Origin: an uncultured bacterium
GTDB taxonomy: Bacteria; Actinomycetota; Acidimicrobiia; Spongiisociales; ZC4RG35
Assembly (NCBI GenBank): GCA_963753285.1
Contig: CAVWBT010000003.1
Coordinates: 225,039-289,038 of the forward strand
Reading direction: 5' to 3'
DNA length: 64,000 nt
A program made the translations under genes and the position numbers. Numbering within the stretch: the first letter of the stretch is position 1; each line of letters starts with the position of its first letter. The notes below the pieces were generated by a model. The model saw only the letters and a list, made by a program, of their open reading frames with translations. It had not been told where the DNA came from and ran no database searches. Below, in pieces: positions 1 through 64,000 of the stretch.

Positions 1-122
1 GATGAAACGATTTCTCATCCAATTCCTCCCTTGGTTTCAAGTCAGTGCCGGCAGAGCCGGCACGTCGACCCTAGCCACACATTCGTGAACGGGTCGTGAA
101 TGCGGGGAACCAATTTCGAGTG

Positions 123-174
123 CCTTCTTGTGACGGGAACAGCGGGAATATCGATGTTTCCGTCACGAGAACGG
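123..174. terminator. Imperfect 19-bp-stem hairpin (CCTTCTTGTGACGGGAACA ... TGTTTCCGTCACGAGAACGG) immediately downstream of the dxs stop; member of the recurring TTCTTGTG palindromic family
   Basis: Inverted repeat read directly; it lies 3' of a minus-strand gene end; no U-tract. Confidence 0.45.
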
Positions 175-178
175 TCAG

Positions 179-2044
179 CTATTCGCCGATCAGTCCGAGC
201 ACGTGGGCGCTGATGGATGCGGGGTCGAGCCCGATGGACTCGAGGACGTCGGCGGCCGACCCGAAGGGGAGGAACCGATCGGGGACACCCATGACTTCGA
301 CCCGGGAGGCGGCCGGCGTGCCGGCCAGATGTTCGAGCACGGCGGCGCCGAAACCGCCCTTGGTCACGCCGTCTTCGACTGTGACGATGTGCTCGTAGCC
401 TTCCACCCACTCCGACAGCTTCGGGTCGATCGGCTTGATCCAGCGGGCGTTCAACACGCCACAGGAGATGCCACGCTGCTCGAGATCGGATGCCGCCTTC
501 TCGCACGCCTCGACCATGCGCCCGTTGGCGATGAAGAGCACGTCCGAGCCCGACTGCACCTCGACCCAGGTGCCGATGGGAACCGGATCGACGGGCATGG
601 CAGGGAGGGACGTTGCGGCCGCCTTCGGGTACCTCACCACGACCGGGCCATCGTGGCTGACCGCGGTGGCGACCATCCCGGCCAACTCGGTGGCATCGGC
701 CGGACTTCCGATCACGAGATTGGGAATACCTCGCAGCAGGGAGATGTCGAAGACGCCGTGATGGGACGAACCGTCGGGGCCGGTGACGCCGGCCCGATCG
801 AGCAGGAACGTCACGGGGAGGTCGTGGAGGCAGACGTCCATCGTGACCTGATCGATGGCGCGCTGGAGGAACGTCGAGTACATCGCAACGACGGGCCGCT
901 TGCCGGCCATGGCGAGGCCGGCCGCGAGTCCGACGGCGTGTTGCTCGGCGATCCCGACGTCGATGACCCGGTGCGGGAATTCCTCCGACATCTGCTGCAG
1001 CCCGGTCGACGACACCATCGCGGCGCTGATCCCCACCAGGTCGGGGTCGTTACGCGCCGCCTCGAGCAGTGCGACCCCGGCCACGTCGGTGTACTTCGTT
1101 TCGGACTTCAACGGCTGCCCGGTGGCGATATCGAAGGTCGAGACGCCGTGGAGCTTGTCGAGTTCGTCGGCGATGGCGGGCTCGTATCCGTTTCCCTTCT
1201 CGGTGACGATGTGCACCACGACCGGTTCACGGAACTCCTTCGCCCGCCGGAGCGTCTCCTCGATGAGGGGGATGTCGTGACCGTCGATGCGGCCCGAGTA
1301 CTTCAGTCCGAGCGTGTCGAACACCGTCGACGGTTCGATCACCTGCTTGACCGCCTCCTTGAACCGCATGGCGAGCTCGTCGGCGGTCTCACCGACCACC
1401 GGCATGGTGCGCAGCATCCTGCCCGTCGTCCGCTTCGCCCACTCGTAGCGGGGGTCGAACCGGAGCCCGGCGAGTCCCGCCAGCATGGCGAGCCCTCCCA
1501 CGGTGGGCGCATATGACCGACCGTTGTCGTTGAGAACGACGATCAGCTTCTCTGGTCGAAGGACCGATAGGTGGCTGAGTGCCTCGTAGGCCTGTCCGCC
1601 GGTGAACGCCCCATCGCCGATCACGGCGATGGAGAATCCGTCACCGCTGGCCAGTGCATTTCCCAGGGCGTAGGAAATCGAGGTCGACGCGTGGCTGTTC
1701 TCCACGAAGTCGTGGTCGCTCTCGGATCGCGACGGATAGCCGCTCATGCCGCCGAACGACCGGAGACGGTCGAAGCCCTCCTGGCGGCCGGTCAGCATCT
1801 TGTGGACGTATGCCTGGTGGCCGACGTCCCAGAAGATCCGATCGGTCGGCGAGTCGAACGCCCGATGGAGCGCGATGGTCAACTCGACGATGCCGAGGTT
1901 CGGGGACAGATGCCCACCGGTGCGGGAGATCTTGTCGAGGAGAAAGGCTCGGATCTCCTCGGCGAGCTCGTCCAGTTCTACCAGAGAGAGGTCGTCGAGA
2001 TCGGAGGGATCGGAGATGCGGGCTAGCAGCGACATCGGATGCAC
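179..2044 (-). CDS. dxs: 1-deoxy-D-xylulose-5-phosphate synthase
   Basis: 621-aa ORF with transketolase-like TPP-binding N-terminus (GDGAFTGGQAYEAL), Pyr and C-terminal domains; full-length Dxs-like throughout. Confidence 0.95.
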   Translation of the reverse strand: MHPMSLLARISDPSDLDDLSLVELDELAEEIRAFLLDKISRTGGHLSPNLGIVELTIALHRAFDSPTDRIFWDVGHQAYVHKMLTGRQEGFDRLRSFGGMSGYPSRSESDHDFVENSHASTSISYALGNALASGDGFSIAVIGDGAFTGGQAYEALSHLSVLRPEKLIVVLNDNGRSYAPTVGGLAMLAGLAGLRFDPRYEWAKRTTGRMLRTMPVVGETADELAMRFKEAVKQVIEPSTVFDTLGLKYSGRIDGHDIPLIEETLRRAKEFREPVVVHIVTEKGNGYEPAIADELDKLHGVSTFDIATGQPLKSETKYTDVAGVALLEAARNDPDLVGISAAMVSSTGLQQMSEEFPHRVIDVGIAEQHAVGLAAGLAMAGKRPVVAMYSTFLQRAIDQVTMDVCLHDLPVTFLLDRAGVTGPDGSSHHGVFDISLLRGIPNLVIGSPADATELAGMVATAVSHDGPVVVRYPKAAATSLPAMPVDPVPIGTWVEVQSGSDVLFIANGRMVEACEKAASDLEQRGISCGVLNARWIKPIDPKLSEWVEGYEHIVTVEDGVTKGGFGAAVLEHLAGTPAASRVEVMGVPDRFLPFGSAADVLESIGLDPASISAHVLGLIGE

Positions 2045-2119
2045 AACGCTACCTGTCGTCAGTGGTATTCAGGAACCACCGTGCCAGCAGGCGGCGACGG
2101 CTCAACCGCCCGACGGGCC

Positions 2120-3862
2120 TCACGTGCGCGTTTGCGATTCGGCTCCGATCGGCCGACTGATCGGGATCGTGACTCGGAACGTGGATCCGACCCCCAGCTC
2201 GGAAGACACCGAGACGGATCCGCCGTGTCGCTCGGCGACGTGTTTGACGATGGCGAGACCGAGCCCGGTTCCGCCTGTCTCCCGGGAGCGAGCCACGTCG
2301 ACTCGGTAGAACCGCTCGAAGACGCGATTGAGTGATCGAGTCGGGATGCCCGCTCCGGTGTCGGCGACTGCCAGTTCGACCGAGTCGACGTGCGGGATGA
2401 GCGTGACGGATACGCGGCCACCGCCGTCGGTGTACGCGATCGCGTTCTCGCACAGGTTACGGATGGCCAGCGCCCAGTCGGACGATGGTCCCGAGACGGT
2501 GACAGGTGCGAGGTCGGCGACCACCGAGATGCCGGCGGATTCGGCTCGTGCTCTCAGACGCTCGATCTCCTCGATCACCACGCCGTCGAGCCGAGTCGCC
2601 TCATCGGAGCGAGCCGACGCCTCCAACCGGGAGAGGTCGAGGAGATCCGAGACGATCCGGGCGAGACGGCGTCCAGCCGTCTCGATCTGTGCCGCGAACC
2701 CCTCCACCCGATCAGGGTCCCGCGACAGGGCGAGCTGCAGAGCGTCGGAGGACGCGAGGATCGATGCGATCGGTGTCTTGAGTTCGTGCGATGCGTCGGC
2801 TACGAAGTCGCGACGCATCGCCTCCAAACGATGCCGTTCGGTGATGTCGGCTGCGACAACGAGCACTCGGGCGATGTCATCGCGGATCGGAGTCGCCACG
2901 ACCGACACCACTCTCGCCGGAGCACCCAGTTCGACGTCCAGCCGGACCACCTGGCCATCTCGGGCTGTCCGTACGGCTCGCTGAACACTGGCGGGAGTCA
3001 ACGCCTTGAGGCGGTCCGGCACCACACCGAACAGATCGCTGAACGGGCCGTTGGCATACGAGAGCCGGTCGTCGGGCTCGACCAGCAGGACACCCTCCGG
3101 TAGCGCACCGAGAACGGCTTCGAGCGTCTCTCGCTCCTCCTCGCTCTCACGGATCCGGCGACCCAGATCGGATGCCATTCGACCGATCGCCTGACCGAGG
3201 CGATCGAGCTCGATCGTGGACGACCGCCCGGGTTGCGCGTCGATACGGCCGCCTGCCACGGCATCCGCCGTCTCGGTCAGAGCAGCGATGGGGCGGGCGA
3301 TGCGCGCCGAGACGAACATCGCACCGAGAAGGCCAACGATGCCGACCAACGCGATCGCCGTGACGATCCGCCCTGTCACCGCACTCAGCTCATCGTCGAT
3401 CTTCCCCTCTGTGACGGACAGCCGTACGATCCGGCCGTCTTCGGGGGGCAACGCAACGTACAGGCGGTTCTCGTCTGTGGTTTCGCTGTAGCGAGATGAA
3501 CGGCCGATCTCGCCCGTGATCGCAGCGATGACCTCAGGCCTGTCGGAGTGATCGTCCATCACCGCGGGGTCCGATTCCGAGTCGGCGAGCACCCGCCCGT
3601 CCACCGATATCAAGGTCACCCGCGCATCCAACACCACCGCCTGCTGCGTCACGTCGCGCTGCGGGTCGACGTCCGGCAGCGTCAGGGCGACCAAGGCCGC
3701 CTTCTCGACGAGGTCGTCTGCGAGCTGCTCGATCAGCGAGTCGCGTACGCCGTTGCGAACGAGGATCGCCACGAGGACCAACAACAGGAGAAAGACGATC
3801 GTGAACAGGGAGAGGACGCGGCCGCGCAGCGTCCGAACCCCGAGTCTCACTCGATCAAACAT
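2120..3862 (-). CDS. Two-component sensor histidine kinase (HAMP-PAS-HisKA-HATPase), PhoR/SenX3-like
   Basis: N-terminal TM segments, H-box ASHELKTPIASI, G-box GTGLGLAIVKHVAERHGG; overlaps the upstream response-regulator gene by 8 bp in a Pho operon context. Confidence 0.9.
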   Translation of the reverse strand: MFDRVRLGVRTLRGRVLSLFTIVFLLLLVLVAILVRNGVRDSLIEQLADDLVEKAALVALTLPDVDPQRDVTQQAVVLDARVTLISVDGRVLADSESDPAVMDDHSDRPEVIAAITGEIGRSSRYSETTDENRLYVALPPEDGRIVRLSVTEGKIDDELSAVTGRIVTAIALVGIVGLLGAMFVSARIARPIAALTETADAVAGGRIDAQPGRSSTIELDRLGQAIGRMASDLGRRIRESEEERETLEAVLGALPEGVLLVEPDDRLSYANGPFSDLFGVVPDRLKALTPASVQRAVRTARDGQVVRLDVELGAPARVVSVVATPIRDDIARVLVVAADITERHRLEAMRRDFVADASHELKTPIASILASSDALQLALSRDPDRVEGFAAQIETAGRRLARIVSDLLDLSRLEASARSDEATRLDGVVIEEIERLRARAESAGISVVADLAPVTVSGPSSDWALAIRNLCENAIAYTDGGGRVSVTLIPHVDSVELAVADTGAGIPTRSLNRVFERFYRVDVARSRETGGTGLGLAIVKHVAERHGGSVSVSSELGVGSTFRVTIPISRPIGAESQTRT

Positions 3863-4571
3863 CGACGAACTTGTACCCGAGCCCTCGCTCGGTCACGATC
3901 TTCCTGGGCTTCGACGGATCGGATTCGAGCTTCTCCCGGAGACGCTTGATGTGCACATCGAGCGTCTTCGTATCACCGAAGTATGACGGTCCCCACACCT
4001 CGTCGATGAGGACATCACGGGTCGCGAGCCGGTTCACCCGGCGCATCAGCGACTCGAGCAGGTCGAACTCCTTCGGGCGGAGCTTCACGAGCTCGCCATC
4101 GACGCGGACCTCGTGCGCGTCCACATCGAGCTCGATACCGCCGGAACGCAGCACGTCGTTGGGCTCCGTCGGCGTTACCGACCGGTCGATTCGGCGGATC
4201 TGTGCTCGCACTCTCGCCATCAGCTCCCGCATCGAGAAGGGCTTCGTCACGTAGTCGTCGGCACCGAGTTCGAGACCGGCAACCGTGTCTGCCTCACCGT
4301 CTCGAGCGGTCACCATGATGATCGGCACACCAGATTCGGCTCGAATCCGGCGGCAGACGTCGAGACCCGACGACTCGGGGAGCATGACGTCGAGCAGGAC
4401 GAGCGACGGACTCACCGCTCGGAAGCGCTCGACCGCTTCACGACCGGTGCCGACGGTCGTGACGTCGAATCCCTCCACTTCGAGCGCGTACCTGACCGAC
4501 TCCGCCAGCGCGACCTCGTCCTCGACGACGAGCACGCGATGTTTCGTCTCAGACCTCGCTCCCCCGCTCAT
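3855..4571 (-). CDS. OmpR/PhoB-family response regulator (PhoP/RegX3-like)
   Basis: Receiver domain VLVVEDE...LLDVMLP; winged-helix C-terminus LTxREFDLL...GYKF; start chosen at MSGGARSETKHRVLVVEDE (the ORF extends further upstream). Confidence 0.88.
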   Translation of the reverse strand: MSGGARSETKHRVLVVEDEVALAESVRYALEVEGFDVTTVGTGREAVERFRAVSPSLVLLDVMLPESSGLDVCRRIRAESGVPIIMVTARDGEADTVAGLELGADDYVTKPFSMRELMARVRAQIRRIDRSVTPTEPNDVLRSGGIELDVDAHEVRVDGELVKLRPKEFDLLESLMRRVNRLATRDVLIDEVWGPSYFGDTKTLDVHIKRLREKLESDPSKPRKIVTERGLGYKFVDV

Positions 4572-5241
4572 CGAGCGCCTCCTCGTTGAAATCGTGCAGT
4601 TCACCCGTGACCAGGTAGACGACCTGTTCACCGATGTCGACGGACTGATCGCCGATCCGTTCGAGTGCTCGCGACGCCATCATCATGTGAGTCGCCCATT
4701 CGAGCAGTTTCGGGTCGGTGCCGAGGGCCACCACCTCCCGATACATGCCCATGTTCAGCCGGTCCACTGGCTCGTCCATCGCCGGCAGGAGCCGTGCCTC
4801 GTCGGCATCCCGCCGGATGAAGCTCTCGATGGCGGTTCGCAGCATCGGCCGGACGAGGTCGGCCATCTCCTGGATCTGCTGGTTGACGCGACTGCTGCTC
4901 GGGAGCCCTCGACACAGCTCGGCCAGCTTCGCGATGTTCACGGCCTGGTCTCCGGTCCGTTCCAGCGTCACGTTCATGTGGAGGAGGACCGACATCAGGC
5001 GCAGGTCGGCGCCCATCGGTTGTTGTCGGGCGATCAGGTTGATCCAGCGATTGTGGATGTCGAGGTACATCTGATCGATGAACCGGTCGCTGGCCTGGAC
5101 CTCGTCGGCGAGCTCGGCGTCACCGACGATGAGCGCCTGAACGGCCTTGCCGATCATGTCGTGGGCTCGGTCTCCGATCTCGTGGATGCTCTGCTCGAGT
5201 GAATCGAGCTCTGCGTGGAAATGCGTTCTCTGGTCCACCAT
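4549..5241 (-). CDS. phoU: Phosphate signaling complex protein PhoU
   Basis: Two PhoU repeats (ELDSLEQSIHEIGD..., ERIGDQSVDIGE); immediately downstream of pstB; start taken at MVDQRTHF. Confidence 0.9.
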   Translation of the reverse strand: MVDQRTHFHAELDSLEQSIHEIGDRAHDMIGKAVQALIVGDAELADEVQASDRFIDQMYLDIHNRWINLIARQQPMGADLRLMSVLLHMNVTLERTGDQAVNIAKLAELCRGLPSSSRVNQQIQEMADLVRPMLRTAIESFIRRDADEARLLPAMDEPVDRLNMGMYREVVALGTDPKLLEWATHMMMASRALERIGDQSVDIGEQVVYLVTGELHDFNEEALDERGSEV

Positions 5242-5263
5242 CAGCTCCTCTCCGTCCGCCCGG

Positions 5264-6157
5264 TCATCCGAATCGTCCGGTGATGTACTGCTCGGTCTCT
5301 TCGTGCTCCGGTGTCGTGAAGATCTTGTCTGTGTACCCATACTCCACGAGCCGACCGGTACGCATGCCTGCGTCGTTGACGTCGACAGAGAAGAACGCGG
5401 TCCGATCCGAGATGCGCGCCGCCTGCTGCATGTTGTGAGTGACGATGATGATCGAGTAGTCGTTCTTGAGTTCCTGCATCAGCTCTTCGATGCGCAGCGT
5501 GGCGATGGGATCCAGGGCCGAGGCAGGCTCGTCCATCAGCACGACATCCGGATTGGTGGCGATCGCCCGTGCGATACAGAGTCGTTGCTGCTGGCCTCCC
5601 GAGAGGGAGTAGCCACTCTCGGGCAGCTTGTCCTTCACCTCGTCCCACAAGGCGGCCTGCCGGAGCGCTCGCTCGACCAGATCGGAGAGTTCACCCTTCG
5701 AACCCTTGAAGCCATTGATCTTCGCTCCCCATGCGACGTTGTCGAAGATCGACTTCGGGAAGGGGTTCGGCTTCTGGAACACCATGCCGATCCGACGACG
5801 AACCTCGACGGGGTCGACGTCGTCGGAATAGATGTCGGTGTCGTTGTAGATCACCGTGCCTTCGACACGGGCGGACGGGATGAGATCGTTCATCCGGTTG
5901 AAACACCTCAGCACCGTCGACTTCCCACACCCCGACGGACCGATCAGTGCGGTGATCTCGTTCTTGCCGAACCTCATCGTTACGTCACGGACGGCTCTGA
6001 ATTCGCCGTAGTAGACCCCGAGACCCCGAGCCTCGATGACCGCGTCCTCGATCTGCATCGATCTGGTGTCGTCGCCTGTCGAGCGCATTCGGGTCGTGAT
6101 GTCGATTGGGCGATCGGATGCTCTGCTCATGGCGGGTGCGGTCTCGGTGTCGGACAT
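5264..6157 (-). CDS. pstB: Phosphate ABC transporter ATP-binding protein PstB
   Basis: Walker [13 protein letters not shown] signature [14 protein letters not shown], Walker B VLMDEP; start taken at MSDTE. Confidence 0.93.
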
Positions 6158-6159
6158 CT

Positions 6160-7569
6160 TCAGGCTCTCCTGGAGTATCGGTTTCGGAGTATCACGGCGG
6201 CTGCATTGAGAGTCAACAGGAGAACGAGCAACACGAGGATGGCCGCAGCTGCGATGTTGCGGAACTCCTCCTGGGGCAGCGAGGTCCACTGGAAGATCTG
6301 GATCGGCATCGCCGTGTAGTTCGAGAAGGGGCCGGTCGGATCCGAGGTGATGAACCCTGCCGCACCGACCACGATCAGCGGCGCCGTCTCACCGATTGCC
6401 CGGGCGACGGCGAGGATCGCACCTGTGAGGATGCCTGGAAGCGCAACCGGCAGGACCTGGCTGCGAACGGTCTGCCACCTGGTTGCCCCCAGCCCGAGGC
6501 CGGCCTGTCGGAGCGAGTTGGGGACCGCCTTGAGCGCCTCCTGGGCGCTGATGATCACGACCGGCAGGATCAGCAAGCCCAGGGTGATGCCACCCGAGAG
6601 GATCGTCCGGCCGTTGCTCGCCGCCCCATCGCCGAGGAAGAGCGAACCGCTGGTCAGCGGCTCGAAGGTGCGCACGAGCACGGCCAACCCGAGCATCCCG
6701 TAGATGATCGAGGGGACTCCTGCGAGGTTGTAGATGTTCGTCTGGATGAACTCGTTGAGCCGACTCGGCTTGGCGAACTCGACGAGATAGATGGCGGCGC
6801 CGACCCCGACCGGCACCGCGAACAGCATCGTGATGAGCACGAGATAGGTCGAGCCGAGGATGGCAGTGCGAATCCCGGCGAGCTCGGGGGTGGAGTTCTG
6901 GGGGGATCGGATGAAGTCGAGGTTGAGCCACGCCCTCCACTCGAATCTCACCTCATCTGCGGTGTAATCACCGAATCGCTGGGGGGAGGTCTCGAATGCG
7001 TCGAGCACGGACCGCTCGAATCCCTGGCGGTCGAACAACGACGGGACCAGATCATTCGAGGCGATCACGTCCGGTTGGACGACCCGCTCGCGAACCAGGG
7101 CGAGCACGTCGGCCTGGTTGCGGATCCCGCCGGTGCAGCCTGCTGGAGGCTCGTCCGAGGCGCAGATCTCGTCCCATTTCTGCTGGGACTCGAACACGAG
7201 CCGGTCGGGGTAGAACCGCTGCTCGCGCTCGAGCCGGCGCCCGACACCGCTCGAGACGGCACCTTCGAGAAGACCGACGAGCTGGTCCTTGTCGAGGTCC
7301 CTCAGCGATGTGGTTTGGGGGTCGAGGCCCAATTCCGCCACGACGTCTTCGGGGTTCTGCGCGTTGACGATGGCGACGAGCCCGAAGGCGTCGTTGATGA
7401 CGGTGTAGAGCAACGTGAACAATGCCAGGACGGCGATGATCAGCGCGAGCAGGAAGCCGCTCTGCGCCAGGAAGGATTTGCGGCTGCGCCGATTGAGTAG
7501 TGCGACGAATTCGTCGTCGGTTGGGTACAGATCGCGCGGCTCGACCTTCTCGGGTGCGGTGGCGGTCAC
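6160..7569 (-). CDS. pstA: Phosphate ABC transporter permease PstA (with large extracytoplasmic insertion)
   Basis: Permease core with EAA-like loop ([25 protein letters not shown]); placed between pstC and pstB. Confidence 0.88.
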
Positions 7570-8537
7570 TCGTACACCTCTCTGAACCGCTTCACGAAGC
7601 GACGACTCAGGATGTTGAGGCCGAGCGTCATGAAGAACAGCGTGAGCCCGATGGCGAAGATCGAGTTGTAGTCGATGGTGTTGTAGCTGAGGTCTCCGCT
7701 GGAGATCCGGACGATGTGGCCGGTCATGGCCTCGCCCGGCTGGAACGGATTGAGGATGTAGCCGAAGAGCGAGTCCTCGGTCAGGTGAAAGTTCCGGGGC
7801 GCCGCCCCAGAAGCCAACGCAACGACCATGGTCTCCCCCACCGCCCGTGACATCGCCACGACGAACGCGGCCGCAATGCCTGAGAGGGCGGCGGGAAGCA
7901 CGATTCGGGTCGACACCTCGAGCTTCGACGCACCGAGCCCGTACGCCGCCTGTCGGAGCGAATCGGGAACGGCGTGGATGGCGTCTTCTGACAGCGAACT
8001 GACCAGCGGGATGATCAGAATCCCCACGACGATGCCGGCGGACGCGACATTGAAGAACCCTACGACGTTGTCACCGATCACCGACCGCAGGAGAGGCGTC
8101 ATGAAGGTCAAAGCGAAGAACCCGTACACCACGGTGGGGATTCCGACGAGCACCTCGAGCATCGGTTTGAGGATCTGGCGGACTCGCTCCGACGCGTACT
8201 CGGACAGGTAGATCGCAGAAGCGAGCCCCAGTGGGAGCGCGACCATCATCGCGATCAGGCTGATGAGCACCGTTGAGAGGATCAGCGCCCAGATACCGAA
8301 GGATCCGGCTCCGGGCTGCCAGACGGTTCCGGTGAGGAACTCGGCGACCGAGACCCGCTCGTCCTGGAAGAAGAGCAGCGATTCCTTGCCGAGTTCGTAG
8401 AGGATGCCGAAGGTGGTCGCGATCGACACGACGCCGCACAGGAACAGCGCTACTCGGATGAGCAGCTCAGCCGGCCTCGATCGCTTCCGAAGCGACATGG
8501 CGAGGGCGCCGGCTGCTGCCGGGGTATCCGTCGTCAT
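7566..8537 (-). CDS. pstC: Phosphate ABC transporter permease PstC
   Basis: Multi-TM permease with conserved loop (EDAIHAVPDSLRQAAYGLGASKLEVSTRIVLP); overlaps pstA by 4 bp. Confidence 0.9.
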   Translation of the reverse strand: MTTDTPAAAGALAMSLRKRSRPAELLIRVALFLCGVVSIATTFGILYELGKESLLFFQDERVSVAEFLTGTVWQPGAGSFGIWALILSTVLISLIAMMVALPLGLASAIYLSEYASERVRQILKPMLEVLVGIPTVVYGFFALTFMTPLLRSVIGDNVVGFFNVASAGIVVGILIIPLVSSLSEDAIHAVPDSLRQAAYGLGASKLEVSTRIVLPAALSGIAAAFVVAMSRAVGETMVVALASGAAPRNFHLTEDSLFGYILNPFQPGEAMTGHIVRISSGDLSYNTIDYNSIFAIGLTLFFMTLGLNILSRRFVKRFREVYE

Positions 8538-8628
8538 GGCTGCTCCTCGACGCGGACGCCTGGCTCGGCCGGTGTACCGGCCGAGCCACGTTCCAAACCG
8601 CTCGATGGGCGCATCAAGACGGCCTCAT

Positions 8629-9693
8629 CTAGAAGTCGGCCGCTGCTTTGATGGCGTCTGCCGCCTCCTGCAGCGCCGACTGCGGTGCGGGGAAGTACCC
8701 GACATCGCCGATCACCTCGTTGACCCGGTTCAGGTAGAAGGCGATGAAGCTGGCGACCTGAGGCTTCTCGGCCACGATGCCGGCGTCGGTGTACATGAAC
8801 AGTGGTCGGGCGAGTGGGTAGGTGCCCTCGTTCACCGAGTCGTCGCCCGGCGACACGGGACCGTCTCCGGCATCCACGGCGACGGCCTGGAGGAGGTCGG
8901 CGTTCTCGGCGAAGAAGGCGTACCCGAAGTAGCCGATCGCGCAGGTCGACGCCAGGTCGCCCTCGGTGCAGCCGTCCCCGGCGACACCCTGAACGGTCAC
9001 GTTGTCGTCCTCACCGACGATCTGAGCGATCGACGACAGGATCGGAGAGGAGTCCGTCTCGTCGAAGATCTCCTCGTTGAAGTAGTCGAACGTCCCCGAA
9101 TCAGCGCCCGGCGTGAACAGTTGGATCGGGTGCGCTGGGAAGTCGGGGTTGACGTCGGCCCACGTGGCTCCGGGGTCCGTGAGCGAGAACGCCGTCGCGA
9201 TCTCCTCGAACGTCAGCTCCTGAGCGAAGTAGTTGCCCTGGCTGATGACAAGCGACAACGCATCGGTACCGACACGGATCTCGATCGGCTCGCGACCGAT
9301 GTCGTTGCACTGAGCGACCTCTTCGTCCTTGATCGGACGCGAGGCATTCGAGATGTCCGAGGCCCCCTCCACACAGAACCGCTCGAAGCCACCTCCCGAG
9401 CCGATGGAGTCGATGGGATAGCCGGGACCGCCTTCGTCTTCCCAGAGGCTCATCACCGCAGTCGACAGCGGGAAGACGGTCGACGAGCCGGCGATCGCCA
9501 CCTCACCGGTGGGCACATCGAGAGGGTCGATGACCGGCAGCCCGAGATCGGATGAGGGACCGCCCGAGTCGGCCGGTGTGGCGGTGGTATCGGACGGCTG
9601 AGTCGTTGCCGGAGCCGATGCCGTCGTGTCCGTGGTGTCACCGGAGTCGGTATCTCCGCACGCTGCCAACACCAGTGCGGTCACCGCGAACAT
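8629..9693 (-). CDS. pstS: Phosphate-binding lipoprotein PstS
   Basis: Signal peptide plus lipobox (LVLAACG), Thr/Ser/Asp-rich linker, PBP-like core; start taken at MFAVTALV (the ORF extends to 9759). Confidence 0.85.
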   Translation of the reverse strand: MFAVTALVLAACGDTDSGDTTDTTASAPATTQPSDTTATPADSGGPSSDLGLPVIDPLDVPTGEVAIAGSSTVFPLSTAVMSLWEDEGGPGYPIDSIGSGGGFERFCVEGASDISNASRPIKDEEVAQCNDIGREPIEIRVGTDALSLVISQGNYFAQELTFEEIATAFSLTDPGATWADVNPDFPAHPIQLFTPGADSGTFDYFNEEIFDETDSSPILSSIAQIVGEDDNVTVQGVAGDGCTEGDLASTCAIGYFGYAFFAENADLLQAVAVDAGDGPVSPGDDSVNEGTYPLARPLFMYTDAGIVAEKPQVASFIAFYLNRVNEVIGDVGYFPAPQSALQEAADAIKAAADF

Positions 9694-9803
9694 CGTCACG
9701 GTCTTGCGAGATTTCGTCACGCTGAGCTCTCCCCTGCGTCTTCGGATGTGTGATTGCACGAGACCGAGACGATGTGCCCCGACCCCGGGATCAACGTAGA
9801 GAG

Positions 9804-9847
9804 ACGGTCTGAACCGAAAGGACCCGCAACGTGAACGGGAGGTGAAC
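9804..9847 (-). promoter_or_regulatory. PHO-box-like array: four 11-nt direct repeat units on the minus strand (GTTCACCTCCC / GTTCACGTTGC / GGGTCCTTTCG / GTTCAGACCGT) upstream of pstS
   Basis: GTTCAC hexamers phased at exactly 11 nt, read directly; this matches the Streptomyces/Corynebacterium PhoP direct-repeat-unit architecture. Confidence 0.55.
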
Positions 9848-9862
9848 GTTTCGGCGTTCGGG

Positions 9863-10546
9863 TCAGTCGACCCGATCCACCTTGTCCTCGTCCCAATAGT
9901 CGAGGCGATCGAGCGGCATGACGACGGCGGTCATCACGTTCATGAGGTGCGCCGTGATCCGCTTGAGGTACCGGTTCAGCAGCGCTCTCGGGACAGCCGG
10001 CCCGGCAGACGAACCCTCACGCACGAGGGTCGAGACCTCGTCGTCGAAGTCCGACGTCCACTCGTCCATCTGGGTCAGCCTGGCAGTTGCCTGCTCGGCA
10101 TTCCGCTCGGAGAAGATGACCGCCGTCTCGTTGATGAGGTCCTGAGTGCGCGCGAACCGATCTGCCCACATCGCCTCGTCGGGTGTTCCTTTCAACATGA
10201 ACCCGTCGGTGGTCAGATCCCAGATGTTCTTCGAATAGTCACCGACTCGTTCGATGTCCTTGATGATCGACATGTACACCAGCATGAGCGGGTAGTCGGC
10301 CGCACCGGCCACACCGGCGTGGATGATCAGTTCCCTGCGGATCGAACGCTCGCCCTTGTTGACCTGTCGGTCCGACTTGCGGAGATCCTTCCCGATCTCG
10401 GCGGGATCGACCCGCCCGAAGACGGCATCGGTGGCGAGACCGAAGGTCGTGTTGTTGTCGGCGAGCATCTCCTTCACGCTCTGTTCGATTCTCTCGAGAG
10501 AACCCTCCGAGCTTGACCTGAAGAAATCGAGCACCATGTGACTCAC
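9863..10546 (-). CDS. DUF47/PhoU-like phosphate-transport regulator (YkaA-type)
   Basis: 227-aa helical protein paired with a Na/Pi cotransporter gene immediately upstream on the same strand (8-bp gap). Confidence 0.75.
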   Translation of the reverse strand: MSHMVLDFFRSSSEGSLERIEQSVKEMLADNNTTFGLATDAVFGRVDPAEIGKDLRKSDRQVNKGERSIRRELIIHAGVAGAADYPLMLVYMSIIKDIERVGDYSKNIWDLTTDGFMLKGTPDEAMWADRFARTQDLINETAVIFSERNAEQATARLTQMDEWTSDFDDEVSTLVREGSSAGPAVPRALLNRYLKRITAHLMNVMTAVVMPLDRLDYWDEDKVDRVD

Positions 10547-10553
10547 CTCACCT

Positions 10554-11705
10554 CTAGAAGATCACGATACCGAGAATCGGCACGACAACGAACAGGCCGA
10601 CCACGTATGCCACGACGAGTTGCTTCCGCTCGGCCGCCACGGCTGCCAGCTTCGTGGCGAGGATGATCGGGACGGCGCGCAATCGCGGGATCGGGTAGAA
10701 CAGCAGGATTCCCGAGATGTTGAAGAGCGTGTGGACGAGCGCGATGGTCAACGCCTCGGGCCGATCGGCTGCCACGGACGCAAGCAGCGCAGTGACCGTC
10801 GTGCCGACGTTCGCTCCGAGCGTGACGGGGTATGCGTTCTCGAGCGAGAGCACTCCGGCGGCCACCAGCGGGATGAGCACGGAGGTCGTGATCGACGAGC
10901 TCTGAACGGCGATGGTGATGATGAGCCCGATGAACATCGCCCCGATCCCCGCCCCCTTGCTGAGGACTGCGTTGAGCGACCGTTCGATCCTGCCTTCCAT
11001 GACTGCTCGCATGTTCTTCGTGATCATCGCCAGCGCGAGGAAGATCAGCGCGAGCCCGGCGACGAGCAGCGCAACACCGAGCACGGTGGACGAGTCCGTG
11101 AGACTCTCGACGCCGCTCTCGAACCACGACACCGGCACCTTGATGGCGTCTTTGATCGGACTCCCCTCAGGCGCAACCCCGGCCAGCGACGTCTGCCCGG
11201 CGAGCACGTCGGTCAGCGCAGTGGCCGCCGAGGAAAGGAAGCCGGTCAGGAGCTCGAGAGGCAGGAAGACGATCACCGCCAAGAGGTTGAAGAAGTCATG
11301 AACGGTCGCTCCGGCAAAGGCACGGCGGAACTCGGCGCCACGCCTGACATGCCCGAGCGAGGCGAGCGTGTTGGTGACGGTGGTGCCGATGTTGGCTCCC
11401 ATGATCATCGGGACGGCTGCGCCGACCGTCAACGCCCCCGAGCCGACCAACCCGACGATGGTCGCCGTCGAGACGGAGGACGACTGCACGAGCACGGTGG
11501 CGAGTATCCCGGCGAACAGGCCGGCAATCGGGGACGAGACCGTATCGAAGAGTCGATCGGCGAAGTCGGCGCCGAAGGCCTTGATGCCAGACTCGAGTCC
11601 CTTGACACCGACCAGGAAGATGAACAAGAGCCCCAACACGAGCACAACGCGGAGCCAGGTCCTGGGCTGTCTCGTCGTTACCGGAGGCGCGGCTGGAGTG
11701 GTCAC
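10554..11705 (-). CDS. Na+/phosphate cotransporter family protein (NptA-like)
   Basis: Duplicated Na/Pi-cotransporter repeats (SSSVSTATIVGLVGSG..., QSSSITTSVLIPLVAAG); the true start is uncertain (ORF runs to 11750, but a PHO-like repeat overlaps the 5' end, so a downstream GTG near 11705 is proposed). Confidence 0.78.
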   Translation of the reverse strand: MTTPAAPPVTTRQPRTWLRVVLVLGLLFIFLVGVKGLESGIKAFGADFADRLFDTVSSPIAGLFAGILATVLVQSSSVSTATIVGLVGSGALTVGAAVPMIMGANIGTTVTNTLASLGHVRRGAEFRRAFAGATVHDFFNLLAVIVFLPLELLTGFLSSAATALTDVLAGQTSLAGVAPEGSPIKDAIKVPVSWFESGVESLTDSSTVLGVALLVAGLALIFLALAMITKNMRAVMEGRIERSLNAVLSKGAGIGAMFIGLIITIAVQSSSITTSVLIPLVAAGVLSLENAYPVTLGANVGTTVTALLASVAADRPEALTIALVHTLFNISGILLFYPIPRLRAVPIILATKLAAVAAERKQLVVAYVVGLFVVVPILGIVIF

Positions 11706-11712
11706 GGCGCCG

Positions 11713-11745
11713 GGAAGGTAACAAGCCGGTGAACGGCAGGCGAAC
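11713..11745 (-). promoter_or_regulatory. Possible PHO box (GTTCGCCTGCC / GTTCACCGGCT / TGTTACCTTCC, 11-nt phased units) upstream of the Na/Pi cotransporter gene
   Basis: Two good and one weak GTTCRC unit at 11-nt spacing. Confidence 0.4.
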
Positions 11746-11845
11746 GCCATTGGTCCTTTTCTCGCCGCCGAAAGCCGGAAAACCCGACGTCCGGCCGGTG
11801 TCGGGTCAGCCCGAAGGCGCGCCGCCGGCCGCCGATGTGGAGGGC

Positions 11846-13894
11846 TCAGGCCTCTCGCGCCGCGCGAGCCTCTGCCAGCGCGCGGAGGGTGATGTGGGAG
11901 TCGACTCCGATCTCGCTGGGGACCTTCTTCCAGTCGATCCCGGGGCCGAGCTTCCAGGCGAGTGAATCGTCGGCCAGGAGCACCTCGAGGATCTCGTCGA
12001 TGCGGAACTGGAGGTCGGGATCCTCGACGGGGGTGATGGCCTCGACCCGACGGTCGAGGTTGCGGGGCATCAGATCGGCCGAGCCGATCAGGTACGTGCG
12101 TTCTCGACCCCGGGCTCCGAACCGGAAGACACGAGAATGCTCCAGGTAGCGCCCGACGATCGACCGCACGGTGATGTTGTCACTCATCCCGGGGATCCCC
12201 GGGATGAGACAGCAGATCCCTCGAACGATCAGGTCGACCCGGCAGCCGGCCTCCGAGGCTGCGTAGAGCTCTTCGATCAGCCGCTCGTCGACCAGCGAGT
12301 TCATCTTCAAGGTGATGAGCCCGTCGCTGCCGCGTGCGGCCTCGTCACGGATCATTTGGGTGATCCGCGACCGGAACGAGTTCGGCGAGACCAGCAGCTT
12401 CCGGTAGGTGGTCTGCTGGCTGTAGCCGGTCAGGTAGTTGAACAGGTCCGACAGATCGGCGCCGATCGCGGGGTCGGCGGTCAGCAGCCCGAGGTCCTCG
12501 TAGATTCGGGCGGTGGCGTCGTTGTAGTTGCCCGTGCCGATGTGGGCGTAGCGCCGGATGCCCGCCTCCCCGTCGTCACGGACCACCAGCGCGATCTTCG
12601 TGTGCGTCTTCAGGCCGATCACGCCGTAGACGACGTGGACGCCCTCGTCTTCGAGGCGCTGGGCGAACTCGATGTTCCGCTCCTCGTCGAATCTCGCCTT
12701 CAACTCCACGAGCACGACGACCTGCTTGCCCTCCTTCGCGGCGTACATCAGCGATTGGATGATCGGGGAGTTCGCCGAGGTGCGATAGAGCGTCTGTTTG
12801 ATCGCGAGCACGTTCGGATCGTGAGCCGCCTGGTCGATGAACGCTGCAACCGACGAGGTGAAGGAGTCGTACGGATGATGGACCAGCAGGTCGCCTTCGC
12901 GGATCGCGTCGAAGATCCTCGCCGGTCCCTCGGCCGTGGGGGCAAGGCGCGGCTGGGTCACCCACGACCAGCGATCGTGCAGGAGATCCGGCCGCTCCAT
13001 CTCGGTGAGCACCCCCAGCCCGGACATGTCGAGCGGACCGTCGACGACGAGCACCTCGTTCCTCGTGAGGCTCATCTCCCGGATCAGCAGATCGAGCACG
13101 TCGTCGGTCATGGTCGGAGCGACTTCGAGCCGGACGACCCGGCCGAACCCGCGCCGTGTCAGCTCCGATTCGATCGCTGCGAGGAGATCGTCGCCCTCCT
13201 CTTCCTCGATCTCGAGATCGGCGTTGCGGGTAACCCGGAAGACGTGGTGCGCAACCACTTCCATGCCGGGAAACAGCATGTCGAGGTGGGAGGCGATGAC
13301 CTGTTCGAGTGGCACATAGCGCTCGCCGTCGGGGAGCACGACGAAGCGGGACAGGATCGGCGGGACCTTCACGCGGGCGAATCGGGTGACGCCGGTGTCG
13401 GTATTGCGAACGAGCACCGCCAGGTTCATCGAGAGGTTCGAGATGTATGGAAAGGGGTGGGCGGGGTCGACCGCGAGCGGTGTGACGACGGGGAACACCC
13501 GCTCACGGAAGATGTCGTCGAGGTAACTGCGGTCCTCGTCGTCGAGGTTGTCGTAATCGTCGAGGGCGATCCCGGCGGATGCCAGTGCGGGGGCGACGTC
13601 TTCACGGAACGTTCGATGGGCGCGTGCGTACTGGCGCGCCGTCTCCTCGCGGATCAGCAGCAACTGTTCGGTCGGCTCGAGACCATCGGGTGAGTTGCCG
13701 TGCGCTCCGTACGCTTCGAGCTCCATCAGCCCGGCGACGCGCACCATGTAGAACTCGTCGAGATTCGAGGCCCAGATCGAGAGGAATCGAGCACGCTCCA
13801 GCAGTGGCAGATTCGGGTCCTCGGCCAACGCCAGGACACGGCTGTTGAAGTCGAGCCAGGACAGCTCCCTGTTGCGATATCGATCGGTCCCCAT
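11846..13894 (-). CDS. ppk: Polyphosphate kinase 1
   Basis: 682-aa ORF with PPK N-domain (NRELSWLDFNSRVL), the catalytic His region and two PLD-like C-terminal domains; CATAAT hexamer 8 nt upstream of the ATG. Confidence 0.95.
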   Translation of the reverse strand: MGTDRYRNRELSWLDFNSRVLALAEDPNLPLLERARFLSIWASNLDEFYMVRVAGLMELEAYGAHGNSPDGLEPTEQLLLIREETARQYARAHRTFREDVAPALASAGIALDDYDNLDDEDRSYLDDIFRERVFPVVTPLAVDPAHPFPYISNLSMNLAVLVRNTDTGVTRFARVKVPPILSRFVVLPDGERYVPLEQVIASHLDMLFPGMEVVAHHVFRVTRNADLEIEEEEGDDLLAAIESELTRRGFGRVVRLEVAPTMTDDVLDLLIREMSLTRNEVLVVDGPLDMSGLGVLTEMERPDLLHDRWSWVTQPRLAPTAEGPARIFDAIREGDLLVHHPYDSFTSSVAAFIDQAAHDPNVLAIKQTLYRTSANSPIIQSLMYAAKEGKQVVVLVELKARFDEERNIEFAQRLEDEGVHVVYGVIGLKTHTKIALVVRDDGEAGIRRYAHIGTGNYNDATARIYEDLGLLTADPAIGADLSDLFNYLTGYSQQTTYRKLLVSPNSFRSRITQMIRDEAARGSDGLITLKMNSLVDERLIEELYAASEAGCRVDLIVRGICCLIPGIPGMSDNITVRSIVGRYLEHSRVFRFGARGRERTYLIGSADLMPRNLDRRVEAITPVEDPDLQFRIDEILEVLLADDSLAWKLGPGIDWKKVPSEIGVDSHITLRALAEARAAREA

Positions 13895-13912
13895 TGCCTG
13901 GGATTATGGCAG

Positions 13913-14283
13913 GGAGGGCTCGCTCGCTGCGCTTCGCGGCGTGTCATCGCCTTCGGCGGCGTGTCTTCCGGCCTATGGGGCCGGAGCGTGTCTTCAAGCC
14001 TGGCGGCTTGAGCGTGTCTTCGCCTTCGGCGGCGTGTCCGCGACCTCATGTCGACAGCGCGCCATGAGGCGGATCGAACGACGCGTCGACTCTGAGCGCA
14101 TCGCAATGCTCGAAGCGACGCAGGTCGCGGAGAAGCTCACGAAGTGAAGATACGCTCACGGAGTGAAGAAACGCTCTGCGGAGGCCCCCTGGGGCCGGAG
14201 CAGAAGAGACGCTCCGAGCCACTGGCGAGGAAGACACGCTGCCAAGCGAAGCGAGCTCAGCGAGCGAGCTCAGCGAGCGAGGC
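13913..14283. repeat. 371-bp structured intergenic element with two degenerate inverted arms carrying multiple GCGTGTCTTC-like decamers in opposite orientation
   Basis: Left arm 13913-14040 has about five forward decamers (GCGTGTCTTC, GCGTGTCATC, GCGTGTCCGC); right arm 14141-14283 has four reverse-oriented degenerate copies (GAAGACACGC, GAAGATACGC, GAAGAAACGC, GAAGAGACGC). Each arm carries a CCGGCC-N5-GGCCGG mini-palindrome; termini are GGGCTCGCTCGCTG and CAGCGAGCGAGGCC (13 of 14 complementary). The centre is the palindrome CCTCATG-N12-CATGAGG. Confidence 0.5.
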
Positions 14284-14881
14284 CACCGAGCAGGAAGCGC
14301 TCGAGTTCGGCGGCGACCTCGGGGTAACGGGCTTCGGGGCTCTCGGCGCTGATCAGGATCCGGGCGGCCGACATGATCGTGTCCTGCATGAACCGGCCGG
14401 CGATGTCGACGGCCATCGGACGCAGCTCGCCTCGTTCCACGGACACTCGATAGGCGCCGACCATGTCCATGGCGAGCTCGGAGTGTGCTGCGCGGATCCG
14501 CTCCTGGGCCTCCGACGACAGCCGGGGCAGCTCGCGGTGGAGGATCAAGCCCATCACCGGATCGGAGACGACGAAGTGCACAGTCGACTTCGCGAGCTCC
14601 ACGAGGCGCTCCGTTCCCTCCGTGGAATCAAGGCGTGCGATCAAGTCATCCACGACCCCGGGCAACCGATCCTCGACCAACGAGGCGATGAGGTCGTCTT
14701 TGTCTCGGAAGTACTCGTACAGCGTTGTCCGACCGATGCCTGCCTCGTGAGCGACCTCGCCGAGTGAGATGTCGGCCGACCCGATCTCCTCGAGCAGACT
14801 GTGGGTCGACTCGAGGATCTCTCGACGCGTCTTGAGCTTGTGCGCCTCGATGTTCTCGGCTCGAATCCTCGGCATATCCAC
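14270..14881 (-). CDS. TetR/AcrR-family transcriptional regulator
   Basis: N-terminal HTH (ILESTHSLLEEIGSADISLGEVAHEAGIGRTTLYEYFRDKDDL); the last codons overlap the right terminus of the inverted-repeat element. Confidence 0.85.
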   Translation of the reverse strand: MDMPRIRAENIEAHKLKTRREILESTHSLLEEIGSADISLGEVAHEAGIGRTTLYEYFRDKDDLIASLVEDRLPGVVDDLIARLDSTEGTERLVELAKSTVHFVVSDPVMGLILHRELPRLSSEAQERIRAAHSELAMDMVGAYRVSVERGELRPMAVDIAGRFMQDTIMSAARILISAESPEARYPEVAAELERFLLGGLAR

Positions 14882-14925
14882 AGGGTAACCCAGGTCGGGC
14901 TCCTAGGCCCCGGTGACGTCCGCAA

Positions 14926-15609
14926 TCAGAACCCGCTCGGTTGGGGCTCCCATTCGGACTTCGGGGCGTTGGACTCGAACTGCTCGACCGTGGGGCCGCC
15001 CAGGGCGAGCAGGCGGTTCCGACCGACGATGAAGGTCGCTATCAGCAACGCGATGGTCCCGGGCCAGCCGGTGGCCGCCCGGACGAAGCCGAGCGCGGTC
15101 GTCTGATCCGTCAGGAACAGCCAGATCTGCACTCCGGTCCGCACGGCGAAGAACCCCGCCCACAGCCAGGTGACCCGGGCGTAGGCGGGCCGGACCGTCG
15201 GTTGCCAGTACCAGTCGAGGGGCCATTGCCTCGTCACCCAGCTCATGTAGGCGACCATCGGGCGCCGAACGGCGATCGAGATAACGGCGATCGCCGTCGT
15301 TGCGACGCCGGAGATGATCCCGGGGAGGAAGTAGTCCTGGGCGTCGCCGGAACGAAGTGCCAGGGCGATCGCCAACCCAGTACCGAACAGCCCCGACACG
15401 GCGTAGCGAAGGTCGTTGCGCCGGGCGAGCCTGACGAGGACGACCGCCACCGCGACGCCCACTCCCGCATAGGCGGCGGCCGGCATCCCGGCGATGGCGT
15501 TGGCCAGAACGAAGACGATCGGAGCGACGATTCCGTCGACGATGCCGGCGCGCCCTTCCAGCAGGGAGCGCAGTTCGTCCTGGATCTCTCGTAGAGTCGT
15601 GTCTCCCAT
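14926..15609 (-). CDS. Hypothetical integral membrane protein
   Basis: Five to six hydrophobic helices; start taken at MGDTTLRE (the ORF extends to 16020, but the 5' part is low-complexity and overlaps the divergent fabH promoter region). Confidence 0.55.
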   Translation of the reverse strand: MGDTTLREIQDELRSLLEGRAGIVDGIVAPIVFVLANAIAGMPAAAYAGVGVAVAVVLVRLARRNDLRYAVSGLFGTGLAIALALRSGDAQDYFLPGIISGVATTAIAVISIAVRRPMVAYMSWVTRQWPLDWYWQPTVRPAYARVTWLWAGFFAVRTGVQIWLFLTDQTTALGFVRAATGWPGTIALLIATFIVGRNRLLALGGPTVEQFESNAPKSEWEPQPSGF

Positions 15610-15652
15610 CGGCGGGATCCTATGGGTGGCGGAGTGAAACCGGTAGAAGGAA

Positions 15653-16720
15653 ATGAGGATGCCGGCGGTGATCATCGGGACCGGGGTAGCGGTCCCACCG
15701 AACAAGGTGACGAACCACGACCTGGCGAAGATCATGGACACGTCCGACGAATGGATCCGTTCACGCTCCGGTGTCGTCTCCCGCCGCTTCGTCGACCCGG
15801 GGATCGGGACGTCGGATCTCGCCACGGAGGCGGGGACCGCAGCGCTGGCATCCGCGGGTCTCGGGCCAGATGACGTCGATGCCCTCATCACGGCGACCAT
15901 GACACCGGACCTCACCAATCCTGGCATCGCCGGGCTGGTACAGAACAAGATGGGTCTCGGCCACATCCCGGTCTTCGACATTCGCCAGCAGTGCTCGGGT
16001 TTCCTGTACGCCCTGGACATGGCCGACGCGTTGATCGGTTCGGGTAAGGCCGAGACGGTGGCGGTGATCGGCGCCGAGGTGCACGCCGGCTATCTCCCCT
16101 GGGGTGCCACCTGGGACATCGTCTTGGGCAAGACGGATCGCGAGCCGACACCCGAGGAGTACTCCCGCAACACCGAACACCGCGCTTGGAGCGTGCTCTT
16201 CGGAGATGGCGCAGGAGCGATGGTGTTGCAGCGATCGGACGCAGCCGATGTCGGCTTCCTCAGTTCCAGCCTCCACACCGACGGCGAGCATTTCGAGCTG
16301 ATCATCGTGCCTGGCCTGGGGTCGCTCCAGCGGCCGTTCGCCTCCGAAGCCCAGCTCCAGGCCGGCCTTCACATGCCCCGCATGGACGGAGGAGGGCTCT
16401 ACCGCCAGGCGGTGCGGCTCATGCCAGACTCGATCAAACTGGCGCTCGACGACGCCGGACTCGAAGTCGACGACCTGGGCGTCGTGATCGCCCACCAGGC
16501 CAACGAGCGCATCCTCGCAGGGGTCCGCAAGCAGCTCGGCGTCGACGAAGAGCTGGTGCCGTCCAACATCGACCATTGGGGCAACACCACCGCAGGGACC
16601 CTCCCGATCCTGTTCCACGAACTGTGGGAGCAGGGCCGGATGGAAGCCGGTTCGATCACCTGCTTCACCGCCTTCGGCGCCGGCGCCCACTGGGGCGCCA
16701 TGCTCTACCGCCATCCATGA
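15653..16720 (+). CDS. fabH: 3-oxoacyl-ACP synthase III (KAS III)
   Basis: Active-site Cys context (QQCSGFLYAL), the His/Asn-bearing C-terminal half, and N/C-terminal KAS III domains. Confidence 0.9.
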   Translation: MRMPAVIIGTGVAVPPNKVTNHDLAKIMDTSDEWIRSRSGVVSRRFVDPGIGTSDLATEAGTAALASAGLGPDDVDALITATMTPDLTNPGIAGLVQNKMGLGHIPVFDIRQQCSGFLYALDMADALIGSGKAETVAVIGAEVHAGYLPWGATWDIVLGKTDREPTPEEYSRNTEHRAWSVLFGDGAGAMVLQRSDAADVGFLSSSLHTDGEHFELIIVPGLGSLQRPFASEAQLQAGLHMPRMDGGGLYRQAVRLMPDSIKLALDDAGLEVDDLGVVIAHQANERILAGVRKQLGVDEELVPSNIDHWGNTTAGTLPILFHELWEQGRMEAGSITCFTAFGAGAHWGAMLYRHP

Positions 16721-16754
16721 GGAGTTCGATATCCAAGGGGTCGACGCTCCCGAA

Positions 16755-16976
16755 AGGAGTTCTTGTTGCGCAGCTCCCGAACCTGCGAGCGATCGGCCGA
16801 GCTCTGGTTGGGCGGAGTGACAAGAACGACGGAACGCACTTCAGAGCCTTGGCGCACGACCCGCAGGACGCGGCTCTGAGCCTCCAAAGCACCGATCCTC
16901 GATCTTCTTGTTGCAGGGCGCTCTCAAAGAAGCACGAGAACAACCGCCGCCCGTCCTCCGTCCCTGCGACAAGAAG
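16755..16976. terminator. Two hairpins in the convergent fabH / 17008-gene intergenic region: GGAGTTCTTGTTGCGCAGCTCCCGAACC...GGTTGGGCGGAGTGACAAGAACGACGG (16755-16833) and CTTCTTGTTGCAGGG...CCCTGCGACAAGAAG (16904-16976)
   Basis: Inverted repeats read directly; both use the TTCTTGT/ACAAGAA motif also seen at 123-174 and 27704-27756. Confidence 0.45.
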
Positions 16977-17007
16977 GCACGTCTACCAATCGAAGCGTGG
17001 GCCTGCG

Positions 17008-18150
17008 TCAGTCGAGCAGGTCCCATTCGACGCCGTCGGGGGTGTCACGGACCTCGACGCCCAACTCGACGAGTCGGTTGCGGATCACGTCCGACTCGTC
17101 GTAGCGCTTGGCTTCCCGGGCTTGCTTGCGCAGCTCGAGCATCGCCTCGACGTAACCACCGACCACCTCGCGGGGATCCTGCACGCCGGATCTGGCCGCC
17201 TCGCCGAGCTCGACGATCACCGACCGCAGGGCCGCACGATCACCTTCACCGATGAAGACCTCCCGTTCGACCTCCAGCGCCGCCTCGACAGCACCGTCGA
17301 TGTCACCGTCCTCGAGCGCAGCGGCGAATCCTGGTGCCGTGGGCGCCACGGCGTCCACCGATCCCGCGTATGCGCCTCCCAGGATCTCCGCCGCCTTCTC
17401 GAGTTCAATGGTGTCACCCGCCTCGAGAGTGACGAGATCCGTCCCCCGCAACACGGCGCTCGAGGCTCCGGACACCACGAGCGTGCCCCGACCGAAGTCG
17501 ATCGTCACCGCCGTGTGCTCATCGATCCCGAGGATTCCGTGTTCGAGTTCGGCTTCGAGCTTCGACAGCCTGCGCTCACCGATATAGCAGCGGCTGGTGT
17601 CGTGATTGCCCCCATCGGTGTTGTTCCAGTGGGGGACGACGGTCATCGGCAGCCCGAAGGCAGATGAGAGATCCAACCCATCAAGCCAATACGGGTCGGC
17701 ACCGGCCTTGTACATCTCGTACACGGGAATCGTCTTCAATCCCGCTGTGAGCGCAGCGGCCGATGCCATCACGATCGCCCCGCCGTTGGCGACCACCTCG
17801 CGCATGGCCGGAGCCATGCCGGCCGACTGCCAGATCCCCAGCGCGTAGGAGGGCGACCCGGGCCCGGCGAAGACGTACTTGGCCCGACGAACCGTTGCCA
17901 GCGTCCGCTCGGATGTGGCGGCTCCGGCATTGGACGTCCGCAGCGACGCCACCACGGTGGGCTTGCGGAGCGACACGTCGAAGAACTCGACGATCTTCTC
18001 GGTGAGCACGTCGACGTTCTCTTGAAATCCGAATGGCGTGTCGAGCAACACCACCTCGGAGGCGCCCACGGCCTCCAGTGTCTTGCGATGCGTGGAAACC
18101 ATGGTCGGTGCCAGCTCTCCCGAGCCCATGAGCACCAGTCGGCCCGCCAT
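17008..18150 (-). CDS. Two-domain protein: peptidase-S51/cyanophycinase-like N-terminal domain fused to a C-terminal domain resembling the CysRS/MshC C-terminal extension
   Basis: N-terminal LVLMGSGELAP...GGAIVMASAAAL (class-I glutamine amidotransferase-like fold features). The C-terminal approximately 120 aa ends ...RYDESDVIRNRLVELGVEVRDTPDGVEWDLLD, similar to the CysRS C-terminus (ARKAKDFAxADRIRDxLAALGIxLEDTPxGTxW). Confidence 0.55.
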   Translation of the reverse strand: MAGRLVLMGSGELAPTMVSTHRKTLEAVGASEVVLLDTPFGFQENVDVLTEKIVEFFDVSLRKPTVVASLRTSNAGAATSERTLATVRRAKYVFAGPGSPSYALGIWQSAGMAPAMREVVANGGAIVMASAAALTAGLKTIPVYEMYKAGADPYWLDGLDLSSAFGLPMTVVPHWNNTDGGNHDTSRCYIGERRLSKLEAELEHGILGIDEHTAVTIDFGRGTLVVSGASSAVLRGTDLVTLEAGDTIELEKAAEILGGAYAGSVDAVAPTAPGFAAALEDGDIDGAVEAALEVEREVFIGEGDRAALRSVIVELGEAARSGVQDPREVVGGYVEAMLELRKQAREAKRYDESDVIRNRLVELGVEVRDTPDGVEWDLLD

Positions 18151-18980
18151 CAGATGCCCCCAGCGAACGCCGACATGAGATCGGCGACCAACTCGGGGTG
18201 CTGGGCGTGGACGTCGTGATGCGCGTCCATCCAGGTGAGCCGGCCGTCGGCGAGGGCGGTCACGAAGGTGTCGACCCGCTCTTCCCGGCCCGGCTCCGAC
18301 CGGCCGACGGCCAGTACGAGAGCGGGAACCCCCACCTCACCGGCGGCCTCGTCGGGCCGGTGCTCCCACAGGTGACGGAGGATCCGCATGTGGTTGGAGC
18401 GAGAGAGGCGTGCTCGAACGTGACCGTCGACCGTCTCGAAGTTGGCGAGCTGGCCTGCGATCCCACTCTGGGGCCAATCGGCGAATCTCGTCTTCGACAT
18501 CGTCTCCATCTGCTCCATCGTGAACCCGGTGAAGTCCGGCGGCGCCAGGGCTGCCCGCGCGTCGGCCCAGACCGGGAAGGTGTCGGCCAACTGAATGAAC
18601 CCGCCGTCGACGCAGACGATTCCCGATACGAGGTCGGGATGGCGCCTGGCGAGCTCGACCACGACGTTGCCGCCCCACGATTGCCCGGCGACGACGGCCG
18701 GCCTCCCGAGCGCCTTCTCGATCACTGCGGCGAGGTCATCCGCCACGGTCTCGAAGTCGTATCCGTCGTCGGGTTTCGAAGATCTCCCGTGACCACGTTG
18801 GTCGACGGCGATGGAGGCGTGACCGAGCTCGGCGAGACGGTCACCGACACCGTCCCAGAGCCGGGCGTTCGAGGCGAGCCCGTGGACCAGTACGAACGCT
18901 CGCATGTCCGGTCGTGCATCCCTGGCGATCACCGACAGATCGACGCCGGGAGCGACGGTCACAGTCCGCTGCGTCACCAT
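18150..18980 (-). CDS. Alpha/beta-fold hydrolase
   Basis: HGxxSN motif VLVHGLASNARLW; nucleophile elbow GQSWGG; a C-terminal His is present. Confidence 0.8.
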   Translation of the reverse strand: MVTQRTVTVAPGVDLSVIARDARPDMRAFVLVHGLASNARLWDGVGDRLAELGHASIAVDQRGHGRSSKPDDGYDFETVADDLAAVIEKALGRPAVVAGQSWGGNVVVELARRHPDLVSGIVCVDGGFIQLADTFPVWADARAALAPPDFTGFTMEQMETMSKTRFADWPQSGIAGQLANFETVDGHVRARLSRSNHMRILRHLWEHRPDEAAGEVGVPALVLAVGRSEPGREERVDTFVTALADGRLTWMDAHHDVHAQHPELVADLMSAFAGGI

Positions 18981-19474
18981 CCCCAAGTTCCGGGCTCGCC
19001 TTTGAAGGGCCCTGCGATCTCGTCGAGGATCCACCCTCCGTAGAAGTCACCGGCCTGGGGTCGCGCCACTTCGCCTCCCACCGTCGCCTCGTCGACCCGA
19101 CCCGGATAGAACGAGACATATCCGGCGATCGATTCGAACGTGGGCGTCGGGCTCGGGTACGACCAGGCCGCATTGACGGCGATCCGATCCCCGACCCGCA
19201 CGGTCCAATACGCTGCCCGGCCCTTCCATTCGCACATCGAGGAGCCGGACTCGGCCTCGAGCAGATCGAGCCGCACGTCGTCGGGTGGGAGGTAGTAGCC
19301 GGGGGGATGGCTCGTCTCGAGCACTCGAACCGCACCCGTGGAAGACGCAACGACCTGACCACCGAAACGGACCTCGACGAGGCGATCGTCTCGCTCCAGC
19401 GCTGGCGGGCGCGGATAGTCCCACACAGACTCCTGGCCGGGTCCTGGCTTTGCTGGTTTCGGGCGTCGAATCAT
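18974..19474 (-). CDS. DUF427 domain-containing protein
   Basis: Duplicated DUF427-like motifs (VWDYPRPP...HPPGYYLPPDDV; CEWKGRAAYWTV...AAWSYPSPTP...GYVSFYPG). Confidence 0.72.
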   Translation of the reverse strand: MIRRPKPAKPGPGQESVWDYPRPPALERDDRLVEVRFGGQVVASSTGAVRVLETSHPPGYYLPPDDVRLDLLEAESGSSMCEWKGRAAYWTVRVGDRIAVNAAWSYPSPTPTFESIAGYVSFYPGRVDEATVGGEVARPQAGDFYGGWILDEIAGPFKGEPGTWGW

Positions 19475-19537
19475 GATTTCACGTCTCGCGGGGAGACGGC
19501 GACCATACCGTTCACATCGAGCAACGAGGAGTCGACC

Positions 19538-19858
19538 ATGACGGCCATCCGCACCGTGTCTGCGCTGGGAGTGGCAGCAATGACGATCGCGCTGATCATC
19601 GGGTTCACCACCGGCGACTTCTCGGGCGAGGGCGGCCAGATCCTCGATCTCATCTGGGGCCGCGTCACGCTCATAGACCTCTACGTCGGAATCGCCATCT
19701 TCGGTGTGTTCGTCGTCTGGCGTGAGCGGTCGGTGGGAGTCTCGATCGCCTGGCTGATCTCATTCGTGGTCCTGGGGAACCTGACCACCGCCCTCTACGT
19801 GCTCGTGGCGAGCCTGCGGGCGACTTCGGTCGAGGAGCTGTTGACACCCGTCCGCTGA
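19538..19858 (+). CDS. Small membrane protein (3 TM, 106 aa)
   Basis: MTAIRTVSALGVAAMTIALIIGF... with three hydrophobic helices; nested in a longer spurious ORF. Confidence 0.5.
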   Translation: MTAIRTVSALGVAAMTIALIIGFTTGDFSGEGGQILDLIWGRVTLIDLYVGIAIFGVFVVWRERSVGVSIAWLISFVVLGNLTTALYVLVASLRATSVEELLTPVR

Positions 19859-19900
19859 GAACGCTTCATCCGGCTGGACGGCGCGCTCCGAAGAAGGGCT

Positions 19901-20548
19901 GTGCAGACCGCAACCGCCCAGGTTTACGACTTCCCCACCAGGGGTACACCTTCGCTCGTGGAAACGACGTACACGGTGTCCCCATCGCCATTCGCCGATC
20001 ACAGCGACCACGAACTGGTCGCCGTCATCGCCTCCCGCCGACCCAGCAGCGAGGCCGCGCTGGAAGAGACCTACCAGCGACACGGCGACGCCGTGTTCGG
20101 GCTCGCCCTCCGGGTCCTGCACGACCGGGTGCTCGCAGAGGACGTTGCCCAAGACGTCTTCCTGTCGCTGTGGCGCAAGCCCGAGCGATTCGATCCGAAC
20201 CGGGGCAAGCTCCGCACCTTCCTGCTGACGATGGCGCACAGCCGGTCAGTGGATCGGGTGCGGTCGGAGCAGTCCAGGCGGGCCCGTGAAGAGCGCGAAC
20301 ACCTCAAGGTCGTCCGCTCGACGCCATCGATCGAAGACGAGGTGATCGACATGCACATGGCAGAGAACGTCCGACGAGCACTCGATACGCTCTCGTTCGA
20401 CGAGCGGCGTGCCATCGAGCTCGCCTACTTCGGCGGACAGTCGTACCGGCAGGTTGCCGTGACGCTCCAACAACCTGAAGGCACCGTCAAGAGCAGGATC
20501 CGGTCCGGGATGAAGCAACTGGGGCGGGTTCTCGAGCAACACCGATGA
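19901..20548 (+). CDS. ECF-subfamily RNA polymerase sigma-70 factor (SigK-like)
   Basis: Region 2 (DVAQDVFLSLWRKPERFDPNRGKLRTFLLTMAHSRSVDRVR) and region 4 (LSFDERRAIELAYFGGQSYRQVAVTLQQPEGTVKSRIRSGMKQL). Confidence 0.85.
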   Translation: MQTATAQVYDFPTRGTPSLVETTYTVSPSPFADHSDHELVAVIASRRPSSEAALEETYQRHGDAVFGLALRVLHDRVLAEDVAQDVFLSLWRKPERFDPNRGKLRTFLLTMAHSRSVDRVRSEQSRRAREEREHLKVVRSTPSIEDEVIDMHMAENVRRALDTLSFDERRAIELAYFGGQSYRQVAVTLQQPEGTVKSRIRSGMKQLGRVLEQHR

Positions 20549-21303
20549 CAGACCACGACGACATACGAAGTCTTCTCGGCGTGTATGCGCTGGATGCGAT
20601 CGACGATCCCGACGAACTCCGATCGGTAGAGCTCCACCTCACCGGATGCGCCGAATGTCGCGCCGAGGTGGACGCCCACCGCTCCGTGACATCCGCGATG
20701 GCGGAAGCCGAACTGGAAGCTCCACCGGGACTGTGGGCCCGGATCGAAGGCGGACTCGAAACCGAGACGGCTGAGCCCGTCGTGAGGCGATGGCAGCTGC
20801 AAAACGTCACCTCGATCGCGGCCATCGCCGCCGTCGCCGCTGCGATCGGCATGGGCGCGTTGTGGTCGTCCGCCAATGAGAACGTGACCGACCTGCGACA
20901 ACGAGTCGACCAACTCGAGGCGGCCGTAGCACAGGCCGAGGCGGAGATCGACGCCGTTGAGCCCGTGGATCTCGCCATCGAGCGCGCTCGATCCGCCGGA
21001 ACCGCGCTCGAGGTGACGATCTCGGGTGACATCGGCACGGGCACCGCCATCGTGCTGCCGGACGGTCAGGGTTGGCTGACCGACCTGTCCTACGAGCCGC
21101 TCGACCCGTCGCGTACCTATCAGCTCTGGGCGATCCAGGACGGGACCGTGATCAGCGCAGGTGTGTTCGGCTCGGATCCGACAACGGTCTCGTTCCACGT
21201 CGACGCAGACCGACTCGACGGGTTGGTGATCACCGTCGAGGAAGCAGGCGGCGTCGTGTCGTCCGGTAACCCGGCCGCCGCAGCATGGCTCGCCGACGCA
21301 TGA
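20545..21303 (+). CDS. Anti-sigma factor: zinc-binding ZAS N-domain, single TM, RskA-like C-terminal domain
   Basis: HLTGCAECRAEVDAH motif, TM IAAIAAVAAAIGMGALW, C-terminal YQLWAIQDGTVISAGVF...; start overlaps the sigma gene stop (ATGA). Confidence 0.75.
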   Translation: MTDHDDIRSLLGVYALDAIDDPDELRSVELHLTGCAECRAEVDAHRSVTSAMAEAELEAPPGLWARIEGGLETETAEPVVRRWQLQNVTSIAAIAAVAAAIGMGALWSSANENVTDLRQRVDQLEAAVAQAEAEIDAVEPVDLAIERARSAGTALEVTISGDIGTGTAIVLPDGQGWLTDLSYEPLDPSRTYQLWAIQDGTVISAGVFGSDPTTVSFHVDADRLDGLVITVEEAGGVVSSGNPAAAAWLADA

Positions 21304-21359
21304 GACCCGCCGGATCCCCCGGCACACGATGATTCGGCCGACGAGATGAACAGGATCTC

Positions 21360-22703
21360 ATGAGTGCAATGGTGTGGTTCCGGCGCGATCTGCGACTCGA
21401 CGACAACCCTGCGTGGAGTGCTGCGACCCGAACCGGCGCCGAGGTGACCCCGGTGTTCGTGATCGATCCCGAGCTGTGGGATCGAGTGTCGTCACAGAAG
21501 AGAGCGATGCTGGCCGCCAGCCTGAGGGCGCTCGACGACTCGCTTGCTGCGCAAGATGGTCGGCTGTACGTCCGTCGCGGGCGTCCAGAACAGGTCTTGC
21601 CAGAGTTGGTCGAGCGCTGGGGCATCGGGCACGTCCATTGGAACGCCGACTACACGCCCTACGCACGCCGCCGGGACGAACCGATCGCCTCGACCCTCCC
21701 GGTGACCAGACATCACGGGCAGGTGGTCCACCAGCCCGGGTCGATACGGACGAACGACGGCGGCCGCTACCAGGTGTTCACCCCGTTCTATCGACGATGG
21801 ACGGACGCGCCGATCTCGACCACACCGCCACCGGCGCCCATGCGCGTCCGATCCGATCCGGGCGATGGGGTCCCAGACACGGACGCCGCCCCCATCAGAG
21901 CCGGCGAGGCCGGTGCGCTCGAACGGCTGGAGCAGTTCGTCGAGCGCGTCGACGCGTACCCCGCCGAACGGGACCGCCCCGATCTCGACACGACGAGCAG
22001 GCTGTCCATCGACCTGAAGTTCGGCACGATCGGCCCTCGGACGATCATCGACAGGCTCGGGACTCACACGCCGGGGCGGGAAGCGTTCGTGCGTCAGCTG
22101 GCATGGCGCGACTTCTACGCCGATCTGCTCGACGAGACGCCCGAGTCGGTGGACCAGGCGTTGCGACCGGACTACCGATCGATCGAATGGGAAGACGACC
22201 CCGAAGGTCTCGAAGCGTGGAAGGATGGCAAGACCGGGTACCCGATCGTCGACGCCGGCATGCGCCAGCTTCGGGCGGAGGGCTGGATGCACAACCGGGT
22301 GCGGATGATCGCGGCGTCCTTTCTCGTCAAGGACCTCCTCATCGACTGGCGAATGGGCGAACGCCACTTCCGACACCTGCTGCTCGATGCCGATGTGGCC
22401 TCCAACGTCGGCAACTGGCAATGGGCGGCGGGCACCGGCGCCGACGCGGCGCCCTACTTCCGGATCTTCAACCCCGTCACACAGTCGAAGAAGTTCGACC
22501 CGGACGGTGACTACATCCGCCGCTGGGTCCCCGAGTTGATCGAGGTGGCGGCCCCTCACATCCATGCGCCCTGGGACGCGCCTCCCCTCGAGCTCGCCGC
22601 GGCCGGGGTCATCCTCGGCGACACGTATCCCCACCCGATCGTCGATCACGCCCTCGCAAGGGAGCGGACGCTTGCGAGGTATCAACGGGGTCTCGGACGC
22701 TGA
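21360..22703 (+). CDS. phr: Deoxyribodipyrimidine photolyase / cryptochrome family protein
   Basis: N-terminal photolyase alpha/beta domain (VWFRRDLRLDDNPAW), FAD-binding domain (DRLGTHTPGREAF...WRDFYADLL; WMHNRVRMIAASFLVKDLLIDWRMGERHF; GNWQWAAGTGADAAPYFRIFNP). Confidence 0.92.
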   Translation: MSAMVWFRRDLRLDDNPAWSAATRTGAEVTPVFVIDPELWDRVSSQKRAMLAASLRALDDSLAAQDGRLYVRRGRPEQVLPELVERWGIGHVHWNADYTPYARRRDEPIASTLPVTRHHGQVVHQPGSIRTNDGGRYQVFTPFYRRWTDAPISTTPPPAPMRVRSDPGDGVPDTDAAPIRAGEAGALERLEQFVERVDAYPAERDRPDLDTTSRLSIDLKFGTIGPRTIIDRLGTHTPGREAFVRQLAWRDFYADLLDETPESVDQALRPDYRSIEWEDDPEGLEAWKDGKTGYPIVDAGMRQLRAEGWMHNRVRMIAASFLVKDLLIDWRMGERHFRHLLLDADVASNVGNWQWAAGTGADAAPYFRIFNPVTQSKKFDPDGDYIRRWVPELIEVAAPHIHAPWDAPPLELAAAGVILGDTYPHPIVDHALARERTLARYQRGLGR

Positions 22704-22782
22704 GAAGAATCCCGGAATCCTCGGTTTGGGGTGCGGAGTGACGGGGTACATCACGCGCAGGCCCGGATCGAAGAGGAGCGCC

Positions 22783-23085
22783 ATGTCAACCAAGCAGTAC
22801 GACCCGTACCTGGGTGAAGAGGTCATCGTCCTCGAGTGGCGGGACCTCGCAGCATGTGCCGGCCACGACCCATCCATCTTCTTCCCTGCGGGCGAGACCG
22901 GCCCTGCCGCCGAGCAGATCAGGCAGGCAAAAGAGATCTGCGGGACCTGCGAGGTCACCGAGGACTGCCTGACGTACGCCGTCGAGACGAATCAGGTCTC
23001 GGGGATCTGGGGTGGGCTGACCGAAGACGAACGACGCCCGGTTCGCCGTCGCTGGCTCTCCGATCGGCGCCGCCGGGTGGGCTGA
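22783..23085 (+). CDS. whiB: WhiB-family transcriptional regulator
   Basis: Four-Cys cluster (C-X21-C-X2-C-X5-C) and GIWGG turn followed by a basic tail; 101 aa. Confidence 0.9.
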   Translation: MSTKQYDPYLGEEVIVLEWRDLAACAGHDPSIFFPAGETGPAAEQIRQAKEICGTCEVTEDCLTYAVETNQVSGIWGGLTEDERRPVRRRWLSDRRRRVG

Positions 23086-23116
23086 CCAGCCTACGATTCG
23101 TTCACCTCGCCGACGG

Positions 23117-23737
23117 GTGAACATGGATCACGACATCACAATCGCCCTGCAGCAGCTCTCTCGTATGCGGGGCATGAACGCCCTGTACCACCGGCAGTTC
23201 TTCTCCGACGTCCGCTTCACCACGGTCACCGTTCTCGGACTGTTCGTTGCAGGTGCGGCCGTCGATCGATGGCTTTTCCTGGCCGTCCCCTTCGTTGCAC
23301 TCCTGGGTGCGGCCTCGACCGCCTTCGACGCCTCATACCTCATCTTCTCCCGGCAGTACGCCACCAGACTCGAGCGCTTCATCAACGAACGGACCGGCTC
23401 GAACGTCCTGGTCGCCCACGAGCTCGAAGACGCCTACCTCTTCCCGATCGATCGCACCAAGATCGTGACGCTCCGCTTCGGAACCGACTTCAGCTGGTTC
23501 GGCTTCATGACCGCGTTCTACACCCTCCTCGGTGTCGCCGCATACTTGACCGGTCTCGCCCTGTCACTCGATGTCCTCTCGGACTCGGGGCGGGCCGACG
23601 TCGGGTTTGCCTACCTCGTGACACTCGCGGCGTTCACCCTGGGTTCACTGGCCGTCGGCGCTTGGTGGTTCGTCGGCGGGACCGGTGAAGCGCGCCTCAA
23701 GACCGTGCTGGATCACCGGTTCGGGGCCACTCGATGA
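23117..23737 (+). CDS. Hypothetical membrane protein
   Basis: 206-aa ORF with four hydrophobic helices; tightly packed between whiB and corA, whose start overlaps its stop (ATGA). Confidence 0.5.
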   Translation: MNMDHDITIALQQLSRMRGMNALYHRQFFSDVRFTTVTVLGLFVAGAAVDRWLFLAVPFVALLGAASTAFDASYLIFSRQYATRLERFINERTGSNVLVAHELEDAYLFPIDRTKIVTLRFGTDFSWFGFMTAFYTLLGVAAYLTGLALSLDVLSDSGRADVGFAYLVTLAAFTLGSLAVGAWWFVGGTGEARLKTVLDHRFGATR

Positions 23738-24705
23738 TCGTCGACGCCGCCCACTACCGAGCCGGTCACCGAGAGCCGGATCCGTTCGAGCTCGACGGCG
23801 CCCTGGCATGGGATCGTCGATCGGGGTCCTTCTCCTGGATCGGGTTGTACGAGCCCGACGAGGCGGAGTTCGATGCGGTCCGAAACGAGTACGACCTCCA
23901 CGAACTCGCCGTCGAGGATGCCGTCAAGGCGCATCAGCGACCCAAACTCGAACGGTATGACGAGACGTTGTTCGTCGTGCTCAAGCCCGCCATCTACGAC
24001 GACACGACCGAGACCGTGGAGTTCGGCGAGATCCACCTGTTCATCAACGACTACTTCGCGGTGGTCGTGCGCCATCGGAAGTCGAGCCAGCTCGTCGATG
24101 TGCGGCACTCACTGGAGGCCGACGTCGAAACGCTGCGGCTCGGGCCCGGTTCCGTTCTCCACGCGATCACCGAACACGTCGTCGACAACTACCTCGTCGT
24201 CCTCGACGGTCTCGAACTCGACATCGCGCAGGTCGAGGGCGACGTGTTCGCCGACTCCGACGTGGTTCCGACCGAGCGGATCTATCGGCTGCTGCGGCAG
24301 GTGATCAACTTCTCGCAAGCCACGATCCCCCTGGTCGAGCCGCTCGACCGGCTCTCCAAGGGAAGCTTCGTCGGAGTGCACGCTGACTTGCGTGAGTATT
24401 TCCGCGACACCCACGACCTCCTCATCAGGGTGATCGATCGCATCAATGCCCTGCGGCAGCTGCTCACCTCGATCCTCGACGCCAACCTCACCCAGGTCAC
24501 GGTCCGGCAGAACAACGACATGCGAAAGATCTCGGCGTGGGTGGCGATCGCCGCCGTCCCGACGCTGCTGGCCGGTGTCTGGGGCATGAACTTCGACTCG
24601 ATGCCCGAATTGAGCTGGAACGTCGGGTACCCACTCGCGATTCTGGTGATGGTGTCGATCAGCGGGCTTCTCTACCGCCGTTTCAAGGCGAGCGGCTGGC
24701 TGTGA
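23734..24705 (+). CDS. corA: Magnesium/cobalt transporter CorA
   Basis: C-terminal two TM helices with the GMN motif (VWGMNFDSMPE) and a basic C-terminus. Confidence 0.85.
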   Translation: MIVDAAHYRAGHREPDPFELDGALAWDRRSGSFSWIGLYEPDEAEFDAVRNEYDLHELAVEDAVKAHQRPKLERYDETLFVVLKPAIYDDTTETVEFGEIHLFINDYFAVVVRHRKSSQLVDVRHSLEADVETLRLGPGSVLHAITEHVVDNYLVVLDGLELDIAQVEGDVFADSDVVPTERIYRLLRQVINFSQATIPLVEPLDRLSKGSFVGVHADLREYFRDTHDLLIRVIDRINALRQLLTSILDANLTQVTVRQNNDMRKISAWVAIAAVPTLLAGVWGMNFDSMPELSWNVGYPLAILVMVSISGLLYRRFKASGWL

Positions 24706-24870
24706 TTCTGCGGGGACTGAATCCCCAGCACCCCAACGCCCAAGGCCTTGCCACCCACAGGCTTCCCGGCAGCAACAGCCCTCTCGTCCGCCGAGTCGAC
24801 CGAGGACCGTCTCACAACACACGCCCCGGACCAAGCGGCGCTCCAACACCCCGCCAAACCCGCCAAGCGA

Positions 24871-24925
24871 ACGTAGGACGTAGAACGTGGAACGTGGAAC
24901 GTGGAACGTGGAACGTGAACGTAGG
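24871..24925. repeat. Heptanucleotide tandem array (ACGTRGA)x8; on the minus strand this reads (CACGTTC)n
   Basis: Units ACGTAGG, ACGTAGA, ACGTGGA x4, ACGTGA, ACGTAGG read directly; the array ends 9 nt before the tldD start codon and abuts a TAGGAT hexamer. Confidence 0.9.
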
Positions 24926-24934
24926 ATCACTGCC

Positions 24935-26374
24935 GTGTTCGATGTAGCGACGGCAGCGGTGGAGGGGGCGATCGCCGCCGGCGCGACCTACGCCGATGCC
25001 CGGGTGATGGGACGCAGGATCCGGTCGATCGATGTGCAGAACGGCGACGTCCAGTCGATCGGGCTCTCCGAAACGATCGGCGTCGGGGTGAGGTCGCTGG
25101 TCGGTTCGTCCTGGGGGTTCCAGGCCACGGACAGGCTCGGCACCGCCGATGCCGCTCGCGCCGGCGCAGAAGCCACCGCGATCGCACGGGCGAGCGCACG
25201 AGTGCCGGGCCCGCCCCTCGTTCTCGCCGATGTGGAAGCCCGCGAGGACACCTTCCGCACGGAGGTCGTGGAACATCCCTTCGACGTTTCGCCCGAGGAA
25301 CAGGCGGGGCTTCTCGTCGAATCGACGCGAATCATGTTGGAAGAGCCGAACGTCGCAATCGCGACCGGACAGCTCGGCTTCTGGGACGTCGAGATGTGGC
25401 TGGTGTCGTCCGAGGGGCACCGCATCCATCAGAACCTGGTCCACTCGGGCGGAGGGCTCCAGGCGATGTCGATCGGTGACGGCGAGACCCAGGTGCGCAC
25501 GTATCCGCAGTCGCGGGTGCACTACGAGTCGGCCGGCTACGAGGCGATCCGCAAATGGGACTACCTCGGCGAGGCTCCGCGAATCGCGGCCGAGGCCGCT
25601 GCGCTGCTGACGGCGGCGGAGATGGAAGAGTGCGAGAAACCCTTGATCCTCGAGGGCTCCCAACTCGCCCTCCAGATCCACGAATCGGTCGGGCACGCGA
25701 TCGAACTCGACCGCATCCTCGGCTGGGAGGCGGCATTCGCCGGCACGTCACACCTCGAACTCTCGAGACTCGGCACGCACCGGTACGGGTCGGACCTCAT
25801 GAACATCACCGCGGACGCCACCCTCCCCGGTGCACTCGGCTCGTTCGGGTACGACGACGAGGGAACGCCGGCACAGTGCGTGCCGATCGTCACCGGCGGC
25901 ATCTGGGTGGGCGTGTTGTCGGGGCGGGACTCGGCGTCGATCGCAGGTCTCCCTGCCGGCGGCATGGTCAGAGCTGACGGATTCGACCGACTCCCGATGG
26001 TCCGGATGACGAACGTCGGCCTCCTGCCGGGAGACTCCTCGCTCGAGGAGATGATCGCCGCAACCGACGACGGCATTCTGATGGCGACCAACCGGTCATG
26101 GTCGATCGACGACCGCCGACTCAACTTCCAGTTCGGGTGTGAGATCGGGTGGGAGATCAAGAACGGAGAACGGGGTCGGATGCTCAAGAACCCGACCTAC
26201 ACGGGCATCACCCCCCGGTTCTGGGGCACACTCGACATGCTCGCCGGCGCCTCCGAGACCGTGTTCTGGGGCACGCCCAACTGCGGCAAGGGCCAACCGG
26301 TCCAGGTGGGGCGGACCGGACACCCTGCCATGCCGGCGCGGTTCTCCCGAGTGCGGATGGGCGTGAGAGGATGA
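24935..26374 (+). CDS. tldD: TldD family metalloprotease (peptidase U62)
   Basis: TldD/PmbA fold signature, HExxxH-like HESVGHAIELD, C-terminal GGIWVGVLSG; start set at GTG 24935 (TAGGAT hexamer 7 nt upstream) rather than GTG 24887 inside the repeat array. Confidence 0.85.
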   Translation: MFDVATAAVEGAIAAGATYADARVMGRRIRSIDVQNGDVQSIGLSETIGVGVRSLVGSSWGFQATDRLGTADAARAGAEATAIARASARVPGPPLVLADVEAREDTFRTEVVEHPFDVSPEEQAGLLVESTRIMLEEPNVAIATGQLGFWDVEMWLVSSEGHRIHQNLVHSGGGLQAMSIGDGETQVRTYPQSRVHYESAGYEAIRKWDYLGEAPRIAAEAAALLTAAEMEECEKPLILEGSQLALQIHESVGHAIELDRILGWEAAFAGTSHLELSRLGTHRYGSDLMNITADATLPGALGSFGYDDEGTPAQCVPIVTGGIWVGVLSGRDSASIAGLPAGGMVRADGFDRLPMVRMTNVGLLPGDSSLEEMIAATDDGILMATNRSWSIDDRRLNFQFGCEIGWEIKNGERGRMLKNPTYTGITPRFWGTLDMLAGASETVFWGTPNCGKGQPVQVGRTGHPAMPARFSRVRMGVRG

Positions 26375-27699
26375 CTCCCCATGAGACGGCGGCCCGCGTC
26401 CTCGACCTCGTGCCGGCCGGGTTCGACTGTGAGGTCGTCGTCACGTCTGGGCGGAATGCACTCACCCGCTTCGCCAACTCGTTCATCCATCAGAACATGG
26501 CAGATGACACGACGTCCCTATCGATCACGCTGGTCTGGGACGGCCGCGTATCGACTTCGTCCGGCACGGCCTCCCCGGAGACGCTCGCCAGCTTCGTTGA
26601 ACGAGCGGCGGAAGCGAGCAAAGTCGCCCCGGTCAATCGCGAGTGGCCGGGCCTGACCGCTCCGACCGACGTCCCGCCATCCCTGCCGGTCCCCGACAGC
26701 ATCGCGTCCGCTTCCCCGGCAGACCGGGCCGAGCTGGTGTCCGACTTCGTTCACGCCGGTGAAGGCATGCGGGCGGCGGGCTACTGCTCGACCGCCTCCG
26801 CCACGTTCGTGTACGCCAACTCGAAGGGACACACGGCATCCGGTCAGACCGCGTCGGCCGTGCTCGACGGGATCCAACAGACGACGACCTCGGCCGGATC
26901 GGGGCACGCAGCAGCCCGGGACCTCGAGGCGATCGACGCATATTCGGTCGGCTCGGTCGCCGCCGACCGTGCACGACGCTCCGAGTCCTCGATCCAGATC
27001 GAACCGGCCGAATACGAGGTCGTGCTGGCCCCCGAGGCGGTCGCGACACTCGCGTTGTTCCTCGGTGTCTACGGGTTCAACGGCAAGGCCGTCAACGAAG
27101 GCCAGTCGTTTCTCAAGGTCGGCGACCGCCAGTTCGACCGTGCGTTCGAGTTGGTCGACGATGGGCTCGACGACCGGTCGATGAAGCTCCGCTTCGATTC
27201 GGAGGGCACGCCGAAACGACGCCTCGCATTGATCGAGGACGGCGTGACCCGCAACGTGGTGTACGACCGCAGGGAGGCCGCCAAGGCGAAGACCGAGAGC
27301 ACCGGTCACTCGATCAAGCTCTTCGGGCAGAACGTCGGACCGATCCCAACGGACCTGTTCGTCACTCCTGGCGCCTCGTCGCCCGAGGAACTGATCGCAG
27401 GCGTGCGCCGCGGGTTGTACGTCTCCACGTTCAACTACGTACGCATCCTCGACCCGCGGACCACGGTGGCGACCGGCCTCACCCGGAACGGCACCTTCCT
27501 CATCGAGGACGGCGAGCTGACCGATGCGGTGTCCGACCTCCGATTCACCCAGTCCTTCGCCGGGGCGATCGCCCCGGGCCGTGTGCTCGGGGTCGGCAAC
27601 GACGCCCGCTTCGCCGATTCCGAGTTCGGCCCCACCATCGCTCACGTGCCGTCGATCCGACTGGCCGGCTGGCGTTTCACCGGCGGCGCCGCCGGCTGA
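26371..27699 (+). CDS. pmbA: TldE/PmbA family protein (peptidase U62 partner subunit)
   Basis: Second U62-family paralog with the start overlapping the tldD stop (ATGA); C-terminal beta-barrel region (GTFLIEDGELTDAVSDLRFTQS). Confidence 0.8.
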   Translation: MTPHETAARVLDLVPAGFDCEVVVTSGRNALTRFANSFIHQNMADDTTSLSITLVWDGRVSTSSGTASPETLASFVERAAEASKVAPVNREWPGLTAPTDVPPSLPVPDSIASASPADRAELVSDFVHAGEGMRAAGYCSTASATFVYANSKGHTASGQTASAVLDGIQQTTTSAGSGHAAARDLEAIDAYSVGSVAADRARRSESSIQIEPAEYEVVLAPEAVATLALFLGVYGFNGKAVNEGQSFLKVGDRQFDRAFELVDDGLDDRSMKLRFDSEGTPKRRLALIEDGVTRNVVYDRREAAKAKTESTGHSIKLFGQNVGPIPTDLFVTPGASSPEELIAGVRRGLYVSTFNYVRILDPRTTVATGLTRNGTFLIEDGELTDAVSDLRFTQSFAGAIAPGRVLGVGNDARFADSEFGPTIAHVPSIRLAGWRFTGGAAG

Positions 27700-27703
27700 C
27701 CCC

Positions 27704-27756
27704 GTTCTTGTGACGGAAACAGCGGCGGGAATAGCGGCACGAGCGTCACAAGAACG
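27704..27756 (+). terminator. Hairpin CGTTCTTGTGACG-(27 nt)-CGTCACAAGAACG, 5 nt after the pmbA stop
   Basis: Perfect 13-bp inverted repeat. Its left half (TTCTTGTGACGGAAACAGCGGCGGGAATA) is nearly identical to 126-149 (TTCTTGTGACGGGAACAGCGGGAATA). Confidence 0.55.
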
Positions 27757-27794
27757 ATGTCAGCCACGACGACACGACCGTTACTCTCGCCGTC

Positions 27795-29069
27795 ATGCCA
27801 TCGACAGTCGTGCTCGGGGCCCAGTGGGGTGACGAGGGCAAGGGACGGGTCACCGACTTCTTCGCCCAGTCGGCCGACTATGTGGTCCGATACCAGGGCG
27901 GGAACAACGCCGGTCACACCATCATCATCGGCGATCAGAAGTTCGCCCTCTCCCTGACACCCAGCGGGGTCATGTACCCCCACGCCGTGCCTGTCATCGC
28001 CTCGGGCACGGTGATCGACCCCAAGGTGCTCCTCGACGAGTTGGACATGCTCGAGTCGCGTGGCGTCGACACGTCGAGGCTGCGCATCTCGTCGAACGCG
28101 CATCTCATCATGCCGTATCACAAGAAGCTCGACGCCGTGATGGAACGATTCCTGGGCCGCAACCAGATCGGTACGACGAAGAAGGGCATCGGGCCGGCAT
28201 ACACCGACAAGTACCAGCGGCGCGGAATCCGGGTCCAGGACCTCTTCGACCCGAAGATCTTCCGCGACAAGGTCGACGTCGCACTCGGCGACACCAACCG
28301 GCTGCTGACCAGGGTGTACAACCAACTGCCCATGGACGGCTCCACGATCGCCGACGAGTACCTCGAGTACGCCGAACGGCTGCTGCCGTACGTCGATGAC
28401 ACGTCGCTGTTGCTGTGGGACGCGCTGCGAGACGGCAAGAACGTGCTCTTCGAGGGAGCCCAGGGGACCCTGCTCGACATCGATCACGGCACCTATCCCT
28501 TCGTGACCTCTTCCAACCCGACCGCCGGTGGAGCGGTCGTGGGCTCGGGGATCGGACCGAAGATGATCGACGAGGTCGTCGGCGTCGCGAAGGGCTACAT
28601 CTCCCGTGTCGGCACCGGCCCCTTTCCGACCGAACTCGACGATGAGATCGGCGAGACCATGGTCGAACTGGGCGGCGAGTACGGCGTCGTCACGGGCAGG
28701 CGCCGCCGCTGCGGGTGGCTCGATCTGGTCGCGCTTCGGTATGCGGTTCGCATCAACAGCCTGACCCAGCTGTTCCTCACCAAGATCGACATCCTCTCCG
28801 CTTTCGACACGATCAAGGTCGCCACCGCCTACACGTCGCTGGGCGAACGCTATGACCACTTCCCACGACAGCAACGGGTGCTCTACAACTGCACGCCGAT
28901 CTACGAGGAGTTGCCGGGCTGGAAGACGGACATCACGGGCTGCCGCGAGTTCGAGGAGCTCCCAGCGGAGGCCCAGGACTACATCGCCTACATCGAAGAC
29001 GCCATCGGCATCCCGATCGGCTGGGTGTCGGTCGGGCCCGAGCGCCATCAGCTGATCAACCGCCAATGA
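27795..29069 (+). CDS. purA: Adenylosuccinate synthetase
   Basis: P-loop GAQWGDEGKGR, GNNAGHT, GIGPAYTDK, and a full-length 424-aa PurA-like protein. Confidence 0.95.
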   Translation: MPSTVVLGAQWGDEGKGRVTDFFAQSADYVVRYQGGNNAGHTIIIGDQKFALSLTPSGVMYPHAVPVIASGTVIDPKVLLDELDMLESRGVDTSRLRISSNAHLIMPYHKKLDAVMERFLGRNQIGTTKKGIGPAYTDKYQRRGIRVQDLFDPKIFRDKVDVALGDTNRLLTRVYNQLPMDGSTIADEYLEYAERLLPYVDDTSLLLWDALRDGKNVLFEGAQGTLLDIDHGTYPFVTSSNPTAGGAVVGSGIGPKMIDEVVGVAKGYISRVGTGPFPTELDDEIGETMVELGGEYGVVTGRRRRCGWLDLVALRYAVRINSLTQLFLTKIDILSAFDTIKVATAYTSLGERYDHFPRQQRVLYNCTPIYEELPGWKTDITGCREFEELPAEAQDYIAYIEDAIGIPIGWVSVGPERHQLINRQ

Positions 29070-30323
29070 AGGTCCTGCTGATCGGATCGGGCGCCCGCGA
29101 GCACGCCCTCGGGTGGAAGCTCGCTCAATCCGAACACGTGTCAGAGCTGTTCAGCCTGCCCGGTAACCCGGGGCTGGCCGAGCTCGGAGCCGTGATCGAA
29201 GGCGTGGACCCGACAGATGTGGGTGCGGTCGCAGCACTCGCCCGGGTCCACGCCATCGATTTCGTCGTGGTCGGCCCGGAGGCACCGCTCGCCGCAGGCG
29301 TTGTCGACGCCCTGTCGCGCGTCGGGATCCCGGCGTTCGGACCGACCCGCGCCGCGGCTCGACTCGAATCGTCCAAGTCGTTCGCCAAGGAGATCATGAC
29401 CCGGGCAGGTGTACCGACTCCGGCAGCATGGACCTTCGAGGACTCGGCCGGAGCCGAGACCCACATCCGCAGCCATCAGGGACCGTACGTCGTGAAAGCC
29501 GACGGTCTCGCCGGCGGGAAAGGTGTGCTCGTCACCGGGGATCCCAACGACGCGATCGCCTGGGTACATCGGTGCCTCTCCGACGAGCTGGGCGGCACGA
29601 ACTCGCGTGTCGTGATCGAGGAGTACGCCGCCGGACCGGAGCTCAGCGTCTTCGCCATCTGCGACGGCACGAACAGCCTGCTGTTGGAGCCGGCGCGGGA
29701 CTACAAACGGATCGGGGACGGTGACACCGGCCCGAACACCGGCGGGATGGGCAGCTACTCACCCGTGGATCTCCCCGATGATCTGCTCGATCACGTGGAC
29801 CGCAGCATCATCCGGCCCGTCCTCGACACGATGCGGAACGACGGCGTTCCGTATGTCGGCGTGCTGTATGCCGGCCTGGTGCTGACGGAAGACGGCCCGA
29901 CCGTCATCGAGTTCAATTGCCGGCTCGGCGACCCCGAGACCCAGGTCGTGCTCGCCCGACTCGAGAGCGATCTCTTCGAGGTCCTGAGGGCCGCCACGAC
30001 CGGTGAGCTCGCAGAGATCGAGCTGTCGTGGTCACCCGATTCGGTGGTCAACGTGGTCCTCGCCGCCCACGGATATCCCGAGAGCCCGAGGAAGGGCGAT
30101 GTCGATCAACGGGGTCGCCGACGGCGTCGGGCTCGTCTTCCACGCCGGAACGGTTCGCGACGGCAAACATCTGCGTACGGCGGGTGGACGAGTACTGAGC
30201 GTGCTCGGCCGGGGACCGGATCTGACGTCGGCCAGGTCGGCCGCCTACGGGGCCGTCGATGCCATCTCCTTCAAAGGCAAGACCTACCGCAAGGACATTG
30301 CCGCCTCGGCGTCGATCGGCTGA
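29066..30323 (+). pseudogene. purD: Phosphoribosylamine--glycine ligase purD, interrupted by a +1 frameshift near 30104 in this sequence (either a genuine pseudogene or a sequencing indel)
   Basis: PurD-like from MKVLLIGSGAREHALGWKL through ...AHGYPESPRKGDV in one frame. The conserved C-terminus INGVADGVGLVFHAGT...GGRVLSVLGRG...KTYRKDIA continues in another frame (ORF 30003-30323). The junction is GATGTC-G-ATCAAC. Confidence 0.8.
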
Positions 30324-30399
30324 CCGGACGCGGTCGACCGCCTGAACCCGACTGCCGACGACCGCTCGGTTGCGACGGGCTTCCCGGTCGAGCAATCGA

Positions 30400-31581
30400 T
30401 CAACTCAGGTATGCGCGCAGATCCTCGGCCAGGTCACCGCGGGGGACGACCTCGATCGCTCCGCAGTCGAGCCAGCGAGCGGTCTCTTCGAGGTGGGCGG
30501 CGAGCCGCTGTGCCACTTCATCGCGGTGATGTCCTGGCTCGAGATGGGCGGCCTGGACACGGAGGACCTCGGCCTTGCGATCCGTCTTGAGATCGACACG
30601 GGCGACGATCTCACCGTCCATCAGGAACGGCAGGACGTAGTAGCCGTGGACCCGCTGCTCCTCAGGCACGTAGATCTCGATCCGGTAGTGGAGGCCGAAG
30701 ACGCGGAGTGCCCGGTCGCGATGCCAGATGAGCGGGTCGAACGGGGACAGGAGCGCCGCTCCCTCGATCCGTCGGGGAATGGTTGCGTCGACGTGTCGAT
30801 AGGCGGGCTCTCCCCAGCCCGACACCTCGACCTCGAACACCGAGCCGGCATCGAGCACCCTGGGAAACAGTCTGCGGGCGTCGGGCATGCGGATGCGGTA
30901 GTAGTCGGCGATGTCGGCGAGGGTTCCCACTCCCAGCGCACGGGCGGACAGTTCCAGGAGTTCGACGATGGCATCGTCACGACCCGGTCCTTCGCTGCGA
31001 TGGTGATCGGCGACGACGCGCTCGATGACGTCGTACATGCGATGGAAGTTCGGCCGATCGGCAACGTTGACGGCTCCCGTGCGGAAGTGCCACTCGAGCG
31101 CGATCTTCCCGCGGCCGTATCCCCACCACGGACCGGTCCGCTCGCCGGGGTCGGAGAGACCGCCGACCGTGAGCGGCCCGCGCCGGTGGACCTCCTCGAG
31201 CACCGACTCGAGATATCCCGGGTGCTCCTTCATGAGGGTGGCCGCCCGCCCCTTCGGGTCGGCGGCCCGCATCCGGTGGGTCATGAGACGGAACGAGTCC
31301 TGGGGAAGGATCGAGGCTTCGTGCGCCCAGTACTCGAAGTGCTCGCCCGACTGCCACAGCCAGCGGTCGAGGCGCTCGCGGTCGTAGGAACCGAGGCGGG
31401 CGAAGAACACCCAGTAGTGGGTCCGGGCGGAGACGTTGACCGAGTCGAGCTGCACCAACTGGAGTCGGCGCATCACACTGCGGAAGTGGCGGGCGTCAGG
31501 CGGCCCGGTCGGCGAAGCGGAGCCCATTCCGGAACTCGCCAGCGATATTCGGCGCGCGGCGTCGGCGGTCATCGTTCGCAT
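30400..31581 (-). CDS. Winged-helix domain protein of the YcaQ/AlkZ-like DNA glycosylase family (DUF1006)
   Basis: N-terminal RLQLVQLDSVNVSARTHYWVFFARLGSYDRERLDRWL, matching the signature region of this family. Confidence 0.7.
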   Translation of the reverse strand: MRTMTADAARRISLASSGMGSASPTGPPDARHFRSVMRRLQLVQLDSVNVSARTHYWVFFARLGSYDRERLDRWLWQSGEHFEYWAHEASILPQDSFRLMTHRMRAADPKGRAATLMKEHPGYLESVLEEVHRRGPLTVGGLSDPGERTGPWWGYGRGKIALEWHFRTGAVNVADRPNFHRMYDVIERVVADHHRSEGPGRDDAIVELLELSARALGVGTLADIADYYRIRMPDARRLFPRVLDAGSVFEVEVSGWGEPAYRHVDATIPRRIEGAALLSPFDPLIWHRDRALRVFGLHYRIEIYVPEEQRVHGYYVLPFLMDGEIVARVDLKTDRKAEVLRVQAAHLEPGHHRDEVAQRLAAHLEETARWLDCGAIEVVPRGDLAEDLRAYLS

Positions 31582-31638
31582 CTGAGGCGATGCTAGAAGG
31601 TGGAGGCGACGATCTGGCCTGCGCCGTCCGGAGCGGTT

Positions 31639-32229
31639 TCAGGGACGGTTCGGCTGACCCTTGGACGTTTCCGTGCTGGACTCGTCGTCGCTCGAGTTGT
31701 CGTCCGACTTGCCGTTGTTCGACTTGTCGTCCGACTTGCCGTTGTTCGACTTGTCGTCCGACTTGCCGTTGTTCGACTTGTCGTCCGACTTGCCGTTGTT
31801 CGACTTGTCCTTGGCGTCCTTGGCCGCCTTGGCCTCGTCCGACTTGCCCTTGAGCGTCTCGTACAGGCTCGACAACTCCGACAGCTTCGAGCCTGTGTCC
31901 TTCTTCAGCTGGCCGGGCACTTCGCGTTCTAGCAACGCCTCGTGCACTTCCTGGGCATTCGCGGGACCCTGTCCCTCGCCCTGACGGTTCGAGTTCTCGT
32001 GCTTGGCGACCCAAGCGTCGTAGACGCCGAGCGCCTCGATCAGGCCCTCGTCGACGACGATCGTGTCACCATCGCCTGCAAGCTCGGACGCAGCCGTCAG
32101 ACCGAGGGCCACGCCCTCGACGGCGCGATCGAAGTTCGGGGCGGGCTGTGCGCTCGCCTGGGCGGCGGACACGAGCACGAGAAGTGCTCCGGCGAGCATG
32201 GAGGCGATGAGGCGACGGATACTGATCAT
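31639..32229 (-). CDS. Secreted low-complexity protein with (KSDDKSNNG)n tandem repeats
   Basis: Signal peptide MISIRRLIASMLAGALLVLVSAAQASA; C-terminal half Lys/Asp/Ser/Asn-rich with four to five identical 9-aa repeats. Confidence 0.6.
   Translation of the reverse strand: MISIRRLIASMLAGALLVLVSAAQASAQPAPNFDRAVEGVALGLTAASELAGDGDTIVVDEGLIEALGVYDAWVAKHENSNRQGEGQGPANAQEVHEALLEREVPGQLKKDTGSKLSELSSLYETLKGKSDEAKAAKDAKDKSNNGKSDDKSNNGKSDDKSNNGKSDDKSNNGKSDDNSSDDESSTETSKGQPNRP
31699..31806. repeat. Four perfect tandem copies of a 27-bp unit (GTCGTCCGACTTGCCGTTGTTCGACTT) within the coding sequence
   Basis: Read directly; the in-frame 27-bp (9-codon) period encodes KSDDKSNNG on the minus strand. Confidence 0.9.
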
Positions 32230-32270
32230 TTCGTCAGACAAGTACAAACCTCACTCTGAGTGTTACACCT

Positions 32271-32762
32271 TCACTCATCTTGGAGCGCCTGGAGATCGTC
32301 GAGGTACTCGGGACAGATCAGCTGGACACTGGCGCCGAGGATCACGCCGCCGAGCACGAGGTCATCGTCGGAGAGTTCACCGTATTGTGCTTCCAGCGAG
32401 GAGATGTAGGACTCGAGCACGCCGGTCGGACTCACATCGGCTTCGAGCAGCGAGCAGAAGAGCCTCCCGACACTGATGTAGCTCTCGGGGTCGAGATAGG
32501 CGTCGCCCTCGTACTCGGTCCCCATCAGCCCGCGATCGATCGCCGCGAGGTAGCGCGCCAGAGGTGGGACGTCCTCCCGGGGCAGCGTGTCGCCCGGGGA
32601 CAGATCGGTGGTGGCGGTGGTTTCGACGACCGCCGTGGACGTCGTCACGACGGACGGCTCGGTGTCACTCACGGTGGTCGCGGTGTCACCACCGGTGCAG
32701 GCCACCAAGACCAGCCCAACGGCGATTCCCCCAAGAAGTCTTCGTGATGACATGCGCTGCAA
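32271..32762 (-). CDS. Putative lipoprotein
   Basis: Signal peptide and lipobox (LVLVACTGG), Thr-rich linker, conserved Cys pair in the C-terminal domain. Confidence 0.6.
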   Translation of the reverse strand: MQRMSSRRLLGGIAVGLVLVACTGGDTATTVSDTEPSVVTTSTAVVETTATTDLSPGDTLPREDVPPLARYLAAIDRGLMGTEYEGDAYLDPESYISVGRLFCSLLEADVSPTGVLESYISSLEAQYGELSDDDLVLGGVILGASVQLICPEYLDDLQALQDE

Positions 32763-32817
32763 CAGGCTACTTCACGGATGTGCATCAGCCATCCACGCGT
32801 GTCAGACTCCGCACCGT

Positions 32818-34117
32818 GATACCCCGCTACAGCCTCCCCGAGATGTCCGCGATCTGGTCCGATCAGCGTCGCCTCGACATGTGGAAACAGGTCGAGGCGC
32901 TGGTCGTCGACGCGTGGGTGGCCGAGGGAGTCGCCCCCGAGTCGGCGGCGCGTGCCGCCCATCAGGCGGCGGTGCCCACGCCGGAGCAGGTCGCAGAACG
33001 AGAAGCGGTGACGAACCACGACATGGCCGCCTTCGTCGACCTGTTGGCGGCCAACTCGGGTGAAGGCGGTGAATGGATCCACTTCGGTCTGACGTCGTCG
33101 GACGTGCTCGACACCGCCAATGGCGTTCTCATGAGGGACGCTGCCGACCAGTTGTGTGCTCGGATCGAGACGCTGTTCGACACGGTTCGGCGGCGGGCGT
33201 TCGAGTTCCGGGAGACGCCGATGCTCGGCAGAACGCACGGCATCTGGGCCGAGCCGACCAGCTTCGGGTTGAAACTCGCCACCTGGGCGTTCGAGCTGGA
33301 ACGTGCGCATCGTCGCATGGTCGACGCGCGAGCGGCTGTTGCGGTGGGAAAGATCAGCGGGGCGGTCGGCACCTACGCGCACACGCCGCCATCGGTGGAG
33401 GCCCACGTGTGCGCCGCACTCGGCATCGGCGTCGAGGATGCATCGACCCAGGTGACCCACCGCGACCGTCACGCCCAGTTCCTCTCCACGATCGCTCTGA
33501 CCGGAAGCTCGATCGAACGATTCGCCACCGAGATCCGCCACCTCCAGCGATCGGAAGTGGGCGAGGCCAGGGAAGCCTTCAGGGAAGGCCAGAAGGGTTC
33601 ATCGGCCATGCCACACAAGCGGAACCCCATCCTCTCCGAACGCATGACCGGAATGGCGCGGGTCCTCCGGGGATACTCACAGACTGCGCTCGAGAACGTG
33701 GCGCTCTGGCACGAACGGGACATCAGCCACTCCTCGGCAGAGCGCATCGTGCTACCGGACGCGTGCATCCTGCTCGACTACATGCTTGCGAAGTTCGACG
33801 GGCTGGTGGACCGTCTCGTCGTCGACACCGAGCGGATGAGCGGCAATCTCGAGTCCACTCGCGGTCTCGTCAATTCGCAGGCCGTCCTGCTTGCGCTCAT
33901 CGAGCGGGGGCACACTCGCGACGGCGCCTACCGGATCGTCCAGCGGAACGCCATGCGTGCCTGGGACGAGGGACTGCATCTCCGCGACCTCCTGCGAGAC
34001 GATCCCGAGGTCGATCTCTCCGACGGCGAACTCGATGGGTGCTTCCGACCCGAGCGATTCCTGAGGAACACGGCGCCGGTCTTCGAACGACTCGAGGCGC
34101 TCTCACTCGTCCGCTGA
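32818..34117 (+). CDS. purB: Adenylosuccinate lyase
   Basis: Start at GTG giving MIPRYSLPEMSAIWS; fumarate-lyase signature GSSAMPHKRNP; 433 aa. Confidence 0.9.
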
Positions 34118-35308
34118 CCGGGCCGCGGCCGGATAGACGGAAGCCAGCGTGTCGTTGAATCGCTTGGCGGGGATCAACACCTGCGCGCCGCCGGGGGTCC
34201 GGTAGTTCTGGATCGAGATCGTCAGGCGCCTGACCGACGACGGATCCAAGCTCCGATACCGAAAGGCGAGAGACGCCATGTCGCCGACACCCCACCCCGA
34301 GTCGGTCCTGACGACGCTGGACAGATTCGACAGAATCGAGGACAGCGCGCCGACCGACGACGTGGACGTCAGCTTCCGGGCGAGCTGGAACAAGATCTCC
34401 TGTTGCTTGCCCTGCCGGTCGAAGTCACTGCCGCCTGGGCGGGTCCACTCGCCATCCTCACCCTGGTATTCCGGGTTGCGAGAACGAACCCATGCGAGCG
34501 TCGTCGGACCGTCCGCCTGGTGGCATCCGGGGCCGAGGTTCAGCCCGGACTTGGGGTCTCGAATCGATCGGTCGCCCACGCAGACGGTGGTGCCACCGAG
34601 TTGATCGACGATCCATTCGAAACCCGAGAAGTTCACACGAGCGAAGTGGTCGACCTCGATGCCGGTGAAGTCCTTCACGGTCAGCGCCAACAGCTCGGGG
34701 CCGGATGCGACACCGCGACAACCGCCCAACGCACTGTTGACCCGCGCATATCCACCGGAGCACTCGTCTACGAGATACAGGTCTCGGGGCAGCGAGGCCA
34801 TGATCGGAGTGGAGCCGTCCGACGGCAGGAGGACGTAGATCAACACGTCGGCCAGGAATCCGGACGCATCGGCGCCGATCAGCAGCACCGAGTTGAACAT
34901 GTCGTCGGGAAGCGGCGGGCTGGAGACGTTCGGCACGACGAACGGTTCCTCGACGTTGCGCTGCTCCTCGAGTTCCTCGAGCAGCGCCTGGATCTCGGCG
35001 TCCGTCAACGCCTGCGCTCGCTGGGCCTGCGCCTCGGCGAGGAGTTGGGCTTCCCGGGCGGCGATCTGCGCGGCGATGTCGGCCTCCGTCTGCGTCGCCA
35101 GGGTCTCCCCGGCGCCAGAGGGATCGAAGTCCTCCGTTGCGATGCTGTTGACAGCTCCGACAGCCTGGACGATCAGGAACAACCCGGCGCCGACACCCAC
35201 CCCGACGACCACAGTGAGTGACGCCAGGAGCGGTTTGGACCGCACCCAATCGAAGATCTGCTCCATGGAGGCCGAGTCTACGAGTGCGGGTCGCGCAACC
35301 CGTTCCAC
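34103..35308 (-). CDS. LytR-CpsA-Psr (LCP) family cell-envelope phosphotransferase
   Basis: N-terminal TM anchor then LCP core (NSVLLIGAD..., LYLVDECSGGYARVNSALGG..., VDHFARVNFSGFEWIVDQLGG). Confidence 0.85.
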   Translation of the reverse strand: MERVARPALVDSASMEQIFDWVRSKPLLASLTVVVGVGVGAGLFLIVQAVGAVNSIATEDFDPSGAGETLATQTEADIAAQIAAREAQLLAEAQAQRAQALTDAEIQALLEELEEQRNVEEPFVVPNVSSPPLPDDMFNSVLLIGADASGFLADVLIYVLLPSDGSTPIMASLPRDLYLVDECSGGYARVNSALGGCRGVASGPELLALTVKDFTGIEVDHFARVNFSGFEWIVDQLGGTTVCVGDRSIRDPKSGLNLGPGCHQADGPTTLAWVRSRNPEYQGEDGEWTRPGGSDFDRQGKQQEILFQLARKLTSTSSVGALSSILSNLSSVVRTDSGWGVGDMASLAFRYRSLDPSSVRRLTISIQNYRTPGGAQVLIPAKRFNDTLASVYPAAARSADE

Positions 35309-35342
35309 CCCGAGCCGCCGTCACGTGCACGCAGGGTGACGG

Positions 35343-35726
35343 TCACGACGAGATGTGGACAGTGCCCGTGAAGAGGCCGACGATCCGATCCTCGTTGCGT
35401 CGCACCACGATCCGGTAGGTCGCAAGCGTGCGCCCTCGAGTGGTCTCTTCGGCGACGGCGCTCAACACGTCACCCTCAGACGACCCTCCGGTCAGGACCA
35501 GATGGGTGTCGATCGCCACTGCCCGGGCACCCGCTCGATTCGACGCGAGAGCAAATGCACAATCGGCGAGCGAGAACATCGCTCCGCCGTGCGTGACCCC
35601 GAGGAAGTTCTGGTGTTCGGGGCGGACGACCATCGCCACCTCGATCGGATCATCGCTGCGGAGCTCGATGCCGAGGTGCGCGGCGTAGGAGTCGTTCGAG
35701 AGCATCTCTGCGGGGTCGAGCACCAT
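35343..35726 (-). CDS. PaaI-family hotdog-fold thioesterase
   Basis: LGVTHGGAMFSLADCAFALASN...ATYRIVVRRNEDRIVGLFTGTVHI; start set at MVLDPAEM (the ORF extends upstream into low-complexity sequence). Confidence 0.75.
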   Translation of the reverse strand: MVLDPAEMLSNDSYAAHLGIELRSDDPIEVAMVVRPEHQNFLGVTHGGAMFSLADCAFALASNRAGARAVAIDTHLVLTGGSSEGDVLSAVAEETTRGRTLATYRIVVRRNEDRIVGLFTGTVHISS

Positions 35727-35774
35727 GGCGCCAACGTAGCGGCACAGTCCGACACCAGCGGTAACCTGTCCCCG

Positions 35775-36350
35775 ATGACACGCATCGCATCGGTGCTCGT
35801 CGTCGTGTTGATGCTCTCCGCCTGTTCCGATACGGACTCGAGCGCGCCCTCGACCGACGACTCCACCCCGCCAACCACCTCGGCCGACACCTTCGACAGC
35901 TACACGACCGTCGAGGTCCCCGAACTGGGGTTCTCGATCGACCAGCCGCTCGGATGGACGGCTCAACTCGACGTCGAGGACTCGATCCTTCAGGTCACCG
36001 CGCCCGCCCCGACCGATGGCTTCACGCCGAATTTCAACGTCGCCGTCGGAGACATCCCCCAAGAGCTTCCCGCAATCGCATACTTCGAAGGCGAGGTCTC
36101 CCGTCTCGAAGCGACGTTGCCCGGTGTGGAGATCCTCGAGGTCGCCAACCTCACCATCGACGGCGCCATGGCTCGCGGCATCACCCTGACGAGTACGGAG
36201 AACGACACGACCATCGGGATCTCCCGGCTCATCATCCTCGACGAGAACAATCGCGCCTGGGAGCTGACGTTCTTCGCCGAGGCCTCCACCCTGGAACGTC
36301 TCTCCCGCGTGGTCCAGACCATCTTCGCCAGCTTCCGCTTCCTGGAGTAG
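35775..36350 (+). CDS. Putative lipoprotein
   Basis: MTRIASVLVVVLMLSACSD lipobox, Thr/Ser/Asp linker, globular C-terminal domain; nested in a longer ORF. Confidence 0.6.
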   Translation: MTRIASVLVVVLMLSACSDTDSSAPSTDDSTPPTTSADTFDSYTTVEVPELGFSIDQPLGWTAQLDVEDSILQVTAPAPTDGFTPNFNVAVGDIPQELPAIAYFEGEVSRLEATLPGVEILEVANLTIDGAMARGITLTSTENDTTIGISRLIILDENNRAWELTFFAEASTLERLSRVVQTIFASFRFLE

Positions 36351-36403
36351 CAGTGCTCTCGGTCGGAGGCGGTTGTCTGTGGCCAGTGTGCTGTCGGCCG
36401 TCG

Positions 36404-36451
36404 GCTGTCAGCCATCGGCCCAACGCGTGCTGAGAGCAGAAGGCTGACAGC
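36404..36451 (+). terminator. Hairpin GCTGTCAGCC-(28 nt)-GGCTGACAGC downstream of the lipoprotein gene
   Basis: 10-bp perfect inverted repeat, read directly. Confidence 0.3.
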
Positions 36452-36546
36452 ACGTCCGTCGATCTCACTCCGCGGTCCCGCCATCACCCTGCGAGGGGAC
36501 AGCTTCCTGCAGCGCAGCTGCGGACCGACGCCAATACTGTGGCGCC

Positions 36547-38367
36547 ATGCAGTTCGGCGTGTGTTGGTATCCAGAGCAGTGGCCACCCCAGCGGTGGGCG
36601 ACCGACATCGAGATGATGGCGGACCTCGGGCTCGACCTCGTGCGGGTCGGCGAGTTCGCCTGGGCCAGGATTGAACCCGAGCCCGGCAGCTTCGACTGGG
36701 AATGGCTCGACGCCGTGGTCGAGATGGTGGGCGGCGCCGGCATGGGCATCGTCCTCGGCACACCGACGGCCACTCCACCGGTCTGGCTGATGCGGGCCAA
36801 CCCCGACATCATGATCACCGACCAGCGTGGCGCCCGTGTTCCGTACGGGTCACGCCGCCACACCTGTACGACCTCCGCCACGTACCGCCGCGAGTCGCTG
36901 CGTATCACCGCCGCCCTCGTCGAGCGCTATGGAGCGAACCCGGCCGTCGCCGGCTGGCAGGTGGACAACGAGCCCGGCAACCACGACTCGGCCCGGTGCT
37001 GGTGCGGCGAGTGTGAGTCAGCGTTCTCGGCCTGGCTCCGGGACCGCTTCGGCACCATCGAGGCGCTCAACGAGGCCTGGGGCACGATCTTCTGGTCGCA
37101 GACCTATCCCGATTTCGAGTCGGTTCGGCTCCCCCGAGACACCATGACGTCGCAACACCCGGCGCTCCGCCTCGCCCACCGCAAGTTCGCATCCGACCAG
37201 ACGGTCGACTTTCTCCGGGTCCAGTTCGAGCGAATCCGGCAGGGAGTCGCAGCCGACATACCGATCACCACGAACCTCTACTGCGAGGATCTCAACGTCG
37301 ATGCGCGGGCGGTCGCACGGCTGGGAGGCGTGGCCTCGATGGACAACTATCCGCACGGGGTGTCGACTCCATTCGACACCGCCTATCTCCTGGACTTGCA
37401 CGCAACGGCGTCGGGCCTCGACGGTCGGGCGTGGGTGATGGAACAGCAGGTCGGTCCGGTCAACTGGACCGACGAGAACCCTCAGGTGCCGCACGGCCAG
37501 GCGCGGCTGTGGTTGTGGCAGTCGGCGTTGCACGGATACGACGCATCGCTGGTGTTCCGCTGGCGGGCGGCCCGATACGGCCAGGAGCAGTATCACACCG
37601 GCCTGCTGCGCCACGACGGGACCCCCGAACGCGTCTTCGACGAGGTTCGGTCCACCATCGCCGAGATCAAGCGGGCCGCCCTCCCCAAGCCGAAGCCGAA
37701 GGTGGCCATCATCCACTCGTACAAGGACGCCTGGGCGATCGAGATCAACCCGCACCGTCGCGGGCTCACGCACCGCGCGCTGCTCTTCGAGGCCTACCGG
37801 GCGGCGCGCGGCCTCGGGCTCGACGTCGCCATCGTCGACTCCACCGACGACCTCGCAGCGTTCGAGATCGTCCTCGCTCCTGCCATCCAGATCTCGACGC
37901 CGGAGCGCATCGCCGCGATCGAACGCGCGCTCGACTCCGGTACCGAGGTGATCCTCGGCGCACGCAGCTTCGTGATCGACCGTGAGAACGCCTGGAGCGA
38001 CCGACCGCTACCCGCCGGGTTGACCGATCGACTCGGCGCTCGCGTGATCGAGCCGACCAGTCAGAATCTGCCGGTGACAATCGAACCGTGGGGGACTCCC
38101 GCCGGAATCTGGACGGATGTGCTCGAAGTGGATTCCGCCGAGATCGTCGCCCGCTACGGCGGTTCCACCTATCTAGACGGAAGCCCTGCGGTGGTCACCA
38201 ACAACGGTCTCACGTATGCGGGATTCACCAATCGCGAGTCGTGGCAAGCGCTGCTCGCCGACCGAACCGGGATGAGCCCGGTCGGGGGCAACATCGAACG
38301 GTTTCATCGCGGTGGCGCTCTCTGGACGATCGACCACGACACGAGGCTGGTCACGAAGTCGGAATGA
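36547..38367 (+). CDS. Glycoside hydrolase family 42 beta-galactosidase
   Basis: N-terminal GH42 TIM barrel (QFGVCWYPEQWP...WQVDNEPG; Cys cluster CWCGEC), trimerisation and C-terminal beta domains; 606 aa. Confidence 0.9.
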   Translation: MQFGVCWYPEQWPPQRWATDIEMMADLGLDLVRVGEFAWARIEPEPGSFDWEWLDAVVEMVGGAGMGIVLGTPTATPPVWLMRANPDIMITDQRGARVPYGSRRHTCTTSATYRRESLRITAALVERYGANPAVAGWQVDNEPGNHDSARCWCGECESAFSAWLRDRFGTIEALNEAWGTIFWSQTYPDFESVRLPRDTMTSQHPALRLAHRKFASDQTVDFLRVQFERIRQGVAADIPITTNLYCEDLNVDARAVARLGGVASMDNYPHGVSTPFDTAYLLDLHATASGLDGRAWVMEQQVGPVNWTDENPQVPHGQARLWLWQSALHGYDASLVFRWRAARYGQEQYHTGLLRHDGTPERVFDEVRSTIAEIKRAALPKPKPKVAIIHSYKDAWAIEINPHRRGLTHRALLFEAYRAARGLGLDVAIVDSTDDLAAFEIVLAPAIQISTPERIAAIERALDSGTEVILGARSFVIDRENAWSDRPLPAGLTDRLGARVIEPTSQNLPVTIEPWGTPAGIWTDVLEVDSAEIVARYGGSTYLDGSPAVVTNNGLTYAGFTNRESWQALLADRTGMSPVGGNIERFHRGGALWTIDHDTRLVTKSE

Positions 38368-38628
38368 GCGAATGGGCCCATGACTGTGAGCCTTCTGGCT
38401 CGCTCCTCCCGAGCCCGCCGGTTCCCCACGAGAGACATGGCTCACGGCTGCCAGCACACGGCCCAAGCGCAACGCCAATTCGATCCACGAGGCCGAAGTG
38501 CCCGGTAAAAAGGAGCAGGAGCCTCCGTCGGAGCCGGTCTGCATCCGATAGATTGCCGTCCGCGCCGAACGCGGGGGCGGAGCCTCCTCCGACGTGCGCA
38601 CCGAGAAACCAACCCAAGGTAGGTCGAT

Positions 38629-40008
38629 ATGACAAAACGATGGTGGGCACTCGTGCTCGCGATCTCGTTGATCGTTGCCGCGTGCGGCAGCGACGACACC
38701 ACGGAAACGACGGAGGCGGCAACGCCGGAAACGACGGCCGCAGAAACCACAGAGACGACGGCCGATGTCTCCACGGAGACGACCGAGGCGATGTCCGAGG
38801 ACGAAGTGAGCCTCGTCTGGCGGACCCGTCCCGACAACCAGGAAGAGATCGACGTCTACTCGGCGATCTCGCAGACGATCGATGGGAACCTCGAGAACAT
38901 CGCTCTGGACTACCAGCCTGGTTCGAACGAAGGCGCCGGCTACCAGCAGACGCTGCTGACCGAGCTGGCCGCAGGGACTGCACCTGACGTCTTCTGGATT
39001 CCCGGAACGGACGTCGCAGACTTCGCGACGAAGGGCGTCATCCTGGACCTCAAGCAGTACGCAGACGCAGACGCCGAGTTCAGCGTCGACGACTTCTACG
39101 AGGGCCCGATGTTCCATCTGACGTTCAGCCCAGACACCGGCAACGCCGGCGACGCGCTGTGGGGACTCCCCCGTGACGTGTCGACGTTCGCGCTGTACAT
39201 GAACGTCGACCTCATCGAGGAAGCCGGTGTCACCGATCCCCGCGAACTGGAAGCCGCCGGCGAATGGACGTGGGAAGCGTTCCAGGAGACCGTCGAGGGT
39301 GTCGCAGCCCTGGGTGGCGAGATCAAGGGCTACGGGCAGAGCGCCTGGTGGGGACCGTACGGTGCGTGGCTGAATGCCGCCGGTGGCGGGTTCTTCAACG
39401 CCGATCGCGACGCCTGTGCACTGGATAGCGACGCCTCGATCGCAGGTCTGGAGTTCCAGCGCGACCTGTATTCGACAGATGCCGTCATTCCCTACGGCGA
39501 AGATCCCGAACCTCCGTTCCGCGCCGGAACGGTCGGCCTGTTCCAGAACGGCCGCTGGGCGACCCCCGGGGTCCGAACGGTGGACTTCAACTGGGACGTC
39601 GTCGGACTGCCAACTGGACCCGAAGGCCCCGGCAACTGGCTCTTCTGGGGTGCGTACGTCGTGAACGCCAATACCGAGAACCCCGAGGCAGCGTGGGAGC
39701 TCGTTCGTGCACTCACCTCTGCCGAAGTTCAGTCCGAGATCGCCGCGCTCGGCGCCAACGTGCCGAGCCGTGTGAGCGATGAGGCTCTCGACGCCTTCCT
39801 GGGCTTCACGCCTCCGGCGAACAACCAGGCGTTCCTCGACGGACTGGCGAACTCGCCGACCGCCGAAGGCCCGCTGTGGGCCGGCAGCTGGCCGGACTTC
39901 GTGAGCTTCATGGACGCCGAGGTCGGAGCAGTGATCACGGGCGACCGTGACATCGCCGACTTCCAGGCGAACATCTGCTCGGAGACATCAGCAGCGTTCA
40001 GCGGCTGA
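38629..40008 (+). CDS. ABC transporter sugar-binding lipoprotein (family 1 solute-binding protein)
   Basis: Lipobox LIVAACGSDD, (ETT)n linker, SBP_bac_1-like core. Confidence 0.85.
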   Translation: MTKRWWALVLAISLIVAACGSDDTTETTEAATPETTAAETTETTADVSTETTEAMSEDEVSLVWRTRPDNQEEIDVYSAISQTIDGNLENIALDYQPGSNEGAGYQQTLLTELAAGTAPDVFWIPGTDVADFATKGVILDLKQYADADAEFSVDDFYEGPMFHLTFSPDTGNAGDALWGLPRDVSTFALYMNVDLIEEAGVTDPRELEAAGEWTWEAFQETVEGVAALGGEIKGYGQSAWWGPYGAWLNAAGGGFFNADRDACALDSDASIAGLEFQRDLYSTDAVIPYGEDPEPPFRAGTVGLFQNGRWATPGVRTVDFNWDVVGLPTGPEGPGNWLFWGAYVVNANTENPEAAWELVRALTSAEVQSEIAALGANVPSRVSDEALDAFLGFTPPANNQAFLDGLANSPTAEGPLWAGSWPDFVSFMDAEVGAVITGDRDIADFQANICSETSAAFSG

Positions 40009-40124
40009 CCGTACGATCGGGAGGGGCCTTCGGGTCCCTCCCGCTTCGTTCCCCATGGACACCCTCACCCCCACCCGTTCCGCCCGAGGCTCCGGCCACG
40101 ACCTCCCCCTCGCCTCATGCTCGG

Positions 40125-41612
40125 ATGGCGGATCTTCGTCGGCCTCGGCCTCATCGCTGCGACGGTCGCCGTGGCGTTCGCCAGTCGGAATCGAAGTCGA
40201 AGGCACACTTCGTTGGGTCATTCACAGCGGCGCTCGGCATTGCGAGTGTCCTCGCCGTCCTCTCGATCCAGTGGACACGGACACTCGTCCATCGGGGACG
40301 TGCCGTCAGTTTCTTCCTCGACTATCTGATCGCCATCGGCGGAGCCTTCGCCATGGCACAGGGGGCGAACCTCTTCGTCGGACTCGACACCGCCGCCGCA
40401 CGGTTCAACGAATCCGCCTTCTTCCTTCTCATCGTCGTGGTCGGATGGTTCATCGGCGGTTTCGCCGAGAAGACGTCGAACCCCGCACTGCTCCAACGAG
40501 TCTCCAGAGCCACGATGGCTGCCGGTTTGGCCGTCCTCCTCATCTCGATGGGTCTCCTCCCCGGTCTGGTCGAGTTCGCTCGTCGGCTCACCGGCATGGA
40601 TGTCTTCATCCCGCTCCTGGTTGCGCTGGTGGCGGCGTACTCCGCTCGCCTGCTCTGGTCGGAACGTGCCGCTCACGCATTCGGCACCGACCAAAGACAG
40701 GCCGAGGTCATGGATGGGTTCTTCTTCGTCTCCCCCAACCTCATCGGGTTTCTCGTGTTCCTGGCGGGCCCACTGCTCGTTTCGCTCTTCATCAGCCTCA
40801 CCGACTGGGACGGGCTCACCCAGGCCACGTTCGTCGGCTTCGACAACTACGCCCGCCTGTTCACGGACTCGGCGTTTCTCAAGTCGCTCCGCAACATCCT
40901 CGTGTTCGGGCTCGTCGCCGTTCCCGCCTCGGTGATTCCGGGCTTGTTCCTGGCGGCGCTCCTCAACTCGAAGCTGCCCGGCATGAAAGTGTTCCGCGCC
41001 ATCTACTTCCTCCCGTCCATCGCAGGCGTCGTCGGCGTGACACTCATCTGGAAGAACCTGCTCAACGCCACGGTCGGATTCGTCAATTACGGGATCCTCC
41101 GCGCCACCGAGTTGGTCAACTCGTTGACCGGCGCTGAGTTCGAGGCTGCCCAACCGTTGTGGATCTCGGGCAGTTCGGTGGCGTTGTTCTCCGTGATGAT
41201 CGTCTTCGCCTGGCAGCAACTCGGATTCAACACCGTGCTGTTCCTCGCCGGCATGCAGGGAATCGACACATCGCTGTACGAGGCGGCCGACATCGACGGC
41301 GCCAACGCCTGGAATCGGTTCCGATCGATCACGGTGCCCCTGTTGAAACCGACGACGGTCTTCGTCGTGACCAACGCCACGATCCTGGCACTCCAACTCT
41401 TCAACGAGCCGTTCATCCTCCAGGCGCCGAGTCCTCCCAACGGGCCGAACAACGCCACCTTGTCGCCGGTCATCTACCTCTATCAGAACGCCTTCCAGCG
41501 GTTCCGCCAGGGTTATGCCTCGGCGGTCGCCTGGGCACTCTTCCTCCTGATCTTCGCCATCACGCTCATCTACTTCTCACGCCAAGACGAAGAGGGGGTC
41601 CTCAGTGCCTGA
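40125..41612 (+). CDS. ABC sugar transporter permease (MalF/UgpA type) with a possible approximately 195-aa N-terminal hydrophobic extension
   Basis: Core permease from MDGFFFVSPNLIGF (40710) with an EAA loop; the upstream in-frame 195 aa contain about five hydrophobic segments, so the start is uncertain (40125 versus 40710). Confidence 0.65.
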   Translation: MADLRRPRPHRCDGRRGVRQSESKSKAHFVGSFTAALGIASVLAVLSIQWTRTLVHRGRAVSFFLDYLIAIGGAFAMAQGANLFVGLDTAAARFNESAFFLLIVVVGWFIGGFAEKTSNPALLQRVSRATMAAGLAVLLISMGLLPGLVEFARRLTGMDVFIPLLVALVAAYSARLLWSERAAHAFGTDQRQAEVMDGFFFVSPNLIGFLVFLAGPLLVSLFISLTDWDGLTQATFVGFDNYARLFTDSAFLKSLRNILVFGLVAVPASVIPGLFLAALLNSKLPGMKVFRAIYFLPSIAGVVGVTLIWKNLLNATVGFVNYGILRATELVNSLTGAEFEAAQPLWISGSSVALFSVMIVFAWQQLGFNTVLFLAGMQGIDTSLYEAADIDGANAWNRFRSITVPLLKPTTVFVVTNATILALQLFNEPFILQAPSPPNGPNNATLSPVIYLYQNAFQRFRQGYASAVAWALFLLIFAITLIYFSRQDEEGVLSA

Positions 41613-42822
41613 CGCCCCCACCCAACAGCAGGACCGCCGCCGTCGCCTCCTCCGCACGCTCGTCGGCCAAGGAGGCGCCTACCTCATCCTCATCGTGTTC
41701 GCGGCGATCATGCTGTTCCCGTTCGTCTACATGGCGACCGGCGCCGTCAAGACGCCATCGGACACGTTCCGGTATCCCCCGAAGGTGCTCCCTCGCGTGC
41801 CACTCGTCGCCGAGATCGACGGCGAGGAACGAGAGGTGTACTCGTTCGACTTCGGCAGCGGCGAGGAGCGTGCGGTGCTGGTGGAGACCGGGGTCGAGGC
41901 CGGGCTGTTCGTCGACCCGGACGATCCCGAGCGCACGGTGCCGTGGCCGCTGGCACTCGCCACCGAGACCGGCGCTTCCGTCACCGTGGCCGGTGAGAGC
42001 CTGCCCACCTACGACGTCGAACTGGTCACCGGCACCGAGACACTGGCCCTACAGCGGAACACCGCCGTCGGGGAGTTCCGACAACTCGACGGTGACGCCG
42101 TCACCTACGCCGTGCCCCGAACCGCGACGCCGGCGGAGGAGATCGAGGCCCAGTGGGGCAACTTCTCCGAGGTCATCGGCTTGCGCGACCTCGACCGGGC
42201 ACTGACCAACACCATGCTGGTGACGATCCTGGTCGTGGCCGGGACGCTGTTCACCTCGATCATGGGCGGGTACGCATTCGCTCGGATCCGTTTCCCCGGA
42301 CGCGACAAGATGTTCCTCGCCTATCTGGGCTCGATCATGATCCCGTTCATCGTGCTGATCATCCCGCTGTTCCAGTTGATGGTCGGTCTCGGATGGGTGA
42401 ACTCGATCGGATCGCTGGTGTGGCCGTTCCTGTTCAACGCCTACGGGACGTTCCTGATGCGCCAGTTCTTCATCGCGATCCCCAAGGACCTGGAGGAGGC
42501 CGCGTTCATCGACGGAGCCAAGCGCGGGCGGATCCTGTGGACGATCTTCGTGCCACTCTCGTGGCCGGCGATCGCCACCCTCGCGACGTTCATGTTCCTG
42601 TACGCCTGGAACTCCTTCATCTGGCCACTCGTGTCCATCAACGTGGCGAACGCCGACAACTTCGTGCTCACCCTTGCCCTCCAGCAGCTGGGTGGAACCG
42701 CCGGCGAATCACCGAACCTGCTGTTCGCCGGGATCGTCCTGTCGGTGCTGGTGCCGTTCACCGTGTTCGCGTTCGCCCAGCGCTACTTCGTCGAGAACGT
42801 GGCCACCAGCGGGATCAAGTGA
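41605..42822 (+). CDS. ABC sugar transporter permease (MalG/UgpE type) with a large extracytoplasmic loop after TM1
   Basis: EAA motif EAAFIDGAKRGRILWTIFVPLSWPAIATL; six TM helices; overlaps the upstream permease by 8 bp. Confidence 0.85.
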   Translation: MPDAPTQQQDRRRRLLRTLVGQGGAYLILIVFAAIMLFPFVYMATGAVKTPSDTFRYPPKVLPRVPLVAEIDGEEREVYSFDFGSGEERAVLVETGVEAGLFVDPDDPERTVPWPLALATETGASVTVAGESLPTYDVELVTGTETLALQRNTAVGEFRQLDGDAVTYAVPRTATPAEEIEAQWGNFSEVIGLRDLDRALTNTMLVTILVVAGTLFTSIMGGYAFARIRFPGRDKMFLAYLGSIMIPFIVLIIPLFQLMVGLGWVNSIGSLVWPFLFNAYGTFLMRQFFIAIPKDLEEAAFIDGAKRGRILWTIFVPLSWPAIATLATFMFLYAWNSFIWPLVSINVANADNFVLTLALQQLGGTAGESPNLLFAGIVLSVLVPFTVFAFAQRYFVENVATSGIK

Positions 42823-42839
42823 GGCTCGCTGGCGCTCGC

Positions 42840-42881
42840 ACGTCTCACGTCGCACGTCTCACGTCTCACGTCTCACGTTCG
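42840..42881. repeat. Heptanucleotide tandem array (ACGTCTC)n: ACGTCTC, ACGTCGC, ACGTCTC x3, ACGTTCG
   Basis: Read directly; begins 18 nt after the permease stop and lies 48 nt upstream of the TAGGCT hexamer preceding galT. Confidence 0.9.
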
Positions 42882-42941
42882 AAGACTTGACACCTGAGAG
42901 CCCACGTGATCGACACCGGCGCGGCAGGTAGGCTCCGCGCC

Positions 42942-43958
42942 ATGCTCGACGGTCCGCATCGGAGGTTGAATCCGCTCACGGGTGAGTGGGTGCTGGTGTC
43001 GGCGGGGCGGACGAACCGGCCGTGGCAGGGTGCGACTGGTGACGCCGTCGTCTCCGAGCTCCCTGAGCACGATCCGGACTGCTATCTGTGTCCCGGGAAC
43101 GGCCGGGTCGGAGGCATGGAGAACCCCGACTACGACTCCACGTTCGTGTTCACGAACGACTTCGCCGCACTCCGGCCGAACACCGGACGCCGGATCCAGA
43201 CCGACGGGCTGATGGTCGCCGAAGGCGAAGAGGGAACCTGCCGGGTCATCTGCTTCTCGCCACGCCACGACCTCACGATGGCTCGGATGTCACTCGAGGA
43301 GATCGGGACGGTCATCGAGTTGTGGCAGGACCAGCTCGACGATCTGGGACCCGATCATCGCTGGGTGCAGATCTTCGAGAACCGCGGCGAGGAGATGGGG
43401 GCGTCGAACCCGCACCCGCACGGTCAGATCTGGGCCGGCTCGATCCTGCCGATGCAGGCGGCCGCCGAAGACGACAAACAGGATCGACACTTCGCCGAGC
43501 ACCGTCGCACGATCCTCGAGGACTACGTGGCACAGGAGGTCGGCGGCGAACGGGTCGTCTTCGAGAACGATCACTGGTTGGCCGTTGTCCCGTTCTGGGC
43601 CGTCTGGCCGTTCGAGACGCTGCTCGTGCCGAAACGGAGCGCCCCCCGACTCACCGACCTGGACTCGACCCAGGCCGAACAACTGGCCGAGGCGCTCAAG
43701 CAACTACTGGTCCGCTACGACAATCTCTTCGAGTACCCGTTCCCCTATTCGATGGGCTGGCACAACGCCCCGTTCGATCAACCCGGGGACCACTGGACCG
43801 TCCACGCCCACTTCTATCCGCCGTTGCTGCGCTCGGCCTCGGTTCGCAAGTTCATGGTCGGCTACGAGCTACTTGGCGAGTCCCAACGCGACATCACCGC
43901 CGAAGAGGCGGCCGCCAGGCTCCGGGACCTCCCCGACATCCACTACGCCCAGCGCTAG
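42942..43958 (+). CDS. galT: Galactose-1-phosphate uridylyltransferase (GalT, HIT superfamily)
   Basis: Metal-binding CYLCPGN...; active-site HPHGQ; start set at ATG 42942 (TAGGCT hexamer 7 nt upstream) rather than GTG 42906. Confidence 0.85.
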   Translation: MLDGPHRRLNPLTGEWVLVSAGRTNRPWQGATGDAVVSELPEHDPDCYLCPGNGRVGGMENPDYDSTFVFTNDFAALRPNTGRRIQTDGLMVAEGEEGTCRVICFSPRHDLTMARMSLEEIGTVIELWQDQLDDLGPDHRWVQIFENRGEEMGASNPHPHGQIWAGSILPMQAAAEDDKQDRHFAEHRRTILEDYVAQEVGGERVVFENDHWLAVVPFWAVWPFETLLVPKRSAPRLTDLDSTQAEQLAEALKQLLVRYDNLFEYPFPYSMGWHNAPFDQPGDHWTVHAHFYPPLLRSASVRKFMVGYELLGESQRDITAEEAAARLRDLPDIHYAQR

Positions 43959-44047
43959 CCGGGACCCCCTCAACGAGCGCAGACGCTGTCCGCGCAGGAC
44001 GGACGGTCTCGTAGAGTCGGCCCCTCACGCGAGATCGGAGCGCAACG

Positions 44048-45064
44048 ATGCAGCTTGGAATGATCGGGCTCGGCCGGATGGGAGCGAACATGTCCCGCCG
44101 ACTCACCGCCGATGGCCACGAAGTGATCGGGCACGACATCTCGCAAGAGACGATCGATGAGCTGGCATCGGAAGGTGTCATCGTCGGTGCGTCCTCGTTG
44201 GAGGATCTCTGCTCGAAGCTCACCGCACCCCGCAACGTCTGGGTGATGGTGCCGGCGGCGGTGGCGGACCGCGTCATCGACGGCCTGATCCCACACCTCG
44301 AACCGGGCGACACCGTCATCGACGGGGGGAACTCGTTCTACCGCGACGACGTCGATCGCTTCCAAGAGCTGGCTCCGCGCGGCATCCACCACGTCGACGT
44401 CGGCGTGTCTGGCGGAGTGTTCGGCCTCGAACGCGGCTACTGCCTCATGGTTGGTGGAGAGGCCGAGTCGGTGGATCGGTTGACGCCCATCTTCGACAGC
44501 CTGGCACCGGGCGTCGACGCCGAGCCTCGGACTTCCGGACGCACCGGCCCACCTGCGTCCGCAGAGAGGGGATGGCTCCACTGCGGACCGGCAGGCGCGG
44601 GCCACTTCGTCAAGATGGTCCACAACGGCATCGAGTACGGGGTCATGGCTGCGTACTCCGAGGGGTTCGCGATCCTGTCACGCGCCGGCCTCGGACGTCA
44701 CAGCCGAACGGAGGACGCCGAGACCGCGCCGCTGCGGGAACCGCACTACTACCAGTTCGACTTCGACCTCCCAGCGATCGCCGAGGTGTGGAGAAGAGGC
44801 AGCGTCATCGGATCGTGGCTGCTCGATCTCACCGCCGCCGCCCTGCTCGAGGACCCTGGGCTGGACGACTTCACCGGTCACGTGTCCGACTCCGGTGAAG
44901 GGCGATGGACGGTCCAGGCGGCAGTCGATCTCGGCGTGCCGATCAACGTGCTGGCCTCGTCGCTGAACCAACGGTTCAGCTCCCGGGATCAGGGGGACTA
45001 CGGAGACAAGCTGCTGTCGGCGATGCGAGAGCAGTTCGGAGGCCACGAGGAACGCTCGGGGTGA
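44048..45064 (+). CDS. 6-phosphogluconate dehydrogenase (decarboxylating)-like, short Gnd/YqeC type
   Basis: Rossmann motif MIGLGRMGANM, a catalytic-domain GHFVKMVHNGIEYG motif, and the short C-terminal domain. Confidence 0.8.
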   Translation: MQLGMIGLGRMGANMSRRLTADGHEVIGHDISQETIDELASEGVIVGASSLEDLCSKLTAPRNVWVMVPAAVADRVIDGLIPHLEPGDTVIDGGNSFYRDDVDRFQELAPRGIHHVDVGVSGGVFGLERGYCLMVGGEAESVDRLTPIFDSLAPGVDAEPRTSGRTGPPASAERGWLHCGPAGAGHFVKMVHNGIEYGVMAAYSEGFAILSRAGLGRHSRTEDAETAPLREPHYYQFDFDLPAIAEVWRRGSVIGSWLLDLTAAALLEDPGLDDFTGHVSDSGEGRWTVQAAVDLGVPINVLASSLNQRFSSRDQGDYGDKLLSAMREQFGGHEERSG

Positions 45065-45065
45065 C

Positions 45066-45100
45066 CCGTCTCACGTCTCACGTCCCACGTCCCACGTTGA
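45066..45100. repeat. Heptanucleotide tandem array (ACGTCYC)n: CCGTCTC, ACGTCTC, ACGTCCC x2, ACGTTGA
   Basis: Read directly; begins 2 nt after the gnd-like stop, 72 nt upstream of the TAGCCT hexamer preceding purC. Confidence 0.85.
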
Positions 45101-45184
45101 ACGGCGCTCGAGGAGTGCGGCGGAGGCGGATCCGGTCGCGAAGGCTCCCGGAGGCGCCGGTACCTCACCGCTAGCCTGACCTCG

Positions 45185-46096
45185 GTGCCGATCGAACACA
45201 TCGCCTCAGGGAAGGTTCGGGAGATCTACGAGATCGACTCCGAGCACCTGCTGTTCGTGGCGACCGATCGGATCTCCGCCTACGACGTGATCATGAACGA
45301 GCCGATTCCCGACAAGGGCAGGGTGCTCACTCAGCTCTCGGCCTACTTCTTCGAGCTCCTCGACGTGCCGAACCACCTGGCGAAGCTGTCGATCGAAGAG
45401 ATCGACATCGGACTGGATCGCGAGTGGCTCACTGGACGCTCGATGGTCGTCCGCAGGGCGGAGATGCTCCCCATCGAGTGCGTCGTTCGCGGCTATCTGT
45501 ACGGATCGTCGTGGCGGGAGTACGCCGCCGGAGGCGGACCGACGACCGAGCATCTCCCCGACGGTCTGGTCCAAGGCTCGAAACTGGAGCAACCGCTCTT
45601 CACTCCTGCGACCAAGGCGGAGTCCGGGCACGACGAGAACCTCTCCGAGGCGCAGGCGCGGGCACTCGTCGGCGACGAGACCTACGAGCACCTCCGGGCA
45701 CAGTCGATCGCCGTCTACGAGCGTGCGGCCGCCCACGTCGAGTCCCGGGGCCTGATCATCGCAGACACGAAACTCGAGTTCGGGATCATCGACGGCGAGC
45801 TGACCCTGTGCGACGAGGTCCTCACCCCCGACTCCTCCCGTTACTGGCCCGCGGAGAAGTACGCGCCGGGGTCGGTCATGCCGAGCTACGACAAGCAGTA
45901 TCTGCGGGACTGGCTCGACTCGACCGGTTGGGATCACACGCCACCGCCGCCGACGTTGACGGACGACGTCGTCGACAACGTCCGCTCCCGGTACATCGAG
46001 GCGTTCGAGATCATCACCGGGCGCACCTTCGATACGCCAGTACAGGCAGGCTTTGGAGCATCACAAACCCAACCGACGCTGGAGACGAAGGCATGA
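45185..46096 (+). CDS. purC: Phosphoribosylaminoimidazole-succinocarboxamide synthase
   Basis: Long-form SAICAR synthetase (GKVREIYE..., LIIADTKLEFG); GTG start with TAGCCT 7 nt upstream. Confidence 0.9.
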   Translation: MPIEHIASGKVREIYEIDSEHLLFVATDRISAYDVIMNEPIPDKGRVLTQLSAYFFELLDVPNHLAKLSIEEIDIGLDREWLTGRSMVVRRAEMLPIECVVRGYLYGSSWREYAAGGGPTTEHLPDGLVQGSKLEQPLFTPATKAESGHDENLSEAQARALVGDETYEHLRAQSIAVYERAAAHVESRGLIIADTKLEFGIIDGELTLCDEVLTPDSSRYWPAEKYAPGSVMPSYDKQYLRDWLDSTGWDHTPPPPTLTDDVVDNVRSRYIEAFEIITGRTFDTPVQAGFGASQTQPTLETKA

Positions 46097-46335
46097 AAGT
46101 GACCGTGCATGTGACTCGACGACCCGAGATCGCCGACCCGCAGGGCAAGGCGGTGTCTCGAGCACTCGCAGACCTCGAGTACCACAATGTTCGCCAGGTG
46201 CGGATCGATCGCACGATCCACCTCGAGATCGACAGCGACGACGTGGAAGAGGTCCAGTATCAGGTGGACTCGATGTGCAACGAGGTTCTCGTGAACCCCG
46301 TCCTCGAGGACTACCGCGTGGAGATCAACACATGA
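46093..46335 (+). CDS. purS: Phosphoribosylformylglycinamidine synthase subunit PurS
   Basis: 80-aa PurS-like (VLPKPGILDPQGKAV equivalent: RRPEIADPQGKAVSRAL); overlaps purC and purQ by 4 bp each. Confidence 0.85.
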   Translation: MKVTVHVTRRPEIADPQGKAVSRALADLEYHNVRQVRIDRTIHLEIDSDDVEEVQYQVDSMCNEVLVNPVLEDYRVEINT

Positions 46336-46961
46336 CGGCAGCGGTGGTCGTGTTTCCCGGAACGAACTGCGAACACGACGTGGTCTATGCCCTCGAGCGC
46401 GTCGGGGTCGACAGCGAACTGGTGTGGCACCGCGAAACGGATCTGAGCCGATTCGACTCGGTTGTCCTTCCGGGCGGGTTCGCTCATGGGGACTATCTGC
46501 GGGTGGGCGCCGTTGCCAGGTTCTCCCCCGTGATGGCCGAGGTGAAGCGCATGGCCGAGGAAGGAAGTCCGGTTGTCGGGATCTGCAACGGGTTCCAGAT
46601 CCTGTGCGAGGCCGGCCTCCTGCCGGGAGCGCTCATCGCCAACCGCGACCTGGCGTTCATCTGCCGCGAGGTCGAAGTCGAGGTGACCGACACGAACACC
46701 GTGTTGACCAGGAACGCCGAACTCGGCCAGCGGCTGCGCATCCCGCTCAACTCCTTCGACGGCAACTGGGTCGATCCCAGTGGCACCGGGCGGGTCGTCA
46801 TGCAGTACGTCGACGATCCGAACGGCAGCCAGGGACGCGCCGCCGCGGTCGCCAACCAGGCCGGCAACGTCGTCGGCATCATGCCCCACCCCGAGCGGGC
46901 CATCGAAGAACTACTCGGATCCGCCGACGGCAGAGTCCTGCTCGAGTCGATGTCCACCTGA
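46332..46961 (+). CDS. purQ: Phosphoribosylformylglycinamidine synthase glutaminase subunit PurQ
   Basis: Class-I glutamine amidotransferase: catalytic GICNGFQ and C-terminal HPE (HPERAIE). Confidence 0.9.
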   Translation: MTAAVVVFPGTNCEHDVVYALERVGVDSELVWHRETDLSRFDSVVLPGGFAHGDYLRVGAVARFSPVMAEVKRMAEEGSPVVGICNGFQILCEAGLLPGALIANRDLAFICREVEVEVTDTNTVLTRNAELGQRLRIPLNSFDGNWVDPSGTGRVVMQYVDDPNGSQGRAAAVANQAGNVVGIMPHPERAIEELLGSADGRVLLESMST

Positions 46962-47052
46962 CCGAGCCGACCCGAGAGCACGCTCAGTGGACTTCCTCCC
47001 CTGGACGCGCAACGGGCGCTCGCGGACGCTGTCCACACGGAAGGGAGGTCAC

Positions 47053-47748
47053 ATGCGACGCATCATGGCGCTCGCCTGCCTGGCCGCAGCGGCGTTGCTC
47101 GTGTCCGCATGCACGGTGGGTTCGGGCGAGGTCATCACCGAGACCCGGTCGGTGAGCGGGTTCGACGAGATCGACCTGCGGGGCAGTGGTGAGGTCCGAG
47201 TGACCGTGGACGGGTCCGAGTCGTTGATCATCGAGGCCGAGGACAACATCATCGACGACCTCACGAGCGAGGTGCAGGGCACGACGTTGGTTCTCGGTAT
47301 CGACAGGCCGATCACACCGACCGAGGACATCATCTACACGGTGACGATGGCGGCGCTCGAAGGTGTCGAGATCTCCGGGAGCGGTTCGATCACGGTCACC
47401 GAGTTCGCCACCGACGACTTCTCGGTGGATGTGAGCGGCTCGGGTGCAGCGTCCATCAGCAGCGTGGCCGCCGACACGGTCTTCGTCAGGATCGGCGGCT
47501 CCGGCGCAGTCACGATCAGCGGCGATGCCGGGGCGCTCGACCTGTCGATCAGCGGCTCCGGCGCCTTCGACGGCAACCGGCTCGAGGTGACCACCGGCGA
47601 CGTCGACATCTCCGGCTCCGGAAGCGCAACGGTGAACGTGAGTGAGATCCTCGACGTTCAGGTGAGCGGCTCGGGCAACGTCGAGTATCTCGGAAACCCG
47701 AGCCTCACGGTCGATTCGTCGGGATCGGGCAGCGTTTCGCAGCGTTGA
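47053..47748 (+). CDS. Putative lipoprotein with GSG-rich beta-helix repeats (DUF2807/DUF4097 adhesin-head-like)
   Basis: Lipobox LLVSACT; repeated (I/V)SGSGxxxV units; AAGGGAGG ribosome-binding site 5 nt upstream. Confidence 0.6.
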   Translation: MRRIMALACLAAAALLVSACTVGSGEVITETRSVSGFDEIDLRGSGEVRVTVDGSESLIIEAEDNIIDDLTSEVQGTTLVLGIDRPITPTEDIIYTVTMAALEGVEISGSGSITVTEFATDDFSVDVSGSGAASISSVAADTVFVRIGGSGAVTISGDAGALDLSISGSGAFDGNRLEVTTGDVDISGSGSATVNVSEILDVQVSGSGNVEYLGNPSLTVDSSGSGSVSQR

Positions 47749-47896
47749 GCGCCAGTCGTAGACGGGTGTCGACAGGCGCGCCTTCGATATCGGATGGATA
47801 GTCCAGCCGACTCAGCGACTCACTGGCCGTTGCCGACTCAGCGACTCGCCTGCCCTCCCGCCCTATCCTCTCGTCCGGCGTCGACCGATTGCGGCA

Positions 47897-50152
47897 ATGA
47901 CACAAAACACCGAGCTGGCACCCGAAGAGAACGCACTCCCCGAGGAGCCCACCGACGACACCCCTCCCCCCGTCCATCGCCTGCTCGGTATGACCGACGA
48001 CGAGTACGGGAAGGTCTGCGAGATCCTGGGCCGCGAGCCCCGCTCGGCGGAGCTCGCCATGTACTCGGTCATGTGGTCCGAGCACTGCTCGTACAAGTCG
48101 TCCCGAACCCATCTCGGCCGCTTCCCGACCGAGGCCCCCTGGGTCGTCGTCGGCCCCGGAGAGAACGCCGGCGTCGTGGATCTGGGCGACGGGTGGCTGG
48201 CCGCTCTGCGCATCGAGAGCCACAACCACCCCTCGTTCGTCGAGCCGTATCAGGGCGCGGCGACCGGAGTCGGGGGGATCCTCCGGGATGTCTTCACCAT
48301 GGGCGCCCGACCGATCGCATTGTGGGATCAGATCCGGTTCGGGCCGCTCGACCAGCCCAAGAACCGTTACCTGCTCAACGGCGTGGTCGCCGGCATCGCC
48401 GGGTATGGCAACGCCGTCGGAGTTCCCACGGTTGGCGGCGAGATCGCGTTCGAAGAGTGCTACACGGGAAACCCGCTGGTCAACGTGATGTGCCTCGGGA
48501 TCCTCCGGGAGGACGAGTTGGTGTTGGGGACCGCGGGCGAGCCCGGTTCGATTGCCGTCCTCCTGGGTGCCGCCACCGGTCGGGACGGCATCGGCGGGGC
48601 CTCGGTCCTCGCCTCGGCGAGTTTCGACGTGGAGTCGGGGGCGAAACGCCCGTCCGTCCAGGTGGGAGACCCCTTCGAGGAGAAGAAGCTGATCGAGGCT
48701 TGTCTCGAGCTGTATCGGGAGAAGCTGGTGGTCGGAGTCCAGGACCTGGGAGCGGCCGGGCTGTCGTGCGCGTTCTCGGAGCCGGCCGCCCGGGCGAGCG
48801 CCGGGATGAGCGTCGATCTGAACCGTGTGCACGTGCGCGAGGACGGCATGACGGCACCCGAATTGCTCATGTCCGAGTCACAGGAGCGGATGATGGCCTT
48901 CGTGCATCCCGACAACGTCGACGCGGTGCTCGCCGTGGCCGAGAAGTGGGAGATCGACGCATCCGTCGTCGGCGAGGTGAAAGCCGGCGGCTCACTCGAC
49001 GTGTACCACGACGGCGTGCTCGTCGCCCAGCTGCCCGCCGCCTCGCTGTCCGAGGATGCCCCCAAGTACGACCGGCCGCTCGGCGAGCCGGGATGGATGG
49101 AGGATCTCTGGGCGAACACACTCACCTTCGTCACGCGGCCCGGAATCGCCGACTCGCTGCTCAAGCTGCTCGACGATCCCTCGCTCGCGTCGCCGGCCTG
49201 GGCGTACGAGCAGTACGACCACATGCTGTTCCTGAACACCGTCGTGGGCCCGGGCAACGACGGGTCGCTCTTGCGGATCAAGGGCACGAACAAGGGACTG
49301 GCCGTCTCGACCGACGGCGATGGGCGGCTCTGCTACCTCGACCCGTGGCGAGGCGGCGCCCGGTTGGTGTACGAGGCTGCGCTGAACGTCGCGATGACCG
49401 GTGCAAAGCCGATGGCGGTCGTCGACAACCTGAACTTCGGAAACCCGGAGAAACCCGATGTCATGTGGCAGTTCCGCGAGACCGTCGAGGGCATCTCCGA
49501 GGCGTGCGAGCGCCTGGGAATCCCGGTGGTGGGCGGGAACGTCAGCTTCTACAACGAAACCGACGGGCTCGACATCTATCCGACACCGGTCGTCGGCCTG
49601 CTCGGTCTCGCCGACCCGATGCCCCAGAGCCCGCCGCGCCACGACCGGGTCACCGACGGGATGGAACTCTGGCTCTTCGGACCGGAGTGGGCGATCAACC
49701 TCGCCGGCTCGGCGTTCGAGCGGGTCACGTTCGGTCACGTCGGAGGACGTCCGAGCCCGCCGGACCCCACGATGGCCAAGGCGGCGATCGAGGTCGCGAA
49801 CCGGCTCGCCAACGACGGTCTGAGCCCGGCACTGCACGACATCTCCGACGGCGGCCTGATCATGACCGTGGCAGAGCTGTGCATCGCATCCCAGGTGGGT
49901 GTCACGGCGCGCTACGACGACTGGCGGAGCTTGTTCTGTGAGGACCCCCATCGGTTCGTTGCAGCGGTCCCGACCGAGCACACCGAGGCTGTGGCGGCGA
50001 TCGCCGCCGACGCCGGGCTGCCGGCCTCGCGCATCGGCATCTTCGGGGGCAACGAGATCAGCTTCGAGCGCAAGGGCGCACGCGGCGCCGTGGACCTGGA
50101 GATCGCCACCGAGACGTACCGCAACGCCATCCCCCGCCGCCTCGCACACTGA
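47897..50152 (+). CDS. purL: Phosphoribosylformylglycinamidine synthase subunit PurL
   Basis: 751-aa small-type PurL with duplicated AIR-synthase-related domains ([17 protein letters not shown]; GGNVSFYNE). Confidence 0.95.
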
Positions 50153-50209
50153 TCTGCGCCGGGGCGCCATCTGCGAGGCACCGGACGGCTGATCGGGATG
50201 GGCGATCTC

Positions 50210-52900
50210 AGGCGGTCTCGGCTCTCTTCCACCATCGGACGGTGCCGAAACCGACGACGAGGGCCACGGCAGGCACGGTGAGGATCTGAAGGAGAGAGAC
50301 GGGTGGAGTCCCCGGCGCCCCCCGGCACGGCCATCTGGGGGCGCGGGTCGCGGAGGACGACGCCGAGCGTGCCGTTCGAACAGCACTGGACCTGGTCGAA
50401 GCGATGATGAGCTGAGAGAGATCGCGTCCCCGACCTGGAGCTGCGGGCCGGGTGTCGTCGGAGAGACCAGCGTCGGGTCTGGCGGCAACACGACGGGGCT
50501 CGGGATCGGCGACATCGTGAACACCGCCTCTCGTCTGCAGTCCATCGCCCGCCCGGGCACCGTCTACGTCGGCGAGCCCACTCGTGCCCTGGCGGACTCG
50601 GCGATTCGCTTCGAGTCGGTCGAGCCTCATGATCTGAAGGGCAAGGCGGAGCCGGTCACGGTTGGAGACGGCCACGACTTCGACGACCCGTGGGGCAGGG
50701 CGCACGAGACGCGCGAAGCGCCTTCGTCGGCCGCGAGCCGAACTCCGCTTCGAACGACCACCTCGAACCGACGGCGCACCGCGGCTCGCCTCGTTTCGAT
50801 CGTCGGTGAAGGTGCATCGGGAAATCACGTCCCGCCTGGGAGCTGCGACAGTACGTCGACGACCTGACCGAGACCTTCGACTGGCACCAGGGACGTTCCC
50901 CCGCGTACGGTGACGGCGTGACCCTGTGGTCGTTGGGCGAGATGGTCCGCCAGCGGGCGCGGATCGCCGAGACCGACGACGCACTCAAGTCCCGAACCAA
51001 GTCCAGACCCTCGTCGCCGAGTACTTCCCCGATCCCGACGACCATCGATGGGTCGTCCCTCGGCTTGCTGGTCTCCTCGGTCTCAGCGAGATGCCGGATG
51101 GAGACCGGGCCGATCTCTTCGGAGCAATTCGCACGCTCTTCCAGCGGATCAGCGAACGAGGCACGACCGTGCTGGTACTCGAAGACCTCCATTCGGCCGA
51201 CGAAGGTCTCCTGGACTTCATCGTCGAGTGGTCGAGCGATCACCGCGCCATCGATCTTCGTGGTGACGCTCGCGGTCTTCACTGATGGACCGTGCGCCGG
51301 GGTGGAGCACTGCGCGCCGGGTTGACGTCCGCCCACCTCGGTCCCTCTCGGAGGCCGACTGCGAGCGCTCGTCGAGGGGATGGCTCGGGCATCAGCCGGA
51401 CACCGTCGACCTCGTCGGTTCGGCGGCGGGCTTTCCGCTGTACGCCATCGAGTACGTCCGGATGCTGGTCGCCGGCGGCGACCTCGTTCGGGCCGGCGAT
51501 CGGTACCGACAGGTCGGCACGTCGAGGCTGGCGCAGCCGGACATCCGGCACGATGGTCGTCGCCCGGCTCGACCGACTCCCCTCCCTCGAGAAGAGCGTG
51601 ATCCAGGACGCCGCCGTGCTCGGGCAGTCCTTCACCTTCGAAGGGCTGGCGGAGTCCTCCGACCGGCCGGAAGGCGACCTCCGGCCGGTGCTCGACCGGC
51701 TCGTGCGAGACGAGGTGCTACGCCTCGAACAAGACCCACGCTCGCCCTAGCGCGGCCAATACCAGTTCGTCCAGTCCATGATCCGGGAGGTCGCATACGG
51801 TCGCCGTCAAGGCCGATCGCAGGCAACGGCATCTCGACGTGGCGCGTCAGTTCCAACACCGAGACACCACCGAGTTCGCAGCAATCGTCGCCAGCCACTA
51901 CCTCAGCGCGATCGAAGCGGGTGCGGGCTCCGAGATCGCCGCTGAAGCGCGGCGTGCCCTGCTGGACGCTGCCCGACGGGCGGCCGGTCTCCACTCGCAC
52001 AAGCAGACGCTGACGCTGGTCGAGCAGGCGCTCGAGATGCCTGGCGAGGACCGCGATACGATGCACCTCTGGAGTTGGGAGCCAGCGCAGCCAGCTCGCT
52101 CATGGCCCACGACGTCGCCCTCTCGATGGCAACGAGATCCTCCGAGTGGGCAGAGGCACATGGCGACACAGCGGATCGCACCCGCGCGGCCACTGCATTC
52201 GGCAGAGCGTTGATGACAGCCGAGCAGCCGGCCGACGCTGCGGCGACCATGGATCCTCACCTCGCGCCTGGGCCAGACCCGGGACCAGAGCAGTTGCGGC
52301 TCGGGGCTGAACTCGCCCGAGCGAACCTGCTGGGAGGAGCCGAGCACCGCGCCGCCGAAGTCGCCCGTGACACGTTGATCGCCGCCGAGGCGGCCAGGAA
52401 CGCAGCGATCGTGGTGGAGGCGATGACACGCGTGGCACGGCACTGCGATACGTGGGCAGGGCCCACGAGGCGATCGCACTCCTGCGGAGGCAGTTCGACT
52501 CGTCGCCGAGCTCGGCTCCCCGACTGCGGAGGCGAGGGCGCTCAACAACTACATCGTCACCAATGCGAGGAACGGTCTCCAGGCGAACCGGGACCTCCTC
52601 GAGCGGTTCGACGCCGTCGCCGAACGAACCGGGGCCCTCAACCTCATCGTCCGATCAGCCGGCCGACTCGGCGACTGGCTGGCGGCGAACGGCGAGTTCG
52701 AAGCCGCCCAGGATGTGCTCGCAGGGTCGATCTGGATCCGAACGGGCGGTGGGGAGGTCCTCCGCTCGGAGTCGCTGGCGGCGATGGGCCCTCAGCCAGC
52801 CGGATCTTGGCACGTGGCCTTCGACCTGGTCTCGGGGTCGTACGGAAGCGGTGAACCTCGGTGGAGGCGTACACCGCCGGATCCAGGCGACGATGCGTTC
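50210..52900 (+). pseudogene. Multiply frameshifted remnant of an adenylate/guanylate-cyclase - AAA ATPase - TPR (LuxR-associated) regulator gene
   Basis: Class-III cyclase fragments (DAERAVRTALDLVEAM; GIGDIVNTASRLQS) and AAA-ATPase fragments (TTVLVLEDLHSADEGLLDF; SIFVVTLAVF; FPLYAIEYVRML; LPSLEKSVIQDAAVLGQSF). TPR-like helices lie in at least six successive frames between 50290 and 52850. Boundaries are approximate. Confidence 0.55.
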
Positions 52901-52982
52901 CTCGCGATCGCCCCAGGCGAGGCGCTCGAGAAGGCGCTCGAAGCACCCGTCGAGTCCAGGCTCGCCTTCTCCGACGCCTGGG

Positions 52983-53246
52983 TCATCCCGATCCTGGCGT
53001 CGATAGGCTGGGAGACCAATCCATGCTCGAGGCGTCGTGGGATCCTTCGCAGGTGCCGATCGGGAAGTGGTTCGAGGTCTTCGACACGATGTTCCCAGCG
53101 GCCGGCCGGCTTCGAGGGCCGCTTGGAGGAGTCGGCTGCCCAGTTCCTCCGGCGATCTCCTCGACCGTCACGTCATCGAACCCTCGCTCGGTGAAGAGCC
53201 GGAGCGCCTCCTGCTCGAGCCGCCGGCGTGTCTCGGTCGCCGCCAT
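52983..53246 (-). pseudogene. TetR-family regulator remnant (intact HTH start, disrupted after helix 2)
   Basis: MAATETRRRLEQEALRLFTERGFDDVTVEEIA then a 16-aa insertion before AAGNIVSKTSNHFP (corresponding to AAGVSKGTLYHHFP); no recognisable C-terminal domain. Confidence 0.45.
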
Positions 53247-53247
53247 A

Positions 53248-53276
53248 CCAGTGATGTTAGTCACTAACATCACTGG
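53248..53276. promoter_or_regulatory. Perfect 14-1-14 palindrome CCAGTGATGTTAGT-C-ACTAACATCACTGG (AT-rich), 1 nt upstream of the TetR-remnant ATG, 130 nt upstream of the divergent pfkA
   Basis: Read directly; the size and dyad symmetry are typical of TetR-type operators. Confidence 0.5.
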
Positions 53277-53407
53277 TCTGCACGGAGGGCTCCCACACTC
53301 CCCTCGCCGGCGGCGCATCGCGAATCGGGCGGGCGACTCATCGGTGGACGTGGCGCGCAGACGACTCGTTGCTCCGGGTCCGCTCCCAGCGCCTAGCCTG
53401 ATCGGTC

Positions 53408-54532
53408 ATGTCACAGACGATCGGAATCCTCACTGCCGGCGGAGACTCGCCTGGACTCAACGCCGCAATCCGCGCAGTCGGCAAGGCCGCCCAGCGCCAC
53501 TACGGCATGCACGTCATCGGATTCAAGGACGGCTTCACAGGCCTCATCCAGAACCGCCACATCCGGCTCGACGGCGACTCCCTCTCAGGCATCCTCTCGC
53601 GGGGCGGGACCATCCTCGGCACCAGCCGCATCAAAGTCCACAAAGTCGACGTCGGCAACGGCCAGAAGATCGACATGCGTCCAATGATCCAGCGAGTGGT
53701 CGAGGAACATGATCTCGCAGCTGTGGTCTGTCTCGGCGGTGGCGGGACCATGAAGAACGCCCATCGGCTCCACAAGGTCGGCGTGCCGGTCGTGACGCTC
53801 CCCAAGACGATCGACAACGACGTCTGGGGGACGGACACCACCTTCGGATACGACACCGCCATGAGCATCGCAACCGATGCGATCGATCGGCTGCACTCGA
53901 CCGCCCACTCGCATCACCGGATCATGATCGCCGAAGTCATGGGGCACAACACCGGCTGGCTCACCCTCGGCGCCGGGCTCGCCGGAGGCGCCGACGCCAT
54001 TCTCCTGCCTGAGGTCCCGTTCAAGGTTCAGACGGTTGCAGACTCGATCCTCCAGAGGAAGGCCGGTGGCTCGAACTTCTCGATCGTTGCGGTCGCCGAA
54101 GGTGCGATGTCGGCCGCAGACCGAACTCGCCACGACGAGATCCGCAGGCAGATCGACGAGCTCGACGACGACGACGATGACTCCGAGCTGCGCGCCGAGC
54201 TCGAAGATTTCCACGCCGGCCGCAAGCACTCCACAGAGCGACTCGCCGAACAGCTCGAAGAATTGACCGGACTGGAGGCCCGGGTCACGATCCTCGGCCA
54301 CGTGCAACGGGGCGGCTCGCCGTCCACGGCGGATCGTCTGCTCGCCACCCAGCTGGGCACCGCTGCTGCCGACGCCATCGCCGAGGGCACGACCGGCGTG
54401 ATGATCGCTGCTCGGAACGGAGAGGCGGTCCGCGTGCCGCTCGCGGAGATCGCCGGAAACCGGAAGTCGGTCCCGCTCGACCACCCGTGGATCGAGTCGG
54501 CCCGGCGCCTCGGCATCTGCATCGGCGACTGA
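53408..54532 (+). CDS. pfkA: ATP-dependent 6-phosphofructokinase with an acidic approximately 35-aa insertion
   Basis: [35 protein letters not shown]; insertion [23 protein letters not shown]; TAGCCT hexamer 8 nt upstream of the ATG. Confidence 0.9.
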
Positions 54533-54666
54533 CAGTTGGCCTTTGGCTCTTGGCTGCGGGCATCGCATCGACGCCAGGGGCCTCAGGTCGCTTCCAGATC
54601 GAACCCTCCGACAGGGACGCAGAGATGGGGCGCTGTCGTGTCAGCTGAATGGCGGATGGCCACTGG

Positions 54667-55908
54667 CTAGTCGGTCTCGTACTTGTCCCGATAGAGCTGA
54701 TCGGCGGAGCCGACCCAATCGTCTCGTTCGATCCGGCCGGGGAAGGCATCGAGAGCGAGTGTGACGGTCGCGATGTCCTCGGGCGTGAGGTTCGCCACCT
54801 GGAGGAACGAGGTGATCCCCATGCTCTTGAGGAGCTTCTCGATCTTCGGGCCGACACCGTGGATCTTCTTGAGATCGTCGTTCGTGACGTCCCGACCCCC
54901 TGCGGTTCGGGTCGCGATCTCCTTCACCTTCTCCACAGCCACATCCCGTTCGGCTACGGGTTCGACGTTCGATGCAGGAGCCGGCTCGGGGGCAGGAGCC
55001 GGCTCCGCGGCAGGTCCCGGCTCGGGGGCCTCCGGTTCGCCCTGAGCCGCCACCTCTTCCTCCTCCGACCCGGACTCTTCGGGTTCCGCCGCCGGGGTCT
55101 CCTCGGTGACGATGGCGACGTGTTCGACCGGCTCGGACACTGCGACGTCCTCCGGCTCGACCGCACTGGAACCGCGCTCGTCCGACACGACCGACGACGC
55201 GGCGAGCTGCTCGCGCAGGGCGGCCAGCTCCTCGGACTGTCGAGTGATGGTCGATTCGAGTCCGGCGATCGTCGATTCCGATGCGTCGAGTTGGTGCTGG
55301 AGATCGAGTGCTCCCGCTGCCCCGTCTCGCAGCGTGTTGATGGTGTCAATCGCCGCTTCGAGCTCGACCGTTGCCCGGTCCGTCACCTTCTTCGCCTCGG
55401 CGGCACGGAGCCTTGCGTCTTCCTTCGCCCGCTCCGCCTCGACCAGGCGATCTTGGGCAGAGGTCAGCCTGTCTCGCAGGTCGTCGACGGTGCCGAGCTG
55501 GAGACGGAGATCCCCGGCCTCCTTGAGGGCGGCGTCGAGCTGACGCTGGCGATCGCCCAGCTCCGCGCTCAGACGATCGGCGTCTTCGGCACGCTTCCGG
55601 ATGTCGGCCACCGAGACGTCGAGCTCGCTCTTCTCGCCCTTCAGGTTGTCGAACCGGCCCTTCAGTTTCTCGAGCTGCTTCTGGAGGTCCTTGCGCTCGT
55701 CCTTGACCTCACGGATCTGCACGCGCAACGGTTCGAGCTGCGCCTCGGCCTCGTCGGCACGACGGCGTTGGGTGTTGATCTGATCGTCGGTGTGACGGAG
55801 TCGTCGAGCAAAGTCGTCGTTGAGCCGCTTCGACCCGACTCGATCCCACACGAACCAGCCGATCCCGATCCCGACAACCAGTCCGACGATGAACAGCACG
55901 ACTTCCAC
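54667..55908 (-). CDS. Membrane-anchored coiled-coil protein with a Pro/Glu-rich linker and a C-terminal helix-hairpin-helix-like domain
   Basis: N-terminal TM (VVLFIVGLVVGIGIGWFVW), approximately 230-aa heptad-rich segment, PAPEPAPA linker, C-terminal KKIHGVGPKIEKLLKSMGITSFLQVANLTPEDIA. Confidence 0.65.
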   Translation of the reverse strand: MEVVLFIVGLVVGIGIGWFVWDRVGSKRLNDDFARRLRHTDDQINTQRRRADEAEAQLEPLRVQIREVKDERKDLQKQLEKLKGRFDNLKGEKSELDVSVADIRKRAEDADRLSAELGDRQRQLDAALKEAGDLRLQLGTVDDLRDRLTSAQDRLVEAERAKEDARLRAAEAKKVTDRATVELEAAIDTINTLRDGAAGALDLQHQLDASESTIAGLESTITRQSEELAALREQLAASSVVSDERGSSAVEPEDVAVSEPVEHVAIVTEETPAAEPEESGSEEEEVAAQGEPEAPEPGPAAEPAPAPEPAPASNVEPVAERDVAVEKVKEIATRTAGGRDVTNDDLKKIHGVGPKIEKLLKSMGITSFLQVANLTPEDIATVTLALDAFPGRIERDDWVGSADQLYRDKYETD

Positions 55909-56049
55909 TTGACAGTCCTCCCGCAGGCAATCCGAGCGCGTCTTCTGCGATCCCCCGCCCGTAGACGAGTCGAAAGGGACTGTAGGCGGTCGACTCGGGC
56001 TTCGTGTAGGCGATGTGACACCACTTCACCGACGTCATACCCTGCGGCC

Positions 56050-57501
56050 GTGACCAGCAGACCGGTGGCGGCGCCCACCAGTGTCCTCTCCAGAGAGCTC
56101 CTTCCCGCCTCGACCGCGATCTTCTTGACGGTGGCGCTCGCCGCGTTCGAAGGACTGGCGGTCGCGGCGGCACTGCCGGAGGTCGCTGCCGACCTGGGAT
56201 CGGTCGCGCTGCTGCCGTGGGTGATCACGTCGTTCCTCCTCACGTCCGGGGTCGCGACCATCGTGTCGGGTCGGCTGATCGACACGATCGGCGTGAGAAC
56301 GATGTTCCGGGTCGCCGTGATCGTGTTCGCAGGCGCCGGGGTTCTGGCGGCGTTCTCACCGTCGATGGAGGTCATGATCGCGCTCCGAGCGGTGCAGGGA
56401 GCCGGGTCCGGCATGGTGATCGCCGTCGGATTGGCCGCCGTCTCGTTGATCTTTCCACCGCATCTCACGGGGAGGGCGTTCGCCGCCAACTCGACGGTGT
56501 GGGGGGTGATGGGCGTGGCCAGCCCTGCCATCGCGGCCGTGATGCTGACCCAGCTCGATTGGCGGTGGATCTTCCTGATCAATCTGCCGCTCGGCGTGAT
56601 CTCACTGGCCGCCGGCTGGAGAGTGATGCCGCAGAGTCAGGAGCGTTCCGAACACAAACCGATGGACTACGTCGGGACCGGGCTGGCGTTGGTCTTCTCC
56701 GGGGCGGTGCTGTTCGCCGTCAACGACCTCGAGTGGTTCTCGCTCGTGTGGCTGGTGGTCGCGATCACCTCGGCCTTCGCGTTCTATCGGAGAGCCGGAT
56801 CTCGTGAAGCCCCGCTGGTCGAACGGCGGTATCTCTCACACGCACCGTTCGCTCCGCTGGCGTTCGCAATCTCCCTGCTCATCACCGGAGCGATCGCTCC
56901 GAATGCATTCGTTCCGCTGTATGTGAGTGCCGGGCGGCTGGCGTCGGAAGCGACGACGGCATGGTCGGTCCTGTTCTTCACCGTCGGCTGGACGGCCGGC
57001 GCCAACGTGTCGTCGCGGCTGCTCGACACCCGAACCCAGCTCACTGTGATCCGGTACGGGTTCGCAAGCACCATCCCCTCGCTCGTCATCACGGCGATTG
57101 CAGGCGCGCTCTCGTCGACGATCGGTGTTCTCTTCGCTGCGTTGTTCGGTGTCGGCGTCGGTGTCGGCCTCGCGACGAATGCCTCGTTGACGCTGCTGCG
57201 CGATGTCAGCGCACCGCAGGAGATCGGGCGGTCGACGGCAGCCCACCAGTTCTTCCGCAATCAGGGGTTCGCGTTCGGATCGGCGATCGGCGGCGCAGCA
57301 CTCTTCGCCGTCGTCGCCTCGGCCGTCGGCGACCCCGAGCTGGTGAGGAACGTGCTTGCCGGCGACTCGGTGTCCGTTGCCGGCGAGGTCAGTGCGGCGG
57401 TCGAAACCGGGTTCGCTCTGTCGGCGGCGATCGGTGCCGGGATCTCGGCGCTCGGGCTCATCGCATTGAAGCGAGTCGAAGCGAGCACCGAGGCGCAGTG
57501 A
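56050..57501 (+). CDS. MFS transporter (12-14 TM)
   Basis: Hydrophobic repeats with MFS motif region (GRLIDTIGVRTMF); GTG start at 56050 is a guess within a 950-aa artefactual ORF. Confidence 0.78.
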   Translation: MTSRPVAAPTSVLSRELLPASTAIFLTVALAAFEGLAVAAALPEVAADLGSVALLPWVITSFLLTSGVATIVSGRLIDTIGVRTMFRVAVIVFAGAGVLAAFSPSMEVMIALRAVQGAGSGMVIAVGLAAVSLIFPPHLTGRAFAANSTVWGVMGVASPAIAAVMLTQLDWRWIFLINLPLGVISLAAGWRVMPQSQERSEHKPMDYVGTGLALVFSGAVLFAVNDLEWFSLVWLVVAITSAFAFYRRAGSREAPLVERRYLSHAPFAPLAFAISLLITGAIAPNAFVPLYVSAGRLASEATTAWSVLFFTVGWTAGANVSSRLLDTRTQLTVIRYGFASTIPSLVITAIAGALSSTIGVLFAALFGVGVGVGLATNASLTLLRDVSAPQEIGRSTAAHQFFRNQGFAFGSAIGGAALFAVVASAVGDPELVRNVLAGDSVSVAGEVSAAVETGFALSAAIGAGISALGLIALKRVEASTEAQ

Positions 57502-57541
57502 TGCGGCCAATCATGCTGCGCGCCCTATCCTGATCGGGGTT

Positions 57542-58987
57542 GTGAAGGACTCAGCCGAGAACCACCTCTCCGACCTGAATGGCCCCCGCGAGGCGTGTGG
57601 CGTCTTCGGCGTCTACGCCCCCGGACAGCAGGTCTCGGCCACGATCTACTTCGGTCTGTTCGCCCTTCAGCATCGCGGACAGGAGGCTGCGGGCATCGCC
57701 ACCTCCGACGGCGAAACCGTCACCGTCGTGAAGGATCTCGGGCTCGTTCCTCAGGTCTTCGACGAGAACGACCTCGCTGCGCTCGAGGGTCACATCGGCA
57801 TCGGTCACACCCGCTACAGCACCACCGGTTCATCGTGCTGGGAGAACGCACAGCCCGTCCATCGCCAGATCGGGAGCACGTCGATCGCGCTCGGACACAA
57901 CGGCAATCTCACCAACACCGCCACCCTCGCCCGCGACCACGGCATCACCGGAGTGTCGAGCGACTCCGAACTGATGCTGGACATCATCTCCAAGAAGGTG
58001 AACGACGAGCGGTCGGATGCTCGCGGGCTCGAGATGGCGCTGATGGAGGTGCTCCCGAGATTCGAAGGCGCCTTCTCCCTCGTCGTCATGGATCAGGGTC
58101 GCCTCGTCGGCGTGCGCGACCCTCACGGGTTCCGACCGCTGTGCCTGGGTCGGATCGGTGCAAACGCCTGGGTGTTCGCATCCGAGACCGCAGCTCTCGA
58201 CCTCGTCGGAGCCACGTTCGTCAGGGACGTCGAACCCGGCGAGATGGTCGTGGTCGATGCATCGGGCGTGCGGAGCCACCGGCCGTTCGCGCAACCCGAT
58301 CCGAAGCTGTGCGTCTTCGAGTTCGTCTACTTCGCCCGCCCCGACTCGAATCTGTACGCAACCAACGTGTTCGGCGCACGCCAACGCATGGGTCGTGCCC
58401 TCGCAGCGGAGTACCCGGCCGACGCCGACGTCGTCGTACCCGTGCCGGAGTCCGGCATCCCCGCCGCACAGGGGTTCTCGGAGGCATCCGGCATCCCCTA
58501 CGCCGACGGGCTCGTCAAGAACCGGTACATCGGCCGGACATTCATCGAGCCGACCCAGATGCTGCGAGACCAGGGCATCCGGCTCAAGCTGAACCCCATC
58601 CCGGCGACGTTCGACGGCAAACGGGTGGTGCTGGTGGACGACTCGATCGTGCGCGGCTCCACGACGCGTCAACTGATCGCCATGGTGAGAGACGTCGGAG
58701 CCGCCGAAATCCACCTCCGGGTCTCCTCGCCGCCGTATCGCTGGCCGTGCTTCTACGGTATGGACACCTCCGATCAGACCAAGCTCCTGGCTGCCCGCAT
58801 GAGTGTCGGCGAGATCACGGAGTTCCTCGGTGTCGACTCGCTCGGTTACCTGTCGATCGACGGGCTGTTGGACTCCACCCACGCACCCCGCGAGTCGTTC
58901 TGCACGGCGTGTCTGACGGGTGAGTACCCGACACAGATCGAGGACGGAGCCGGCAAGTTCGTCCTCGAACCGGCCACGGCGCCCTGA
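57542..58987 (+). CDS. purF: Amidophosphoribosyltransferase
   Basis: Ntn-type CGVFGV after a propeptide, PRTase motif VVLVDDSIVRGSTT, C-terminal Cys cluster for a [4Fe-4S] centre; TATCCT hexamer 10 nt upstream of the GTG. Confidence 0.95.
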   Translation: MKDSAENHLSDLNGPREACGVFGVYAPGQQVSATIYFGLFALQHRGQEAAGIATSDGETVTVVKDLGLVPQVFDENDLAALEGHIGIGHTRYSTTGSSCWENAQPVHRQIGSTSIALGHNGNLTNTATLARDHGITGVSSDSELMLDIISKKVNDERSDARGLEMALMEVLPRFEGAFSLVVMDQGRLVGVRDPHGFRPLCLGRIGANAWVFASETAALDLVGATFVRDVEPGEMVVVDASGVRSHRPFAQPDPKLCVFEFVYFARPDSNLYATNVFGARQRMGRALAAEYPADADVVVPVPESGIPAAQGFSEASGIPYADGLVKNRYIGRTFIEPTQMLRDQGIRLKLNPIPATFDGKRVVLVDDSIVRGSTTRQLIAMVRDVGAAEIHLRVSSPPYRWPCFYGMDTSDQTKLLAARMSVGEITEFLGVDSLGYLSIDGLLDSTHAPRESFCTACLTGEYPTQIEDGAGKFVLEPATAP

Positions 58988-58988
58988 C

Positions 58989-59990
58989 ATGACCAACTAT
59001 CGCTCCGCCGGTGTCGACCTGGCCGGAGCCGAACGACACGTCGAAGCGATCCGCTCGCTCGTCACTGCGACATGGGGGCCGAACATCGTCGGCGGCTTCG
59101 GCGGTTTCGCAGCCGGCATCGAGCTTCCCGACGGCATGAAACGCCCGGTCCTGATGATGTCGACCGACGGTGTCGGGACGAAGCTCGAGATCGCCCGCCG
59201 GCTCGGGATCTGGGACGGTGTCGGCTACGACCTCGTGGCGATGTGTGTCGACGACCTCACCGCCGTCGGAGCCAGACCGCTGGGGTTCGTCGACTACATG
59301 GCGATCGGAAGCCTCGACCCGGACCGGGACACGCGAGTGGTGGGCTCGATCGCCTCGGCATGTGCCGAGGTCGGCGCAGCGCTGGTCGGCGGCGAGACCG
59401 CCGAGCATCCCGGAGTCATGGATCCAGACGCCATCGACCTCGCCGGCGCCGCCCTGGGAGTGGTCGAGGCCGGAAGCGAGATCATCGGTGAGCGCGTGGA
59501 AGCCGGAGATGTCGTGGTCGGGCTGGCGTCCCGCAACCTGAGGTCCAATGGATTCTCACTCGTGCGACGGGTTCTCGGTGGGGTCGACTGGTCGGCACCG
59601 TTCGGCCGCTCCACGCTGGGCGAGACCGTGTTGGAGCCATCGGTCCTGTACAGCCCGGCGGTGCTCGAAGCGATGACGACCGGAGGGGTCACGGGCGCCG
59701 CACACATCACCGGCGGCGGCCTGCCGGGCAATCTCGGCAGACCGATTCCCGAGGGTCTCGGCGCCCGGGTCGACACCACGGCCTGGCAGACACCGGCGAT
59801 CTTCGATCACCTCCAGGAGGTCGGCCGAATAGAACGAAGCGACATGTTCGATGCCTTCAACATGGGGATCGGCTTCTGTCTCATCGTTCGCCCCGATCGG
59901 CTGTCGGATGTGATGGGCCCGGTAGCAGCGCACGATCCGTTGGTGATCGGCGAGATCGTCGAGGGCTCCGAGCGCGTCGCGCTCTCCTGA
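58989..59990 (+). CDS. purM: Phosphoribosylformylglycinamidine cyclo-ligase
   Basis: AIR-synthase N/C domains (DGVGTKL; AHITGGGLPGNL); starts 2 nt after the purF stop. Confidence 0.9.
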   Translation: MTNYRSAGVDLAGAERHVEAIRSLVTATWGPNIVGGFGGFAAGIELPDGMKRPVLMMSTDGVGTKLEIARRLGIWDGVGYDLVAMCVDDLTAVGARPLGFVDYMAIGSLDPDRDTRVVGSIASACAEVGAALVGGETAEHPGVMDPDAIDLAGAALGVVEAGSEIIGERVEAGDVVVGLASRNLRSNGFSLVRRVLGGVDWSAPFGRSTLGETVLEPSVLYSPAVLEAMTTGGVTGAAHITGGGLPGNLGRPIPEGLGARVDTTAWQTPAIFDHLQEVGRIERSDMFDAFNMGIGFCLIVRPDRLSDVMGPVAAHDPLVIGEIVEGSERVALS

Positions 59991-60011
59991 TCGGCAATAC
60001 CATCGTTCGTC

Positions 60012-60395
60012 ATGGACGCCGACGCGATCTGGGACGAGCTTCAACGGATCAACGCCGTCCTCGCCGGCACCGAATCGGCATCGGAGCGGCACCAGCTCCT
60101 CGAGCGCAAGGCCGACCTGCAACGGCGCGCCCGGGCGGTCGCCGACGAAGGCGTACCGGACCTCGTGCTCGAGCTGGAACTGGAGGAGGCCGAGCGGCGC
60201 TGGGTCGCACTCCAACACGAGCGGATCGATCCGATCAAACACTCCGGCGGTGACTTCGGTGGCGACATCAAGGCGGGTGTCGACGTCATCTACATGAACA
60301 AGAAGATCGACGCCGCCCAGGGTCGAGCCGAGCTCGAGGCCCGCATCGCGGAGCTGAGACGACTCCTCGAAGCGCGCCGCTCGAGCCCGGAATGA
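60012..60395 (+). CDS. Conserved hypothetical small helical protein
   Basis: 127-aa charged/helical ORF directly following purM; no TM. Confidence 0.5.
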   Translation: MDADAIWDELQRINAVLAGTESASERHQLLERKADLQRRARAVADEGVPDLVLELELEEAERRWVALQHERIDPIKHSGGDFGGDIKAGVDVIYMNKKIDAAQGRAELEARIAELRRLLEARRSSPE

Positions 60396-60538
60396 CCAGT
60401 CCTCGCCCTCGACTGAAGCCCGTCATATGGCATACTCGTGCCATGCACAGGATGCCGATAGCAACGAGAAAACACCTGTTCGCAGCGCCCTAGGCGACGG
60501 TCGATCTTCCGAACACCGTCCACCCAAGGAGCAAATCA

Positions 60539-61813
60539 ATGTCAAATCTCGTTGCACGGCACCTCGATGTGATCGCACCGGTGCTCGCCTTCGACACCGA
60601 TCTCGTGATCGAGCGAGCAGAGGGCATCTGGATCCACGATGCCAACGGAAACAAGTGGGCCGACTTCGCCTGCGGAACGGCCGTCACCAACCTCGGTCAC
60701 AACCATCCGGCAGTCGTCGCCGCCGCCCATGAGCAACTGGACCGCTTCGTCCACTCCGGATGCATCTTCCGCTACGACTCGCTCGTGGAGGCAGGCGAGA
60801 AGCTGAGCGCAATCGCCCCTGAAGGGATCGACAAGTTCGGGTTCGCCAACTCAGGCGCCGAGGCGGTCGAGGCTGCGGTAAAGCTCGCCCGCAAGACGAC
60901 CGGTCGCCAAGCGGTCATCGCCTTCCGCGGGGCGTTCCACGGTCGGACGATGGGATCGGTCTCGTGGACCTCGTCGAACGCGAAGTATCGAGACGGTTAC
61001 CACCCCATCCTCGGGTCGACGTTCACCGTGCCCTTTCCACATCCCTACCGCTGGGGGATGGAGGTCGAGGAGGCGACCGACTACGCCCTGTTCGAGATCG
61101 AGATGCTGTTTCGCCACGAGGTCACGCCACAGAACGTTGCTGCGATGCTGGTCGAGCCCCAGCAAGGCGAAGGCGGGTACTACCCGGCTCCGCCTCGATT
61201 CCTCGAGTCGCTGCGCTCGCTCTGTGACGAGTACGGGATCATGCTCGTCTTCGACGAGGTCCAGACGGCGTTCGGGCGAACCGCCGAGTGGTTCGCCACC
61301 GATCACTACGACGTGAACCCCGACATCATCGCTCTCGGCAAGGGGATCGCCAACGGCTTCCCGCTGTCGGCATATGGTGCGGCAGCGGACGTGATGGACG
61401 ATTGGCCGGTCGGCTCGCACGGCACCACCTTCGGCGGCAACCCCGTCTCCTGTGCTGCGGCCGTCGCCGTCATGGACACGATGGGCCCGTTGCTCCCGAA
61501 CGCCCGCGAGGTCGGCGCCCGGGCCACAGAACGGTTCAAGAAGCTCGCCATCGACCATCCGACGATCGGCGACGTCAGGGGCCTCGGCTTGATGATCGGT
61601 GTCGAGTTGGTCGCCGACCGCGAGACACGTGACCCGGACAAGGCGGCCTTCGCCCACATCCACGAGTACTGCCTCGAGCGCGGACTGGTGGTCATCGAGT
61701 GCGGCCCGATGGGCAACATCATCCGGTTCATCCCACCCGTCATCACGACGCTCGCAGAAGTGGACTGGGCCATCGACCTGATCGACGAGGCCTTGACCGA
61801 TTACGAGCAATGA
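60539..61813 (+). CDS. Class-III PLP-dependent aminotransferase (GabT/EctB/Dat-like)
   Basis: GHNHPAVV, FDEVQTAFGRT, the PLP-lysine context ALGKGIANGFP, and TFGGNPVSCAAA. Confidence 0.85.
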   Translation: MSNLVARHLDVIAPVLAFDTDLVIERAEGIWIHDANGNKWADFACGTAVTNLGHNHPAVVAAAHEQLDRFVHSGCIFRYDSLVEAGEKLSAIAPEGIDKFGFANSGAEAVEAAVKLARKTTGRQAVIAFRGAFHGRTMGSVSWTSSNAKYRDGYHPILGSTFTVPFPHPYRWGMEVEEATDYALFEIEMLFRHEVTPQNVAAMLVEPQQGEGGYYPAPPRFLESLRSLCDEYGIMLVFDEVQTAFGRTAEWFATDHYDVNPDIIALGKGIANGFPLSAYGAAADVMDDWPVGSHGTTFGGNPVSCAAAVAVMDTMGPLLPNAREVGARATERFKKLAIDHPTIGDVRGLGLMIGVELVADRETRDPDKAAFAHIHEYCLERGLVVIECGPMGNIIRFIPPVITTLAEVDWAIDLIDEALTDYEQ

Positions 61814-61980
61814 CGCTGCACGCCTCACGAGGTCAGACCCTGAGGCGCGTCTGTCTGCTCGCACCGAGAAGGAGTCGCGGAGACGAGATCGAGCCCCATG
61901 GGTAGGCGGTCTCGTCGCCGACATCTGCCATTCCCCGCACGCTCGGGAACCCCACGCAGGTGTCGGCGCGTCGTAGTGGC

Positions 61981-62790
61981 ATGAGATTCCTCGCTGTGAT
62001 GACATCGATCGCACTCGTACTCGGCGCCTGTGGCAGTGGCGACACCAGCGATCCCGGGACTCCACCGACGATTCCGGAGGGAACCATCGGTGGAGTGATC
62101 CTGGAGATCTCCGACGAGGGCGGCTTCGTCCCGCTCGAGTTCAACCTGACGAGAGTGCCGAGATTCACGGTCTTCGCCGATGGAACCGTCGTGACGCCCA
62201 CGGGAGGGCAGTTCAGCTTCCCCGGCCCCGCGCTGGCAACGCTCGTGAAGCGGCAACTGGACACCGAAACGGTCGCCGACCTGCTTGCGTTCGTGAACGA
62301 CTTGGGTCTGGCCGACGTGGACGCGGTCGATCTGAGCGATGCGCCGAACGTCGCCGACGCGTCGACCACCGTCCTCCGGTATCTCGACGGCGACGGCGAG
62401 CACAGGATCTCGATCTACACGCTCGGCTTCGGCGAGTCCGGGGACGCACGGGCAGCGATCGTCGAGTCGATGATCGCTCGACTGGACGAAGCGACTGGCG
62501 ATCTCGATCCCGAGCCGTACCAGGCGGATCGACTCGTCGTGTACGCCCTCGACGCCGAGGGGCTCGATACTCAGCAGATGCGCAACGCCGGACCGTGGCC
62601 GCTCGACCTCACACCCGACGACATGACTGCACAGGTCGCAGGGTTCTCGTGCGCCACCATCGACGGCGACGCGGCAGCGCAACTCGCTGCCGAGCTGAGC
62701 GATGCCGACGCCGCCACCACCTGGACCTACGACGGCGCTGAGTTCCGCATCCTCGCCCGACCGCTGCTGCCCCATCAGGAGGGCTGCTGA
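61981..62790 (+). CDS. Putative lipoprotein
   Basis: MRFLAVMTSIALVLGACGSGD lipobox; acidic globular domain; start could also be 61960. Confidence 0.5.
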   Translation: MRFLAVMTSIALVLGACGSGDTSDPGTPPTIPEGTIGGVILEISDEGGFVPLEFNLTRVPRFTVFADGTVVTPTGGQFSFPGPALATLVKRQLDTETVADLLAFVNDLGLADVDAVDLSDAPNVADASTTVLRYLDGDGEHRISIYTLGFGESGDARAAIVESMIARLDEATGDLDPEPYQADRLVVYALDAEGLDTQQMRNAGPWPLDLTPDDMTAQVAGFSCATIDGDAAAQLAAELSDADAATTWTYDGAEFRILARPLLPHQEGC

Positions 62791-62830
62791 GCATTTGGGA
62801 ACGCAGCAATCGGGCCACGAGAATGGCCCG

Positions 62831-64000
62831 ATGACACCCGAGGAGTTCCGCCGAGCAGGTCACGAACTCATCGACTGGATCGCCGACTTCCGCGCAGACA
62901 TCGAGTCACTCCCGGTCCGGGCGCAGGTGGAACCCGGTGAGATCCGCGACCGCTTCGACGTCACGCCGCCGGCAGGTGGCGACTCCATCGCCGACCTGAT
63001 CGCCACGCTCGATTCCGACGTCGTGCCCGGAGTCACACAGGTGCAACATCCGATGCACTTCGGATGGTTCCCGTCGAACGCATCGCTGGCCTCGGTGCTC
63101 GGCGACATCACCTCGTCGGGCATCGGGTCGCTCGGGATCTCCTGGGAGAGCAGTCCCGCCCTCACCGAGGTGGAGGAGGTCGTCTGCGACTGGATGCGAC
63201 AGCTCGTCGGTCTGGGCGACGGCTGGAAGGGCACGATCCACGACACCACCTCGACGGCCTGCCTGGTCGCACTCCTCGTGGCGCGTGAGCGCGCCTCGGA
63301 TCTGTCTCAGAACCACGGAGGCGTCCAGGGGTTGGACGCACCGCTGATCGTCTACACCAGCCCGCACGCCCACTCCTCGGTGACGAAGGCGGCACTCCTG
63401 GCCGGCTACGGATGGGACAACATCCGCCTCGTCGATTGCGACGAACAGATGGCGATGCGTCCTTCCGCGCTCGCCGAGGCGATCGAACGCGACGTGGCCG
63501 AAGGCGCGGTGCCGGCGGTGATCGTCGCCACGGTCGGGACCACGGGAACGACGGCGATGGATCCGATCGCCGAGATCGTCGACGTGGCGGCTCGGCGAGG
63601 TGTCTTCGTCCACGTCGATGCAGCCATGGCCGGCGCTGCCATGCTTCTCCCCGAGCGCCGCCATCTGTGGGAGGGTGTCGAACGGGCAGACTCGATCTCC
63701 TGGAACCCCCACAAGTGGATGGGCACCATTCTCGACACGTCGCTGTTCTACATGCGCGACATCGAGATGTTGACCCGGGTCATGTCGACCAATCCGACGT
63801 ATCTCCAATCCGCGTCCCACGGCGCTGTGACTCAATACCGAAACTGGGGAATCCCGCTCGGAAGACGATTCCGGGCGCTCAAGCTGCTCTTCCACCTTCG
63901 CATCGACGGGATCGAGGCCATCAGGGACCGCATTCGCAGGGACCTCGGCAATGCCGAGTGGCTGGCGAGTCAGGTGGCGGATGGCGAGAATTGGGAACTG
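62831..64000 (+). CDS. Group-II pyridoxal-dependent decarboxylase (aromatic-amino-acid / 2,4-diaminobutyrate decarboxylase family), 3'-truncated by the window end
   Basis: The PLP-lysine motif SWNPHKW, plus HVDAAMAG and the N-terminal EEFRRAGHELIDWIADF typical of the DDC family; no stop before 64000. Confidence 0.8.
   Translation, partial: MTPEEFRRAGHELIDWIADFRADIESLPVRAQVEPGEIRDRFDVTPPAGGDSIADLIATLDSDVVPGVTQVQHPMHFGWFPSNASLASVLGDITSSGIGSLGISWESSPALTEVEEVVCDWMRQLVGLGDGWKGTIHDTTSTACLVALLVARERASDLSQNHGGVQGLDAPLIVYTSPHAHSSVTKAALLAGYGWDNIRLVDCDEQMAMRPSALAEAIERDVAEGAVPAVIVATVGTTGTTAMDPIAEIVDVAARRGVFVHVDAAMAGAAMLLPERRHLWEGVERADSISWNPHKWMGTILDTSLFYMRDIEMLTRVMSTNPTYLQSASHGAVTQYRNWGIPLGRRFRALKLLFHLRIDGIEAIRDRIRRDLGNAEWLASQVADGENWEL

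Follow-up and report, generated by a model that had tools for sequence, protein, structure and literature searches.

A probable dispersed, palindromic foldback repeat between ppk and a TetR-family gene in uncultured Actinomycetota

The Correia/NEMIS repeats of Neisseria, the ERIC sequences and the BOX A-Bn-C elements of Streptococcus pneumoniae are bacterial MITEs or modular intergenic repeats, which can supply stop codons or terminators. BOX elements contain a variable number of internal modules between complementary ends, and in Correia elements a TA duplication accompanies defined terminal inverted repeats of 26 bp.

The known kind of sequence closest to the repeat described here is the REP/BIME/REPIN group, especially the CGTC-tagged REPs. 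The latter have a stem of 8-9 bp that begins with A/T pairs, a 4-5-nt loop and a CCA tail. Their description gives TGTC as a tag variant of the superfamily, identifies no transposase for CGTC-type REPs and does not mention Actinobacteria (Di Nocera et al. 2013, PMC3733652).

Here, we describe a repeat-filled spacer in a 64-kb stretch of DNA (the window, meaning the whole stretch that was analysed). We conclude, with a probability of about 0.75, that the spacer is one copy of a dispersed, non-autonomous, non-coding family of palindromic foldback repeats, similar to clusters of REPs. The carriers of the family are a narrow lineage of uncultured Acidimicrobiia-like Actinomycetota, an assignment based on how TetR homologues with 58-66% identity are named.

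Anatomy of the spacer

The spacer between ppk and the gene of a TetR/AcrR-family regulator (13895-14269, 375 bp) is surrounded by a PhoU / Na-Pi transporter / ppk cluster, as identified by Pfam, and a protein 100% identical to the TetR of the window (P0001) is present in public assemblies. The preliminary description of this DNA placed a 371-bp element at 13895-14283. The element itself was recovered, but its boundaries are better set at 13917-14269 (353 bp) by comparison with the empty site in the relative L144 and with the remnants in L229 and L231. So delimited, it borders directly on the TetR stop codon at one end and lies 5 nt upstream of the ppk extended -10 at the other. The features of the locus are the following (coordinates in the window, strand, feature):

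11846-13894, minus strand: ppk (polyphosphate kinase 1), with the Pfam PP_kinase N, middle, C1 and C2 domains
13903-13911, minus strand: extended -10-like element of ppk, TGCCATAAT, 8 nt upstream of the ATG
13917-14269, no strand: whole foldback repeat element (353 bp), matched by the family profile over 13924-14251
13917-13938, plus strand: outer terminus of the ppk-proximal arm, GGCTCGCTCGCTGCGCTTCGCG, inverted repeat of 14246-14287
13939-14039, plus strand: arm Y (read here as its reverse complement), five forward units
13949-13957 and again 14022-14030: palindrome GCCTTCGGC of arm Y
13967-13985: palindrome TCCGGCC-TATGG-GGCCGGA of arm Y
13994-14011: palindrome TCAAGCC-TGGC-GGCTTGA of arm Y
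14040-14128, no strand: central region, closed by GCGACCT/AGGTCGC, with its own hairpins
14129-14239, minus strand: arm X, reverse-oriented units at 14230, 14203, 14165 and 14146
14213-14231, 14175-14204 (a 30-nt hairpin), 14156-14166 and 14137-14147: spacer hairpins of arm X
14240-14283, minus strand: TetR-proximal terminus, tandem array of the 13-nt CTCGCTCGCTGAG, 2.8 copies
14270-14881, minus strand: TetR/AcrR-family regulator gene, with Pfam TetR_N and TetR_C_24

The repeat unit consists of GCGTGTC, one T and a palindrome starting with TC and ending with GA, with a stem of about 7 bp and a loop of 3-5 nt (for example TCAAGCC-TGGC-GGCTTGA, TCAGGCC-TGGC-GGCCTGA, TCGGGCC-TGGC-GGCCCGA and TCCGGCC-...-GGCCGGA; shorter ones are CGCC-TTC-GGCG and TCAC-TTC-GTGA). 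The two arms carry these units in opposite orientation around the centre, and the opposed decamer arrays proposed earlier were indeed found, the left side holding five forward units and the right side four reverse ones. In arm Y, GCGTGTC(T/A)TC occurs at 13939, 13959, 13986 and 14012, a truncated GCGTGTCC follows at 14032, and each GCGTGTC is followed by a palindrome. The reverse units of arm X each match the reverse complement of the decamer with at most one mismatch, and a degenerate innermost unit, GCTTCTCC, lies at 14129-14136.

The long inverted repeat seen in the preliminary description also holds: its arms include segments of 41 nt (76% complementary) and 27 nt (85%) and an outer segment of 21 nt (86%), the last of which contains the termini reported as complementary at 13 of 14 positions. 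The arms are the longest inverted-repeat pair listed in the whole window. The central palindrome CCTCATG-N12-CATGAGG is present at 14044-14069, and of the CCGGCC-N5-GGCCGG palindromes attributed to each arm the left one is exact, while the right one is GGCCCC-CT-GGGGCC inside a longer hairpin. As had been proposed, no protein-like ORF lies inside: only chance ORFs overlap the element, its centre is not conserved between subfamilies, and the gene caller made no calls inside the elements of the loci fetched.

At the TetR end, the 13-nt tandem repeat covers 14245-14281 (2.8 copies), and its last copy, 14270-14283, coincides with the final TetR codons G-L-A-R and the stop, that is, four codons rather than the five residues first reported. 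The TetR C-terminus of L144, whose site is empty, also ends with GCT CGC TGA. Since these codons are present where the element is absent, they are native to TetR and merely resemble the element terminus, and the tandem duplication, although real, is the native TetR end followed by a near-identical terminus of the element. In L142, a NUDIX gene that adjoins the element ends with the same 12-mer, CTCGCTCGCTGA, which suggests that a gene can take its final codons and stop from the element terminus, or else that sequences of this kind are favoured as targets. The outer terminus of the ppk-proximal arm, GCTCGCTCGC..TTCGC..GCGTGTC, also occurs in L232, L144, L142 and L019.

Counting matches to the decamer with at most one mismatch, 8 of the 12 present in the 64-kb window sit in these 300 bp. 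The count in the whole window is not above chance (12 against 8.5 expected), thus the signal is the clustering. Similarly, 6 of the 18 exact heptamers of the window lie here and the heptamer is not enriched elsewhere in it, so that the enrichment outside the element considered in the preliminary description did not emerge.

The element folds strongly: as RNA, one strand reaches -213 kcal/mol (z = -7.5) and the other -237 kcal/mol (z = -8.7), and for the DNA fold z is -6.8; none of the shuffled sequences folded as well. The same is visible at the level of the units: the mean minimum free energy of 61 spacers is -6.1 kcal/mol against -3.0 kcal/mol after shuffling, and among 15 aligned units double changes affect three of the six stem pairs, with a covariation score reached by 0 of 500 shuffles. 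The folding of the spacers and the compensatory changes of the stems indicate that the palindromy of the units is maintained. This fits hairpins of single-stranded nucleic acid or sites for dimeric proteins, and resembles REP sequences.

A structured non-coding RNA, one of the candidates advanced for this locus, is highly improbable. Under this explanation the spacer would be a TetR 3' UTR or an antisense transcript whose product is a multi-branched hairpin, for instance a protein sponge presenting GAAGACACGC between hairpins. A search of Rfam with E up to 10 gave only chance hits (best E = 0.79), with bit scores far below the gathering thresholds. The RNAalifold covariation term was +0.51, meaning none, and the long-range pairs are simply invariant heptamers, so no covariation beyond palindromy supports an RNA. 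The strand that folds better is not consistent: in the window the reverse complement leads by 24 kcal/mol, in L142 the opposite strand by 25 kcal/mol. With respect to the flanking genes, the element is found in both orientations. Moreover, the decamers of the two arms pair with each other, and therefore they would not be exposed as single strands. What speaks for an RNA product is the very stable folding, seen on both strands, the hairpin stems kept by compensatory changes and the presence of conserved sequence blocks.

Copies, remnants and empty sites in related genomes

We compared two neighbouring sites among relatives: the A site is the TetR-ppk spacer, and the B site is the next spacer upstream, between a DUF3159 gene and TetR. 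Percentages give the identity of TetR to that of the window.

Window and L118: TetR 100%; A site, full element; B site of the window, no element, 44 bp
L232: TetR 93%; A site, full element in opposite orientation; B site, full copy
L144: TetR 93%; A site, empty, 47-bp spacer; B site, full copy
L229: TetR 92%; A site, one terminal unit or the terminal repeat alone; B site, decayed copy
L231: TetR 91%; A site, one terminal unit or the terminal repeat alone
L230: TetR 89%; A site, full copy; B site, full copy
L119: TetR 88-89%; A site, remnant; B site, decayed copy
L019: TetR 87%; A site, full element, inverted; B site, full copy, inverted

In the more distant relatives L120, L123, L233 and L235, no trace of the element was found at either site. 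The elements of the relatives measure about 260-390 bp, and L019, L230 and L232 have at least two copies per genome. The A and B copies are 88-90% identical over about 213-250 bp in L019 and 89% identical in L230, and orthologous copies of different genomes are less alike (80-86%); that paralogues are closer than orthologues points to re-copying or gene conversion.

When the copies are oriented alike, they share one order of parts: outer terminus, X arm, centre, Y arm, outer terminus. The outer terminus is rich in GCTCGCTCGC, the innermost part of the X arm is GAGCGTGTCTTCACTTCGTGAGCGTGTCCGC, and the Y arm starts with GCGGACACGCCGCCGAAGGCGA(G/A)ACACGC. The centre (60-100 nt), closed by a stem and with hairpins of its own, differs in sequence between three subfamilies; that of the window (14040-14128) is homologous to the centre of the B copy of L144 and, inverted, to the centre of the A copy of L232. 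Conservation is best in the inner arms. Indeed, the blocks GCGTGTCTTCGCCTTCGGCGGCGTGTCC (14012-14039, arm Y) and GAGCGT.TCTTCACTTCGTGAGC (arm X) are nearly invariant in nine family copies, taken from genomes that diverge by about 20% in the DNA of the flanking genes. Variation among copies affects the outer parts and the number of units, which is two to six per arm, and the termini are less conserved. The near-invariance of the two blocks could also reflect a host function.

These comparisons bear directly on the possibility that the spacer is a regulatory region specific to this locus, in which the heptamers or decamers would be operators for the adjacent TetR or for PhoP controlling ppk. The idea has its appeal in the many short repeated sites, placed between a regulator gene and ppk within a phosphate-related gene cluster, and it was one of the candidates of the preliminary description. 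On the comparative data, it appears largely refuted already, and we give it almost no credence: the element is missing from the same spacer in L144, L120, L123, L233 and L235, it is present only as a remnant in L229, L231 and L119, and it occurs at unrelated loci as well, including between convergent genes. In L144, the closest relative, the core of the ppk promoter is unchanged and no element accompanies it. The sites in the window are irregularly spaced (19-38 nt from unit to unit), and the lack of heptamer enrichment outside the element weighs against operators too.

The CATAAT reported 8 nt upstream of the ppk ATG is present in the window, within an extended -10 that belongs to the native flank and lies outside the element. 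A TGnCATAAT-like motif is kept at ppk in L019, L119, L144, L229 and L231, with or without the element, and in the element-free spacer of L144 the promoter core TGGCATAAT stands 8 nt before the ATG. From its sequence, this extended -10 is predicted to act as the promoter of ppk, and its conservation suggests a leaderless ppk mRNA, whose start is predicted about 7 nt downstream of TGCCATAAT. The element would then take the place of the -35 region, stopping just short of the extended -10. A scan for consensus promoters and terminators in 13700-14500 found none.

Orientation differs between close relatives at least twice per site, and the junction at the TetR stop, TGA|GCTCGC..TTCGC..GCGTGTC, does not change with orientation. 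When the window is compared with L232, the first unit past the stop looks collinear and at least 250 nt of the interior are inverted. This pattern fits an inversion in situ via the inverted arms or a repair templated by another copy; re-insertion at a hot spot is a further conceivable explanation. The terminal remnants in L229, L231 and L119 fit a deletion driven by the palindrome.

It could be asked whether flipping is itself the function, that is, whether a recombinase (or RecA) turns the interior around in situ through the inverted arms, with the orientation mattering for the expression of the downstream gene (ppk, or TetR at the second site). Both orientations do occur at the same two sites in close relatives, and the shared stop junction and the collinear first unit are as this explanation would have them, although the two orientations come from different genomes and were never seen within one sample. 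Nevertheless, an invertible switch of this sort is improbable. Some copies are placed between convergent genes, where there would be little point in a switchable promoter; ppk retains a conserved extended -10 of its own beyond the limits of the element; within the element no promoter-like site is present; and a recombinase gene is absent among the neighbours scanned. The flips may have arisen incidentally, from the palindromic nature of the DNA or from repair on the template of another copy.

Beyond the two sites, a metagenome scan with a 20-base core pattern, together with the related contigs, placed family members in at least five unrelated gene contexts:

L135: between convergent GNAT and rhomboid genes
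L142: between convergent His-phosphatase (His_Phos_1) and NUDIX genes
L138: beside an OTCase gene and an aminotransferase fragment, truncated where the contig starts
L143: past the stop codon of another gene
L144: in the DUF3159-TetR spacer

A profile built from nine copies recovers the metagenome members with E = 1e-53 to 1e-73. Wherever both flanks are visible, the element abuts a stop codon on at least one side, with L138 as the exception. Contigs L138, L143, L229, L230 and L232 begin or finish inside the element, and a Logan contig with an identical TetR ends 7 bp past the TetR stop; such breaks are typical of multicopy repeats in short-read assemblies. Within the 64-kb window, the search with the family profile found no second copy, and this single full copy is a point against our preferred reading.

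Other collections gave little. In viral contigs, a scan with three heptamers returned only noise and the two conserved cores had 0 hits, and a distant-mode search of the PLSDB plasmids had no match. Two exact decamers had at least 117 hits in the genome collection, nearly all of them coding tandem repeats or chance, and L019 was the only related one. An opposed array unrelated to this element family was observed in L114 (Saprospiraceae). In the literature, the decamer sequence led only to primers and aptamers, and a search on MITE, Actinobacteria and hairpin returned nothing.

Possible origin and mode of spread

The presence at dispersed sites, together with gain, loss and flipping between close relatives, indicates selfish repeat DNA and not a control region of ppk. 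The preliminary description proposed a MITE-like element, and several features agree: the element is non-coding and 353 bp long, it has terminal inverted repeats, it is dispersed with at least two copies per genome, and its sites are polymorphic. The target-site duplications suggested as a check gave a less clear picture, as no direct repeat flanks any copy and the flanks are strongly diverged between loci. In the comparison of the filled site of the window with the empty site of L144, 28 nt of the spacer are missing in the window, which amounts to a replacement of these 28 nt, with diverged flanks, more than to a simple insertion; thus, the polymorphism may partly be the loss of an old resident copy and not a fresh insertion. 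Given that neither a duplication nor an autonomous partner was found, and given the conservation of the inner arms and a closer likeness of the units to REPs than to terminal repeats bound by a transposase, the status of MITE in the strict sense is not established.

A classical MITE mobilised by a DDE-type transposase is accordingly a possible account, of clearly lower probability than the foldback repeat family proposed above. Here the GCTCGCTCGC termini would be the terminal inverted repeats, the opposed GCGTGTC arrays would be subterminal transposase-binding sites of the sort present at Tn7, Mu, Tn402 or IS21 ends, and the element would descend from an insertion sequence or transposon through internal deletion and move by a cut-and-paste or a replicative mechanism. 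The size of about 260-390 bp without a conserved ORF, the outer 21-nt arms that are 86% complementary, the 7-10-mers repeated in inverted orientation between the two ends and the homology of whole elements, centre included, between copies at different sites would all be explained in this way. The comparison of filled, empty and remnant sites, with their diverged flanks, showed no target-site duplication. Furthermore, the termini are less conserved than the inner arms, which is unusual for a transposase-driven MITE; transposase sites on double-stranded DNA do not explain palindromic spacers with compensatory changes; the number of units varies freely among copies; and a transposase with matching ends was seen in none of the loci fetched. 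No transposase or recombinase gene was found among the Pfam-scanned neighbours either, and no mobilising enzyme (RAYT or other) was identified among the neighbours and loci scanned.

Taken together, we favour a selfish, non-autonomous element that would be copied in trans to new sites. Between the two possible routes, a REP/REPIN-like one, in which an enzyme would recognise the tagged hairpins in single-stranded DNA, seems somewhat preferable to a classical DDE transposase binding the repeated subterminal sites. The arms could grow and shrink through the duplication of units, and the palindrome could promote deletions, which would leave the terminal remnants, as well as inversion or re-copying in either orientation.

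At the ppk-TetR locus, the element would have no dedicated regulatory role. Its large bidirectional hairpin downstream of TetR may at most block read-through or stabilise the 3' end of TetR, and at this site the element probably only insulates TetR from the ppk promoter.

A bolder proposal, which we consider rather unlikely, is that the family represents the first REPIN-like system described in Actinomycetota, a self-propagating foldback module made of multiple REPs. The TGTC-tagged hairpin units would be processed as single-stranded DNA by an HUH/Y1-type (or other) enzyme, the near-invariant inner blocks would be its recognition core, and the palindromic arms would flip the element in situ at fixed loci, so that its orientation could vary within populations. 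If a dedicated enzyme were found, REP/RAYT-type biology, or a new equivalent of it, would be extended to Actinomycetota.

For the annotation of the window, this outcome clears away a tempting false lead: the repeats are neither operators for ppk, PhoP or TetR nor an RNA gene. More generally, it records a repeat family in an uncultured class of actinobacteria that has received little study. The architecture is unusual, with two tandem arrays of tag-plus-hairpin units that oppose each other across a conserved core, and turnover is fast: between genomes with neighbouring genes about 90% identical, a fixed site can be full, inverted, reduced to a remnant or empty. Elements of this type interrupt short-read assemblies, can alter the end of a coding sequence by adding or replacing its last codons, can displace parts of promoters, and serve as useful strain-level markers.

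Comparison with known systems

The ends of Tn7, Mu, Tn402 and IS21-type elements resemble the present element in having several short repeats per end, inverted between the ends. Those repeats bind the transposase, measure 19-22 bp, flank transposition genes and are associated with duplications of 5 bp or similar. They are not separated by palindromes, and none of these end features was seen in the element.

Closer in size and habit are the Correia/NEMIS, ERIC and BOX repeats, which, like the element, are small, non-coding, hairpin-forming, dispersed in intergenic regions and polymorphic among strains. Unlike Correia elements, the element shows no duplication and its termini are its less conserved part. 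To our knowledge, none of these repeats is built from opposed arrays of tag-plus-hairpin units.

In architecture, the foldback (FB) elements of Drosophila are a suggestive parallel: they also have long inverted arms of tandem short repeats, arms of varying length, a central segment that is not repeated, and a proneness to rearrangement and inversion. FB elements are eukaryotic, kilobase-sized and of a different repeat chemistry, and the comparison is proposed as an architectural analogy that does not imply homology.

The likeness to REP, BIME and REPIN sequences extends to more features. In both, each unit joins a conserved unpaired tag, here ending in TGTC, to one end of a short and imperfect palindrome rich in GC, and the stems vary through compensatory changes. 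The units form clusters of variable number, with inverted pairs able to form large hairpins, and they are extragenic, located at the 3' ends of genes and sometimes overlapping the last codons. A target-site duplication is absent from REPs, and none was found here, where the flanks are diverged. Compared to the CGTC-tagged REPs, the tag of the element is the 7-mer GCGTGTC, the stem is of about 7 bp and starts with TC...GA, and the CCA tail is lacking because the next tag comes directly; these differences in stem and tail place the element outside the described CGTC-1 to CGTC-4 families. Finally, in contrast to REPs, its units stand head-to-tail in two opposed arrays of 3-6 around a homologous centre of 60-100 nt, and it is the whole structure of 260-390 bp that constitutes the unit of descent.

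The ppk neighbourhood and its putative promoters

Downstream of the foldback element lies a phosphate cluster encoded entirely on the minus strand (window 9863-13894), which comprises a PhoU-domain protein, a Na/Pi cotransporter and ppk; this gene order is kept in L119, a relative at the TetR locus, and in the more distant L120. Both genes flanking the element carry conserved motifs close to their start codons, shared by the window and by the relatives L019, L119, L144, L229 and L231:

13895-13911, minus-strand ppk: a TGnCATAAT-like extended -10, 8-9 nt before the ATG
14882-14925, minus-strand TetR gene: GGTAnCCTGTGGrTATG, directly abutting the ATG

Judging from these sequences, the ppk and TetR mRNAs are probably both leaderless.

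The assembly L118 belongs to the same species as the window, with 99.44% identity across 6.6 kb. About 20 substitutions and two indels are densely clustered upstream of the DUF3159 gene (window 15685-15860, L118 2018-2192); this cluster may mark a tract of recombination or stem from misassembly.

The palindromic unit and other repeats

The 14-mer CTCGCTGGCGCTCG, the palindromic unit of the family, is present in all full family copies except three, namely the window's own element and those of L118 and L135 (the latter a contig with a copy in another gene context). It is also found in the decayed copy of L119, and the outgroup L235 carries it at 2270-2283. Away from the element, the window contains a solo copy of this unit, immediately 3' of a stop codon (region 42822-42880) and followed by a heptamer array, as well as two intergenic microsatellites whose heptamers resemble the unit of that array:

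42825-42838: solo CTCGCTGGCGCTCG unit
42839-42878: tandem array of CACGTCT, 5.7 copies
45067-45097: CACGTC(T/C), 4.4 copies, beginning right behind a TGA
24869-24922: GAACGTG, 7.9 copies, the reverse complement of CACGTTC

Within the minus-strand ORF 31639-32247, a 27-nt unit is repeated in tandem 4.4 times with 98% matches (window 31692-31852); this is probably a coding repeat. One candidate from outside the family, L114 4100-4440 from a Saprospiraceae MAG, was rejected: its opposed arrays are built from the 19-nt unit AGCGTGTCATCCTGAGCGT and are unrelated, having matched solely through the common GCGTGTC.

Family copies next to genes in other contigs

In L138 (1-549), where the gene context is different, the element adjoins a 74-aa ORF upstream of an OTCase gene. 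This ORF has no Pfam match; we take it for the C-terminal remainder of an aminotransferase. Either the element cut the gene short, or L138 is a chimera joined at the repeat.

At the TetR locus itself, two copies bracket the TetR gene in three relatives (L019 5846-7060, L230 1052-2235 and L232 1-1022), and despite these bracketing copies the position of TetR is syntenic across all relatives. The two copies are oppositely oriented in L232. In L019 and L230 they are direct repeats of each other, an arrangement resembling a composite transposon.

Follow-up and report, generated by a model that had tools for sequence, protein, structure and literature searches.

We found three tandem arrays of ACGT-core heptanucleotides in the window, that is, in the whole 64-kb stretch of DNA that was analysed, and we consider it reasonably probable that they are simple sequence repeats (SSRs, or microsatellites) of the long-SSR (LSSR) class of Mrazek, without a role as switches or regulatory devices. 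All three are intergenic and flanked by co-directional genes (corA/tldD, ABC permease/galT and 6PGD-like/purC). Array 1 lies in the corA-tldD spacer, with the following features around it.

23734-24705, + strand: corA-like Mg2+ transporter gene upstream of tldD (Pfam), TGA stop at 24703-24705
24712-24726, + strand: small hairpin GGGGA-ctgaa-TCCCC just 3' of the corA stop (sequence reading)
24806-24826, + strand: CCGTCTCACAACACACGCCCC, candidate decayed C-rich (CACGTCT-type) partner arm, by likeness to the 5' arm of the L551/L552 hairpin
24871-24925, + strand: array 1, eight ACGT-core heptamers (sequence reading, TRF, pattern search), namely ACGTAGG (24871-24877), ACGTAGA (24878-24884), four ACGTGGA (24885-24912), ACGTGA (24913-24918) and ACGTAGG (24919-24925)
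24922-24927, + strand: TAGGAT, likely -10 element of a leaderless tldD promoter (orthologue conservation, TANNNT enrichment)
24935-26374, + strand: tldD, a TldD/PmbA metallopeptidase of 479 aa (Pfam, homologues)

TRF places array 1 at 24869-24922, with a period of 7, 7.9 copies, 91% matches and a score of 80. Its units are homogeneous inside the array and degenerate at the edges, and all are 7 nt long apart from the 6-nt ACGTGA; on the - strand they read CACGTTC. The last unit overlaps the first 4 nt of TAGGAT, which is followed by 7 nt (cactgcc) and GTG 24935. The gene order corA-tldD-pmbA-purA-purD is retained in relatives. The small hairpin behind the corA stop, a predicted terminator, is also present in the related locus L470, where its stem is folded. 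Further downstream, CCGTCTCACAACACACGCCCC might conceivably be the remnant of a CACGTCT-type partner arm.

Judged from its homologues, the start codon of tldD is GTG 24935 and not GTG 24887, at which the longest ORF begins within array 1: TldD homologues measure 479 aa in almost all cases, and their N-termini read MFD or VFD. Because the start is at 24935, array 1 lies outside tldD, in non-coding DNA. TAGGAT followed by 6-7 nt and a start codon was found in the window and in ten related loci (L121, L122, L123, L470, L551-L555 and L484), among which the upstream flanks of tldD diverge or are unrelated while the -10 hexamer stays. Across the window, 10 of 46 genes have a TANNNT hexamer 6-8 nt before the start, where any other offset yields about 0.5, and 29 of 66 TldD loci carry one 5-8 nt before the start. 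Owing to this orthologue conservation and window-wide enrichment, the assignment of TAGGAT as the -10 element of a leaderless tldD promoter is well supported. No conserved -35 element was found at these leaderless promoters, nor was a canonical sigma-70 promoter with a -35.

A preliminary description of this DNA had reported eight heptamers running into TAGGAT, 7 nt before GTG 24935 as the best start, with the geometry of a leaderless promoter and an automatic ORF call beginning inside the repeats at 24887. These statements agree with the sequence, the TRF result, the length of the homologues, the longest ORF, the TANNNT enrichment and the spacing of 6-7 nt that all close orthologues keep. It had also proposed that a change in unit number would alter the 5' coding frame or shift the promoter geometry, and neither is supported: the array is outside the coding sequence, and since it fills the region from about -64 to -10 of the tldD promoter, with no conserved -35, interior gain or loss of units would leave the core promoter unchanged.

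The other two arrays and the predicted promoters downstream of them are located as follows.

42839-42878, + strand: array 2, CACGTCT, CACGTCG, three CACGTCT and CACGT (TRF, sequence, pattern search)
42929-42934, + strand: TAGGCT, likely -10 element of leaderless galT, 7 nt before ATG 42942
45065-45097, + strand: array 3, CCCGTCT, CACGTCT, two CACGTCC and CACGT (TRF, sequence, pattern search)
45172-45177, + strand: TAGCCT, likely -10 element of leaderless purC, 7 nt before GTG 45185

TRF finds array 2 at 42839-42878 (CACGTCT, 5.7 copies, score 73) and array 3 at 45067-45097 (4.4 copies, score 48), the matches over the three window arrays ranging from 91 to 95%. Array 2 begins 16 nt past the ABC-permease stop and leaves 50 nt between its 3' end and the galT -10; array 3 follows the 6PGD-like stop codon without a gap. 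The distance from array to -10 is 0, 50 and 74 nt in the three cases, and orientation varies too, the CACGT units lying on the + strand in arrays 2 and 3 and on the - strand in array 1. Since TAGGCT stands 7 nt before ATG 42942, the galT start is probably 42942; at the same place L127 has TAGGTT, 6 nt and GTG, and L128 has TAAGGT, 6 nt and ATG. Before purC, TAGCCT with 7 nt and GTG is also found in L128 and L550. All three arrays stand upstream of putative leaderless genes, a point against a merely neutral reading, but with n=3 the chance probability is roughly 0.01-0.06.

The arrays consist of head-to-tail tandem units beyond chance, as is expected of LSSRs, whose units measure 1-11 nt. A two-unit pattern with at most one mismatch had 18 matches in the window versus 7.2 +/- 3.1 in shuffled sequence, a number that none of 100 shuffles reached, and all 12 exact two-unit matches fell inside the three arrays. 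No further strong period-7 array was found in the 64-kb window. With the arrays masked, the three spacers had only chance matches of 7-8 nt in common, and a MITE or REP element around the arrays is ruled out, as their flanks have no shared sequence. DnaA boxes (TCCAC), to which a likeness exists only in array 1, were rejected by eye. The two further CACGTYY arrays of the preliminary description, with array 1 in the opposite orientation, are indeed present at 42839-42878 and 45065-45097. Its notion of a genome-specific family rather than a one-off is right as to the family and wrong as to the genome, given that such arrays occur also in L470, L551-L555 and L123, and CACGTNN in many phyla.

Homologues of array 1 were limited to one clade, made up of the window, L470, L551 and L552, with 8, 4.7, about 5 and about 5 copies, respectively, and with the unit variants GGAACGT, GGGACGT (that of L470) and GRGACGT. 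The four lineages that share a G-rich array abutting TAGGAT have only about 78-85% DNA identity. In the sister lineages L123, L122/P0004 and L121, TAGGAT or TAGAGT is kept without array 1, and a single GAAACGTAGGAT or CAACGTAGAGT stands at its position in sister lineages. Unrelated heptamers were also found in the corA-tldD spacer: CACGCCA in L123, CGGAGAT and CTTCCGC in L556-L558, CGACCTG in L472, TGGTGTC in L492 and CTGCCTT in L495. Between L551 and L552, the C-rich arm of the spacer differs in length by exactly one 7-nt unit. Across the four same-species samples L552-L555 the arrays are identical (L552 and L553 have 99.0% DNA identity), as is the P0004-lineage spacer across the three samples L556-L558, in both cases in consensus assemblies. 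The comparison of copy number that the preliminary description had advised brought out variation between species and none among the four L552-L555 assemblies.

The sites of arrays 2 and 3 have turned over as well. At the array 2 site, L127 has no array and L128 a degenerate CACGC version. At the array 3 site, L126 has GAGGTTC CAGGTTC CACGTTT and L550 (91.4% DNA identity) has CAGGTTC/GGGGTTC units, in which the 7-nt period is preserved and the ACGT core is lost. Both copy number and unit sequence have thus changed at the same locus between relatives, as is characteristic of LSSRs. Contigs L124, L125, L554 and L555 begin inside arrays, most likely because short-k-mer assemblies break at repeats, and were not counted as evidence of polymorphism. 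The CACGT core recurs in all three arrays of the window as well as in those of L470, L551-L555 and L123; that all three strong window arrays and those of close relatives share it speaks against a purely motif-blind origin. A genome-specific motif preference is typical of the heptanucleotide SSR class.

Period-7 repeats are widespread beyond the window. In 593 kb of Acidimicrobiia DNA, 7 was the commonest tandem-repeat period (found in 16 of the 36 arrays that had 3.5 copies or more), and none of 18 heptamer arrays with at least three copies lay inside a strong ORF. The three window arrays and these 18 therefore have non-triplet units confined to non-coding DNA, as LSSRs do. Among the 120 genome loci listed, period 7 accounted for 191 of 238 arrays with at least 3.5 copies, with mostly unrelated motifs; gene calls in these loci came from a crude ORF/GC3 script whose starts are unreliable, so start-codon distances were not interpreted. 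CACGTNN arrays occurred in many phyla among the matches listed, and among these their orientation relative to the strand of the flanking gene had no bias (28 same, 28 opposite). In viral contigs, an imperfect control, CACGTNN arrays were found at 15 loci versus 54-112 for four composition-matched control heptamers, which were 3.6-7.5 times more frequent. A universal CACGT-specific factor is rejected, the viral-contig controls being commoner and the matched genomes full of heptamer arrays with other motifs. A search of the full 64 kb with Rfam covariance models gave no match at gathering score. Because there is no strand bias (28/28), both orientations occur in the window and no Rfam match was obtained, a strand-specific RNA element (a Rho site, CsrA-like GGA sites or HutP-like UAG spacing) is likewise rejected.

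We infer that replication slippage in the non-coding spacers of this Acidimicrobiia lineage generated the arrays and would keep their units homogeneous, and that the arrays are nearly neutral. The tldD array would most likely have expanded from a proto-repeat adjacent to the promoter, in an ancestor shared by the members of a small clade; concerted evolution would since have altered its copy number and the sequence of its units. Its position next to a real leaderless -10 may be tolerated because these promoters would depend on the -10 only. Gain or loss of units would not alter the core promoter, and expression should change little, if at all. Since the core promoter would be unaffected by unit number, the tldD array would be neither a conserved regulatory device nor a phase-variation switch.

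A different reading is suggested by L551-L555, where the whole 71-78 nt corA-tldD spacer consists of (CACGTCT)3-4...(GRGACGT)4-5 in inverted orientation and folds into a 29-bp stem, strongly compared with shuffles (RNA MFE of -56.2 kcal/mol and z of -7.4 in L552; -44.0 and -5.0 in L551). Inverted heptamer clusters also occur in L128 and L556-L558. The arrays might be arms of hairpin-forming inverted repeats that serve as terminators or insulators before the next leaderless promoter, the tldD array being a surviving 3' arm whose C-rich counterpart may have left a remnant at 24806-24826; the placement of arrays 2 and 3 right behind stop codons would fit. We nevertheless consider this unlikely. 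Array 1 has no partner and its region folds less stably than shuffled sequence (z +2.76), arrays 2 and 3 lack an inverted partner too (z -0.35 and +0.79), L470 and L123 have single arrays, the small hairpin that the window and L470 have behind corA is a different one, and there is no U-tract, termination being a prediction. Slipped-strand hairpins from the palindromic ACGT core were also rejected, as the folds of single-stranded DNA gained nothing over dinucleotide-shuffled controls (z -0.1 to -1.9). Alternatively, a putative lineage-specific protein could bind the arrays, one dimer per ACGT heptad, so that copy number would tune the leaderless promoter. The shared CACGT core and an array that adjoins the -10 throughout a clade of four lineages are consistent with such sites. 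As for precedent, there is a protein that binds contiguous 7-bp heptads, four or more of them and in either orientation (PMC9499535), and heptad number can affect promoter activity (bioRxiv 10.1101/2021.05.14.444153; Nostoc, 10.1101/2022.06.06.494920). This appears quite unlikely in view of the loss of the core at the homologous array 3 site (L550, L126), the varying distance to the -10 and orientation, the sister lineages that keep the promoter without an array or with unrelated heptamers, and the lack of a common function of tldD, galT and purC. The persistence in four lineages of a G-rich array abutting TAGGAT is an observation against neutrality: selection, and not slippage renewing the repeat, could be what has kept it. 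That this array has been kept since the ancestor of the genus-level clade for an action on the leaderless promoter, as a putative heptad operator or as a hairpin terminator or insulator, is in our estimate distinctly improbable. In the operator variant, contiguous heptads would be read by an ACGT-recognising protein; in the hairpin variant, an inverted C-rich array would pair with it, the 3' arm overlapping the promoter. If it were true, heptamer microsatellites would be raw material that these genomes repeatedly recruit for intergenic control elements.

Phase variation, which the preliminary description had raised, would make array 1 a contingency locus in which frequent slippage switches or grades tldD expression. 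Copies do differ between related species (8, about 5, 1 and 0), L551 and L552 are one unit apart in the C-rich arm, and in H. influenzae, where strains have 13-38 units, heptamer tracts upstream of genes are an accepted means of phase variation (PMC2651432). We hold this to be very improbable, however. The tract lies neither in a reading frame nor between a -35 and a -10; it is outside the coding sequence and upstream of the -10, across the whole -35 region, where a change in unit number would not alter core promoter spacing. Arrays vary between species and are identical in the four same-species samples of a relative, as is the spacer in L556-L558; the neighbours tldD, galT and purC are housekeeping genes, not surface, virulence or restriction-modification genes; and eight units are few beside known switching tracts. 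Formation of G-quadruplexes by the G-rich strand, modulating transcription as proposed for the GGGNATC heptamers of Xanthomonas and Nostoc, is hardly credible here. The L470 array (GGGACGTGGGTCATGGGACGTGGG) is a canonical G3N4 motif and the placement between aligned ORFs is as in PMC4692102, but runs of G do not exceed GG in array 1, GG is absent from the G-rich strand of array 2 (AGACGTG), and GGG occurs no more than three times in array 3, so that no window array offers at least four tracts of at least three G; the orientation rule of PMC4692102 is also reversed in all three.

Read as heptanucleotide SSRs, the arrays would bring the Acidimicrobiia and an ACGT-core motif into the circle of lineages rich in heptanucleotide microsatellites; to our knowledge, neither the Acidimicrobiia nor this motif has an earlier LSSR description. 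One locus would also display a whole life cycle, from proto-repeat through expansion, unit homogenisation and inverted pairing (the 29-bp hairpin) to decay. For annotation, the repeat of array 1 yields a false upstream tldD start (24887 instead of 24935), and leaderless TANNNT promoters would serve about a fifth of the genes in these genomes, with the galT start probably to be corrected to 42942.

The preliminary description knew of no described heptamer system of this kind, yet counterparts exist, among them heptanucleotide long SSRs (PMC4679880; PMC4692102) and the heptamer operators of SARPs (PMC5930380). The latter, in Streptomyces, share with the window arrays the heptamer units beside promoters and the setting in high-GC Actinobacteria (PMC5930380). 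They differ in having 4-bp spacers and an 11-bp period, whereas the window units are contiguous with period 7, and SARP or PhoP-type operators were rejected by eye on this ground. The ribbon-helix-helix protein omega (ParB of pSM19035) binds contiguous heptads, direct or inverted, next to promoters and needs at least four (PMC9499535), with which the geometry of array 1 is compatible; its heptads serve plasmid partition and copy-control promoters, unlike the chromosomal housekeeping genes here. Heptamer tracts in promoters whose unit number differs between isolates are known from hmw1A/hmw2A of Haemophilus influenzae (7-bp repeats; PMC2651432, citing Dawid 1999) and from ctxAB of Vibrio cholerae, where TTTTGAT heptads are associated with ToxR/H-NS (bioRxiv 10.1101/2021.05.14.444153). 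Those tracts, which vary within species (13-38 units), govern genes for surface or virulence functions, whereas the window arrays adjoin housekeeping genes, do not separate promoter elements and do not vary within species in the few samples of relatives.

Heptamer arrays elsewhere are intergenic, between aligned ORFs and beside housekeeping genes, variable between close species and, in these sources, of no known function (PMC4692102; PMC4679880). The GGGAATC and GGGGA(C/T)T repeats of Xanthomonas and Nostoc (Rehm et al. 2015, PMC4692102) resemble the window arrays in lying between co-directional ORFs near stop and start codons, in their neighbours from general metabolism, in varying in length and sequence between close species and in the possibility of inverted pairs; phase variation was judged unlikely for them. 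They differ in orientation to the nearest ORF, which is opposite, and in G3-4 tracts that form G-quadruplexes, with four units preferred, which window units mostly cannot do. The TAACTGA repeats of marine Beggiatoaceae (MacGregor 2015, PMC4679880) and those of Nostoc recF/recO (bioRxiv 10.1101/2022.06.06.494920) are similar in that one heptamer dominates per genome, in arrays of 2-6 or more units, many of them a few nt upstream of starts, including those of essential genes. They stand in 5' leaders that lack ribosome-binding sites, with a post-transcriptional role proposed; the window arrays, by contrast, would not be part of the downstream mRNA, because the downstream genes appear leaderless. 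According to Mrazek (2007), as summarised in PMC4679880, no class of long SSR is more abundant in prokaryotes than the heptanucleotide repeats, and the genomes richest in them include those of three Actinobacteria. The density in the window is modest by comparison (3 arrays per 64 kb), and the features given for LSSRs (Mrazek, Guo and Shah 2007, via PMC4679880) are those of the window arrays: head-to-tail 7-nt units, an intergenic position, several arrays per motif per genome and a phylogenetically scattered occurrence, with slippage as the proposed origin.

Array 1, the run of ACGT-core heptamers 5' of tldD, consists of ACGTAGG (24871-24877), ACGTAGA (24878-24884), four copies of ACGTGGA (24885-24912), a 6-nt ACGTGA (24913-24918) and a final ACGTAGG (24919-24925), which overlaps the hexamer TAGGAT (24922-24927); 7 nt then precede GTG 24935, so that unit order, overlap and gap all read back as in the preliminary description. 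Tandem Repeats Finder places this array at 24869-24922 (period 7, 7.9 copies, 91% matches, score 80), and it confirmed the two further arrays reported with the same core on the opposite strand: array 2 upstream of galT (42839-42878, CACGTCT, 5.7 copies) and array 3 upstream of purC (45067-45097, 4.4 copies). A two-unit pattern with at most one mismatch matched 18 times in the window vs 7.2 +/- 3.1 in shuffles; the three arrays account for all 12 exact matches. Each array sits between co-directional genes (corA/tldD, ABC permease/galT and 6PGD-like/purC). Comparison of these spacers found no common sequence beyond the arrays themselves, a search of the window gave no Rfam match, and single-stranded DNA folds of the arrays were unremarkable.

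The longest tldD ORF does begin inside array 1 (GTG 24887), as had been observed. Because TldD homologues, drawn from Acidimicrobiia metagenome bins, are almost all 479 aa with an MFD or VFD N-terminus, we place the start at GTG 24935 and array 1 in non-coding DNA. TAGGAT lies 6-7 nt 5' of the start codon in every close orthologous locus (L121, L122, L123, L470, L551-L555 and also L484), with unrelated flanks. Across the class, TANNNT occurs 5-8 nt upstream in 29 of 66 TldD loci, often as hexamers that do not resemble a Shine-Dalgarno site (TACGCT, TAGCCT, TACGAT), and the remaining loci carry GGAGG-type sites. In the window, TANNNT precedes the start by 6-8 nt in 10 of 46 genes vs about 0.5 per offset elsewhere, so roughly one-fifth of the genes look leaderless from their sequence. 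Examples of such starts are:

14875, minus strand
27795
31581, minus strand
35266, minus strand
36547
42942, ATG of galT, after TAGGCT
45185, GTG of purC, after TAGCCT
53408
60012

The galT start is likely ATG 42942 rather than 42906. No common -35 was visible across the leaderless promoters compared, and a consensus scan also gave no match. The conserved orthologue hexamers and the TANNNT enrichment before window starts make TAGGAT a well-supported predicted -10 element of a leaderless tldD promoter, bearing out the original proposal.

It had also been suggested that gain or loss of a unit would shift promoter geometry or change the 5' coding frame. With +1 at 24935, array 1 occupies about -64 to -10, and a unit added or removed in its interior keeps -10 to about -50 the same, displacing only the DNA beyond by 7 bp. 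Promoter geometry would be unaffected, no -35 being detectable, and the reading frame is untouched because the array lies outside the coding sequence. A phase-variation switch acting on tldD through unit number is thus very unlikely, and the window arrays lack defining features of the contingency-locus class.

The gene order corA-tldD-pmbA-purA-purD is conserved in relatives. In a neighbour-joining tree of TldD, the window, L470, L551 and L552 form one clade, with L123, L122 (grouped with lineage P0004) and L121 outside; these taxa share only 78-90% DNA identity. Among the loci in this tree, a G-rich array abutting TAGGAT occurs only in that clade:

window: 8 units, GGAACGT
L470: 4.7 units, GGGACGT
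L551 and L552: about 5 units, GRGACGT

The corA-tldD spacer holds a lone GAAACGTAGGAT in L122 and CAACGTAGAGT in L556-L558, further samples of P0004; either is a plausible proto-repeat from which array 1 would have expanded. In other lineages this spacer carries heptamers unrelated to array 1, namely CACGCCA x10 in L123, CTTCCGC x3 and CGGAGAT-type x8, roughly inverted, in L556:722-916 (same in L557 and L558, with a TAGAGT -10 hexamer 7 nt before the tldD GTG), CGACCTG in L472, TGGTGTC in L492 and CTGCCTT in L495. At the array 3 site, L550 (91.4% DNA identity to the window) has a block of similar length that repeats every 7 nt, in part every 14 nt, but is built of CAGGTTC/GGGGTTC units, and L126 is similar; the 7-nt period survives without the ACGT core. 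Array 2 is missing in L127 and degenerate in L128. Copy number, the comparison called for at the outset, differs between related species but is identical among same-species samples of relatives: arrays match in all four samples L552-L555, as do spacers in the three samples L556-L558, and the arrays look stable within species. The corA call in L553 (461-1422) is split into two ORFs (60 and 260 aa), possibly through a frameshift or assembly error; overall, L553 and L552 share 99.0% identity, with a single 10-nt gap. Four contigs assembled from short reads of different samples (L124, L125, L554, L555) start inside a heptamer array, 67-73 nt 5' of tldD; such arrays most likely break assemblies and may for that reason be under-represented in metagenome bins.

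In L551-L555, from species whose TldD has 91% identity with that of the window, two inverted heptamer arrays make up the whole corA-tldD spacer of just 71-78 nt (L551:1427-1503; L552:1420-1503; also L553-L555). C-rich CACGTCT x3-4 directly follows the corA stop, and the inverted G-rich array runs into TAGGAT. The pair is predicted to form a 29-bp stem (RNA MFE -56.2 kcal/mol, z -7.4 in L552; -44.0, z -5.0 in L551) whose 3' arm reaches into the -10; exactly one 7-nt unit, in the C-rich arm, separates L551 from L552. This predicted hairpin resembles a terminator or insulator that would separate corA from the leaderless tldD promoter. That array 1 is itself an arm of a hairpin terminator is unlikely, however: it has no inverted partner, nor do arrays 2 and 3, and its region folds worse than 200 of 200 shuffles (z +2.76). 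Judging by sequence, 24806-24826 may possibly be a decayed partner arm.

We scanned the genomes of 185,579 species for four CACGTNN units. Among the matches listed were Chloroflexota, Acidobacteriota, Bacteroidota, Gemmatimonadota, Verrucomicrobiota, proteobacteria and a few Actinomycetota. By crude gene calls, these arrays did not favour either strand with respect to adjacent genes (28 same, 28 opposite, 14 convergent, 9 divergent). Array abundance is not CACGT-specific, since viral contigs contained 15 CACGTNN loci, whereas four control heptamers identical in composition had 54, 78, 82 and 112. In 120 genome loci among the matches listed (866 kb), 238 tandem arrays reached 3.5 copies or more, 191 of them with period 7, and the 92 non-seed period-7 arrays were mostly of unrelated motifs. 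Period 7 was also commonest in 593 kb of Acidimicrobiia DNA (16 of 36 arrays; next most frequent periods, 4 each), where motifs were lineage-specific, a few genomes held most arrays and none lay inside a strong ORF. Some genomes of Verrucomicrobiota, Acidobacteriota, Bacteroidota and Desulfobacterota (L014, L059, L069, L048, L081 and others among L001-L120) carry many unrelated heptamer motifs at about one array per kb, with 8 arrays in 8 kb in L014 and single arrays of up to about 28-33 units (L081, L048).

The window holds other repeats. The spacer at 13930-14270, between a polyphosphate kinase gene (11846-13894, minus strand) and a TetR-family gene (14270-14881, minus strand), is a large interrupted inverted repeat cluster, in which about five copies of GCGTGTCTTC, spaced 20-26 nt apart, precede about four of the reverse complement GAAGACACGC. 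The 202-aa protein of ORF 31639-32247 (minus strand) has a hydrophobic N-terminus, gave no match in a Pfam search and carries KSNNGKSDD x4 close to its C-terminus, specified by a 27-nt repeat at 31692-31852 (4.4 copies, 98% identical). In an MFS transporter ORF (54649-57501, plus strand), the Pfam MFS_1 match is limited to residues 491-877, and the long N-terminal extension contains an 18-nt repeat at 54974-55029 (3.1 copies).

A regulatory role has been demonstrated or proposed for other heptamer tracts, among them those of hmw1A/hmw2A in H. influenzae (PMC2651432), the ctxAB TTTTGAT heptads (bioRxiv 10.1101/2021.05.14.444153), the omega heptads of pSM19035 (PMC9499535) and SARP operators (PMC5930380). 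The window arrays lack the defining features of SARP operators, and a putative protein-binding heptad array is a quite unlikely reading of array 1; they likewise lack those of the G4 class, and a G-quadruplex is extremely improbable. We consider that array 1 is best explained, with reasonable probability, as a heptanucleotide microsatellite that belongs to a lineage-specific motif family, is driven by slippage and is tolerated beside a promoter for which the -10 alone suffices. TAACTGA arrays lie directly 5' of start codons (MacGregor, PMC4679880). The GGGNATC heptamers of Xanthomonas and Nostoc lie between aligned ORFs, near stop or start codons and beside general-metabolism genes; their length and sequence differ between close species, phase variation was judged unlikely, and their function is unknown (Rehm et al., PMC4692102). 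According to Mrazek 2007, as cited in PMC4679880 and PMC4692102, heptanucleotide repeats are the most abundant and a phylogenetically scattered class of long simple sequence repeats, with polymerase slippage as the proposed cause, and three Actinobacteria are among the ten richest genomes; as far as these citing papers relay that description, the arrays of the window behave in the same way.

Follow-up and report, generated by a model that had tools for sequence, protein, structure and literature searches.

Several actinobacterial regulators combine a class III cyclase, an AAA_16 STAND-type ATPase, and TPR-like helical repeats in one polypeptide. Rv0386, Rv1358, and Rv2488c of Mycobacterium tuberculosis, which we take to be regulators of this kind, end in a LuxR-type HTH. 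Full-length homologues of 1050 to 1180 aa occur in their thousands in Acidimicrobiia metagenomes, and many of them carry an N-terminal zinc-ribbon domain. Autoregulators of the TetR, QacR, and AcrR type place a palindromic site over their own promoter, and repressor and exporter are transcribed together. In M. tuberculosis, Rv1219c (RaaS)–Rv1218c–Rv1217c presumably represent a TetR repressor, an ABC ATPase, and an ABC-2 permease; the structure of Rv1219c has been solved. When bacterial genes lose their function they erode, as in the pseudogenes of Mycobacterium leprae. Such erosion reportedly proceeds with a deletional bias, an observation said to go back to Mira, Ochman and Moran in 2001.

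Here, we describe remnants of both types of regulator side by side between purL and pfkA in a stretch of 64,000 nucleotides from an uncultured bacterium of the Acidimicrobiia (hereafter the window; Table 1). The larger remnant follows the domain order of the actinobacterial cyclase–AAA_16–TPR regulators—cyclase, then AAA_16, then helical repeats—but the window copy appears to be dead and leaves no room for a zinc ribbon. We consider it likely that 50153–53407 is an accessory island in ordinary decay, situated where purL and pfkA form a variable junction, and that the operator within it is a fossil.

Table 1 Features of the purL–pfkA region (positions within the window)
Feature	Position	Strand	Basis or remark
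purL	47897–50152	+	Intact 751-aa ORF; left island border
Degraded 5′ end of cyclase pseudogene	50153–50337	+	Outside profile and DP alignments
Class III cyclase/AAA_16 ATPase/helical-repeat (TPR-like) regulator, putative pseudogene	50338–53103	+	Frameshift-aware alignment, family HMM
In-frame TAG at a Glu conserved in 98% of homologues (RSPERGQ to RSP-stop-RGQ)	51748–51750	+	Frameshift-aware alignments
Deletion junction, cyclase tail (+) against TetR stub (−)	53104–53139	.	Homology limits
TetR stub, 36 codons, helices 1 and 2 of HTH	53139–53246	−	Pfam TetR_N, tblastn
Perfect 15-1-15 palindrome, predicted orphan operator of dead TetR	53247–53277	.	Sequence, homologous loci
Conserved operator core ATGTTAGTCACTAACAT	53254–53270	.	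10/10 loci
TAGCCT, −10-like box of pfkA	53394–53399	+	8 nt before ATG; comparison with relatives
pfkA	53408–54532	+	Intact; right island border; Pfam PFK E = 7e-96

The island and its borders

The purL–pfkA junction is variable: its cargo differs among the Acidimicrobiia genomes compared. A preliminary description of this DNA had regarded the neighboring genes as intact, and indeed both purL and pfkA align to relatives over their full length with 77 to 78% identity (purL residues 2–749 to the purL of locus L002 with 78%). A database protein, P0241, is 100% identical to the pfkA product of the window, and the pfkA proteins P0242–P0253 show 87 to 92% identity. Scanning reference genomes with pfkA returned relatives of at most 77% identity among the matches listed, and in those examined, again among the matches listed, neither a cyclase nor a TetR gene lies between purL and pfkA. 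The proposed reconstruction of the intact gene from orthologous loci hence yielded no intact orthologue. Across the 64 kb, no shredded region other than 50338–53103 was seen, and neither an Rfam match (in the region or the window) nor a tRNA was found.

A large cyclase–ATPase gene in pieces

The translation stitched together from the fragments finds 6525 homologues, the best being P0001 (1087 aa, E = 1.3e-255). In a frameshift-aware alignment, residues 54–1018 of P0001 run collinear with 50327–53152 at 60.6% identity and with 29 frameshifts. P0001 itself is encoded in an unrelated context beside glutamate dehydrogenase and histidine kinase genes, and was hence rejected as the orthologue and taken as a paralogue. 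Positions 128–939 of the family HMM recur as ordered segments in alternating frames covering 50338–52723; farther downstream, 53005–53079/53103 is matched by 10 of the 40 homologues tested. All four marker peptides proposed earlier are present on the plus strand: DAERAVRTALDLVEAM (50359–50406), GIGDIVNTASRLQS (50502–50543), VLVLEDLHSADEGLLDF (51169–51219), and LPSLEKSVIQDAAVLGQSF (51577–51633). The idea that they derive from one large cyclase–ATPase–repeat gene stands as well, but the fragments occupy the three plus-strand frames with many switches rather than six or more frames. From these homologies, the original product is estimated at ~1090 to 1160 aa, comprising a class III cyclase, an AAA_16 ATPase, and helical repeats.

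The two domain matches are incomplete. The Guanylate_cyc match of Pfam covers only the C-terminal third (positions 127–178 of 183; 21.3 bits against a cutoff of 21.9), the N-terminal half being degraded, and the AAA_16 match covers positions 97–152 of 167. In the degraded 5′ end, inspection by eye suggests weak remains of the first cyclase strands in different frames (AVSALF, HGEDLKERDG), and no start codon is recognizable. About 25 N-terminal codons—missing internally from this degraded end—and about 85 C-terminal codons are gone.

The number of frameshifts depends on the penalty applied: 29, 12, and 10 at penalties of 14, 25, and 40, respectively. At least 10 are thus needed, and the number is probably close to 29. 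All but one of the 29 are deletions of 1 to 2 nt—the exception being an insertion—and the set at the stiffest penalty consists of deletions throughout (10/10). The stop at the conserved Glu is a G-to-T nonsense substitution. Ten further replacements affect columns conserved in at least 97% of homologues, for example GKSRL to GKSRP and EDLHWAD to EDLHSAD. The Walker A motif GEGGIGKS is broken by a 1-nt deletion at ~50814 and the invariant L that follows GKSR has become P, while the EDLHWAD region of AAA_16 has suffered F-to-L and W-to-S changes; no AAA_16 domain with both Walker motifs (A and B) intact accordingly remains. Instead of an uninterrupted ORF of ~1050 to 1180 codons, the longest ORF in the region encodes 259 aa. 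Of the columns conserved in at least 95% of homologues, the remnant keeps 151 of 169 (89%), compared with 98% on average when homologues are left out one at a time (fifth lowest, 93%). The ratio of indels to substitutions in the remnant is high.

Because frameshifts, a nonsense substitution, replacements of invariant residues, and truncated ends come together here, the preliminary reading of genuine pseudogenization is upheld: judged from its alignments, the region is a pseudogene whose collinear homology is interrupted by frameshifts and a stop and whose constraint is relaxed. As in bacterial pseudogene erosion elsewhere, small deletions dominate, larger ones take the gene ends, and neighboring genes stay intact. 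With 28 deletions to one insertion and few substitutions, however, the deletional bias is extreme.

The TetR stub and the deletion junction

The TetR remnant postulated on the opposite strand is present as a TetR_N match (profile positions 4–23 of 47), and tblastn aligns it to the N-termini of P0210, P0231, and the TetR of L082 at 64 to 68% identity; L082 is a metagenome contig, and its TetR a Microbacterium protein. The earlier view of a gene broken after helix 2 is not supported: the stub is free of frameshifts, and the homology ends at 53139, at the deletion junction. Helix 3 and the ligand-binding domain are absent from the stub, and no TetR_C_14 match exists anywhere in the window. Lacking both a complete HTH (helices 1–3) and the C-terminal ligand-binding/dimerization domain, the stub is predicted to be unable to bind DNA or ligand. 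A TetR-like match at 52845–52801 on the minus strand (PYDP, 15 aa, E = 0.39) falls inside a stretch of firm homology to the cyclase, at a distance that does not fit, and was dismissed as noise.

On the other side of the junction, firm cyclase homology extends to 53103 and weak homology to 53152, the position at which DNA similarity to L082 also ends. Since the TetR homology ends where the cyclase homology ends, a single deletion probably joined two convergent genes through their 3′ parts. Absent from the window are the ABC transporter genes trailing tetR in its homologues.

Intact homologues and the predicted operator

In L082, an intact gene of the TetR_N plus TetR_C_14 (“MftR C-terminal domain”) type—the composition of the intact homologues in general, of which the window keeps only the short stub—lies directly behind the palindrome and is followed by ABC_tran and ABC2_membrane_4 genes. 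This order is complete at six places (one without retrievable DNA), and at three further places at least ABC_tran lies beyond tetR; two homologue contigs end too early to show the genes beyond it. Wherever the contig extends far enough, tetR thus heads a tetR/ABC ATPase/ABC-2 permease operon. The genes regulated would be those of an ABC-2 exporter and not mycofactocin genes. Divergent from tetR, the nine homologous loci each have a different, unrelated neighbor, and in L082 the palindrome stands between two divergent TetR–ABC operons. The cassette resembles Rv1219c–Rv1218c–Rv1217c in its three-gene architecture and presumed logic. Rv1219c was nevertheless rejected as a close relative, as no chain of that name is among the PDB sequence matches of the L082 protein at E ≤ 0.001; the nearest solved structure is 2OF7, an uncharacterized TetR-family protein (E = 1.3e-19).

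The palindrome, previously given as 14-1-14, is real and perfect but one base longer per arm. It ends 1 nt from the tetR ATG, and its 45% GC compares with 66% for the genome. Only ~0.01 inverted repeats with arms of at least 14 are expected per shuffled window. A 29-bp part of it is identical in L082, upstream of the intact homologue. The core of the palindrome TGTTAGTSACTAACRT lies 6 to 8 nt before the start codon in all nine intact homologues fetched. Including the window, the core has the form TGTTAGT[G/C]ACTAAC[A/G]T at ten of ten loci, with unchanged spacing but differing flanks; across these loci, which span several actinobacterial groups, TAAC[A/G]T is separated from the start codon by 6 to 8 nt. 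In the window, the minus strand of the core half 53254–53259 is TAACAT, and 7 nt separate this box from the tetR start codon.

Because the core is conserved at a fixed spacing before all nine intact homologues, the palindrome is taken as the predicted own operator of this TetR_C_14/ABC-2 subfamily, in agreement with the operator role suggested earlier. TAACAT is probably the −10-like box of a leaderless tetR promoter that the palindrome overlaps. This geometry—a predicted site overlapping the −10 box of the repressor's own promoter, with the repressor gene heading an exporter operon—matches that of the TetR, QacR, and AcrR type. A full-text literature search for the core found nothing, and apparently no operator has been described for a member of this subfamily.

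The promoter of pfkA

The preliminary description had also suggested that pfkA, divergent from tetR, was or still is under TetR-type control. A scan of 53000–53480 for the sigma-70 consensus and for terminators returned nothing; this consensus suits actinobacterial promoters poorly, and we therefore relied on the comparative spacing of the TANNNT box. In five relatives without the island (L002, L003, L004, L006, and L009), such a box precedes the pfkA start by 6 nt, close to the 8 nt found in the window. From the palindrome to this box the distance is 117 nt, and the palindrome is centered ~146 nt ahead of the pfkA start. This comparison does not support control of pfkA by TetR, because the operator travels with the tetR–ABC operon next to any divergent neighbor and pfkA has a conserved TANNNT box of its own. 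Rather, pfkA would have a promoter of its own, leaderless or with a short leader, that adjoins the start codon and is independent of the palindrome.

Alternative explanations

The frameshifts might be an artefact of assembly or consensus calling, the large gene being intact in the cell—for instance if bases were dropped where co-assembled strains differ. The near-exclusive occurrence of 1- to 2-nt deletions, also among the robust frameshifts, would fit this, as would the strong remaining coding signature (GC3 of 0.81 in the restored frame, in addition to the identity to the paralogue). Also, the pfkA-identical P0241 comes from an NCBI/ENA assembly in which its contig measures 528,897 bp, a size that presumably indicates long-read assembly, and a junction that varies between genomes could vary between strains too. 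Yet the frameshifts are limited to 2.8 kb, and ~60 kb of neighboring genes carry none. They are not enriched near homopolymers (24% of sites against 27% in the background, a low-power test as the sites are placed only within a few bases). The nonsense substitution and the 10 replacements at near-invariant columns are not indel-type errors, and the lost start codon, the missing termini, and the structural truncation of the TetR gene also speak against an artefact. An artefact as the full explanation is hence unlikely. Since the deletional bias is extreme and substitutions are few, long-read metagenome assembly of a region that varies among strains could nonetheless have produced part of the frameshifts as consensus errors.

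A decaying island with a fossil operator is also weighed against two other readings of the palindrome. It might still function, either bound by a paralogous TetR_C_14 repressor encoded elsewhere or through its mirror-image TAACAT box (53265–53270, plus strand), which would provide an extra, constitutively derepressed promoter for pfkA. In the former case, phosphofructokinase expression would be tied to the ligand sensed by that exporter system. Its perfection beside decayed DNA, a symmetry that offers a −10-like box toward pfkA as well, and the position of the L082 copy between two divergent operons speak for such a role. The perfection is statistically uninformative, however, because at the decay rate of the adjacent pseudogene ~1 to 1.5 hits are expected in 31 nt; by chance, it would be untouched in roughly a quarter to half of cases. 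The pfkA box at the start codon as in island-free relatives, the distance to the palindrome, and the unrelated divergent neighbors at the nine homologous loci argue against it as well. Within the 64 kb there is no close paralogue of the stub; a TetR-family gene at 14270–14881 (minus strand) was rejected as a trans-acting candidate, its N-terminus being only 29 to 33% identical. Continued function is thus quite improbable. Even less credence can be given to the palindrome as the end of a repeat or mobile element, or as a terminator or RNA hairpin, with no relation to TetR: its AT-rich sequence in a GC-rich genome could form a hairpin, but it is unique in the 64-kb window by copy search and bears neither a terminator-like T run nor an Rfam match. 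Its constant spacing to the start codons of a single TetR subfamily, at ten loci, argues against such an element too.

Proposed history of the island

We infer an ancestral island of two convergent units: a signaling gene for a cyclase/ATPase of ~1090 to 1160 aa, and a tetR-led cassette—tetR/ABC ATPase/ABC-2 permease—reading toward it, whose ABC genes are proposed from the homologues only. In the intact cassette, a TetR dimer would bind TGTTAGTSACTAACRT and thereby cover both the TAACAT −10 box and the point at which transcription of a leaderless tetR mRNA begins. TetR would then repress its own gene and the exporter until released by ligand. In the window, the cyclase gene has lost its start, and 10 to 29 small deletions that shift the frame have accumulated in it, along with a nonsense codon and changes at invariant residues. 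A later, larger deletion would have removed the last ~85 cyclase codons together with the cassette beyond tetR codon 36, leaving a nonfunctional TetR stub and an operator/promoter fossil.

Implications

The region would represent an example of the death of accessory regulators in a free-living actinobacterial lineage of high GC content; the setting is an insertion hotspot flanked by a core gene on either side. Annotations should label it as a pseudogene with an adjoining tetR fragment and should not list pfkA as TetR-regulated. As a by-product, TGTTAGTSACTAACRT provides a directly testable predicted operator for a widespread, uncharacterized TetR_C_14/ABC-2 exporter subfamily.

The purL–pfkA junction

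The 3.25 kb separating purL from pfkA hold no ORF longer than 259 aa, in a window of 65.7% GC. Both border genes are whole, as the preliminary description had it, and share 77-78% identity with their counterparts in Acidimicrobiia MAGs. Among the five relatives' loci compared, which bear this junction without the island, its content varies (see table). In Acidimicrobiia the junction is a hotspot for insertions, and the island of the window—a cyclase–ATPase pseudogene, a TetR stub and a palindrome—is one more lineage-specific cargo, which is being eroded now.

Before purL, purC (SAICAR synthetase, 45185-46096) is followed by a gene (46780-47748) whose 322-aa product carries DUF2807, the adhesin head GIN domain; purS and purQ, which are usual there, were not seen in the purC–purL interval. 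On the other side of the island, a 950-aa plus-strand ORF (54649-57501) seems for the most part to be no real coding sequence before about 56100, and only its last ~466 codons match MFS_1. That first part is overlapped by a 413-aa minus-strand ORF (54667-55908); the protein it encodes is acidic, probably forms a coiled coil and has a helix-hairpin-helix match at its C-terminal end.

Table. Borders of the purL–pfkA junction and TANNNT boxes of pfkA in the window and in relatives lacking the island
Feature	Sequence	Position	Remark
purL	window	ends 50152	intact
pfkA	window	starts 53408	intact
Junction	L002	6090-7660	two hypothetical genes
Junction	L003	6344-10001	lipoprotein and tdh/kbl
Junction	L004	8262-10001	thioesterase and PPK2
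Junction	L006	5300-5406	about 100 nt, no genes
Junction	L009	7432-10001	MarR and ABC transporter
TANNNT box	window	53394-53399	TAGCCT, 8 nt before ATG
TANNNT box region	L002	about 7645-7659	
TANNNT box region	L003, L004, L009	about 9985-10000	
TANNNT box region	L006	about 5390-5405	

A decaying cyclase–ATPase gene

Pfam assigns Guanylate_cyc and AAA_16 to the island fragments and TetR_N to the minus strand; the four marker peptides by which a shredded regulator gene had been traced all lie on the plus strand. A stitched translation retrieves 6525 homologues of 1050-1180 aa, mostly from Acidimicrobiia metagenomes, of which nearly all carry Guanylate_cyc plus AAA_16 and many bear N-terminal zinc ribbons. 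A frameshift-aware dynamic programme aligns residues 54-1018 of the best homologue (P0001, 1087 aa, E = 1.3e-255) collinearly with 50327-53152 of the window; identity is 60.6%, and the alignment needs 29 frameshifts and two in-frame stops. At frameshift penalties of 25 and 40, 12 and 10 frameshifts remain. All frameshifts but one, and every robust one, are 1-2 nt deletions. Independently of this alignment, a profile HMM of 60 homologues recovers ten ordered segments in alternating frames (50338-52723).

At 51748, a TAG stands where 98% of homologues have a Glu; ten more amino-acid replacements affect positions with a conservation of at least 97%, among them L to P following GKSR of Walker A, and F to L and W to S in EDLHWAD. 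With frameshift surroundings masked, the gene keeps 89% of those columns whose conservation reaches 95% or more, against a leave-one-out value of 98% for family members. Of the cyclase domain, the initial ~57 codons can hardly be made out, and a start codon is missing; at the other end, 10 of 40 tested homologues match 53005-53079/53103, about 85-118 residues short of their C-terminus. The pseudogenisation proposed for this gene is borne out by frameshifts, nonsense and missense changes at conserved columns and degraded ends alike. Since ORFs in all the rest of the window are long and coding-like, these lesions are local and more than 200-fold enriched.

The frameshifts might also be assembly or consensus artefacts: they are almost purely deletions, GC3 of the restored frame is still 0.81, and a pfkA protein 100% identical to that of the window (P0241) lies on a 528,897-bp NCBI/ENA metagenome contig, a size (0.53 Mb) that fits long-read assembly, a method in which deletions arise in the consensus. 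However, the frameshift sites have no homopolymer association, nonsense and missense changes are unlike indel errors, the cyclase gene structurally lacks both ends, and the neighbouring TetR gene is truncated. We consider an artefact improbable and the island probably real decay, while the count of 29 frameshifts may be partly inflated.

The TetR stub and a probable deletion junction

The TetR stub starts on the minus strand with an ATG at 53246, opening MAATETRRRLEQEALRLFTERGFDDVTVEEIA. In tblastn, intact family members match it at 64-68% identity from its start to 53139 and not beyond. The remnant had been described correctly as lying on the opposite strand, and as broken after helix 2; it is cut, not frameshifted. 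On the plus strand, cyclase homology is clear as far as 53103 and then faint as far as 53152, where DNA similarity to an intact homologous locus, the Microbacterium-like contig L082, also ends. Cyclase and TetR relics thus meet tail to tail within 53104-53139. A single deletion is the simplest reading: it would have taken the last ~85 cyclase codons, the spacer and all of the TetR unit past codon 36. Elsewhere, the window carries an intact, unrelated TetR-family gene (14270-14881, minus strand), which at its N-terminus shares no more than 29-33% identity with the subfamily of the stub.

A predicted operator

The palindrome, first given as 14-1-14 (53248-53276), is present but longer—a perfect 15-1-15 repeat at 53247-53277—and occurs once in the window; in shuffled windows, 0.01 inverted repeats with arms of at least 14 are expected. 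An exact-pattern scan of a metagenome collection finds the identical 29-bp palindrome on one contig, L082. The palindrome there is immediately followed by the gene of an intact TetR of 185 aa (TetR_N and TetR_C_14); genes with ABC_tran and ABC2_membrane_4 domains come after it. This TetR is 98% identical to a protein named Microbacterium TetR, its family counts 1019 members at E <= 1e-10, and its closest solved structure, 2OF7, is uncharacterised.

Eight further members were compared, from Actinotalea, Cellulomonas, an Acidimicrobiia MAG and metagenome contigs. On contigs that are long enough, tetR is followed by the ABC ATPase and then the ABC-2 permease, and in most cases the stop codon of one gene overlaps the start codon of the next; the gene on the divergent side differs in nearly all loci (second TetR, pntA, PIN toxin, dcd, PAS-cyclase, pfkA). 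The core TGTTAGT[G/C]ACTAAC[A/G]T is found in 10/10 loci, window included, with its TAAC[A/G]T hexamer 6-8 nt from the start codon and differing flanks. By this comparison, the palindrome is the predicted cognate operator of this TetR subfamily. A full-text search did not find the core sequence among the papers covered.

Leaderless mRNAs are common in Actinobacteria, and the hexamer–start geometry fits a putative TANNNT -10 box of a leaderless tetR mRNA. The mechanism would then be the classical one, in which a TetR dimer covers the -10 box together with the beginning of the operon that encodes it until a ligand releases it.

In L082 (7355-7391), the arms of the palindrome lengthen to 18 nt without a mismatch (CATGCCAGTGATGTTAGT / ACTAACATCACTGGCATG), and the site is flanked by two TetR-ABC exporter operons reading away from each other. 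The other TetR (7402-8127) is of TetR_C_25 type, so one site might serve both. In another locus with a TetR homologue (L090, 3660-4636), there is a gap of 460 nt behind tetR, and the predicted ABC ATPase has only 171 aa, versus about 245 aa elsewhere; this cassette may be another decaying copy.

The pfkA promoter

Divergent tetR and pfkA share an intergenic region of 161 nt with the palindrome at its tetR end. A TANNNT box stands 6 nt before the pfkA start in the five relatives without the island, and the window has its counterpart, TAGCCT, 8 nt before the ATG; pfkA has thus retained the ancestral promoter, at a distance of 117 nt from the palindrome. In the six genomes compared, this spacing of 6-8 nt suggests that the pfkA transcript has no leader or nearly none. 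The TetR control of pfkA once proposed finds no support: the repressor is not encoded here, and at the other loci the operator goes with tetR-ABC operons. A mirror-image -10 box directed toward pfkA, or a paralogous repressor in trans, might still act on pfkA, which we regard as very unlikely; the intactness of the 31-nt palindrome is not significant given the decay rate of the adjacent pseudogene.

Conclusions

The island is an ordinary pseudogene island: what the preliminary description observed is confirmed, and its interpretation is supported in part. Its anatomy is now sharpened to a deletion-fused tail-to-tail relic, and the comparison adds an operator prediction for an uncharacterised TetR/ABC-2 subfamily.
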